DNA of 40,484 bases, taken from positions 1 to 40,484 of the forward strand of contig JBIJBE010000035.1 of assembly GCA_044345405.1 (NCBI GenBank). The letters run 5' to 3'. Positions 1-40,484 of this stretch are shown here, one piece after another. The notes under the pieces were generated by a model. It was given only the letters and a program-made list of their open reading frames with translations, had not been told where the DNA came from and ran no database searches. The translations under genes and the position numbers were made by a program. This stretch comes from Bdellovibrionota bacterium. GTDB lineage: Bacteria > Bdellovibrionota_C > UBA2361 > OMII01. Each line of letters begins with the position of its first letter. Position 1 is the first letter of the stretch.

Positions 1-396
1 TAAAGCACAGATGCGCATTATCTCCTTCATCCAAGACCAGCACTCAATCAAGGACATCATGAAGGCTCAAGGAATCCCGGACTTCCAGGCGCCCCCGCAC
101 ATCCCTAAGTTCATCGATGCTTCTCACGCTATCGATGAACTACCCTCCTACGACTCATTTGAGCCGTCGCTTGATGACTTCTAGACTCCGCTTCCTCTGC
201 GACGGGACGGTGGAGTGTGGATAAAATGCTACTTTTCGCGACTTGGGTCGCCCTTCCACGCTCTCTTTGGAGGATTGAAACCATAGCGTGGAGCCACAGA
301 CAACTGATTTCGACCCTCGCTTGACCCATCTCGGCGGTACAAGTAGCGGCTGCCTACTACAGTCTACTTACAAAAAAGCGATCGATCATCCTATCC
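1..396 (+). mobile_element. 3' end of an IS91/ISCR-like element with candidate oriIS terminus
   Basis: About 190 nt after the transposase stop lies AAAAAAGCGATCGATCATCCTATCC (372-396), which resembles the ISCR oriIS end (GCGTTTGAAxTTCCTATAC-like). Confidence 0.55.
2..184 (+). CDS. C-terminal end of an IS91/ISCR-family (Y2 HUH, rolling-circle) transposase, truncated by the window edge
   Basis: Frame 2 reads KAQMRIISFIQDQHSIKDIMKAQGIPDFQAPP...DDF*. This matches the typical IS91-family C-terminus (CxxC-GG-x-MRIIAFI-x-D-xx-I-xx-IL...RAPP). It is not in the supplied ORF track. Confidence 0.7.
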   Translation, partial: KAQMRIISFIQDQHSIKDIMKAQGIPDFQAPPHIPKFIDASHAIDELPSYDSFEPSLDDF

Positions 397-849
397 TTCT
401 CGTACTACTTCTGCGCGTGTAGCGACTTATCACTTTTATACGAGGCTTATGATTTCAGTTCTCAGTCTGAAGCTTGAGGCGTTCCGCTTGAGTCTTCTGG
501 CCTTCGTTTCTCAAGTCTCCGTTAGTATACGTCTCGTCCCTGAAATGTACCGATGGCCCCGGAGCTTGTCGTCTCTCGTTCGAGCGAGTACTCGACGCTA
601 TTATTTCACGGTCCTCAGAGCGGATCGTAACACAGCGATTAACGCTATGCTTCTTTAGTCGGATGTATTGGTTATACTGGTGGAACTTGTGAGTATTTTG
701 CTTTGTCAAAAAACTGGGCTGTAAGCTTGATGGGGCTCGTGTTTCTTCGACACAAGTAGATTCCTTTGGGAGCGACGTTAATCAAAGGGTTTGCGGGGTG
801 GTGGGACAGGTGCGAACAGCAGCGAACTCAAGAGCACTGAGCTAATAAT

Positions 850-1031
850 CGGAGGGCGACCATTCCTCCCCCGTCGCTAAAGCTATGGGGGACAGGTCGG
901 TCGCCGGAAGGTGGCGTGTCACAAACGACCTTCGCCTCGCGCAACACGGCTTGTGCCCCATAGCTTTAGCGTCGGGGCACGGTCAGGATCCCACTTCGCT
1001 TCGCTACGAGGGACAAGCTGACCGCCCTCCG
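850..1031. repeat. Cluster of three REP-like palindromes inside a larger inverted repeat
   Basis: CCCCGTCGCTAAAGCTATGGGGGACAGG (869-896), an inverted copy CTTGTGCCCCATAGCTTTAGCGTCGGGG (950-977) and a variant TCCCACTTCGCTTCGCTACGAGGGACAAG (989-1017). The cluster is closed by CGGAGGGCG (850-858) / CGCCCTCCG (1023-1031). Confidence 0.7.
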
Positions 1032-1069
1032 AGGTCACGGGTCTACGAAATGGGGTACATGCCACAAAC

Positions 1070-1097
1070 AAAAAAAGGCCGCCCTCTCGGACGACCT
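1070..1097 (-). terminator. Intrinsic terminator downstream of rho
   Basis: Minus strand reads AGGTCGTCC-GAGA-GGGCGGCCT then a T run; the stem pairs with G.U on this strand. Confidence 0.85.
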
Positions 1098-1120
1098 CTT
1101 TTCGCGAAGAAGGGAATTCC

Positions 1121-2374
1121 CTACCCCTTCATCTTATCCAAGAACTCCTTGTTGCTCTTGGTTCCGTCCATCTTGCTGACGAGGAACTCCATAGCCTCAA
1201 CGGAGTTGAGTGGGTTGAGCACCCGTCGGAGCGCCCAGACCTTCTGCATGACGTCGTTCTCAAGGAGGAGGTCCTCTTTACGAGTTCCAGAAGCCTTGAT
1301 GTCCATCGCTGGGTACACACGTCGCTCAGCGAGCTTACGATCGAGCACGATCTCGCTGTTACCGGTTCCCTTGAACTCCTCGAAGATAACTTCATCCATT
1401 CGGCTTCCGGTCTCGATGAGCGCGGTACCGATGATGGTGAGGCTTCCGCCCTCTTCAACGTTACGAGCTGCACCGAAGAAACGCTTCGGCTTGTGGAGCG
1501 CGTTAGCGTCAACACCTCCCGAGAGGATCTTGCCGCTTGGTGGAACGACCGTGTTGTACGCGCGCGCGAGACGGGTAATAGAATCAAGAAGGATCACCAC
1601 ATCACGCTTGTGCTCAACGAGACGCTTCGCCTTCTCGATCACCATATCAGCGACCTGTACGTGACGCTGTGCTGGCTCGTCGAAGGTTGAGCTCACGACC
1701 TCGCCCTTTACGGAGCGGGCCATGTCGGTAACTTCCTCAGGACGCTCGTCGATGAGGAGAACCAAGAGAATGATCTCAGGATGATTCTCGGTGATCGCGT
1801 TCGCGATGTTCTGCAAGAGGATCGTCTTACCGGTACGTGGAGGAGCGACGATCAACGCGCGCTGTCCCTTACCAACTGGGCAGAAGAGCTCCATGATGCG
1901 GGTCGAAAGAGCGCCGCTCTTGGTCTCAAGCTTGATACGCTCATCTGGGTAGAGCGCTGTAAGGTTGTCGAAGTGGATCTTCGTCTTAAGAACCTCGGGT
2001 GGATCGTAGTTAACCGAGTTAACCTTCAAGAGCGCGAAGTATCTCTCGCCTTCCTTCTCACGAGGGGAACGGATCTGACCTTCGATAGAATCTCCAGTCT
2101 TCAATCCGAACCGTCGTATCTGAGCTGGCGATACGTAGACGTCGTCTGGACCTGGAAGGTAGTTGTAATCTGGAGAACGAAGGAATCCGAATCCATCGGG
2201 AAGGCACTCGAGAACGCCGCTCGCGTAGATGCTTCCGTTCGCGTCAGCCTGCGCCGCGAGGATCGCGAAGATCAACTCTTGGCGTCTCATGTTATTAGCG
2301 CCTTCGATATCGAATTCGGCGGCCAACTTCATGAGCTCTTCGGTCTTTTGGCGTTTTAGTTCATTGAGGTTCAT
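1121..2374 (-). CDS. rho: Transcription termination factor Rho
   Basis: [27 protein letters not shown], Walker [33 protein letters not shown]. 417 aa with no N-terminal insertion. Confidence 0.99.
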
Positions 2375-2527
2375 GGTGTAACACTCGATTTATTGTTTCT
2401 ACACACTACTCGTTCAGCGCTCGCCCGCACACTCGTGGTTGCCTCTCTCTTCGGAGCGACACCGCTACACATGTGACCTACTTGCCTTTGAGTTTTTTGT
2501 TCTTGGAGTCAATCGTTACAGATGTCC

Positions 2528-2541
2528 GGATACGTGTATCC
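2528..2541. promoter_or_regulatory. Palindromic motif GGATAC-N2-GTATCC (copy 1, in the rho leader)
   Basis: CGGATAC-GT-GTATCCG; the same 13-mer recurs at 24448 and, inverted, at 36875. Confidence 0.45.
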
Positions 2542-2699
2542 GACAAAGTTGTTATTGAGTACGTATCTCTCGAACAGCCGCGATTCCCCTTCCCCTTGGG
2601 CTCTCCACAACACCTCGGTCCACAACATCACTGAAAAAGCGATGCTTAGAGGAACCCGATGCGAGGGATGAAAAGGGGCGCTAGCATTACCGACGAAGG

Positions 2700-2728
2700 A
2701 TACTAAAAGAAGCGCCGGAGGCCGTCGA
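2700..2728 (-). promoter_or_regulatory. Candidate sigma70 promoter of rho, giving a ~320-nt 5' leader
   Basis: Minus strand TCGACG-N17-TAGTAT. Confidence 0.45.
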
Positions 2729-2772
2729 AAGACGTCTCCCTAACGCTTTCGTAGCAAGGAGTTGACGGTGCG

Positions 2773-3462
2773 TCAAGCCCCCTGCTTTCGCTCCTCAATC
2801 GTTTTCGCGGCCACCGCCCTGAGGTAAGTCGGCTCCAGGGCAGCGATTTCCCCTAGGTCAAAGGTTTTTGCCCCACCACCATCGAGCGTTAAAAGTCCCT
2901 TGGCGATGTCAGGTTCTCCCGCTAAGGGCACTCCCGGAAGGGTAAAATCACGCTGAGGGGTCACCCAACGCGTCCCCTCCTTAGCCCACAACGCCCCATT
3001 GAGATCCGCCACCGGCACGATACAGGGAGGCACCTCCTCAACCACAGGAGAGCCCCGAGTATACGCCGCGGCGAACACCTCATCACGACGGGCATCAGCG
3101 AGCACGACGACGCGAGAAAGGGAGCTGTCCCGCGACATGGCTGCCGCGGCCGCCCCTGCAAGAGAGGAACAACCGACGAGGGGCACCCGAAGGGACCACG
3201 CCAATCCTTTGACGAAGCTCATCCCGATACGGAGTCCGGTGAACGACCCCGGACCTATCCCGATACGAATGGAGAGAATATCAGCGGTACCCATCCCCGC
3301 GTCGGCGCAGACACGCCCTACCAAGAGCGGAAGCTGCTCGAAGTGATCCCCCGAACCCGCCGAGGACACAGCGGTGCACACACCGGAACCGTTTACGACC
3401 GCGACGCTACAGAACGAGCCACTCGTATCGATCGCTAAAACGTTCTCACACACTACCGCCAT
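2773..3462 (-). CDS. tsaB: tRNA threonylcarbamoyladenosine biosynthesis protein TsaB
   Basis: LAIDTS, GPGSFTGLRIG, DARRDEVF, LEPTYLR. Confidence 0.95.
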   Translation of the reverse strand: MAVVCENVLAIDTSGSFCSVAVVNGSGVCTAVSSAGSGDHFEQLPLLVGRVCADAGMGTADILSIRIGIGPGSFTGLRIGMSFVKGLAWSLRVPLVGCSSLAGAAAAAMSRDSSLSRVVVLADARRDEVFAAAYTRGSPVVEEVPPCIVPVADLNGALWAKEGTRWVTPQRDFTLPGVPLAGEPDIAKGLLTLDGGGAKTFDLGEIAALEPTYLRAVAAKTIEERKQGA

Positions 3463-3474
3463 CGGACCCAGCTA

Positions 3475-4704
3475 CTAAAAGAGGGACCACGGAATAATTC
3501 GCCGAATATCGTTCCCGATTGCGAACACCATGAGGAGAAGAAGAACGGTCATCCCTACCCGCATCGCGTATTCCTGGAACCGCATACTGAGCGGTCGCCC
3601 ACGGAGGAACTCAAGGGTAAAGAGCACAAGGTGACCACCATCCAATACCGGGATCGGGAGGAGGTTCATGACACCGAGCGTTACGTTCAGGAAGATCATC
3701 ATCGAGATAATCGCGAGCCATCCCTCGCTAGCGCTCGCCGCGGTTTGCTTAATAATCTCGATCGGCCCGCCGATCGCTTTCTGCGGATTAATGAGACCGG
3801 TGAGGAGCCCTTTCAACACCCGAAGGGTCTGCAGCGACAGCCCAACGACCTGCTTCTGACCAGCGTCCATCGCTCCAAGTAATCCCACATCCTCATACTC
3901 GACGTTCTTAAACGCGGGGGCGATACCGATGCGATAGGTCGGCTTATCACCGGTCGTTCCCTCGAGAGCGTCGAGTTCGGGGCTACTGGCCTGAGGATTA
4001 ATCGTGAGCTCGATCGTATCTGCCGCGGCTGTCGCTCCAGCTGACTCCTGGGCAGCCCGTTCAATCCTCACCGTGAGAGGCTTTCCATCGGAGCCACGCA
4101 CGATATCAATCAACTCTTTATAACTCTCAACCCCTTCGCCATTCACGGTAAGGATACGGTCACCTACCTTCATTCCGGATGACTCAGCGGGCATCCCTGG
4201 CGAGATTCCACCAACGGTAACCGGTCCGTCGATGATCTTGGGAAGACCGATCGTGTAGTACATGCCGGAAGCGAGAATCCAGGCGAAGAGGAAGTTAAAG
4301 AGCGGCCCAGCGAGGACGATAGCGGCGCGAGGGCCGTATGGCTTCTTGAGGAACCACCGAGAGGAATCCTTTACCATCGCCTCTTGCAGAGGGGTCAACT
4401 TCTCGTCTCCACCCTCGATAGGCGAGGCGCCCGCGGCCGCTTGCTCAGCGATCTCCTTTTCGGAGCGGTTTGGGTCTCCGTGGACCATCGTCGGGTCATC
4501 ACCGGCCATGCGCACGAAACCACCGAGTGGGATCAAACGAATCGTGTACGTCGTCTCCCCAAACTGGAAGCGGGTAAGCACCCGACCGAAGCCGAGAGCG
4601 AACTCAAGCACTCCCACACCGAAGTACTTCGCGACGAGAAAGTGGCCGAGCTCGTGTACGAAGACGAGGATGCCGAGGACTAGGATAGCGGTAATAATGC
4701 TCAT
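3475..4704 (-). CDS. rseP: RIP metalloprotease RseP (M50 family, one PDZ domain)
   Basis: HELGH, IPLGGFVRM, AGPLFNF, NLLPIPVLDGG; canonical position after dxr. Confidence 0.97.
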   Translation of the reverse strand: MSIITAILVLGILVFVHELGHFLVAKYFGVGVLEFALGFGRVLTRFQFGETTYTIRLIPLGGFVRMAGDDPTMVHGDPNRSEKEIAEQAAAGASPIEGGDEKLTPLQEAMVKDSSRWFLKKPYGPRAAIVLAGPLFNFLFAWILASGMYYTIGLPKIIDGPVTVGGISPGMPAESSGMKVGDRILTVNGEGVESYKELIDIVRGSDGKPLTVRIERAAQESAGATAAADTIELTINPQASSPELDALEGTTGDKPTYRIGIAPAFKNVEYEDVGLLGAMDAGQKQVVGLSLQTLRVLKGLLTGLINPQKAIGGPIEIIKQTAASASEGWLAIISMMIFLNVTLGVMNLLPIPVLDGGHLVLFTLEFLRGRPLSMRFQEYAMRVGMTVLLLLMVFAIGNDIRRIIPWSLF

Positions 4705-4710
4705 ATCGTT

Positions 4711-5901
4711 CTATGTTCGAATACTCGTCGCGTGTTGTCGAGCCCACACCGACACCTCATCGGTAAGTGAGAAGAGCCCCTCTATATCCTGATAAGACCG
4801 GGAACCGAACTTCTCAAGGGAATCCCCTATCAATCTATGAATAGACTCGAAGGATAGAGCCTTATTCAAAAAGAGCTCTACCGCAACCTCATTTGCGGCG
4901 TTTAAGACCGCGCAGGCCCCGTTAGCACCCTCAATACACTCCCTAGCCCGGCGTAATCCTGGGAACTTTTGGTCATCAACGGGAAGGAAGGTCAGCTCCG
5001 TCACCTTGGTAAAATCGAGTCGTTCCATGACCCCACGGGCTCGGTCATTTGGGTAGGTCAACGCGTACGCAATCGGCCCCTTCATGTCGGGAATGGAGAG
5101 CTGCGCTAAGATCGTACCGTCCACCAATCGAATCATCGAATGGATGATGCTTTGCGGGTGGATGATAACCTCAATTCGCTTCGAGGGGACGTTGAAGAGC
5201 CAGCGAGCCTCTATCACCTCAAGCGCCTTATTCATCATCGTCGCGGAGTCGATCGAGATCTTCGCCCCCATATTCCACTTCGGGTGCTTGAGCGCCCGCT
5301 CAGGGGTAATTACGCTAAACTCTGAGAGTGGCGTGTGGAGGAACGGACCACCAGAGGCGGTGAGAATAACGGATTCCAGGTCCTCCTCCTGCGTTCCTTG
5401 GAGCACCTGGAAGATAGCCGAGTGCTCACTATCAACGGGAATAATCGATACACCCGCCGCGCGAGCCCGCTCCATGACGAGCTCACCACCCACTACGAGC
5501 GACTCCTTGTTGGCGAGCGCGATATCCTTACCGGAATCTATCGCCGCCAAAACACCCGAGAGCCCAGCCATGCCGACAACGGCCGCGACAACAACCTCAG
5601 CCCGACTTTCCCTAATCAGGCTCACGATGGCGTCATCGCCACACACAAGCTCGGTCTCATTCCATCGTGCTGTGGTCGGCGACACACCGAGCCCTTTGCA
5701 GAGCGCTTCAAAGCCAGCGGCATCACTCACCGCCGCGACCCGAGGACGGAACGACCGCACTTGCTCGGCGAGCACGTCACCACGACGACCAGCAACGAGG
5801 CAGTCGATAACGAATCGGCCGGGGTTAGCCTTCACCACCTCAAGGGTTGAGGTCCCGATGGAACCCGTAGAGCCAACAACGGCGATGCGTCGAAGCCCCA
5901 T
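4711..5901 (-). CDS. dxr: 1-deoxy-D-xylulose-5-phosphate reductoisomerase
   Basis: GSTGSIG, LANKESLV, PVDSEHSAIFQ, LTASGGPF, HPKWNMGAKISIDSATM, NAANE. Confidence 0.99.
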   Translation of the reverse strand: MGLRRIAVVGSTGSIGTSTLEVVKANPGRFVIDCLVAGRRGDVLAEQVRSFRPRVAAVSDAAGFEALCKGLGVSPTTARWNETELVCGDDAIVSLIRESRAEVVVAAVVGMAGLSGVLAAIDSGKDIALANKESLVVGGELVMERARAAGVSIIPVDSEHSAIFQVLQGTQEEDLESVILTASGGPFLHTPLSEFSVITPERALKHPKWNMGAKISIDSATMMNKALEVIEARWLFNVPSKRIEVIIHPQSIIHSMIRLVDGTILAQLSIPDMKGPIAYALTYPNDRARGVMERLDFTKVTELTFLPVDDQKFPGLRRARECIEGANGACAVLNAANEVAVELFLNKALSFESIHRLIGDSLEKFGSRSYQDIEGLFSLTDEVSVWARQHATSIRT

Positions 5902-5902
5902 C

Positions 5903-6868
5903 TTAGAGCGCTCCGAGCAGTAAGAGGGTAAGCACTACCGCGGGAGCGGCACCGATCATGCCGTCGAACCGATCGAGTACGCCACCGTGTCCGGGGAAGA
6001 ACGCACCGGTGTCCTTCACGCCACGAAGGCGCTTGAGGTATGACTTTGAGAGATCCGCCGCCTGCGCTGAGATGACGAGGACGAAGGAGAGGAACGCGAG
6101 CTCCGCGGTGCTCAACAGACCACCAAGAATGAGGTGTCCCAATCCGATTCCAGCGAGGATGCCGATAACGTACCCAGCGACACTCCCCTCGATCGTCTTG
6201 TTCGGAGAGAGCGCGGGCGCCATCTTATTTTTTCCGAGATACTTACCCGCGAAGTAGGCCCCAGCGTCATTCAAGGCGACAACACCAACGAGCCACCACA
6301 CGAGGTGCACCCCGAACGGTAGCGAGGCGATAACGATAAGTTGCGGAGCGCAGATACCAACGAGCAAAAACGCTGGAGCGTAGCTCTCGGCGTGACGGGA
6401 ACCATCTTCAAGACGATTTCGCCCCGCGAAGGTTTGAAGGATCATGAGGACCTGAGCGCTCGCCACTATGGAGATAAAGAGGAGCTTCCAGTTGAGCGAC
6501 CCATCGAACACAGCTTGGGTACCAACAACGGTCGCGACGAGCGAGGGAAGCGCCATCACCACAAAGTGAAGCGTCCCCCACCCTTTGCGATACGCCGAGG
6601 TCACCGCGTCACGAGCGAAGAGGCGAACAACCTCAAACGCCGAGAGCACCCCGACACAACCGGCCCACGCCACCGCGAGGATACGGCCGTGCGGTACCAC
6701 CAACGCGATAATCGTCAGTGCCAGCGCGATAGCGAGCACGATAAGGGCGGTGAGAAGTCGATCCTTGAGGGACCCGGTATGATCAAATCGAAACGCTGAG
6801 AGAAGATTACTTACTGTCGATCTGCTCTTGAGTTCGTCCGAACCTGCGATTGCGTCCTGCGAAGACAT
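5903..6868 (-). CDS. cdsA: Phosphatidate cytidylyltransferase
   Basis: Multi-TM protein with D.GAYF.G, SPNKTIEG, S.LKR..GVKDTG..FPGHGGVLDRFD. The start overlaps the uppS 3' end by 62 nt. Confidence 0.95.
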   Translation of the reverse strand: MSSQDAIAGSDELKSRSTVSNLLSAFRFDHTGSLKDRLLTALIVLAIALALTIIALVVPHGRILAVAWAGCVGVLSAFEVVRLFARDAVTSAYRKGWGTLHFVVMALPSLVATVVGTQAVFDGSLNWKLLFISIVASAQVLMILQTFAGRNRLEDGSRHAESYAPAFLLVGICAPQLIVIASLPFGVHLVWWLVGVVALNDAGAYFAGKYLGKNKMAPALSPNKTIEGSVAGYVIGILAGIGLGHLILGGLLSTAELAFLSFVLVISAQAADLSKSYLKRLRGVKDTGAFFPGHGGVLDRFDGMIGAAPAVVLTLLLLGAL

Positions 6869-7586
6869 GGAGACACCTGTGAAACTCTTCAGTCGTGAAA
6901 TCAGGCCAGAGCACCGGAGTTACCACTATCTCCGCGTAGGCCAACTGCCATAACAAGAAGTTCGAGATACGGGTCTCATCACTCGTGCGAATGAGAAGTT
7001 CAGGATCTGGAACATCAGGAAGGTAGAGGGAGCGCGACACCATCTCTTCGGTAATCGATTCCGGCTCAACCTCACCAGCTTTGATAGCACGGCCGATCTT
7101 CCTCATCGCCTGCACTACCTCATCCCGCCCACCGTAGGAGACCGCGAGGATGAGATCCATGCCATCAAGGTGCTTCGTCTTCTCTTCGTTTCTGCGAAGG
7201 AGATCCTGAACCGCCTGTGGCAATCGAGCGATGTCACCCATCGCCCGAAGCCGTACGCCGTTCTTGAGGAGAACCTCAAGCTCCGACTCAAGGTGTCGCA
7301 GGAAGAGCTGCATCAACCCACCAACTTCCTCCGTTGGGCGGTGCCAGTTTTCAGTGGAGAACGCGAAGAGGGTTAAATAACGAACGCCTAGGCGACGCGC
7401 CTCCTCTACCGTTGAGCGAACGCTCTTGGCGCCGTTACGGTGCCCCTCTACACGAGGAAGGAAGCGCTTCTTAGCCCATCGTCCGTTGCCGTCCATGATT
7501 ATGGCGACGTGCTTCGGGATAACCTTGAGCGCGGTTTGCGCTGAGTTCCCCTCTTTCACCTTCGCTACTACTGATTCGCTCTCCAT
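6807..7586 (-). CDS. uppS: Undecaprenyl diphosphate synthase (isoprenyl transferase)
   Basis: PKHVAIIMDGNGRWA, FSTENW, YGGRDE, IRTS.E.RISNFLLWQ, RRFG. Confidence 0.98.
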   Translation of the reverse strand: MESESVVAKVKEGNSAQTALKVIPKHVAIIMDGNGRWAKKRFLPRVEGHRNGAKSVRSTVEEARRLGVRYLTLFAFSTENWHRPTEEVGGLMQLFLRHLESELEVLLKNGVRLRAMGDIARLPQAVQDLLRRNEEKTKHLDGMDLILAVSYGGRDEVVQAMRKIGRAIKAGEVEPESITEEMVSRSLYLPDVPDPELLIRTSDETRISNFLLWQLAYAEIVVTPVLWPDFTTEEFHRCLHVFAGRNRRFGRTQEQIDSK

Positions 7587-7623
7587 GGACCTTCTCGGAA
7601 TAGGTTAACGCGCGGAGCGGAGG

Positions 7624-8178
7624 TCACACCTCCATCAACTCCTTCTCCTTCGCACCAGCGGCCGCGTCGACCTCGGCGATCACCTTGTCGAGGATCTTCT
7701 GGATCTCATCCTGAGCACGACGTGAATCGTCCTCGGAGATCTCCTTGTTCTTGACCTGTTTCTTTACGTTCTCGACCTCATCGCGGCGAAGATTACGGAG
7801 AGCGACCTTAGCCTCCTCCGACATCTTTCCGACCTTCTTGATGAGGTCCTTACGCCGCTCCTCGTTGAGCGCTGGGATCACAACTCGAATAAGTGAACCT
7901 TCACGAGATGGATTCAACCCGAGCTCTGATTGTTGAATAGCTTTCTCGATCGCCTCAACAGCGCCACCGTCGTACACCTGAATCGTCAGCATGCGAGGCT
8001 CTGGAGCCGATATCATGCCGAGCTGCTGAATCGGGCAACGCGATCCGTAGTAATCTACCTGCACGCTCTCAAGGAGCTGCGGGGTCGCTCGTCCTGAACG
8101 GAGACGGCCAAGCTCCTTTTTGAAATGCTCAAGTCCCTTCGCGCAATTCGCTTTGTATGCGTCAAATTTTCCACTCAT
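7624..8178 (-). CDS. frr: Ribosome recycling factor
   Basis: LRSGRATP, VDYYG, LGLNP, P.LNEERRK.L, RNLRRD, KEKELM. Confidence 0.98.
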   Translation of the reverse strand: MSGKFDAYKANCAKGLEHFKKELGRLRSGRATPQLLESVQVDYYGSRCPIQQLGMISAPEPRMLTIQVYDGGAVEAIEKAIQQSELGLNPSREGSLIRVVIPALNEERRKDLIKKVGKMSEEAKVALRNLRRDEVENVKKQVKNKEISEDDSRRAQDEIQKILDKVIAEVDAAAGAKEKELMEV

Positions 8179-8210
8179 ACAGTATCCTTTAGTTCTCTAG
8201 TTTAACCGCT

Positions 8211-8927
8211 TTACCCTTCTACGAGAGTTCCTACCGTATCGCCACAGACGATCCGCTTGAGGTTCCCCTCGACTCCTACGTTAAACACCACGATCGGAAG
8301 ATTGTTCTCCATGCACAGCGAGATAGCCGCCGCGTCCATCACCTTGAGCCCCTTCTGAAGGACGTCCATAAAGGTGATCTTCCCGAACGGCTTGGCGTTC
8401 GGGTTTTTCTTTGGATCAGAATCGTATACCGCGTCGACCTTCGTTCCCTTAAGAAGGATTTCGGCGCCAACCTCCATAGCGCGAAGGCTCGCGGCGGTAT
8501 CGGTTGTGAAGAATGGATTTCCTGTCCCGCACGCGAAGATTACAACACGCCCCTTCTCAAGGTGTCGTGTGGCGCGGCGCTTGATGTATGGCTCGGAGAT
8601 CTCTTTCATCTCGATAGCGGAGAGCACACGGGTATGCACCCCTTCCGCCTCAAGGCGGTCTTGAAGCGCGAGCGCGTTGATTGCGGTTGCGAGCATTCCC
8701 ATGTAGTCGCCCGTCACGCGATCGAGTCCTTGCGAACCCGCTTGCACACCGCGGAAGATATTACCTCCTCCGATAACGACACCCACCTCAACGCCAAGCT
8801 GCGTGACCTCACGGATCTGACTGACGAGCGCGTTGATGATCGAGGACTCGATACCGGTCCCCTTCTCACCACCAAGGATCTCACCACTCAGCTTCAGAAG
8901 GATTCGCTTATACTTTACGTTGGTCAT
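8211..8927 (-). CDS. pyrH: UMP kinase
   Basis: [38 protein letters not shown]. Confidence 0.99.
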
Positions 8928-9077
8928 GGATTCTCCGGGGGATTAGTGCTCGATAGCGGTCGGTTTCTCGGGAGCAAGACTACGCTCCCCTTCTGTCACC
9001 GTCGGAAACCGATAGGACGGCGACAGCGGCGCGCCCTCATCTTTCTACAAGATGAGAGCGGCCGTGTCTTGGTGGTA

Positions 9078-9731
9078 TTACTTACCTACCATCGCGGCAA
9101 CGTCTTCCGCGAGGTTTCCAGCAACCTTCTCTACGCCCTCACCAACCTCAAGTCGGCTGAAGCGTCGAACAGTTACCTTCTCACCGCATCGCATGCTCAT
9201 GTCATCGATGAGGGTCTTGATCGTCTTCGAATCGGTCTCATCCTTGATGTAGACCTGCTTCATGAGAACAACGCCCTCGAGGAACTTCTCGACCTTACCT
9301 GGAAGGATCTTGTCAGCCTTCTTCTTCTGCTCGTCGTTAAGCTGCTCCATGAGGATCTCTTTTTCCTTCTCAAGGATCTGCTCTGGAACTTCCTCAACGG
9401 TGAGGTAGCGAGGCTTCATAGCCGCTACGTGCATAGCGAGGTCCTTAGCCAACTGACGGAACTCCTCTCCACGACCTACGAAGTCGGTCTCACAGTTGAG
9501 CTCGACAACGGAAACAACTTGGTCGCCAGGGTGGATGTACACGCCAAGGGTTCCCTCAGCGGCGGTCTTTCCAGAACGCTTCTCGATATCCTTAAGGCCC
9601 TTCTTACGAAGGATCTCGATTGCCTTATCGATCGACCCTTCCGCCTCGTTCAAGGCGCCCTTGCAATCCATCATTCCAGCTCCGGTCATCTCACGAAGCT
9701 TCTTAATCATGTCACTGGTAATCGCAGACAT
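9078..9731 (-). CDS. tsf: Elongation factor Ts (short form, 217 aa)
   Basis: IKKLREMTGAGMMDCK, AAEG, ELNCETDFV, RRFSRLEVGE. Confidence 0.98.
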   Translation of the reverse strand: MSAITSDMIKKLREMTGAGMMDCKGALNEAEGSIDKAIEILRKKGLKDIEKRSGKTAAEGTLGVYIHPGDQVVSVVELNCETDFVGRGEEFRQLAKDLAMHVAAMKPRYLTVEEVPEQILEKEKEILMEQLNDEQKKKADKILPGKVEKFLEGVVLMKQVYIKDETDSKTIKTLIDDMSMRCGEKVTVRRFSRLEVGEGVEKVAGNLAEDVAAMVGK

Positions 9732-9778
9732 ACTTTCTCCTGTTTTGGTTTGAATTAAAAACTATAGGTCACATGGCT

Positions 9779-9820
9779 GCGCGCACCTCACTTCGGCGAA
9801 ACCGAAGCGATGGTGCGCGC
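9779..9820 (-). other. Intercistronic hairpin between rpsB and tsf
   Basis: GCGCGCACC-TCACTTCGG-CGAAA-CCGAAGCGA-T-GGTGCGCGC; no U tract. Confidence 0.6.
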
Positions 9821-9837
9821 GGATGGGGAGCGGCAGC

Positions 9838-10683
9838 TTACGCTACGGCAGCTCCACCCTCAGTTACGTTACCAACGAGCTTAGCCTCAGCGCGCTTCTC
9901 AGCGCCGTTCTGTTGCTCGCTACCTGGAACGCGTGCCTTGTAGATAGCGCGTCCCTCAAGAACAGCGTCAGCAGCCGCCGAGAGGAAGAGCTTCAACGTA
10001 CGAGCTGCGTCGTCGTTTGATGGGATCGGGAAGTTTACAGCTCCTGGATCAGCGTTCGTATCAACGAGCGCTACAACCGGGATATGAAGGCGGTTAGCCT
10101 CAGCGATCGCGATCTGCTCCTTCACAACGTCAACGAGGAAGATTACATCTGGAACCTTCTTCATGTTGCGGATACCACCGAGGTTAGCCTCAAGCTTCTC
10201 AACCTGACGGCTGATGTCGAGACGCTCCTTCTTAGTGATACGGATCTTGGAGCCTTCCTGAGCTGACTCAGCGAGGAGGTTCTCCATCTTGCGCATACGC
10301 TCAATTGAGTTCTTGATCGTCTGGAAGTTGCTCAAGCAACCACCGAGCCATCGCGAAGCGATGTAGAAAGCTCCACAACGTGAAGCCTCTTCCTTTACGA
10401 TATCCTTAGCTTGGAGCTTCGTAGCTACGAAGAGAACGTTTCCACCGAGAGCGACGCGGTCAACGATGTACTTGCGAGCTACTTCCCACTTCTTGAGGGT
10501 GAGGTCGAGGTTGATGATGTGAACACCATTTCGAGCGCCGTAGATGTACGGAAGCATCTTTGGGTTCCAACGCTGGGTCTGGTGACCGTAGTGAGCGCCG
10601 GCATCCATAAGGGTGCGGATGGTTACTGGGGTGCCTGGCTCGATAGCCGCAGGCGTAGCTGTAGCGGTATTTTTCGTACTCAT
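9838..10683 (-). CDS. rpsB: 30S ribosomal protein S2
   Basis: AGAHYGHQTQRWNPKM, IINL, RWLGG.LSN, VDTNADP, IPSNDDA. Confidence 0.99.
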   Translation of the reverse strand: MSTKNTATATPAAIEPGTPVTIRTLMDAGAHYGHQTQRWNPKMLPYIYGARNGVHIINLDLTLKKWEVARKYIVDRVALGGNVLFVATKLQAKDIVKEEASRCGAFYIASRWLGGCLSNFQTIKNSIERMRKMENLLAESAQEGSKIRITKKERLDISRQVEKLEANLGGIRNMKKVPDVIFLVDVVKEQIAIAEANRLHIPVVALVDTNADPGAVNFPIPSNDDAARTLKLFLSAAADAVLEGRAIYKARVPGSEQQNGAEKRAEAKLVGNVTEGGAAVA

Positions 10684-10701
10684 TCTATCCTTTACGTCTT
10701 A

Positions 10702-10795
10702 GTTTGACCTCCCCGCCCGATATACCGAAAGCAAAAGGTACCTTATTTCTAAGGAGAACCTCTCGCCCTCAAGCACTAAGACCGATGCGGGTGCG
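10702..10795 (-). promoter_or_regulatory. Probable S2 autoregulatory leader structure
   Basis: Minus strand CGCACCCGCATCGG...GGGCGGGGAGGTCAAAC resembles the rpsB leader layout (CAC..GC...GUGUGGAGG..AAC). A candidate promoter TTGGCA-N18-TATAGG lies at 10840-10811. Confidence 0.5.
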
Positions 10796-11007
10796 ATAAG
10801 TTAGCGGTACCCTATAGCATCTTTGGACTCGTACTGCCAACTGTCCCCCTCCTTTTCCTGCCCTAGGATGAGACTAAGGATCGAGGAACTGATAAAATCC
10901 GGTAGTTTTTCGGCGTTTGGCACCTATTCCTACACGTTTCAGGGCTCTTTTTTCCGAGGATAGGCCTTCGCCATAAACTATTTTTACTAGCAATTGTAGG
11001 TAGTTAT

Positions 11008-11808
11008 ATGCAAAAGCTTATTCATCTCGTTATGGACTATGCCGCCGGCGACCTCGCCTGCGCGGAGGTGGTATCGGCCCTTGCCGCCCAGATTCCAGCC
11101 GACTACCACTGGCATATCACCTCAGTGAATAGCTTCGACACCGTTTCCACGGGGTTCGTCGTGGCTCAGCTCGGCAACCAGTCCGAGGCCCGACGTCCAA
11201 AGGACACCCTCATCTACGCGAACTGCGCCCCTCGTAAGGATCGGCGCGAAGCTCGCACCAACAACGAGGGCGAGGGGTTCCTCTACGGTATCCTGAACAG
11301 CGGCGTTGGGATCATGGCTGTTAACTCCGGCTACTCCCTCTCCTTCGTCCGCGAAGAGCTCAAGGAGCTGTGGGCGATCAAGGTCGACGTTGGAGGATCT
11401 CAGTTCCGCTCCCGCGACAACTTCCCAAAACTCGTCGGCATGGCGGCTCGTGGCGAGAAGGACTTCCTGATTGAGCAGCTCGATCCGATGAAGGTGATCG
11501 CGCCACCTCCCGCGTCGGCGATCGGGTACGTCGATTCGTTCGGCAACTTGAAGACCACTATCAGAGATGGAGACCCTTTGGTCACGAACCTCGAACCAGG
11601 GCAACGAGTTCGCGTTATAATCAACGACGTTGAGATGGCAGCGACCGTCGCGGCGGGAAGCTTCAACGTTCAGGAGGGAGATATCGCGTTCTCCCCTGGA
11701 TCGAGCGGCCACGAGAGAAAGTACTGGGAGATCTTCCAGCGCGGAGGATCGGCGTGGCATACGTATAAGAAGCCACGACCTGGATCGGTGATAACCATAA
11801 AGGCATAG
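11008..11808 (+). CDS. SAM-dependent halogenase / SAM hydroxide adenosyltransferase (DUF62) family protein, divergent subfamily
   Basis: N-terminal MDYAAGD (TDFG..D-like), SQFRSRDNFP (TFHGRD.FAP-like), YVDSFGNLKT (YIDHFGN), and C-terminal PGSSG...EIF..GGSA. Confidence 0.8.
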   Translation: MQKLIHLVMDYAAGDLACAEVVSALAAQIPADYHWHITSVNSFDTVSTGFVVAQLGNQSEARRPKDTLIYANCAPRKDRREARTNNEGEGFLYGILNSGVGIMAVNSGYSLSFVREELKELWAIKVDVGGSQFRSRDNFPKLVGMAARGEKDFLIEQLDPMKVIAPPPASAIGYVDSFGNLKTTIRDGDPLVTNLEPGQRVRVIINDVEMAATVAAGSFNVQEGDIAFSPGSSGHERKYWEIFQRGGSAWHTYKKPRPGSVITIKA

Positions 11809-11829
11809 TGGGTTCTCGTAGCGGAGCGC

Positions 11830-11974
11830 CCTATCGATGAAGCATCGATACCTCCACTAGTCATACGGCCCGCGAGGACGCGGGCCCTACCGGCCATGAT
11901 GGGTAGGGCCCGACTCCTGGCGGGCCGTATCGTGTGCCTATCGATGAAGATTGATACCTCAATCCGTCACACGG
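11830..11974. repeat. GTAG-type REP doublet (REPIN/BIME-like) flanked by a ~38-nt direct repeat
   Basis: Arms 11863-11891 and 11902-11930 are inverted and 26/29 identical (GGTAGGGCCCG..TCCT.GCGGGCCGTAT). The direct repeat CCTATCGATGAAG(C)AT[C/T]GATACCTC... starts at 11830 and 11937. Confidence 0.85.
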
Positions 11975-12093
11975 ATAACCAGAGGTGGTCTAAACCAATC
12001 CAACGCACCCGGACCTCGAACCGCTTAAGGCACAAAGCACCGCAAACAGGCCATATCCACAATACATCGATATACGGGTAGAAGCGCTTAAAC

Positions 12094-12135
12094 ACCGCTC
12101 CTTGGTCACGTCCCTCGACGTCAGCAAGGAGCGGT
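12094..12135. other. Intergenic hairpin
   Basis: ACCGCTCCTTG...ACGTC-CCTC-GACGT...CAAGGAGCGGT with an 11-bp perfect outer stem. Confidence 0.55.
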
Positions 12136-12290
12136 AGCACCAAGAAATGTTTTCGTTCTTTCCGCGATCACGACATGGGCAGGATCTCTAGAGCACATCA
12201 CGGTGTCCTCTTCGATCTTGCCCAGACCGTCACGACTAACACCTACGTTATTCGAGTACGGCGGTCTCCGAGATCGCAACATAGAAGGAA

Positions 12291-12689
12291 ATGACATTAG
12301 ACCTCACATATGCAATCGCAATATCGTTGTATGCCCTATTCGCATACGCCGTAACACTGACGGTATTCTCAGTGATACCGATGCCAGCGGAACCGAGCCG
12401 CGCTCTCATACTCGCCAGACGAGTATGGGTCGCGGGCATTACCGTCGCACTGATCCTAGTACCCGGAGTGATGCAGCTCTTGCTCGCGGCACATCCGGCC
12501 TACTACTCAGTTGGAGTGGTTATCATCCTCTTCAAGCTCTTCCGAAAGGGAGACCCTTTGAAGGGTATGTTGTCGATGAGTCTGTTGGCATCAACGCTGA
12601 TCCTCAGCGGCTGCCTCCAGCGACACGAGGCCGAAATTCTGGGTTATGTGCGACACGCAATCGCGCAGCCTGGTTTTCTCGGTTTCTGA
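12291..12689 (+). CDS. Hypothetical membrane protein (about 4 TM)
   Basis: AGAAGGA RBS before the ATG; four hydrophobic segments. Confidence 0.7.
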   Translation: MTLDLTYAIAISLYALFAYAVTLTVFSVIPMPAEPSRALILARRVWVAGITVALILVPGVMQLLLAAHPAYYSVGVVIILFKLFRKGDPLKGMLSMSLLASTLILSGCLQRHEAEILGYVRHAIAQPGFLGF

Positions 12690-12887
12690 CCAGCGATATG
12701 AATGAGGGGAGCACAGCGATAGAACCCTATCCTGTGCTCCCCCGTTCTAAAGTTGTCACCTAAGGTTCTTATTGGTGCTATCGCTCTCCCTCCCCCCGCA
12801 ACGAGACCGAATATCGCCTCGACCGCCTTCAAGACGTTGGACGAACACACTCCACACAGGTACACTCACAAGGTGCGAGGAGAGACG

Positions 12888-13979
12888 GTGTCGACATCAC
12901 ACATTCAACAACTTGAAGACTACCTCGCCACGAGCCTGCTCTCGGGCGTGGGCGCCGCCCAACACCAAGCCGGAAAGGTCAGCAAGCACGAGCTCGCTCC
13001 GTTCTTGTCCGAGATATCAGCGATATCAGCCTCGTACCTTTCTCACGACGTAGGATCGAAGCTCTCCTCTCCGATCAAGAGCGTTCGCTCAGCAGAAGCG
13101 TACGCTCTCTACTACTCGGTCATCAACGCCGCGAAGATGCTTCATCTGCTTCCCACCATCACCTTCGATAAGGAGGAGATATCGGTACTCGACCTCGGAT
13201 CCGGACCAGGAACCGCGGGACTCGCCCTCCTAACCGCGCTCAACAAACGAATCAACCTCACCTGCGTCGAACACTCACCACACATGCGTAACGTCGCCGA
13301 GCGCCTCCTCTCTCGATACAAGGGCGCCGGCACCCTCTCGAAGCTATTAAGCGTGCCATCCCTTCCATCACGATCCACCACCACCTACGATCTCGTGATC
13401 GCGGCGAACGTTGTGGCGGAGCTCGACACGGCAGAGGGTGAGCGCACGATGCGATCGCTCGCTGAGATGACCGCCCCTGGCGGATACCTCGTCGTGATCG
13501 AGCCGGGACAACAACTCCATACGCGCCGCCTCATGCACCTACGAGATTCCCTTCTCAGCGAAACCTCGGAGATGGCGCCCCTCTTTCCCTGCTTACGGCG
13601 AGATCCATGTCCGATGCTTGCCACATCTGAAACCGATTGGTGTCACGGCACGATTGAGTGGCGACAACCGCGCCTCAACGCGCACCTCGACGACCTCCTC
13701 TCCTTCAACAAACATAGGATCAAGTACTCAGCGTTTATCTTTCAACGTGGCGGCGTAACGCCCGCCGGCATCAGAGTACTAACCCCTCCCCAGAAATCGA
13801 GAGTGGGCATCGAGACCCTGGTGTGTGGCGACAATACGTTTGGGATCGTGCGCATTAGAAAGGGGGCTCGTTCCGAACGGAACCGTGCGCTTGAGAAGGC
13901 CTCCGTGTTTGATCGACTGCTTGTGTCTGACTACCTGCAAGGCGAATCCACGGACGAGGTTTCTTTTTCTAAGCCGTAG
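12888..13979 (+). CDS. Rsm22/METTL17-family SAM-dependent methyltransferase
   Basis: AYALYY, VLDLGSGPGT, YDLVIAANV, LVVIEPG, PC-x5-CP-x9-CH, KYSAF. Start moved to GTG 12888, which follows a GAGGAG RBS. Confidence 0.8.
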   Translation: MSTSHIQQLEDYLATSLLSGVGAAQHQAGKVSKHELAPFLSEISAISASYLSHDVGSKLSSPIKSVRSAEAYALYYSVINAAKMLHLLPTITFDKEEISVLDLGSGPGTAGLALLTALNKRINLTCVEHSPHMRNVAERLLSRYKGAGTLSKLLSVPSLPSRSTTTYDLVIAANVVAELDTAEGERTMRSLAEMTAPGGYLVVIEPGQQLHTRRLMHLRDSLLSETSEMAPLFPCLRRDPCPMLATSETDWCHGTIEWRQPRLNAHLDDLLSFNKHRIKYSAFIFQRGGVTPAGIRVLTPPQKSRVGIETLVCGDNTFGIVRIRKGARSERNRALEKASVFDRLLVSDYLQGESTDEVSFSKP

Positions 13980-14060
13980 CGTTGAGGCACAGTCCTCAGT
14001 AGCGGATCCGATGCCAAATCCATCTCCGCTAGCGAACTTCCGTACTCACTCGTATCACGC

Positions 14061-14933
14061 CTACGTCCCGAAGCAGTGGTCGTACACCCCCGGTTGAAAC
14101 AACGAAAACCGCTCCTCCAAGAGGTACTCAACAGGAGGCGAAGTCCTAAGTTTATCGAGGATCGGAGCGATCTGCCCCTGTGAGTTGTACGCCTCGACAG
14201 CGGCGACCTTAATCGAAAGCGCGTGCGCGTCTCCCACGATCCGGATGTTGGGCTGATGAGAATCAGCGAAGGGGCAATACACACAGTGCCAGTAGAGACA
14301 CGGCGGGCGATCGATCTTCTCGCCGCACTCAGGCCAGATACCGCCGATAGCGTGAAAGATCGAGATCGGGATCTCGCGGGCCACGGCGACGTGATCTTGG
14401 TGATAATCAGCCGCGCTTGGCACAAAGATCCGCGTCGGAGCGACCGACGTGCCGTTGATCAATGTCCGTCGACGGAGCTCTCGAACGAAATGGTTCTCAA
14501 GCCCAGTGAATCCGTGATCATCGGTCGGATCGCCCGGCTTCGCCACCTGGCGTCCGTAGTAGTTCTGCAATCCGCCATCCGGAAAATTGAGGAAGACGAT
14601 ATCGGAGCGAGCGACGCCGAGCAGCTCATACGAGGCGTAGGTCTCCTCCACCCTGCGCGCCACGATCGTTGGTTTATCCTGAAGGGAGACGTACCCGTTC
14701 TGTCCATCGGTCACGACGACAATTCGGACCGGGATCCCCTCGCGACGTGCCTCGCGGATTACCATGCCGAGGCTGATAACCGAATCATCGTCGTGGGGAG
14801 CGAAGAAGAGAAACGATTCTCGACCGGGCTGCCAATCGGTAAAAACATCAGCGAACCTTCTTCCCTGTGCCGCGATAGCGGTACCGTGTTCGCTTCGGTG
14901 TTGAAAGAGCAACGCTCCCGTTGATTGAGTCAT
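14061..14933 (-). CDS. PIG-L/LmbE family deacetylase
   Basis: APHDDD, VTDG, R..E, FPDG, DYHQDH, AYNSQ; GAGG-like RBS upstream. Confidence 0.9.
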   Translation of the reverse strand: MTQSTGALLFQHRSEHGTAIAAQGRRFADVFTDWQPGRESFLFFAPHDDDSVISLGMVIREARREGIPVRIVVVTDGQNGYVSLQDKPTIVARRVEETYASYELLGVARSDIVFLNFPDGGLQNYYGRQVAKPGDPTDDHGFTGLENHFVRELRRRTLINGTSVAPTRIFVPSAADYHQDHVAVAREIPISIFHAIGGIWPECGEKIDRPPCLYWHCVYCPFADSHQPNIRIVGDAHALSIKVAAVEAYNSQGQIAPILDKLRTSPPVEYLLEERFSLFQPGVYDHCFGT

Positions 14934-15523
14934 AGAGGAACTCCTGTACGAACCAGTCTATGCGTCGTGTGGTGGGATACGGAGCCAGAACGACGCGCAG
15001 AACAGATGCTAAAGCCCACACGCTGGACATACAAGCGTAAATCTCTCGAATGAGAACCGCTTACCTATCCGTCGGATCCTATATTTCGGAAAATATTTCA
15101 TACCGCACCACCGAGATGAGGCCAGCGGCTCGATTACATTCCTCGTAATATATCGGTTTAGAAACGGTCAACTCTTGGAATATCTCCCCGCCCCAAAATG
15201 TCAGACCCTTAGGCGTGGCAAACACGGCATTCGAGGGCCCCGGTCCAGCAATCAGGGAAGAATTCCTTAGAAACGAACCAGCTCATGCACCCTCACTCAT
15301 CCGACACAAAGTGGCTCGATACCACCAATGACCGAGAAAAAACACGCGTCCATACAGATGAGATCCGCTGCGTATTGCTCCTCCCCCCTAGGAAACTAAA
15401 CGCTACAACGCGAACCTCGTAAGGATCTGAAACGGGGCCAAGCACTCCCGTCGATCATTTCCGATGCAACATGCTGGAGTACAACCCCAATAACGATAGC
15501 AAAGGTTTTTTATGAGGTAGGTT

Positions 15524-17071
15524 ATGCCGATTCAAGACACACATACCCGACGTGATTCTCTCGGAAGAACATTCCACACACCAACTCACGATCTTAAAGA
15601 CGGCTCCCTTCACGGCGACAGGACAGCTATCCGGTCAGCTTTCATGAGACGAGATGAGCGAAAGGGAGCTGAGCTCTTAAACGACCGGAACTTCGGAAAG
15701 GGTCGAGAGAGCGGGCAAGCGCCACTTGATGGATCGCGCATGAAGCACGGCACCGCTCTCAAAGCCACCGAGCGAATCTTCCCCCTCGCGGAGTTGGACC
15801 AGAAGACACGCACGGATCTCGTTACCCTCTTTCAAAATCCCGCCGTCGTTCGCGCCTTTGTTACGAATCCCGACAAAACCATACAAACTATCACCTCAAC
15901 CTTGCCGCACCTGCGCGTCCCCTTAGAGAAGCACGCGCCCTTCTCACACAAGGGCGACAATCTTGAAATAAACACTGAGAGCAAAATGTTTACAACGATC
16001 CAGCGAGAGATCGCCTCCGGAATACCGTCCGCCGAGTTATGCAGAGTGAGCGCTCTCAAGGACTCGCTCGACCACCTCCTGGCCGCTGGTTTTGGAAGCG
16101 CGGCAGGTAGTGAGATGGCGAGCTACAAACTTCTCAGGAGCTTTGCCGAAGGAGGGCCACTCGCGACCGCCACACTCCGCGCAGCTCAACGGCTCGACTC
16201 AGCGATGGATTCACAACGAGCTCGAGCTGACCTCGCGATTGTGCGTGGACTTTCGCGACCCGCTCCGGAAGGTGATCAGGTCGCGATGATTTCTGTGAAG
16301 TCACTCCAGCCCGCGTCCGCACCACAGGTTGCTCCACTTCAAGCAGACCCAGCGGTGGTACATCCGTCATCTCCTCAAGCACCGATTCAACCTAGGGGTG
16401 AGGCAATCGCGCCTACGGTGCCAGCGCTCGAAGCCTCACCATCTCTCCGGGTCGACCCACCCGCACCGCCGGTGCCCGAGATACGACCGACATTCATCCC
16501 TCCTCACGGGGTGACTTCGCAACCGACTCCCGTCACCGAGCCGACGACTCGCGCAGACACCGCTGCAACGCCAACCCTCACACCTCCACTCCCCGCCGCT
16601 CTCTCACCTGAGGTAAAATCCTCCACAACGACACAGGTCACCGTAGAGGCAGCGACCCCTGCCCCTGTGACCTCAGTGGAGCTCACCCCCACCATGAAAC
16701 GCCTTGTCGATGTGGTCAACAACAGCACCCTCGACCGACAGATCGGTAGTCCTCGCAACAATCCGATCCTAGAGTTTTCGGATCGAGATCACGACATACT
16801 GAAAGGTATGCTCACCGATCCCGCCACGAAACGGGAACTCCTTGGCTACTCGGACGCCGAGATTAAAGCGGGCTTTGAAGCGGTGCGCCCTGAGCGCATA
16901 AAATACCTAGAGGAGTGGCTCGCGATGAACCATCGAAACGCTATCAATCATCCCGGATTCGCCCGGTCGATGGCCGGAATTACACCAACAGACACGAATC
17001 GAATTGGACAGGTCGTTGGAATCGCGCGCGAGGTCGCGAGAGGGAAGTCACAGATACTGGCGCATGAGTAG
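15524..17071 (+). CDS. Hypothetical protein with a long Pro/Thr/Ala-rich central linker
   Basis: 515-aa ORF with GAGGTAGG RBS; two predicted helical regions separated by ~130 aa of low complexity; no family recognised. Confidence 0.75.
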   Translation: MPIQDTHTRRDSLGRTFHTPTHDLKDGSLHGDRTAIRSAFMRRDERKGAELLNDRNFGKGRESGQAPLDGSRMKHGTALKATERIFPLAELDQKTRTDLVTLFQNPAVVRAFVTNPDKTIQTITSTLPHLRVPLEKHAPFSHKGDNLEINTESKMFTTIQREIASGIPSAELCRVSALKDSLDHLLAAGFGSAAGSEMASYKLLRSFAEGGPLATATLRAAQRLDSAMDSQRARADLAIVRGLSRPAPEGDQVAMISVKSLQPASAPQVAPLQADPAVVHPSSPQAPIQPRGEAIAPTVPALEASPSLRVDPPAPPVPEIRPTFIPPHGVTSQPTPVTEPTTRADTAATPTLTPPLPAALSPEVKSSTTTQVTVEAATPAPVTSVELTPTMKRLVDVVNNSTLDRQIGSPRNNPILEFSDRDHDILKGMLTDPATKRELLGYSDAEIKAGFEAVRPERIKYLEEWLAMNHRNAINHPGFARSMAGITPTDTNRIGQVVGIAREVARGKSQILAHE

Positions 17072-17657
17072 TGTCGCATCGGCGAGCTCCCGTCCGAAGC
17101 GACCCTCCTGACCAACAAGATGGTGGCAGACGAAACAACCGCGAGCATCCCCTCGTCTCGTTACGACGTCACGCCGCCGCAGGATTGTCCCGAACCCGAA
17201 GACTTCGGCTCTCCTCGATCTACGCTGGGCAGTGATAGAGGCGTTGCCGCGGCAGCATAATCATCATCCTCGATCGGATCGAGCGCGTCGAACAAGTTGA
17301 AATGGGAATTCGGCTAAAAAGAAGAAGAGAACCAGCAGCCAGCTATCCGTCCGTACGAGCACGGTGGTACGTAAGCGACCTCGTAGAAACGACATCGCCC
17401 CGCTCTGAACCTCGGTTCCCTTGCGCCCCCAACTCAAACGCCTCTATGACCGAAACACTTGTTCGTATCAGGCCGATTAGGAATAAATCGAGAAGCGACC
17501 TCCCCTAACCCCTTGATGATACGGCAATTGCAAGGACAATTTCCCCCACGCACATTGGACTATCCCCCCCTAAATCGATACAACCAACAGATACAAAAAG
17601 TGAGGGGCCGCTCTCAATTGTGAATATACTGCGGCTGCTCATCTGGGAACGACGTGT

Positions 17658-19271
17658 ATGCAAACTATAATAAACCTCGTGACACGATGCGCCGTGACAG
17701 TCGCCGTAGGGTTAGTAACCGTCTCGTCGGCGTGGTCCGCGAACTTTGAGAAGTTTAGCTGCGCGACTATCCCAAACACGAAGCAGAGGACCTACAACAC
17801 CCAGGTCACCTGCACAGCTACTATCGCTCGACCGGGAACCAAGAAGTGGTATTCCGCGGTTGCCCAAGATTGTCCCACCTTCTGCGCGGGAGTGGGTGGA
17901 TACAATACTCCATCTCCAGACGGCTTCAGCTGCGTGTCGGGAGAGGTTCGCGGATGGTCAGCGATCGGTGTGGTTAACTTCGCTCCAACTGGATGCTGGC
18001 ACGATTGTGGTCAGCCAGAGGGCCGCCCTGGCTCGATAAGCGTTGGATACCGGTGCTACTCACCAGGCCAAAAGAGAGACAACGATCGCACGGATATGAC
18101 CCTGGGATGCTTCTGCGCCACGGGCGATATCGGTTCTACACCGATTGAGGTTGGAATTCACGGTTCAGGCAGCGCGTCGGTTTCCGGAGCCTCGTCCAAA
18201 TTATCGGGCTGGGAGAGCGTAATTCGTAGCGTGATGAACGATGTGCCGGGCCGCATGTTCGATGTACTCGGTTCCGTTCCTCTCGCTGGTTCATCCAAGC
18301 TCGATATGGTCGTGAACGTGAAGGGCGCCTGCGGAACCTCCGCGCAGCTGAGTGGCACTATCGCCCATCCGAATAATAGTCTCGTGAGATCCCCAGAGGT
18401 ATGGATCTCCCTTCCTTCGTGCGTGTCTCAGTGCGCGGATGGGATCGACAACGATGGCGACGGAGCGGTCGATTATCCGGCGGACACGGGATGCGGTAGC
18501 GCTCAAGATGATGACGAGACAAATCCGGCTCTTCCTCGGGTAACTCCTATCGCCGAGTGCGTGGATCTTAATCAAGACGGCTCGCTCGTAGCGCACTTCG
18601 GCTATCAGAACGACGCCTCAAGCGCCGTAGAGGTAGCTATTGGTGGGACCAACTACATGACTCCGGGAGCGGCGAATCGCGGCCAGCCGACGACCTTCGT
18701 TACAGGTCGTATCAGCAACGCCTTCACGGTCACGATTCCTTCTACCCAGACTTTGACATGGATTGTCGGGACTACATCAGCCGCGGCGGGAATCGCGACG
18801 CAACGATGTCAGACCAGCCCGCTCGGCTGCGTGGATACGGACAACTCCAACAACCTCAGCGCGCTCGACAGCACAGCTCGCGCGCAGCGCACTAACATTC
18901 GTCGGCTTTCGGCGAGGATCTTGAGCGTTCAGTCGACCGGCGCCACCGCGGCGAAAGCCGAGTCCTACAAGCAGCTCGCTCAGAGCCTCTACCTTGAGCA
19001 ATGGGCGGAGATTTGGGGGTCTTTCCCGAAGGTATCACGGAACTGCACCTCGTGCGCCTCTGTCGATATGAGCGCTGAGATCACAGACATCAACACCCGC
19101 GCCCAGCGGATGAACCGCGTCGCTCGTCAAGCGTCTGCGCTCTTGAAGGATGTTCGACGTGGACGCCTTCGTAGAGATGAGCAGGTATTGGTTAGTGACG
19201 CGTCAGATCTCTATGATAGCTTCGTCCAGCTCTCTCAAAATCTCCCACGATTTGAGAGTAAGTGTAACTAA
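17658..19271 (+). CDS. Secreted Cys-rich multidomain protein with a CxDGxDNDGDG Ca-binding-type repeat
   Basis: Signal peptide ending AWS-A; Cys-rich N-terminal domain; QCADGIDNDGDGAVDYPADTGC; VTPIAECV...AHFGY.N module; helical C-terminal domain ending in C. Confidence 0.85.
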   Translation: MQTIINLVTRCAVTVAVGLVTVSSAWSANFEKFSCATIPNTKQRTYNTQVTCTATIARPGTKKWYSAVAQDCPTFCAGVGGYNTPSPDGFSCVSGEVRGWSAIGVVNFAPTGCWHDCGQPEGRPGSISVGYRCYSPGQKRDNDRTDMTLGCFCATGDIGSTPIEVGIHGSGSASVSGASSKLSGWESVIRSVMNDVPGRMFDVLGSVPLAGSSKLDMVVNVKGACGTSAQLSGTIAHPNNSLVRSPEVWISLPSCVSQCADGIDNDGDGAVDYPADTGCGSAQDDDETNPALPRVTPIAECVDLNQDGSLVAHFGYQNDASSAVEVAIGGTNYMTPGAANRGQPTTFVTGRISNAFTVTIPSTQTLTWIVGTTSAAAGIATQRCQTSPLGCVDTDNSNNLSALDSTARAQRTNIRRLSARILSVQSTGATAAKAESYKQLAQSLYLEQWAEIWGSFPKVSRNCTSCASVDMSAEITDINTRAQRMNRVARQASALLKDVRRGRLRRDEQVLVSDASDLYDSFVQLSQNLPRFESKCN

Positions 19272-19382
19272 GGACACCAGCACCTCGTACATGTGGCGGC
19301 AAACGCTTCTTCTTTCTTGGAGCCGGCACCGGCGCCCGGAGGACAGGGGTCTGTACCGCTCAGTTTAGTACGGATACATGGC

Positions 19383-20108
19383 TCACCGAATCTTCCTAAA
19401 TCGCAACGACTCCCGAATCTCTCGTGGAAGTGGAGTAGCCGCTTCGGCGGCATAGAGGTCGAGCACTAACATACCCGGCGATTCGAAGAAGACGGTTGTC
19501 TGACGACTCTGAAGTGGCTCGAAAGGAGTTTTGCTGGAGGCGCGATACCACCACTCGCGCACGTTGGAAACGCGATCTTCCGTCACAACGTTATACTCAT
19601 CCTGCTCAACCGATCGCAGGATCCGCATCGCTCCCCTTCCCTCGACGGTCGTTTGGCGCTTTCCATCGATACGGGCGCTAAATATTGGACCGGGACCAAG
19701 AAAGATGGATCCTGGTGGAGACCAGACAAAGTTGGTGTGCAGCTCTAACCGTCCATCCTCGATCCGAATCTCACTCGTAAGGGGTAGCTCTCGCGCTCTC
19801 CAGTGTTCCACCCATTCCGGTTGCGCATCCTCGCCAGGAAGATCAACGGTTCCTTGAGACGTCGGTTTCTCGACTAAGATACGACCTCTAAACAACCACT
19901 CGAGTCGAACCTCGTACGTGCCTACCAGCTCCATAACCAGCGGCAGTCCGATCGGTTGTGGAGCAATCTCGTCAGATCCCTCCTCGGCCTCATTAGCCGT
20001 AAGGGATCGCGGAGCAACCAAGGCCGAGAGCCCCGCGGCGAGAAGGGAAAGACACTCGCGGCGTTTGACATCGGGGTCGGAGTCATGAGGAGCGGTTGTA
20101 GCCTTCAT
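19383..20108 (-). CDS. Hypothetical protein with a twin-arginine (Tat)-like signal
   Basis: KRRECLSLLAAGLSALVAP..LTA, followed by a beta-rich body. Confidence 0.65.
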   Translation of the reverse strand: MKATTAPHDSDPDVKRRECLSLLAAGLSALVAPRSLTANEAEEGSDEIAPQPIGLPLVMELVGTYEVRLEWLFRGRILVEKPTSQGTVDLPGEDAQPEWVEHWRARELPLTSEIRIEDGRLELHTNFVWSPPGSIFLGPGPIFSARIDGKRQTTVEGRGAMRILRSVEQDEYNVVTEDRVSNVREWWYRASSKTPFEPLQSRQTTVFFESPGMLVLDLYAAEAATPLPREIRESLRFRKIR

Positions 20109-20292
20109 ACGCCCGGTACTATCGCATACACCCCGGGTAATCGATCACATTTTTTGCGGGACGCAAGGGTAGTAACAGGCGCTTTTCTCTTCTTATCAGT
20201 CGAGAACAGAGGCTATCCACAAGAAACAGCGACGGGCGCTCGGGTTATCCCAAACGCCCGTTCGATTACGTTCTTGCGAAAGAACTTCGCGA

Positions 20293-20568
20293 TTATTTTG
20301 TTCCGGACACCGTTGTCTGGTGAATCCAGAAAAGGTTCCCGATGAAACCTACAACCGAGTGCCAATCAGCCGGTGATGACTGCACATCTGTAATCGTTCC
20401 CCCCTTTGGAACGAGAGCGCGAGCGGCCGCTTGATCGTCCTCAGGGATTGCGTATCCGAGGACGCGAAAACACTCCGCATGGGTTGTAAATTGGTTGTTC
20501 GTCTCACGCATACCGGAACATCCGGAAAGGAGAACAACACCGAGACAAAGAGCCGCGACTTTTCTCAT
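20293..20568 (-). CDS. Small hypothetical lipoprotein (91 aa)
   Basis: Start moved to ATG 20568 (GGAGGA RBS); lipobox LLSG-C. Confidence 0.8.
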   Translation of the reverse strand: MRKVAALCLGVVLLSGCSGMRETNNQFTTHAECFRVLGYAIPEDDQAAARALVPKGGTITDVQSSPADWHSVVGFIGNLFWIHQTTVSGTK

Positions 20569-20751
20569 ACAATCCTCCAGCAAAAGAAGGTTTTGTTGAT
20601 GGTACACCCCCGTTCGCGCTCCGAGCAATAACTATTAACCGTGCGTGTATGTCCAGAGTCCCATGTACTCGGAATGGCTTAGCAAGGACCGCTAGGAGAA
20701 GCCCTCACAGAGCATCTAGGACTTACTGACCCGATGTCATAGAGTACCCCC

Positions 20752-21633
20752 ATGAGCAAACATCACACTATCGGCGTTATCGGATTCGGAGTCATGGGGA
20801 GTGGCATGGCGAGCAACCTCGCTCGACACGGACACACGGTGCTTGGCTACTCTCGAACCGCGCACAAAGTGGAGGCGCTCGCGTCATGCAGTATCGCGAG
20901 CGCCTCGCTCGACGAGATCGCGGCCCGATGTGAGGTCATCCTTCTCTCCCTTACCGATGGATCGGCCGTACACTCCGTCCTCTTTGGCGAGAACGGGCTC
21001 TCCTCAAAACTTAAGCGGGACACGCTCATCATCGACACAACGACGATCGCTCCATCAGAGGCCGTAGCGGCGCATGAAAAAGCCGCCGAAAGTAAACTCA
21101 CCTTCATCGACGCGCCAGTGACCGGAGGAGATGTCGGGGCTCGGAACGGGACCCTCACGATTATGTGCGGAGGTACACAAGCGGCGTACACCCGGGCACT
21201 TCCGTTCCTTGAGTGTATCGGGTCCAGGGTAGTGTATGTGGGAGGCCCAGGATTCGGACAGCGACTTAAAGCGGTAAATCAAGTCGCGGTAGCTTTGGGG
21301 ATCGTGGCGATGACCGAAGCGATCGTCCTAAGCGAGAGTCAGGGGATCGATCCAGCATTCGCGATTGAGACCATCCAGGGGGGCGCCGCAGGGTCATGGG
21401 CCCTCTCCAATTACGCTCCACGATTGTTCCGCGGAGACTTCGCTCCAGGATTTAGCGCGGCGCATATGCTCAAGGATCTCCGCATCGCGCTCTCGGAATC
21501 TGGAAAACAAGGCGACCTACCGGGAACGGAGCTTTCTACACTGCTCTTTGAGAGGCTAGCCAAGCTCTCCAGCGACTTCGGAAATCACGCGCTACTGAAG
21601 GTCTACGCCCACCCCACGGACAGTTCGAGCTAG
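20752..21633 (+). CDS. NAD(P)-dependent beta-hydroxyacid dehydrogenase (3-hydroxyisobutyrate / tartronate semialdehyde reductase family)
   Basis: IGFGVMGSGMA.NL, FIDAPVTGG, LTIMCGG, K.VNQ, F.PGF, MLKDL. Confidence 0.93.
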   Translation: MSKHHTIGVIGFGVMGSGMASNLARHGHTVLGYSRTAHKVEALASCSIASASLDEIAARCEVILLSLTDGSAVHSVLFGENGLSSKLKRDTLIIDTTTIAPSEAVAAHEKAAESKLTFIDAPVTGGDVGARNGTLTIMCGGTQAAYTRALPFLECIGSRVVYVGGPGFGQRLKAVNQVAVALGIVAMTEAIVLSESQGIDPAFAIETIQGGAAGSWALSNYAPRLFRGDFAPGFSAAHMLKDLRIALSESGKQGDLPGTELSTLLFERLAKLSSDFGNHALLKVYAHPTDSSS

Positions 21634-22400
21634 CGAGGAAGAGGCGCTCGTAGTTCTTGTAATGACACTTGAGGCACACCATCTCGCACGAGACATTTGT
21701 TCTTGTAGGCCGGATCGTCTGTGACATCTACCCCGAACCATGCGGGCGCCTTGAAATCCTCCGCGGAGGCCTCTGATGGGAATTCACACTCGACCACGGC
21801 GAATGGAGCGTGCCGACCACGAAATTGATCAACCTCGATAACGAGAGCTTCACCGTTCGATTGCGGAAGAGAGAACGAGGTGCGGGTCTTCTCGAGTCGT
21901 CGGCCCTCGGTGCCTATCCACAACGCCTCAAACTGCGGGCAAGAGATTTCGACCTCAACCTCACACCGCGCGAGCGACCCTGAGCCTTTCAGGGTAAGGA
22001 AGAACTCACTCCCCTTTCGGCGAAGCCGAACTTCACTCTCTCCAAGGATCAGATAACCCTGCTCGATCTCCACTGTCGATGATACCGTGCCTCGATCATG
22101 AAGGTGCTCAAAGATCTCTCGTGGATCCCCGCCAGGAACTCTCCACTTTCGCTCTACCTCACGTGGAGCGGTTTGCGCTCCCGGCGTGGAGGAGAATCGC
22201 TTGAGGCGGTCGTACTGTTCTTCTGATACGAGGACCTGTAAGGCGCAGTGAGACGCCCCGATCCGTCGATCCGCGGTGAGCAGAAACCGGTCGCCATCCC
22301 GAAAGATTCGAACGCTGGCGTCCTCCTTGTCAGTGAGAAATATCTCACCTGAGCGGGCGAGGTGAGCGTGGGTTGACGTTGTAGCAGAGGGGAAATTCAT
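21630..22400 (-). CDS. CYTH (triphosphate tunnel) domain protein with an N-terminal partial duplication
   Basis: EVERKW, EIEQGYL, VRLRR, LTLKG, E.EV, K.R, EVD.F.G, E.EF, P.WFG.DVT.D..YKN. Confidence 0.9.
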   Translation of the reverse strand: MNFPSATTSTHAHLARSGEIFLTDKEDASVRIFRDGDRFLLTADRRIGASHCALQVLVSEEQYDRLKRFSSTPGAQTAPREVERKWRVPGGDPREIFEHLHDRGTVSSTVEIEQGYLILGESEVRLRRKGSEFFLTLKGSGSLARCEVEVEISCPQFEALWIGTEGRRLEKTRTSFSLPQSNGEALVIEVDQFRGRHAPFAVVECEFPSEASAEDFKAPAWFGVDVTDDPAYKNKCLVRDGVPQVSLQELRAPLPR

Positions 22401-22523
22401 TGCGCCTTTACCTATGTGGTTCGTGTGTGAATCACCAAAGAGTAATAGCGACCTAGCGCGTAGTCAAAGAAAAGAGGGAGGTTTTGGGCGAGAGGGAGTA
22501 ACCTTTGCGCCCCAGATGACGGC

Positions 22524-23219
22524 CTAAAACTGATGTACCGTTAATACCGGGCGAAAATCGCTGTGGGTGTTGCCCCTACCAACGAAGCACATGACGGCGG
22601 GCCACGCAGGCAACGCTACCTCACCAACGCACCGTCCCTGCCCGAGGAGCTCGATAAGGGCCTGGTCACACTTAATCGCGTGTTCCCTGGGGCGCGCCTC
22701 ATTAATCGTAATAACCGTTGAACCTCCCGCCTCGAGAAATCGATTTATGAACGATACGGGAGCGCTCCCTCCGATATCTCGCTTAGTGGGATCAGGAAAC
22801 GAAAGAAAGAGCGCCCGATCTCCGAATCGAGAGAAGCTCATCTCTCCCGGACCTTCGTGGGTATTACGCAACCACCGATTCTCTGGGACCTCACGCTCAA
22901 ATCCAATCACGTCCATCCCTCGCGCGACCATCTGAGCCTCGGCGTACCCAAGTCCCGTAAACAGAGAGAGCACCTTGTGTCCAACGGACGCGGTTACCTC
23001 ACGAGTCAATGCGAGAGCGTCATCATTGAGAATCGCGTAGCCATATGTGTAGACATGTTGCCGAAACGGCTCTCCCTCGATCCATGTTCGGCCACTCGTG
23101 ATGGCATCCTTATTCGCGAGAGCGGGATTCTCGGCGATGCGTAGAGAGATCTGATCTTGAGGATCTTGTGAAACGCCCGAGGTTGAGGGACGAGATACGG
23201 AGCACGGTTGAATACCCAT
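22524..23219 (-). CDS. Hypothetical protein, probable class I SAM-methyltransferase-like fold
   Basis: YGYAI...AL, KVLSLFTGLGY (motif I-like), GMDVIGFE (motif II-like), RALFLSFPD. Confidence 0.6.
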   Translation of the reverse strand: MGIQPCSVSRPSTSGVSQDPQDQISLRIAENPALANKDAITSGRTWIEGEPFRQHVYTYGYAILNDDALALTREVTASVGHKVLSLFTGLGYAEAQMVARGMDVIGFEREVPENRWLRNTHEGPGEMSFSRFGDRALFLSFPDPTKRDIGGSAPVSFINRFLEAGGSTVITINEARPREHAIKCDQALIELLGQGRCVGEVALPAWPAVMCFVGRGNTHSDFRPVLTVHQF

Positions 23220-23225
23220 TCGTTG

Positions 23226-23254
23226 ATGGTAAGAGCCCCACAGACGCTAGTCAA
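23226..23254 (-). promoter_or_regulatory. sigma70 promoter predicting a leaderless mRNA
   Basis: TTGACT-N17-TACCAT-N6-ATG(23219); no Shine-Dalgarno sequence. Confidence 0.6.
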
Positions 23255-23327
23255 AAAAAGCTCTCTCGAACGGCTATCTCATTGAATCCTCGCCGCTAGG
23301 CGCACCCAAAACCTACCGTATCTCCAT

Positions 23328-23356
23328 AAAAAAGGGGGCTCATAAGAGCCCCCCTT
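23328..23356 (-). terminator. Intrinsic terminator of the lipoprotein gene
   Basis: Minus strand GGGGGCTC-TTAT-GAGCCCCC followed by TTTTTT. Confidence 0.85.
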
Positions 23357-23374
23357 GAGACGCGGCGAACCCGC

Positions 23375-24019
23375 TTATCCCACTGGCTTGATCCGAGCAG
23401 CCAAGAGCTCAGAGCTACGAACCACTACGGTATCGCCAGCCTTAAGCACCTTAAGGTTGTCTGGATACTTAGCCTTCACGGTTACAGGGCCCTGAGGTCC
23501 ACGAAGGGTTACGAGCTCCTTCTTCTTGTTAACCGACTCAACCACGAGGATGTCGATGCGCTCACTCACAACAGCGGCACCTGGCTTCTGCCCCTTCTCA
23601 GCGAGAGCGGCGGCATCAAGCTCAGCGCCCGCGAGCTCGATCTCCTCAGGAGTTGGCTTACGTACCTCGAACTCGATCGCCTCAACGTAATCGAGCTCTA
23701 AGGTGTCACCCTTCTTAACTTGATTGAGATTCTTTACCTCTGGGCTCACCTTGAGTGGAACGAGTCGTCCATCCTTGGTGCGCAACGTAGCGATACGCTT
23801 CTTGGTATCGACAGACTCAACGGTCGCCGTGAGTTGAGCTACGGCGGTCTCCTCTCCAACAAGTCCGCCGTTCGGAAGGGTGCCACGTGAAGATGTTTGA
23901 ATCACGTTAAGACCTTGTGGTGTGCTCGTCTCGGTAACGATGTCTACCGGTTTTACACCTGAGGATGAGCACGCGCTCATTGCGAGCGAGAGGGTCAGAG
24001 CTGACAAATATCTTTTCAT
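23375..24019 (-). CDS. Hypothetical lipoprotein with two internal beta-rich (OB-like) repeats
   Basis: Lipobox MSA-C; repeats VESVDTKKRIATLR..DG...VKKGDTL and VESVNKKKELVTLRGPQG...LKAGDTV. Confidence 0.85.
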   Translation of the reverse strand: MKRYLSALTLSLAMSACSSSGVKPVDIVTETSTPQGLNVIQTSSRGTLPNGGLVGEETAVAQLTATVESVDTKKRIATLRTKDGRLVPLKVSPEVKNLNQVKKGDTLELDYVEAIEFEVRKPTPEEIELAGAELDAAALAEKGQKPGAAVVSERIDILVVESVNKKKELVTLRGPQGPVTVKAKYPDNLKVLKAGDTVVVRSSELLAARIKPVG

Positions 24020-24447
24020 TCTTTTACCTATTTAAAAGCGGCGCTGACGATTGCACAGGCGCTATCGCAAAACCGCGGGTGACAGTCCCCGCTATGTAGC
24101 TGAAAATGGGGAGCGTAGCCAGAGAATTTTTAGCGATACCTAACCTGGCGCCCCCACGAGCTAACACCGTTTCGGGGAGCGCATAGCCGGAATCCGCTCT
24201 TCATACGAAGCGCGGATCATCTCGGCCGCGGACTTTGCTTTCATGACGACCGTTCCGAAAGCAACCGCGAAGGGTTTGCAGAGGGTCGCGTTCGTTGCAA
24301 CGGTTGAGGTTTTTTGCCCCTCACTTCCCAAGTTCCCGTTAGACTGCGTCCTCTCCTAAACATTTACCGGTGAGCTCGCAGCTTTCGTCATAATGACAGA
24401 GCTTATGAGTAAGTACCTGTGTTCAAAAACGAGCTACAATCTCCGCT

Positions 24448-24461
24448 GGATACGTGTATCT
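24448..24461. promoter_or_regulatory. Palindromic motif GGATACGTGTATCT (copy 2), just downstream of a TACAAT -10 box before fumarase
   Basis: TACAAT at 24435-24440; the motif sits at the expected +1. Confidence 0.45.
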
Positions 24462-24594
24462 CCGACACAAGGAGAATCTTTTGTTGCCCGAACCAGGAAT
24501 AACAGAGTATTTTCCCCTGTGTGGCGCGAGGTTCACCCCTCCCCTATCCACTGAGAGCGAACAGGCTCCGAAAAGCACACCCACGAAGGATAGT

Positions 24595-26106
24595 ATGAAA
24601 ACAGTAACCGAAGCGGATTTCATTCAAAGCGTTCAAGACGCTCTCCAATTCATCTCGTACTACCATCCGATCGATTTTATCCAAGCGATGCACAAGGCCT
24701 ACCTCGCAGAGGAGTCAAAGAGCGCAAAGGACGCTATCGCGCAGATCTTGGTCAACTCACGCATGGCGGCTGAGGGACACCGTCCTCTCTGCCAAGATAC
24801 AGGTATCGTGGTTGGATTCGTGAAGATCGGCGCAGAGATTCGCGTTGACTCGAAGCGACCCCTGCAGGAGCTCTTCGACGAAGGTATTCGACGCGCCTAC
24901 AAGGATTCGAACAATCCGTTGCGAGCCTCGATGGTAACGGACCCGGCCGGAGCTCGTAAGAACACGAAGGACAACACCCCCGGCATCCTTCACGTCGAGT
25001 TCGTTCCAGGAGATACGATCGAGGTGTCTATCGCGGCGAAGGGCGGAGGCTCCGAGAACAAGGCGAAGCTTGAGATGCTTAATCCAAATGACGACATCGT
25101 CGGTTGGGTGCTTGAAACCGTGCCACACATGGGAGCTGGATGGTGCCCGCCCGGAGTGCTCGGCATCGGCATCGGGGGATCCGCCGAAAAAGCGATGCTC
25201 TTAGCGAAGGAATCGCTTATGGCGCCGGTGGATATCCATGAACTCAAAGCTCGTGGTCCAAAGACCCGCGCGGAGGAGCTGCGACTGGAGATCTTCGAGA
25301 AGGTCAATCAACTCGGTATCGGCGCGCAGGGACTCGGCGGCCTCGCGACCGTTCTCGATGTGAAGGTGCTCGACTACCCAACCCATGCGGCTTCATTTCC
25401 CGTCGCGATGATTCCTAACTGCGCCGCGACCCGACATGTTCACTTTGAGCTCGACGGCTCAGGTCCGGCGAAGCTTACACCACCGTCGCTCGATGAGTGG
25501 CCAAAGATCGAGCTCTCCCTCGGCGCTGGAGCTCGTCGAATAGATCTCTCAAAGATCACCCGTGAGGAGCTAGCGTCGCTCAAACCGGGAGAGACCGTTC
25601 TCCTCTCCGGAAAAATCCTCACCGGTCGTGACGCGGCGCACAAACGGATCGCTGATATCCTCGCGAAGGGAGAGAAGCTTCCTGACGGTGTGGATTTTAA
25701 GAATCGTTTTATCTACTACGTAGGCCCTGTCGATCCTGTCGGAAATGAAGTTGTGGGCCCAGCCGGACCCACAACCGCGACCCGTATGGATAAGTTCACC
25801 GAGATGATGCTTCAGACGGGGCTGCTCGGCATGATCGGAAAAGCGGAGCGCGGTCCCGAAACCGTGGAGCTGATCAAGAAGTACAAGGCTGTCTACCTTA
25901 TGGCCGTAGGTGGCGCCGCGTATCTCGTTTCAAAGGCGATAACCGCCGCGCGAGTAGTTGCGTTCGCCGATCTCGGCATGGAGGCGATCTACGAGTTTGA
26001 GGTAAAGGATATGCCGGTTACCGTGGCGGTCGACAGTAGCGGAGTCTCCGTGCATGAGGTCGGACCGAAGGAGTGGCGAAAGAAAATCCTTAAGGTTCTC
26101 AACTAG
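24595..26106 (+). CDS. fumA: Class I (Fe-S) fumarate hydratase
   Basis: PLCQDTG, KGGGSENK, GAGWCPP, NCAATRH, GRDAAHKR, GPTTATRMD, MIGKAERG. Start moved to ATG 24595 (AAGGA RBS). Confidence 0.96.
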   Translation: MKTVTEADFIQSVQDALQFISYYHPIDFIQAMHKAYLAEESKSAKDAIAQILVNSRMAAEGHRPLCQDTGIVVGFVKIGAEIRVDSKRPLQELFDEGIRRAYKDSNNPLRASMVTDPAGARKNTKDNTPGILHVEFVPGDTIEVSIAAKGGGSENKAKLEMLNPNDDIVGWVLETVPHMGAGWCPPGVLGIGIGGSAEKAMLLAKESLMAPVDIHELKARGPKTRAEELRLEIFEKVNQLGIGAQGLGGLATVLDVKVLDYPTHAASFPVAMIPNCAATRHVHFELDGSGPAKLTPPSLDEWPKIELSLGAGARRIDLSKITREELASLKPGETVLLSGKILTGRDAAHKRIADILAKGEKLPDGVDFKNRFIYYVGPVDPVGNEVVGPAGPTTATRMDKFTEMMLQTGLLGMIGKAERGPETVELIKKYKAVYLMAVGGAAYLVSKAITAARVVAFADLGMEAIYEFEVKDMPVTVAVDSSGVSVHEVGPKEWRKKILKVLN

Positions 26107-26115
26107 AGTCGTATT

Positions 26116-27642
26116 CTAACGTGCCTCGATTCGAGCAGCGACAAAACCGTCGCTTTCGAATCGAGAGGTCACCGCCACACAATCCCGACCGAGGATGTCG
26201 ATCGCGTGTGAGACCTCCTCAGCCTGCAGAACACCCACGATCCACACCGAGCGTCCGGGAACGGTGACGAGTCGCTTCTTCAGTCGATTACACATCACCG
26301 GAGCGTTCACGATCTTCCAATTCGCATCTAACACCGGCATCTCAAGTGAACGGTCTCGGCGTATGTACATGGCGGCAACGGTCGAATCCACTCGACGCAT
26401 CATAACGAGATCTTCGGGGGCACGGGTCTCCGAAAGGTATCGAAGCGCCGCTTTCATATTACTCCTGTTAAGCGGTCGCACAAATCGCTCTGTCGACGTA
26501 GCAACCGAGGGCCCCATCACGAGAAGCGCCAGGGCGACCGCGCCGGCCGAGAGTAACGGATACCGGTTTCGAGCGATCTCAATCATAGCGGCGACCCCAC
26601 TCGCGGCGGCGATGAGTATGAAGGGAACGAGATACAGAACGAGCCTCGCGCTGAAAGGAGAAACTCGAAGAAGCGATAAGGAAAATGAGACCGCCAGGAT
26701 CAGCGCGGCATAGGGCGCAAGGGGTGACCGCTCACGAAACATCCTCGTGAGTCCGAGCGCAACGACCGCTACGAGAAGACCCTCCCATCCTCCAAGCCAT
26801 AACGGGAACACAGCGTCCGTTGAGCCGTGGGACCCCGGTGGCATAAAGATATACGCCATCAGAGCCCCCCACACGTGCACTATCCATCGCCCCGCGGCCA
26901 AAACACCGTCGTGCCATGGGGCGAGTCCGTGGCGCCAATAGGTAAAGAGTTCTTGATTGCCGAAGAGTGCCCTCATGTTCGTCGAGGCGTGAAGGGTGAA
27001 GCTGACCACCCATACACCACAAACGACGACGAGCGTTCCAGCAGCCTTCCAATCTCGCGCTACCCAGGACCGAAAGATGAGGATGGTTCCGCACGCGCAC
27101 AGCACGACTGGGGCGTTGTGAGAGAACCACACCGATACCACTCCAACGATGATCAACACGATCAACGAAAGTTTGTGCCGCTCGTACTGGATAGTGGCGC
27201 ACACCACGAGCAGGGCAACGAGCGCCTCAAGCATGTAGTGCTTCCCCTCGGCGGAATAGAAGATCAACCACGGCGAAACAGATATAGCGAAGAGCGCGAA
27301 GACGCGGGAGAAGGAGTCCCGAAACGAAACCATAACTAACCACGCGGATACGAAGAGAGCGGAGATCCCACTTACTAATGAAAGCAATCGAGCACCAACC
27401 TCAAAGGAGGAAAACTGACTCATCACCGCCTTCGATATGACAAGATACGCCGCGGGGGCACCTTGATTACCCGCCACTCCGTTGAAGAAAAGCTCCTCGT
27501 AGCTACGACCACGGATCTGGAGCAGGAGCGCCACCTCATCAAGCCATAACGAACGAAACGCGAAGAAGCCACGCAGCCGCAACAAGACACCGAGAAAAGC
27601 GACGAACCAAAACCAGAATTTGAAACTCTTGAGAAACTTCAA
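26116..27642 (-). CDS. GT-C fold membrane glycosyltransferase (ArnT/PMT-like)
   Basis: RSLWLDE after TM1, RLLSL..G, SP..I.YS.E.K.Y, RL.LYL.P; about 11 TM helices plus a periplasmic C-terminus. Confidence 0.8.
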   Translation of the reverse strand: MKFLKSFKFWFWFVAFLGVLLRLRGFFAFRSLWLDEVALLLQIRGRSYEELFFNGVAGNQGAPAAYLVISKAVMSQFSSFEVGARLLSLVSGISALFVSAWLVMVSFRDSFSRVFALFAISVSPWLIFYSAEGKHYMLEALVALLVVCATIQYERHKLSLIVLIIVGVVSVWFSHNAPVVLCACGTILIFRSWVARDWKAAGTLVVVCGVWVVSFTLHASTNMRALFGNQELFTYWRHGLAPWHDGVLAAGRWIVHVWGALMAYIFMPPGSHGSTDAVFPLWLGGWEGLLVAVVALGLTRMFRERSPLAPYAALILAVSFSLSLLRVSPFSARLVLYLVPFILIAAASGVAAMIEIARNRYPLLSAGAVALALLVMGPSVATSTERFVRPLNRSNMKAALRYLSETRAPEDLVMMRRVDSTVAAMYIRRDRSLEMPVLDANWKIVNAPVMCNRLKKRLVTVPGRSVWIVGVLQAEEVSHAIDILGRDCVAVTSRFESDGFVAARIEAR

Positions 27643-27703
27643 GGCGAACGCGATCCACGCACAGATTTCGCGAAGCTTAAAACATCAACCTGAAAGGGGA
27701 AAG

Positions 27704-28426
27704 CTACGCCGGCTTATCAGCGATGTAGATGTAGGCGATACCTCCACAGAGGGAGATCGTTTTACGAGGAACCCATCCCGACTTTTTGAGGAGCAGTTCA
27801 AACTCCGCCCCACACGGAAACGCCGCCGCGGTGCGTGGAAGGTACTGATACGCTCCCCCATCACCTGAGATGTAGGCCCCTACACGAGGGATGACGTTCT
27901 TTGAGTACCACTCATAGAGCTTGCTCCACACCTTGTTCGTTGGCTGTCCGAACTCAAGGACACCGATAGTGCCACCAGGAAGGCACACACGGCACATCTC
28001 CCGAAGCCCCGTCTCAGGGGATGGGAGATTACGCACGCCGTACGAAACCGAGATGACATCAAAAGAATCATCGGCAAAGGGCATGTCCTGCGCGTCGGAC
28101 TCTATCCATGCGGTTTGGGGTAGGTCCTGACACCGCTTACGACCGCGCGAGAGCATCTCGGTGGAGATATCGACGGCGACCACGCCGCGGTAGTGTGGGG
28201 AGAGACGGGGAACGAGCGCTCCAGTGCCAGTGCACACATCGAGACACAGCCCACCGGAAACCTTTGGAAGATTTCGAACGAGCCGACGCTCCCAGAGGCG
28301 ATTAATTCCGAGGCTCAACACACCATTCAATTTGTCGTAGGTGGGAGCGATCTTGTCGAACATGTTTCGCACGTCACCCACAGAAACTGGGCGCGAAAGT
28401 CTTGACATGTCCGAAACATTTTCCAT
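27704..28426 (-). CDS. ubiE: Ubiquinone/menaquinone C-methyltransferase (UbiE/MenG)
   Basis: VRNMFDKIAPTYD.LN..LSLG, LDVCTGTG, MPF.D.SFD, YGVRN, LEFGQP, AYQYLP. Confidence 0.93.
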   Translation of the reverse strand: MENVSDMSRLSRPVSVGDVRNMFDKIAPTYDKLNGVLSLGINRLWERRLVRNLPKVSGGLCLDVCTGTGALVPRLSPHYRGVVAVDISTEMLSRGRKRCQDLPQTAWIESDAQDMPFADDSFDVISVSYGVRNLPSPETGLREMCRVCLPGGTIGVLEFGQPTNKVWSKLYEWYSKNVIPRVGAYISGDGGAYQYLPRTAAAFPCGAEFELLLKKSGWVPRKTISLCGGIAYIYIADKPA

Positions 28427-28586
28427 AAAGGGTACACTATGCGGAAAGATACACTTGTTTCAATACGGTAAGTTCTCCCCCTCGCATAATATTCACCCTA
28501 GACAGGACGCGGATCGACCCGATCTGAACCGATCCACACCCGTTACGCCCTTTTGCCACCCTTCAAGAAGCGATACGTTCACATCT

Positions 28587-29405
28587 ATGACCACACCACG
28601 AGCTCTCTGGGAGAGCGTCATTTTCGCCGTTATACGCCTCTCTCCGCTCATCGCGCCGGCCGCGATCGTGCCGTTACCAGCAAACGATCCGATCGCCACC
28701 GACCTCCTCTTTAAGCGGTGGCTCACCCTCCTCGCTATTCTCGTTCTGTGGAATATGACCGAGGGTGCGGCGATTTTGTGGATGAAAGCCAAGAGCCAAG
28801 CGAGCGACCGAACGAAAGGGTACCTGATCGTCACCATCCTATGCGGAGCGATAACCGTAGCGGTCCTTCAGTACGGGCGAACCCTCACCTCTCAAGGCAT
28901 CTTCCTCCTTACTCTCGCCGCCCTCTCCGTACGCGGGATGTCGCGATCGGGCTGGGAGAATGGACGCCCCCTCGCCGGCTTCCTTGGCGCGATGCTCGGA
29001 AACTCCCTGATCGCCCTTGCCTCACTCCGCTCCATCGTAACGCTCCTCTCAATCGCTCCAAGCCTCGACTGGCAGAGTATCGTGGTGGCTGGAGCGATCG
29101 GCTCGTCAGTGGCCGCGGTCGAGGCCTCGTGGTACGCGCGCGTGTTTTCGAAGGAGGAACTCTCTCGCTGGGCCCTTCCTCTCTATCGGGTCACCCTGTG
29201 TCTCGGCCCGATCGTTATCGCGACGATGGGAATGACCAACCAGATCCCCCTCTCCTACGCTCTTACGAGCGTCGTCGTGCTCGTGGCGACCAGAACCCTC
29301 AACGCAGCCAACACCCGTGCCGAGATACCGTCAAAACTCATACGGGGCGCCGGCGGAATCTACCTTCTCTTTGTAGCCAGTATGATGGTGTGCAAATATC
29401 TGTAA
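28587..29405 (+). CDS. Hypothetical polytopic membrane protein
   Basis: About 8-9 hydrophobic segments from MTTPRALWES. The upstream extension in the ORF track overlaps ubiE and is unlikely. Confidence 0.75.
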   Translation: MTTPRALWESVIFAVIRLSPLIAPAAIVPLPANDPIATDLLFKRWLTLLAILVLWNMTEGAAILWMKAKSQASDRTKGYLIVTILCGAITVAVLQYGRTLTSQGIFLLTLAALSVRGMSRSGWENGRPLAGFLGAMLGNSLIALASLRSIVTLLSIAPSLDWQSIVVAGAIGSSVAAVEASWYARVFSKEELSRWALPLYRVTLCLGPIVIATMGMTNQIPLSYALTSVVVLVATRTLNAANTRAEIPSKLIRGAGGIYLLFVASMMVCKYL

Positions 29406-29460
29406 CTGATCTCCGCGTGACCGTGCACGTGGCACCGGCTCGAATCTTACCCCCGTTCCC

Positions 29461-29648
29461 CACGTGAACGTGCTCATAAACGTGAACGTGAACGTACCCG
29501 AAAAGTTTTCTCGTTTTCGATACTGTTACGAGGATACTGCAGAAAGTTACGCCGTGGACTTCAACCATCTACCGAACACGGCAGATCGGGGTCGGGTACG
29601 TTCACGTTTACGTGCATGTTCACGTTTACGTGCATGTTCACGTTCACG
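29461..29648. repeat. Inverted pair of degenerate CGTGAA hexamer arrays between convergent genes
   Basis: 29461-29501 ends AACGTGAACGTACCCGA and 29592-29648 begins with its exact complement. The right arm contains GTTCACGTTTACGTGCAT twice. Confidence 0.8.
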
Positions 29649-29672
29649 ACCAAACCAAATCCCAGGAGCCAT

Positions 29673-29713
29673 AAAAAAATCCCGTGAACGTGCCTACGCA
29701 CCTTCACGGGATT
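29673..29713 (-). terminator. Intrinsic terminator
   Basis: Minus strand ATCCCGTGAA-GGTGCGTAGGCACG-TTCACGGGAT followed by a T run. Confidence 0.85.
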
Positions 29714-29740
29714 ACTGGCTTTCGCAAGAAAGAGATACGC

Positions 29741-30100
29741 TTACTTGTAGATCGCCAAGACAGCCGAAACCAGAACGAGGACCGGAACAGCGACCCAGAA
29801 CTTCTTAGCCAATTGAGCCTTCTTGTACGCGATAGCGACGAACGCTCCCAAGGCGAGCCAGATTACGATCTTACCGATCACCCATCCTGGAGGGCTATAG
29901 ATGCCCATCTTCGCGAGCATTCCAAATCCGGCCACAACGAGGAGAAGAAGCCCGACGCCGTGCGTAATCATGGTGCCTCGTCTGAAGGCATCCGACTGCT
30001 TGGTACCACCGTTGATAACGTGGTGAATGATTCCTCCAAGGGAGAGAACGACCAATGACAAACCTAATAGGTGAAGAATCTTGTAGAATTCGTAGCTCAT
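29741..30100 (-). CDS. Small 4-TM membrane protein (SirB2/DUF2269-like)
   Basis: YKILHL.G, HGVGLLL...GFG, W..GK; GAGG RBS. Confidence 0.8.
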   Translation of the reverse strand: MSYEFYKILHLLGLSLVVLSLGGIIHHVINGGTKQSDAFRRGTMITHGVGLLLLVVAGFGMLAKMGIYSPPGWVIGKIVIWLALGAFVAIAYKKAQLAKKFWVAVPVLVLVSAVLAIYK

Positions 30101-30388
30101 GGAACCTCGTGAAATGGGTAAGACCTAGCCCTTATGCCTCAAATAGCCCCGGAGGTCCAGGTCCGCTTTTAGGCTCAACCCCCTTGAGACCCTCCCTGTT
30201 CCGGGCTACCCTTACACCACTATCACTAGCCCTCCCCCGGTGGTCCGTCTCCAAGGTAAATACCTTGCGATGCTCGATACCTAAGCGCGCTCAAGTAAGA
30301 GTCCAGCGCACCGTGCTACGGGTCGGGGATGGTATATTTTTTGAACGCTCGCCACAGCGCGAACAACACGTCGACCCAGGGTTACTGT

Positions 30389-31903
30389 ATGAGCTCCAAC
30401 GATATCCTTCCGAAACTCGTCTCTCTCACGAAGCGTCGTGGCTTCATCTTCCAGAGCAGTGAGATCTACGGTGGATTGAAGAGTGCCTACGACTACGGTC
30501 CCCTTGGTGTCGAGCTCAAGCGAAACATCGCCGCTGAGTGGTGGAAACACATGGTTCATGAGCGCGAGGATGTCGTTGGTATCGACGCCTCGATCATGAT
30601 GCACCCGAGCGTTTGGAAGGCGAGCGGTCACCTAGCCGGCTTCTCCGATCCCCTCGTCGACTGCCTCAACTGCAAAGAGCGCTTCCGCGCCGACAAAGCT
30701 CCGCAGATGGAGCCAGGCACGGCTATCAACTGGGTCAAGGGTGGTAAGTCGAGCGGTGAAAAGACCGCGGGCACCGTTGGTGCCTGTGGCTATGTATGTC
30801 CTCATTGCGGAAGCTCACAACTCTCAGATGAGCGTCAGTTCAACCTGATGTTCAAGACCTCTATCGGGCCGGTGGATCCCCTTGATCAGTTTTTGAACGA
30901 AATTCACGACAAGCAGCTCTCCCGCGCCCAACTTCGAGAGAAGCTTGAGGAGGCTGTAAAGTCCAGCGCAATCTATCTCCGGCCAGAGACAGCTCAGGCG
31001 ATGTTTGTTCAGTTCCTCAACGTGCAACAAACGATGTCGATGAAGGTTCCGTTCGGCATCGCGCAACAAGGAAAGTCATTCCGTAACGAGGTAACAACCG
31101 AGAAGTTCATCTTCCGAACCTGTGAGTTCGAGCAGATGGAGATGGAGTTCTTCTGCGAGCCAGGCACTCAGAAGGAGTGGCTCAAATACTGGACCGAAAC
31201 CCGCATGGGGTGGTGGCAACGGTACGCGAACAACAAGTCAGCCTTCCGACTTCGACAACACGAACAGGATGAGCTGGCGCACTACGCCGATGACTGCTAC
31301 GACATCGACTACCAGTACCCTTGGGGCTGGGATGAGCTTGAGGGTGTCGCTTCACGAACGGACTACGACCTCACGAAACACGCCGAGGAATCGGGTGTTA
31401 AACTGAGCTACTTCGACCAGCAGAAGATCGATCCCGCAACCGGAAAGCCCGGCGTTCGATACATCCCGTACGTTATCGAACCAGCCGCTGGTCTTACCCG
31501 AGCGTGCCTCGCCTACCTCTGTGACGCCTACGCCGAGGAGGAAGGCGTTGACGCCGATGGACAAACGAAGACCCGCGTTTTGTTGAAGCTCCACCCCCGC
31601 CTCGCGCCGTTCAAGGTCGCGGTACTTCCTCTCTTCAAGAAGGAGGGGATGCCAGAGGTTGGTCGCAAGATCGTAGCTGACTTCTTCAAGGCCGGCATCA
31701 ACGCCAGCTACGACGACGCGCAGTCGATCGGAAAGCGGTACGCCCGTCACGACGAGGTTGGCACTCCGTACTGTTTAACCGTTGACCATCAGACGCTTCA
31801 GGACAACACTGTGACGATCCGAGATCGTGACACCACGAAGCAAGAGCGCATCAGCGTTGATCGAGCCCTTGAGGTTGTGAAGGAGCGCATCAATAATTCG
31901 TAA
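30389..31903 (+). CDS. glyQS: Glycine--tRNA ligase, homodimeric alpha2 type
   Basis: KRRGF..SSEIYGG...YDYGPLG, ASGH..FSDP, YLRPETAQ, GKSFRNE, REFEQME-like, VIEPAAG, SIGKRY.R.DEVGTPYC.TVD. Start moved to ATG 30389. Confidence 0.97.
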   Translation: MSSNDILPKLVSLTKRRGFIFQSSEIYGGLKSAYDYGPLGVELKRNIAAEWWKHMVHEREDVVGIDASIMMHPSVWKASGHLAGFSDPLVDCLNCKERFRADKAPQMEPGTAINWVKGGKSSGEKTAGTVGACGYVCPHCGSSQLSDERQFNLMFKTSIGPVDPLDQFLNEIHDKQLSRAQLREKLEEAVKSSAIYLRPETAQAMFVQFLNVQQTMSMKVPFGIAQQGKSFRNEVTTEKFIFRTCEFEQMEMEFFCEPGTQKEWLKYWTETRMGWWQRYANNKSAFRLRQHEQDELAHYADDCYDIDYQYPWGWDELEGVASRTDYDLTKHAEESGVKLSYFDQQKIDPATGKPGVRYIPYVIEPAAGLTRACLAYLCDAYAEEEGVDADGQTKTRVLLKLHPRLAPFKVAVLPLFKKEGMPEVGRKIVADFFKAGINASYDDAQSIGKRYARHDEVGTPYCLTVDHQTLQDNTVTIRDRDTTKQERISVDRALEVVKERINNS

Positions 31904-31915
31904 GGAATACTATCC

Positions 31916-33358
31916 ATGACGTATCAACGAGAGAGAGGGGGTGGCGGTTTTTTAGCTTTCCTTACGATTCTCTTTTTCTCAATCGTCGCGGCTGGTCTCC
32001 TTACCTTCTCCGAGATAACGAAGGTCAACCCATTTGAAATCGCCTTCTTCGAGGAGGAGCCACCTGTAATCGCCTGGGAACGCGAACCCGCGGGTCTTGG
32101 CGGAGACCCGGTGCCGATAGCACTCAAGGTCACGGACGCCGGCAGCGGACTCGATGAGGTGCTCGTACGGATCTCACAGAACAACCAGCCCCGAGAGCTC
32201 GTGCGAAAGCGCGCGCTGGGAGGGACCAACGCACAAGCGATAACGATCGACCTTAATCCGAAGGAGCTCGGCCTCCGTGAGGGAAAGGCGGAGCTTCAGA
32301 TATTGGCGTTCGACCAGTCCCTGTGGAGCAACGGATCCAAAATCACGAAGAGTCTCGTCGTGGATTTCTTGAAGCCTCGAATCGAGGTGATCACTCCGCA
32401 ACAAAACGGCGTGATCGGAGGATCGGAGCTCGTCTTCTACAAGGTGATAGGAAAGACACCTGACTCTCAAGGGGTGTTCTCCGATGGCACCCTCTACCCA
32501 GGCTTCCCAGCAAAGTACTGGGACCCATCGTTCAAAAGCTATGACGACCTCTACCTCACCTTCTACCCCATTCCGCAGGATTTTGACGACTCAAAGGACG
32601 CGATGTCCCTCCTCGCCAGGGACGCGATAGGTAATATCGCCACGGCGCACTTTAACTACAAAACGAGGCCGAGACGGTGGGGCTCCTTCACCTTCGCCCT
32701 CGACACCGCGAAGGGAGAGGCTCTCAAGAACTCGCTCGCGAGCCACCCCTCTAATGAATCGATCAAGGCTCGCTTCTCGGGCGATCTCATGACCGACCTG
32801 CGCTTCCTCATTAAGACGTCCGGACGACACGATGAGAGCGTCTTGAGCGATCCGCTCAGCCAAACCGAGGGACGGAAGTTATGGAATGGGACCTTCACAC
32901 GCCCCGTATCGTCCTATCCTTCCAATTCAGCTGGAGACCAACGGACAATAACGCTTAACGGACAGGAGCTCGTTAAGGGCCCCGCCGTCGGCGCTCGTTT
33001 TCAAGTATCCAATCGACAGAAGGTCACAGCGTCAAACAGCGGTCGAGTCACCTTCGTCGACACCCTTCCTCTGAACGGCACGACAATCGTGATCGATCAC
33101 GGGTTCGGACTCGCCTCGGTGTACGCGCACCTCTCGAGCGCCGATGTAAAACCAGGCGACGAGGTCACCAAGGGACAAACGATAGGTCAAACTGGCACAT
33201 CCGGACTCGCGCAATCAGAGGAGATCTATTTCGAGCTACGACTTCACGGCGTGGCCGTATCACCGAACGAGTGGTGGGACGACACCTGGATCTCCGATCA
33301 CATCCAGAACAAGACAGCCTTCGTTCAACGAACCCTTATCGGCGAGCCGGGGGAATAA
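31916..33358 (+). CDS. Membrane-anchored M23/LytM-domain protein lacking the Zn ligands
   Basis: N-terminal TM; Ig-like region (VTD..SGL); GTTIVIDHGFGL.S.YAHLS...V..GD.V.KGQ.IG.TG.SG; P.EWWD. Confidence 0.88.
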   Translation: MTYQRERGGGGFLAFLTILFFSIVAAGLLTFSEITKVNPFEIAFFEEEPPVIAWEREPAGLGGDPVPIALKVTDAGSGLDEVLVRISQNNQPRELVRKRALGGTNAQAITIDLNPKELGLREGKAELQILAFDQSLWSNGSKITKSLVVDFLKPRIEVITPQQNGVIGGSELVFYKVIGKTPDSQGVFSDGTLYPGFPAKYWDPSFKSYDDLYLTFYPIPQDFDDSKDAMSLLARDAIGNIATAHFNYKTRPRRWGSFTFALDTAKGEALKNSLASHPSNESIKARFSGDLMTDLRFLIKTSGRHDESVLSDPLSQTEGRKLWNGTFTRPVSSYPSNSAGDQRTITLNGQELVKGPAVGARFQVSNRQKVTASNSGRVTFVDTLPLNGTTIVIDHGFGLASVYAHLSSADVKPGDEVTKGQTIGQTGTSGLAQSEEIYFELRLHGVAVSPNEWWDDTWISDHIQNKTAFVQRTLIGEPGE

Positions 33359-33364
33359 CGAAAA

Positions 33365-33736
33365 CTACGCTAACTGCTTTACGCGGTGTCGAGCCTGCGA
33401 CTCGATCCTCGAACACATCAACACGCACAACGACGCGACTGTGGGATCCGCTATGGTGTATCGGGCGAAATTACCCTCACGCTCACGCGCCACAAATCCC
33501 CCGAGCAGAAGCGTCCCTAAATGCTTTGACACATTCCCCTGCCGCATACCGGTCGCCTCAATAAGCTCCGATACCGTCATCGGTCGCTCAAGAAGAGCCC
33601 GTAACAATTTGAGCCGAGAGCTCTCAGCTAACATGCCGAACAGCCGAGCAACCTCTTCAAGGTGCGCGTCGGTCAGATTGACTTTTTTACCCCGCACCCC
33701 GGAAAGCCTCTTTTGAGCTTGATTTCTTACTGCCAT
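33365..33736 (-). CDS. ArsR/SmtB-family transcriptional regulator
   Basis: F..LA...RL.LL..L, TVSEL...TG..QGNVSKHL..L, V.R.REG..A.Y; C-terminal CxxxC. Confidence 0.93.
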   Translation of the reverse strand: MAVRNQAQKRLSGVRGKKVNLTDAHLEEVARLFGMLAESSRLKLLRALLERPMTVSELIEATGMRQGNVSKHLGTLLLGGFVAREREGNFARYTIADPTVASLCVLMCSRIESQARHRVKQLA

Positions 33737-33754
33737 ATTACTATATAGTAATAT
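33735..33754. promoter_or_regulatory. Perfect 20-bp palindrome, probable ArsR operator
   Basis: ATATTACTATATAGTAATAT in the 63-nt divergent spacer, touching the arsR start codon. Confidence 0.75.
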
Positions 33755-33799
33755 AGATATACGTAACGAGCGTCAACTTTTTTATCGTATGAGCCTCAC

Positions 33800-34378
33800 A
33801 TGACTAACGTAAGCCACGAAACTTCCACCACAACAGGAAACACCTCCCCTCGAATGGTGCGCGAGCAACAAGAAAACGCCCTCCTGCTGGACGTGCGCAC
33901 CCCAGCTGAGTTTGAGGAGGTTCATATCGAGGGCGCCATCCTTCACCCTCTCAACGACCTTAACCCAGCCCACGTTAAGAAATTAGCCGAAGGTAAGGGT
34001 GCCTGTTTCGTTATCTGTCGCTCCGGTGGCCGAGCCCGTCAGGCGGCCGAGAAGCTCGCGTCTCACGGGCTCCCCAACCTCCAGGTCATGAGCGGCGGCA
34101 TGCAATCGTGGGAGAGCGAGGGACTTCCAGTAACTCGGGGGCACGCGACGATCTCCCTGGAGCGACAGGTTCGAATCGCCGCGGGGGCTCTCGTATTCCT
34201 GGGCTCCAGCCTCGCCTACCTCGTCAATCCTAGCTGGGTTGCGCTCCCAGCCTTCGTGGGCGCGGGACTTATGTTCGCTGGAATCACCGATACGTGTGGG
34301 ATGGGCATGATGTTAGCGCGCATGCCGTGGAACAACCGCAAGCCGTCATCATCGAAACCAAGCTGTTGTTCGATGTAA
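33800..34378 (+). CDS. Rhodanese + DUF2892 membrane sulfurtransferase (YgaP-like)
   Basis: LDVRTPAEF...HI.GA, active loop CRSGGRA, GG...W, ISLERQV...AG, FAG.T.TCGM..ML..MPWN. Confidence 0.93.
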   Translation: MTNVSHETSTTTGNTSPRMVREQQENALLLDVRTPAEFEEVHIEGAILHPLNDLNPAHVKKLAEGKGACFVICRSGGRARQAAEKLASHGLPNLQVMSGGMQSWESEGLPVTRGHATISLERQVRIAAGALVFLGSSLAYLVNPSWVALPAFVGAGLMFAGITDTCGMGMMLARMPWNNRKPSSSKPSCCSM

Positions 34379-34395
34379 AAAAAACAGAGGCGCTT

Positions 34396-35820
34396 ATGTT
34401 ACTCCGTCAGATATTCGATCCCTACCTCGCTCAATACTCCTACCTCGTTGGATGTCAGAAAACGGGAGAGGCGCTCATTATCGATCCCGAGCGAGACGTG
34501 GATCAGTACAGAAAGCTCGCGGCGGAGAACGATCTTCGCATAACGGCCGTAGCGGAGACGCACATCCACGCCGACTTTGTGAGCGGAGGTCAGGAGTTCG
34601 CTCGCGACCGATCGATCCATCTCTACCTCTCCGCGGAGGGTGGACCGGACTGGACCTACACATGGCCCGGCAGTCGCCCCAACACGCACCTCGTCAAGGA
34701 TGGGCATATCTTCATGGTGGGCAACATCCGAGTCGAGGTCGTCCACACCCCGGGCCACACCCCTGAGCACATCAGCTTCCTGATAACCGACCTTGGCGGC
34801 GGAGCGAACGAACCGATAGCCCTCGCCACCGGCGACTTCCTATTCGTTGGAGATGTCGGCAGACCGGACCTCCTTGAGTCGGCCGCCGGGATGAAGAACG
34901 CGATGGAGCCATCGGCGCGCACATTGCGCGAATCACTCACCAAGCGACTCGCAACCTACGGTGACTTCCTACAGATCCTTCCCGCGCACGGCGCCGGAAG
35001 CGCCTGCGGAAAATCTCTCGGGGCGGTTCCTACAACAACGCTCGGCTACGAGCGACGTTTCAACTCTCCGCTCAAACTAGCCATCCAAGACGGCGAGGCG
35101 TTCGTGAAGGATATCCTGCAAGGACAGCCAGATCCCCCACTCTACTTCGCCACCATGAAGCGAGTGAACCGAGATGGAATCGCGGTGACGGGCGGGGTTC
35201 CCCAACCACCACATCTTACTCCGGATGAATTCAGACGGGTCGCCTCTGATAGCACCGTTCACATTCTGGATACGCGAATCGATCGCGAGGACTACGATTC
35301 GGGGCATATCGCTCGAAGTATCACCGCGCCACTGCGCACACCTTTTTTCTCAAACGCGGCGGGAAGCTTCCTGGAGCAGGACGACAAGATTGCGCTCGTT
35401 GTCGGTGATGCGGAGGACGCGGAGCTCGCAACGACACAGCTCTATCGTATCGGATTTGATCACGTGGTGGGATGGATCACGACGGGCGAAGCACGTGCCG
35501 CTGGGATACTCTCTGAACGAACCGCTCGAACGCCTTTCACAGCTTTCGATCCGCAGGAGGCTCGCCGAGAGGGTGAGATCATCGACGTTAGAACAACGGC
35601 GGAGCACCATCAGGCACACCTCGAGGGTTCACACTCCCTTCCCTATACACGGATGAAGGATCACGTCGCGAACTTGCCGAAAAATCGCCCGCTCTTTGTT
35701 CACTGCGCCTCAGGAAAGCGCGCTTCCCTTGCCACCTCGTTCCTACGAGCTCACGGATTCAACGCGATACACGTCGACGGTTCGTACAGCGACTGCGGCC
35801 TTGGTCGACAAAGCCGGTAA
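34396..35820 (+). CDS. Persulfide dioxygenase (MBL fold)-rhodanese fusion, CstB-like
   Basis: ETHIHADF, HTPGHTPEH, TGDFLFVGDVGRPD, PAHGAGSACG; a Cys-less middle rhodanese and a C-terminal rhodanese with CASGKRA. Start ATG 34396 (GAGG RBS). Confidence 0.92.
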   Translation: MLLRQIFDPYLAQYSYLVGCQKTGEALIIDPERDVDQYRKLAAENDLRITAVAETHIHADFVSGGQEFARDRSIHLYLSAEGGPDWTYTWPGSRPNTHLVKDGHIFMVGNIRVEVVHTPGHTPEHISFLITDLGGGANEPIALATGDFLFVGDVGRPDLLESAAGMKNAMEPSARTLRESLTKRLATYGDFLQILPAHGAGSACGKSLGAVPTTTLGYERRFNSPLKLAIQDGEAFVKDILQGQPDPPLYFATMKRVNRDGIAVTGGVPQPPHLTPDEFRRVASDSTVHILDTRIDREDYDSGHIARSITAPLRTPFFSNAAGSFLEQDDKIALVVGDAEDAELATTQLYRIGFDHVVGWITTGEARAAGILSERTARTPFTAFDPQEARREGEIIDVRTTAEHHQAHLEGSHSLPYTRMKDHVANLPKNRPLFVHCASGKRASLATSFLRAHGFNAIHVDGSYSDCGLGRQSR

Positions 35821-35826
35821 GTTCGA

Positions 35827-36612
35827 GTGGGTATGCTCGCCCTCCTTCTCGGTAGCTTCGTTGGGCTCTCCCTCGGATTAACCGGGGGCGGAGGATCGAT
35901 CTTCGCTGTGCCACTCCTCGTGTATGGTCTGAGCCTCGACTTCCGAGAAGCGGTTACCCTCTCCTTGGCGATCGTAGGCTCTACCGCGCTGTATGGAGCC
36001 ACGATACAGGCCCGTCGCAAAGTCGTGCTGTGGGGAGCGGGAGCGGTCTTGGGGGTCGGCGGTATACTTACAGCCCCACTCGGCGCAACGTTGGGACAAC
36101 GCGTCTCCGAACGCCTTTCACTCATGCTATTCGCCGGACTCATGCTCGTGGTGGGAGTACAGATGATCGCGGGTCGACGCGATATGGTGATAGCCGCGAT
36201 CGCGTGTCAACGAACCCCTCAGGGAGAGCTGCGATTTAGCTGGAGATGCGGAGCGAAACTTCTCACCACGGGTATGATAGCGGGAGTACTCTCAGGGATA
36301 TTCGGAGTTGGAGGGGGATTCCTTCTCGTCCCTACCCTCCTCATGGTAACCGGAATCTCGATCGACAGCGCGATGGCGACCTCGCTCGTCTCTATTGCGC
36401 TGATATCGGCCTCAGGATTCGTCGCGAACCTCGCCAATCTCAATCCTGAGAGGTTCGTTGTCGGAGGCGTTTTCTTGCTCGGCTCTATCGTGGGCATGAC
36501 CCTTGGGGCATCGGTGAAGCGCCACCTCCCTTCGAACACCTTACGAACAATCTTCGGCACGGTGATTATCGTGACGGCGCTTGTGCTTCTGGCGCTCAAT
36601 ACATTTCACTGA
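35827..36612 (+). CDS. Sulfite exporter TauE/SafE family protein
   Basis: GLSLGLTGGGGSI.AVP and SGIFGVGGGFLLVP repeats; A..TSL. Confidence 0.93.
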   Translation: MGMLALLLGSFVGLSLGLTGGGGSIFAVPLLVYGLSLDFREAVTLSLAIVGSTALYGATIQARRKVVLWGAGAVLGVGGILTAPLGATLGQRVSERLSLMLFAGLMLVVGVQMIAGRRDMVIAAIACQRTPQGELRFSWRCGAKLLTTGMIAGVLSGIFGVGGGFLLVPTLLMVTGISIDSAMATSLVSIALISASGFVANLANLNPERFVVGGVFLLGSIVGMTLGASVKRHLPSNTLRTIFGTVIIVTALVLLALNTFH

Positions 36613-36716
36613 GGACAAAAGAACTTTCGCTCGCGCCTCGCCTCACACAACAACAGGAAGAGCGAGAGCATCGAGAGAGGTTGGCCCTCCCTGAAGCCTG
36701 ACCTGAATGCCTATCC

Positions 36717-36777
36717 GTACTTTCTCTCTGTCCCTTTCTCTCTTCTCTCTGTCCCTTCTCTCTGTCCCTGGGCTACC
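36717..36777 (-). repeat. Downstream terminal motif of the HUH element with outward iterations
   Basis: Minus strand GGTAGCCCA-GGGACAGAGAGAA-GGGACAGAGAGAA-GAGAGAAA-GGGACAGAGAGAAA-GTAC. Confidence 0.85.
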
Positions 36778-36873
36778 ATATGAGCAGCGGGTAGAAGCAG
36801 GTCCAATAGCCACGGCAGCTCTGCAGTTCGACTGTGCTCGGTAAGGGACGTAACGCTCTAAAATAGGCTCGGT

Positions 36874-36887
36874 AGATACACGTATCC
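36874..36887. promoter_or_regulatory. Palindromic motif copy 3 (reverse complement GGATACGTGTATCT)
   Basis: AGATACACGTATCC, the exact reverse complement of 24448-24461. Confidence 0.4.
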
Positions 36888-36928
36888 GCCGCGAACCGGA
36901 GATCGCAAAGATAGAATAAAAGAGAAGA

Positions 36929-37915
36929 CTAGTGCCCAATCACGTTAGCAAGCTTCGGCATCGATGGTGGATATAACCCAGGCGGATACGGCACCGTTAC
37001 ATCCCCGAGCTTCCACCTCTCCCGCACTGTCCTAGCCCTCTGCATGAGCGCCTTAAAGAACCCGATAAACTCCACTCGAACTCTGCGCTTCTCTGAAAGG
37101 CACCACATGCGCCGGCCCGATCGCTTGGGTCGATAATTGGTATCGAATACCTGAGAAAGGAGCCGGTCTCTGCCGATCACTCGTTTCTTCTCTCGTACCC
37201 TATTCCTCTCAGCACGTGCCTCAAGGAACCTTATTCGTGCCAGCAGCTTCTCGTTCATCCTCTGCTGCTCCTCCGGTGAGTGATACCCGAACGCCTCAAT
37301 CCATGCGTTAGGTTCAAGGGTAAAGGTTTGCATCTCCCGAGAAACATTAAGTATATCCTCTGCAAGTTTCGTGTATCCCCGTAGGTTATTTGCATCCCGA
37401 GGGATCGGGGTAAACTGGGGTCGCCTGACACGCTTCCATTGACGGGTGAGCTGACCCGATTGAAACATCCTCCAGGAGGAAAACCCTGGGTATCGGTCAA
37501 TAGAGCTCTCTAAGTTATCCTTGGCTGGATTAGAATACAGGTATGCTATCGCTATCAGGGCTCTTAGAGGCGTAAGGACGATCGGGCTATCATAGCCTTC
37601 ACACCAGAGGGTTTTCTTATTTCGCCCCAGGAGTCTGTTAATCATATGAGCTGATTCTGCTTTGAAAAAGCGGAAGAAGGACTCTACGTGGTCGGGGTTT
37701 ATCACCACCATGACTAAGTGGACATGGGTCGCCTCGACGATCATGTGGCAGATCCGCACGGGATACAGCTCGCAAGCCCGTGCGAGGCAGCTTTTAATGA
37801 TCGCCTGACACAGCGGATTAGCAAGCAGCAGCAATCCCTCCTCCACGCTAAAGGTGCAAAACAGCACGCTCCCGTGAGGGTGGTATTTCATCTTCTTTTT
37901 TGACTTAGTTATCAT
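36929..37915 (-). CDS. HUH Y1 nuclease/transposase, RAYT/TIRYT-like (IS200 TnpA fold) with a long C-terminal extension
   Basis: HUH motif H64-V-H66, LW...Y.S, catalytic Y125 in YLYSNP, YPGFSSW (RAYT W/F-SS motif), C-terminal YPPGLYPP. Alternative start at 37891. Confidence 0.9.
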   Translation of the reverse strand: MITKSKKKMKYHPHGSVLFCTFSVEEGLLLLANPLCQAIIKSCLARACELYPVRICHMIVEATHVHLVMVVINPDHVESFFRFFKAESAHMINRLLGRNKKTLWCEGYDSPIVLTPLRALIAIAYLYSNPAKDNLESSIDRYPGFSSWRMFQSGQLTRQWKRVRRPQFTPIPRDANNLRGYTKLAEDILNVSREMQTFTLEPNAWIEAFGYHSPEEQQRMNEKLLARIRFLEARAERNRVREKKRVIGRDRLLSQVFDTNYRPKRSGRRMWCLSEKRRVRVEFIGFFKALMQRARTVRERWKLGDVTVPYPPGLYPPSMPKLANVIGH

Positions 37916-37959
37916 GCACAGCTATTCGGCTGGCGGGGGCGGAAGTTGCGCGGGAAGGT

Positions 37960-38174
37960 GGCGAAAAGTAGCCCAGGTACAGGGCGAAAAAAGTAGCCCA
38001 GGTACAGGGCGAAAAAGTAGCCCAGGTACAGGGCGAAAAAGTAGCCCAGGTACAGGGCGAAAAAAGTAGCCCAGGTACAGGGCGAAAAGTAGCCCAGGTA
38101 CAGGGCGAAAAAAGTAGCCCAGGTACAGGGCGAAAAAGTAGCCCAGGTACAGGGCGAAAAGGTACAGGGCGAAA
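37960..38174 (+). repeat. Tandem array: 8 copies of GTAGCCCAGGTACAGGGCG+A(4-6) plus a terminal half copy
   Basis: Cores start at 37968, 37993, 38017, 38041, 38066, 38089, 38114 and 38138. A-tracts are 6,5,5,6,4,6,5,4. The half unit GGTACAGGGCGAAA is at 38161-38174. Confidence 0.97.
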
Positions 38175-38314
38175 CCGCGCGCGGTCTCTGAGAGAAATAG
38201 TTAGGAAAGCTGCTAGCTGGAATCTTTCGTTTAATCCCGTTGTGGAACACCGATTTAGCTCAAGACAAAAGCGTTCGGAGCCGATCTATCCATGGGACTA
38301 CGAGAATTTAGGAT

Positions 38315-40150
38315 ATGATACGGCACGGGTTAGAGACCTCAAGGCGAGTCACTTGGTGTATCACCGATGCTTCGTATCGTGTCATCATCGTACTACTCTT
38401 AACGTTTTTCTATCAGAGCAGGATAGCTGTTGCGTCCAATTCCCCCGTGTTGAGCGCAGGAGGGAGCCATACGTGTGCTTTGACCTCCCTCAGCGGAGGA
38501 GGCGTCTATTGCTGGGGCTACAATGGCGAGGGGCAGCTCGGGAATGGGACAATTTCCCCAAGCTCCGTACCGGTTCCGGTTAGTGGCATATCCGAAGCCA
38601 CCGCGGTCGCCGCAGGCGGAGACCATTCGTGTGCTATCGTTGAGCCGCTTGGTGGGGTTAAGTGTTGGGGGGCCAATACCTTCGGACAGCTCGGTAACAA
38701 CTCAACCAGTAGTAGCGCAGTCCCTGTTGAGGTAGTTGATCAGTTTCTTCTCCCTTTGACCAGCGTGGTGGAAATTACTGCGGGAACTAGTCATACGTGC
38801 GCTCGATTTTCTACCGGGGGAGTCGTATGTTGGGGGTTGAATTCGTCGGGGCAGTTGGGGGATGGATCTACGACGGATCGACAGGTAGCCACAGCGGTTT
38901 TTGGTTTTGGGAGTGATGTTTCTCAAATTTCAGCTGGATACGCGCATACCTGCCTCGTTCAAACGTCAACGAGCAACGTTTGGTGCTTCGGGGAGAACAT
39001 GTACGGCGCGTTGGGTGACAACAACGCCCCCAATCCACAGTCCGTGCCGGTGGAGGTATTTGGAATCACCACGGCGGAGGCAGTGAGTTCAGGTGACCGT
39101 TTTACGTGTGCGCGGCTCAGTGACGGGGTGGTCGCATGTTGGGGGGCCAACAATTCGGGTAACCTCGGTAACGGCACAACAACCGATAGCTATGTTCCGG
39201 TTTTGGTGAGCGGGGCACCGTACAATGCCTCGATGATAGATACCGGCGGTTCAGGTATTTCTGAAAATTTTGCTTGCGCGGTCCTGGCATCTGGCGGGCA
39301 GGCCCAGTGCTGGGGGACCAGCACGGAAGGAGCTATCGGAAACGGCGTAACAAATCAGGAAACGACACCTGTGAACGTAACAGGGCTCACGTCGGTGGTG
39401 GCGATCACCTCTGGGTCGGCGCATGCCTGCGCATGGACAGGGACATGCTCGATCAAGTGTTGGGGATCTAACTCACTGGGGCAGCTTGGGAATGGCGATC
39501 GAACGAACCATTCTGTCCCTGTTGATGTTGAGTCTTTCAATTGTACCACGACAGATCCAACTCCAACACCGCCTCCGTCCACACCAACACCAGCTCCACC
39601 AACGCCCACACCAGCTCCAGCAACGCCCACACCAGCTCCCGCCGACACCCCACCGGACTCTCCTGGGCAGTCTACGCCTGACGCTTGTCGCTCCGAAAAG
39701 CGTTGCGTTCCGGATGCCTCCCTCACAACGCCTTTGGACCCCAGAGCTCCTCAATTTAATCCTCTCCCCATGCCGAAAGGTTCTAACGTGCCTCTGGCGG
39801 TCAATCCGGTGAAGATTGGAATACCGATCGATGAGACCCAGCGTCAAACGCTCAAGCGCCGATTAGAAAAGCTACTCGGCAAAAAAGTTACGGATCTGGC
39901 GGCAGCGGTTCGTTCGCTTCAGGTATTCTATGTTTTTACCGTTGTTCGCGCCAAGACAACCTCGATAGCAGCGGTAGACGCAACGGCTCTACCAACGAAG
40001 TATCGAGCGGAGACCCGCAGTCGTCGAGTCACAGCCCGTCTTGGCCCAGGTACCTACGTTGCGACGGTTTCTGTCAAAATTAAGACATCCAAGGGGAAGG
40101 TCGTCGCAAGCAGCAAGAAACCTACCTCTACCACGTTTGTGGTTAAATGA
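38315..40150 (+). CDS. Secreted RCC1/ATS1-repeat beta-propeller protein with a PT linker and basic C-terminal domain
   Basis: About 7 repeats of AG..HTCA....G.V.CWG.N..GQLG.G...S..PV.V; PTPTPPPSTPTPAP linker; N-terminal hydrophobic signal. Confidence 0.92.
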   Translation: MIRHGLETSRRVTWCITDASYRVIIVLLLTFFYQSRIAVASNSPVLSAGGSHTCALTSLSGGGVYCWGYNGEGQLGNGTISPSSVPVPVSGISEATAVAAGGDHSCAIVEPLGGVKCWGANTFGQLGNNSTSSSAVPVEVVDQFLLPLTSVVEITAGTSHTCARFSTGGVVCWGLNSSGQLGDGSTTDRQVATAVFGFGSDVSQISAGYAHTCLVQTSTSNVWCFGENMYGALGDNNAPNPQSVPVEVFGITTAEAVSSGDRFTCARLSDGVVACWGANNSGNLGNGTTTDSYVPVLVSGAPYNASMIDTGGSGISENFACAVLASGGQAQCWGTSTEGAIGNGVTNQETTPVNVTGLTSVVAITSGSAHACAWTGTCSIKCWGSNSLGQLGNGDRTNHSVPVDVESFNCTTTDPTPTPPPSTPTPAPPTPTPAPATPTPAPADTPPDSPGQSTPDACRSEKRCVPDASLTTPLDPRAPQFNPLPMPKGSNVPLAVNPVKIGIPIDETQRQTLKRRLEKLLGKKVTDLAAAVRSLQVFYVFTVVRAKTTSIAAVDATALPTKYRAETRSRRVTARLGPGTYVATVSVKIKTSKGKVVASSKKPTSTTFVVK

Positions 40151-40216
40151 GCGTTGGACACGCGGTGGAAGGGATGGGAGTGACCGACGGCGAGAGTTGA
40201 AGCTCGCCCCCGTCGG

Positions 40217-40242
40217 TATGACAACAACCTATGACAACAACC
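40217..40242 (+). repeat. 13-nt tandem direct repeat TATGACAACAACC x2, with an inverted TTGTCATA at 40377-40384
   Basis: Read directly from the sequence. Confidence 0.75.
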
Positions 40243-40456
40243 TTATGGTCGGTTTGACCTGCGGGGGAGTGCGTGCAGCAGCTCCCTCTGTTCAAGGCGG
40301 TCAAGGCCCTCCCTCTGGTGCAGCCCAACTACGCCCTAGAATTCGCAGACTAGTGCGTTACGGGATCATCACCGTCTTGTCATAAAAAAACACCCGCCTG
40401 GAAACGTCGATATCATCGACAACGGTATGGGGCTGGGACCGTAAAGGGTGAAAAGA

Positions 40457-40476
40457 TGGTAGTCCTTTGGGGATTT
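40457..40476 (-). other. tRNA 3'-end fragment, probable att site of an integrated element
   Basis: Minus strand AAAT-CCCCA-AAGGACT-A-CCA fits T-loop end + 5-nt T-stem + 7-nt acceptor strand + discriminator + CCA. The bases upstream (GTGTGTCT) are not the expected TGGGGTTC. Confidence 0.55.
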
Positions 40477-40484
40477 AGACACAC

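Follow-up and report, generated by a model that had tools for sequence, protein, structure and literature searches.

An apparently mobile RAYT-like element with iterated, REP-like ends from a large Bdellovibrionota family

Positions 36721–38174 of the window, the 40,484-nucleotide stretch of Bdellovibrionota DNA analysed here, constitute a transposon-like unit of about 1.45 kb whose gene specifies a long Y1 HUH enzyme of RAYT-like type. The element is bounded by inverted end units, REP-like and GTAG-tagged, which are themselves part of what moves. Elements of this kind are known, and the large Bdellovibrionota family to which the present one belongs is undescribed; we are highly confident that it is a mobile RAYT-like element. 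Extra end units extend outwards on both sides. The explanation we favour, to which we give an even chance, is that of a mobile RAYT-like unit with arrays arising through nicking, extension and resealing; that the arrays are enzyme-driven in origin, as their sequence suggests, we hold to be slightly short of an even chance.

The encoded enzyme and its family

The Y1 HUH nuclease/transposase gene occupies 36929..37915 on the minus strand, as supported by the open reading frame and by profile, alignment and fold matches, and encodes 328 amino acids. It contains all of the motifs read by the earlier note: HVH (His64-Val-His66), YLYSNP, here as AYLYSNP with Tyr125 and Asn129, and FSSW. The catalytic residues are invariant in an alignment of 87 sequences (His64, His66, Trp104, Tyr125 and Asn129). 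The Y-x-x-x-N-P motif is one that we take to be of the RAYT type. The Pfam profile Y1_Tnp (PF01797) is matched with 25.7 bits (cut-off 23) and is also matched by 85 of the 87 relatives, while the NCBIfam profile REP_Tyr_transpos, with 33.6 bits, stays below its cut-off of 80.

By both profile and fold, the closest solved relative is E. coli TnpA_REP, PDB entry 4ER8. The profile match has an E-value of 2.5e-7, compared with about 2e-3 for IS200/IS605-type proteins. A fold search with the predicted model (pLDDT 95.7) retrieved 4ER8 with an E-value of 7.1e-7 and a TM-score of 0.72 on the target, and structural alignment gave a Z-score of 14.8 (rmsd 2.4, 150 aligned), compared with 7.6 for the IS200/IS605 type. 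The HUH fold also matches IS608 and ISDra2. Residues 5 to 266, approximately, align to 4ER8 and make up the RAYT-like catalytic core; the helical carboxy-terminus is unmatched. The C-terminal helix-turn-helix (HTH) Pfam domains Bac_DnaA_C, HTH_23 and HTH_28 were found in none of the 87 members at E ≤ 0.01.

Database searches returned 489 proteins at E ≤ 1e-3 among 90% clusters; among 50%-identity clusters there were 1009 at E ≤ 1e-3 and 214 at E ≤ 1e-30, nearly all of about 320–335 amino acids. Of 91 genomes from the host order, 81 contain a match to the family; a single genome has as many as 24, the source genome has 14, and the matches number more than 480 in all. The closest named records are metagenome-assembled genomes labelled Bdellovibrionota, and a metagenome scan contributed only three loci. 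The element is one member of a large, diversifying Bdellovibrionota family in which the cognate end sequence is specific to the protein subfamily, the end cores being GTAGCCCnGGTACAG, GTAACCCCGGACC, GTTGGGCTGCACC and GAGCCTGGCACC. Among openly available papers on RAYT and Bdellovibrio (judged by title and abstract) and on REPtron and tandem, a description of this family was not found.

Layout of the element and its copies

On its outer side the element begins at 36721/36722, with Logan unitigs of the body starting at 36721 in all four runs; the start at 36717 given by the earlier note is thereby corrected. From here, three partial 3'-terminal units are located at 36721..36755 on the minus strand (from sequence, TRF and core-pattern matches). 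Their plus-strand sequences are TTTCTCTCTGTCCC, TTTCTCTC and TTCTCTCTGTCCC, their gene-strand sequences AGGGACAGAGAGA, AGAGAGAA and AGGGACAGAGAGAA; each keeps the outer tail, with the GTAGCCC inner part absent. The full 3'-terminal unit follows at 36756..36776 on the minus strand, GTAGCCCAGGGACAGAGAGAA on the gene strand, with a motif match at 36762-36776 (0 mismatches), and, agreeing at 18 of 21 positions, forms the inverted counterpart of the upstream units. Next comes a stretch of about 95 nucleotides (36777..36871, minus strand) that, in an alignment of 40 3' regions, is conserved in length and variable in sequence across paralogues; at L053, the protein of which is 98% identical, the equivalent stretch is completely different. 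Folding of the 3' region as single-stranded DNA yielded no significant fold (z 0.32 and 1.37); putative hairpins can be made out by eye in the alignment of the 40 3' regions. The stretch is separated from the gene by a 60-nucleotide block starting at the stop codon (36872..36931, minus strand), ...TTTGCGATCTCCGGTTCGCGG..ACGTGTATCTAC, which is conserved among paralogues at the nucleotide level, as judged from the consensus of 40 aligned sequences.

The 5' leader, defined from the upstream regions of 11 paralogues and from fetched loci, spans 37916..37967 on the minus strand. On the gene strand it carries GCAACTT (37943-37949), a gap of about 13–17 nucleotides and CCGAATAG (37922-37929), a motif common to all subfamilies of the genome and a possible promoter; a sigma-70 scan of 37916..37967 found no sigma-70-like site. 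The leader terminates in GGCGAAAA, adjoining the first GTAG. Eight full 5'-terminal units, each GTAGCCCAGGTACAGGGCG followed by A4-A6, are arranged in tandem at 37968..38159 on the plus strand (motif matches, TRF score 362 and fold), and an outermost partial unit, AGGTACAGGGCGAAA, is placed at 38160..38174 on the same strand (sequence and TRF); flanking DNA starts at 38175 (CCGCGC...). Each full 5' unit combines the GTAG tag with a GCCC/GGGC hairpin, with a folding energy of −7.5 kcal/mol and a z-score of −2.48; the 3' unit is without a good hairpin. On both sides the GTAG end points to the gene.

The motif GTAGCCCAGGKACAG has eight matches on the plus strand, starting at 37968, 37993, 38017, 38041, 38066, 38089, 38114 and 38138, and one on the minus strand, at 36762-36776. 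These nine compare with 0.06 expected, and nine or more were reached in 0 of 100 shuffles. TRF reports a 24-nucleotide period with 8.5 copies at 37960-38164 and a 15-nucleotide period with 2 copies at 38145-38174 on the 5' side, and a repeat at 36722-36769 on the left side. The earlier note had described inverted, outward-pointing motifs with extra copies at both ends, and direct reading agrees: the 21-mers from the two ends are identical in 18 of 21 positions in inverted orientation, and the assembled contig contains eight full units and one partial upstream and one full and three partials downstream, counts taken from a draft metagenome assembly and unitigs rather than reads, with the copy number of the 205-bp array as assembled. 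The common register also proposed for the extra sub-units is seen in the upstream partial and in two of the three downstream partials, which start immediately after GTAGCCC(A). No Rfam match was obtained at E ≤ 1 within 36500-38400.

In four lake metagenomes, depth over the element body is roughly double that over the flanking DNA: relative to the flank bins, the body unitig reached 1.6–2.3 times the depth in X1, X8 and X10, and 1.7–3.4 times in X12, where the flank bins were 2.6 and 5.29. A second copy is present on contig C57, which opens with a second 5' end; its array ends like the 38160..38174 partial and then continues into a different flank. C57 breaks inside the element, and the 3' flank of this second copy, absent from the assembly, is hinted at by a loose end in one run. 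In genome G070, two 100% identical copies have different 3' flanks, and two further pairs with 97.5–98.4% identity are located at different sites. The many diverged paralogues per genome and the identical copies at different sites indicate that the unit moves as a whole. Exact motif matches in the genome are all at C52 or C57. A looser pattern matched 21 times, and six of these were, in our own reading, solo ends of the gene-less kind that the earlier note proposed to look for, all single copies. No clean empty site of the sort expected between tauE and the RCC1 gene was obtained from six relatives, in which the tauE neighbourhoods carry other downstream genes, with no RCC1 and no HUH gene.

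It is very improbable that the arrays are short-read assembly artefacts and the true ends single. The assembly is a draft of 85 contigs, the 205-bp array probably exceeds a typical short read, the evidence for it is drawn from unitigs, and C57 breaks within the element; however, unitigs containing unit-to-unit junctions are present in four of four independent runs (2020–2024), at several times the depth of the body. Iterated ends are also present at dozens of loci across many assemblies, and sister genomes with a common insertion site and partial unit differ by two whole units. One run contained a joint 38110>38233 with a 28-letter side, which was set aside.

Variation of the end arrays and their possible origin

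Among 91 loci scored on both sides, 74 show iteration at one end or both, and 17 have single units at each. For sides with a recognisable core, two or more core copies are present on 70 of 101 5' sides versus 31 of 98 3' sides; arrays are also longer on the 5' side, and core copy number ranges from 1 to 13 across loci. Inverted motifs of variable copy number in the flanks of homologues, which the earlier note had suggested looking for, are thus found, and near-identical copies differ in their number; the notion that the element counts its terminal repeats receives no support. C52 has eight full units and one partial and C57 nine full and one partial, the two bodies merging, in every one of the four runs, into one k=31 unitig. 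Other near-identical pairs have 6 versus 2 and 8 versus 2 units, and at one orthologous site two genomes have three full units plus a partial and one full unit plus a partial, respectively. The end arrays change faster than point mutations accumulate, and they go with the gene, the six solo ends all being single copies. At C57, recurrence of the A-run pattern 6,5,4 marks duplication of a higher-order block.

Under the favoured reading, the enzyme would nick a single strand at the outer edge of an end unit, staying attached to the element strand at its 5' end. A host polymerase would then prolong the flank's 3'-OH a short way into the element, after which the enzyme would reseal the bound 5' end onto the new 3'-OH, so that the first N bases of the end would be duplicated. 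Repeated rounds, together with resealing between sites of different units, would generate whole units as well as partial pieces, the latter beginning at the outer tip and reaching a variable distance inward. The proposal is in essence the BIME amplification model presented in Figure 7B of Ton-Hoang et al. (PMC3333891), here simplified to one cleavage. HUH enzymes are described as forming a 5'-phosphotyrosine link and leaving a free 3'-OH able to prime replication, and TnpA_REP as cleaving C|T on either side of the REP and transferring strands (Corneloup 2021, PMC8266576; PMC3333891).

Parsing 100 arrays with at least two cores into units, by a heuristic of our own that counts related loci as independent, gave 242 full units and 36 extra pieces that run to the outer tip, with at most three inner-anchored pieces (one of the prefix type and two short units). 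Fourteen of the 36 start further inside the element, six within the core and two beyond it, and 14 are tail-only; the remainder of the parse consists of 21 unclassified and 10 diverged pieces. Nested pieces extend into the start of the ORF at C69 and L033 and cover the entire 3' region at L012, L017, C67, L035 and L031. A half-site count with exact 7-mers from the inner and outer halves of the core revealed no asymmetry (outer exceeding inner on 30 sides, inner exceeding outer on 41); it was set aside because partials mostly start at or after CAG and because SNPs and contig ends drive the counts. An LZ-type self-parse of the flanks was too noisy for counting. The asymmetry emerges in the unit parse only.

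Replication slippage and unequal recombination might make the arrays with no need for the transposase, the element still being a RAYT-like transposon, which we consider a serious if rather unlikely alternative. The polymerase would stall at the small hairpin and realign on A/T runs or on the purine-rich tail, and the A-runs on both sides of whole units in inner-to-outer reading, starting with the GGCGAAAA that ends the leader by the first GTAG, are a classic substrate for this; they are 3 to 9 long, differing from unit to unit and also from one sequencing run to another. The block duplication at C57, the symmetric naive half-site count and the 14 tail-only pieces among the 36 classified also fit slippage. 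However, slippage predicts no fixed anchor, and the 22 non-tail pieces that reach the outer tip, against at most three of the opposite kind, start at varied points of the core or more than 130 nucleotides inside the element. Also against it, two ends of nearly the same sequence differ strongly in array frequency (70/101 versus 31/98), and the six solo ends, albeit a small sample, are all single.

The junctions bear on both readings. All four irregular junctions in the element at 36721–38174 are C|T on the outer-to-inner strand, that is, CA|GG on the other strand, and fit the cutting and rejoining at its own ends that the earlier note envisaged for the enzyme; C|T is also where TnpA_REP enzymes cleave (PMC8266576). 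Other loci have G|T (L022, L016 and L082) or G|C (L067) junctions; these rule out C|T as a general rule, and with it the conserved CA|GG junction anticipated earlier. Junction microhomology is only about 1 nucleotide, which argues against slippage; the T-run acceptor at every junction means that at least 1 nucleotide is always present. Further observations count against an enzymatic origin: many partials are tail-only duplications in purine-rich, low-complexity sequence, as expected from slippage alone; the C|T rule fails at other loci; and the 5' excess (70/101 versus 31/98) could reflect selection rather than mechanism.

Selection may, whatever mutation makes the arrays, be what keeps them, either for transcription insulation or as multiple enzyme-binding sites similar to Rep iterons; we judge this improbable. 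For insulation, stacked units, each a hairpin and then a T-run when read from outside inward, would block transcription coming in from genes next door, with the greatest effect expected ahead of the transposase promoter. In line with this, the GCCC/GGGC fold described above is followed by UUUUU on the gene-sense strand, in all subfamilies of the genome the end motif is followed by a T-run immediately before the conserved leader, arrays are commoner and longer on the 5' side, and REPs are said to serve as terminators and insulators (PMC3333891). Yet the terminator scan found no terminator-like site in the arrays, the stems are only 4–5 base pairs long, and it is hard to see what partial units or nested pieces would be good for. 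Copy numbers from 1 to 13, differing between near-identical copies, resemble drift rather than a tuned number, and 17 of the 91 loci do without iteration altogether.

Significance and comparison with known systems

How RAYTs spread and amplify REPs is an unsolved question, and this family could help to show how the repeats multiply. It offers RAYT-like enzymes that apparently move as units, many diverged pairs of enzyme and end within single genomes, and fast-changing end arrays with a directional footprint that is open to bench tests by the published assay for cleavage and strand transfer. Tentatively, its members may be RAYT-type transposons that are autonomous and still active, representing the mobile form that domesticated REPtrons lack, and the nested, outer-anchored duplications may be natural footprints of abortive strand displacement from protein-linked nicks, made at the two ends on opposite strands. 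Where such events ran to completion from both ends, the element would be copied out; where they aborted, units would be added. If true, the arrays would be the first natural in vivo record of the cleave-extend-rejoin amplification proposed for REP/BIME spread, and the family a tractable test system. The E. coli enzyme is reported to be active in vitro, with no REPtron seen to move, and its authors ask for an in vivo system (PMC3333891).

Four known systems invite comparison. The E. coli REPtron, consisting of tnpA_REP (a RAYT; PDB 4ER8) and flanking BIMEs, is reportedly the subject of Nunvar 2010 and Messing 2012 (PMC3479197). It has the same catalytic fold, is the best PDB match, and its gene is flanked on both sides by inverted, GTAG-tagged hairpin repeats in variable number. 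In contrast, its enzyme has 165 amino acids against 328 here, where the carboxy-terminus is unmatched and the REP_Tyr_transpos score is below the cut-off (33.6 versus 80). The REPtron is single-copy and said not to transpose, whereas here there are many paralogues and identical copies at different sites; its REPs are dispersed in many copies, whereas here almost none are dispersed in the genome; and instead of inverted pairs (BIMEs), single hairpins are arranged head-to-tail. Tandem amplification of repeats beside a RAYT gene and a cleave-extend-rejoin model are already in print for the REPtron (Ton-Hoang 2012, PMC3333891), so calling the present arrays an undescribed system, as the earlier note did, is too strong.

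The TIRtron/TIRYT elements (Di Nocera 2013, PMC3733652), to which that note had related the element, likewise have a RAYT-like gene between terminal inverted repeats, described as single, in dimers or in groups (PMC3733652). They are equated by Quentin 2018 (PMC6006769) with subclass 2.1, all members of which are reported there with a C-terminal HTH (Bac_DnaA_C, HTH_23 or HTH_28). None of the 87 members of the present family has such a Pfam domain, so that by the Pfam criterion it falls outside this subclass. The TIRYT core GGGGWSAS is approximated by AGGGACAG (7 of 8 positions) and AGGTACAG (6 of 8), and an exact GGGGWSAS is present in neither terminus. Furthermore, the ends carry a GTAG tag and a hairpin and are thus REP-like, not 'unrelated to REPs' as in TIRYT.

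The IS200/IS605 elements (IS608 and ISDra2) share the Y1 HUH transposase and the mobile, multi-copy character, and their hairpin ends are recognised on single strands, for which the hairpin of the 5' unit may be an analogue. They have subterminal hairpins without terminal inverted repeats and both cuts on one strand, whereas the termini here are inverted (18/21); their proteins have 130–150 amino acids instead of 328, and they match less well by profile (E about 2e-3) and by fold (Z 7.6). Class 3 HuH-Y1 proteins, described as resembling both insertion sequences and REPtrons (Quentin 2018, PMC6006769), show a similar intermediate behaviour, in that a genome holds several related genes, each with a number of structured repeats beside it; as described there, they are set apart by a Y----Q motif and a core profile of their own, unlike the Y-x-x-x-N-P motif found here. 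The family is a large clade of proteins of about 325 amino acids with an uncharacterised C-terminal region, which we were unable to assign to a published subclass.

Organization of the element and its flanks

The element spans positions 36721 to 38174 of the window, which is the entire contig C52 of the 3.59-Mb, 85-contig host genome. The gene (36929..37915, minus strand) codes for an HUH protein of 328 aa with HVH, AYLYSNP and FSSW. To its right, the 5' array is formed by eight head-to-tail GTAGCCCAGGTACAGGGCG units on the plus strand, each followed by 4-6 A, with an outermost partial unit, AGGTACAGGGCGAAA (also plus strand), ending at 38174. To its left, a single inverted 3' unit, GTAGCCCAGGGACAGAGAGAA, lies on the gene strand (36756-36776), with three partial units outward of it, reaching 36721. 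The 15-nt core of the end units occurs nine times in the window, with 0.06 occurrences expected, and the 21-mers of the opposite ends are identical at 18 of 21 positions. The unit sequences, core count and match bear out the description, in the earlier note, of an HUH gene with inverted, outward-repeated termini; only the left edge given there needs moving inward, by 4-5 nt.

Between tauE and the element, the spacer (36613-36721) contains a small sequence present in multiple copies. Unitigs at 36684-36754 reach as much as 10x flank depth, with loose ends at 36683 and 36721, and another contig of the same genome has an 82-90% similar copy (C57:6568-6693), some 6 kb away from the second element end. 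Downstream (38315-40150, plus strand) lies the gene of an RCC1-repeat protein whose proline/threonine-rich linker is encoded by 21-nt tandem repeats (39557-39654). At 29462-29648, ACGT-containing hexamers occur in runs that have an 18-nt period and 2.7 copies (GTTCACGTTTACGTGCAT).

The flanks of 11 paralogues of the host genome and of related loci were compared, and share a common plan. On the 5' side, one to many head-to-tail end units are found upstream of a leader next to the open reading frame, consisting of GCAAC(T/A)(T/C), about 13-17 nt and (C)CGA(A)TAG. This leader (37922-37949, minus strand, in the element) lies directly before the start codon of all 11 host-genome paralogues, and is kept even between paralogues at about 25% identity. 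We take the motif to resemble an alternative-sigma promoter (ECF or sigma-28 type) more than a sigma-70 one; a sigma-70 scan of the leader found no site. On the 3' side, a 60-nt block from the stop codon (36872-36931, minus strand) is conserved at the nucleotide level and in the same place in loci L001-L071 and the host-genome paralogues, though the paralogue proteins are only 70-85% identical; it may serve as a second recognition site or as an RNA. The next ~95 nt keep their length, their sequence being free, and seem to contain locus-specific small hairpins. An inverted end unit, iterated in some loci, closes the plan. The end core differs by protein subfamily, as expected under cognate recognition.

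The HUH protein and its family

The protein scores 25.7 bits against Pfam Y1_Tnp, barely above the cut-off of 23, and its residues 11-143 match the NCBIfam RAYT (REP-associated tyrosine transposase) model with 33.6 bits, far under the cut-off of 80. Across an 87-relative alignment (27-62% identity), H64, H66, W104, Y125 and N129 do not vary. With a profile made from this alignment, the top solved structure is E. coli TnpA_REP (4ER8; E 2.5e-7), while the IS608 and ISDra2 transposases appear at E ~2e-3. The AlphaFold model is confident over the whole protein (pLDDT 95.7, pTM 0.92), and 4ER8 is also its best structural match in Foldseek (E 7.1e-7, TM 0.72 on target). VIA-align superimposes 150 residues of the two with a Z-score of 14.8 and an rmsd of 2.4, the next chain having a Z-score of 7.6. 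No convincing match was found for the last ~60 residues, and HTH Pfam domains are absent from all 87 relatives.

At E<=1e-3, a 90%-identity protein collection contains 489 relatives, the best 120 of which are 71-99% identical, and a 50%-identity library contains 1009 clusters (214 at E<=1e-30), nearly all full-length (~320-335 aa). Among named records, the closest are Bdellovibrionota-labelled MAGs. Matches are present in 81 of 91 genomes of the host order (49 of 55 high-quality genomes), with at most 24 scored matches per genome and in-frame stops in few. In the host genome, full-length paralogues number at least 11 (24-83% identity to the query).

Iterated ends, mobility of the element and proposed origin of the arrays

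The core was found on 199 of 236 sides, and these were scored; 37 sides are without it. Two or more cores are present on 70 of 101 5' sides (maximum 13) and on 31 of 98 3' sides (maximum 5). Both sides could be scored in 91 loci: 25 have iteration at both ends, 43 at the 5' end only, 6 at the 3' end only and 17 at neither. A Fisher p-value of 1e-7 exaggerates the strength of the evidence, because the scored loci are relatives. Iterated ends are a family trait, and the finding is real and general. That the arrays are an assembly artefact is unlikely, as four independent runs and dozens of loci contain them (copy numbers as assembled). Six solo end cores of the host genome (C21:25299, C21:27417, C23:39379, C34:40277, C77:15963 and C26:120555), a small sample picked from 21 hits, have no HUH gene detectable nearby and consist of a single unit each; they may have been left behind by lost elements or by excision.

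Logan unitigs from four lake-water runs (2020-2024) show the body (36721-37894) as one piece, at 1.6-2.3x the depth of flank bins in X1, X8 and X10 and 1.7-3.4x in X12, which indicates about two element copies per genome. Contig C57 starts within the first codons of the gene, continues with a 5' array (nine full units and one internal partial in the assembled contig) and then has a flank unlike that of C52; the two bodies merge into one k=31 unitig per run in all four runs. Another genome, G070, has two copies, 100% identical over 1334 nt, whose 3' flanks part exactly past the terminal unit. Directly beyond the 3' terminus of one (L093; G070:C20:1-1955) is the C-terminal coding region of a different HUH gene, so elements adjoin or nest within one another; the 3' flank of the other copy opens with a further GTAG palindrome (AGTAGCTGCGCTAC). 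Two more pairs, 97.5% and 98.4% identical, are at different sites in different genomes, and a metagenome copy with a 98%-identical protein has another site and another variable 3' stretch. No empty site was found in the tauE neighbourhood among six relatives examined, since synteny past tauE is not kept in them.

The end arrays change fast. C52 and C57 share an A-run pattern of 6, 5, 4 and then a partial unit, with unequal unit numbers on either side of it. Near-identical elements have six versus two and eight versus two 5' units, and two sister genomes with the same insertion site and outermost partial unit have three versus one full units.

By eye, partial units keep the outer tail, whereas their inner side with GTAG is missing. 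Nested pieces of greater length start deep inside the element, some in the first 45 nt of the open reading frame (C69 of the host genome, locus L033) and some at the stop codon (L012), and extend to the outer tip. An exact half-site 7-mer count, the first test, gave no outer bias (outer exceeding inner on 30 sides, inner exceeding outer on 41); it was set aside, as most partials begin no earlier than the final 3 nt of the core and the counts are dominated by SNPs. Arrays were also parsed by splitting at core starts and classifying the pieces between, a heuristic of our own applied to related loci. The 100 arrays with at least two cores contain 242 full units and 36 extra pieces ending at the outer tip. 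The start of these extra pieces varies: it is deeper in the element for 14, inside the core for 6, in the tail for 14 and past the core for 2. The remainder comprises one prefix-type piece, two short units and ten diverged units, apart from 21 unclassified, uncounted pieces, most of them diverged tail repeats by eye.

A fixed outer start with variable inward reach is as expected from a nick at the outer boundary, and suggests a nick-extend-reseal reaction behind the extra pieces. The element would be nicked at its outer boundary, the flank 3'-OH extended over a short distance, and the displaced, enzyme-linked 5' end rejoined to the new 3' end. HUH enzymes leave a 5'-phosphotyrosine and a priming 3'-OH, and TnpA_REP enzymes cleave at the dinucleotide C|T (PMC8266576); a near-identical scheme was put forward for BIME amplification by Ton-Hoang et al. 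(PMC3333891). The four irregular junctions of the element are C|T on the outer-to-inner strand, as are its regular unit junctions (CTAC|TTTT). The previously proposed CA|GG junction is the same cut on the opposite strand. The C|T rule is not general, other loci having G|T or G|C junctions. Every junction has a T-run acceptor, hence minimal microhomology is always present.

Slippage explains the arrays in part: it accounts for whole units bounded by A-runs, for varying A-run lengths and for tail-only duplications, but not for the outer anchoring of 22 non-tail pieces, for a 5' excess when the two ends are nearly identical, or for the single-unit state of the six solo ends (few, from 21 hits). 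Selection for insulation is a plausible reason for keeping the arrays, a unit read inward being a hairpin followed by a T-run right upstream of the leader; however, the stems are short, a terminator scan of the arrays found none, and copy number seems unconstrained.

Relation to known systems

The element shares with REPtrons the enzyme core and a variable number of GTAG-tagged hairpin repeats, inverted on the two sides of the gene, but differs from them in being without their dispersed REPs and their single-copy immobility. Judged from the published description, it is similar to TIRtrons (Di Nocera et al., PMC3733652), but contains no exact copy of their GGGGWSAS core. Subclass 2.1, the TIRtron match, has HTH domains according to Quentin et al. 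(PMC6006769), which the family of the element lacks. By the figures of the same paper, the HUH-to-Y spacing of the element (59 residues) falls within the usual range and does not match that of subclass 2.3. The comparison with the published subclasses was made by description, and gave no assignment. The element is of a kind already known. Its value is that the RAYT-like family is large and apparently active and has, at the ends of its elements, a directional footprint, which makes the long-proposed amplification mechanism testable.
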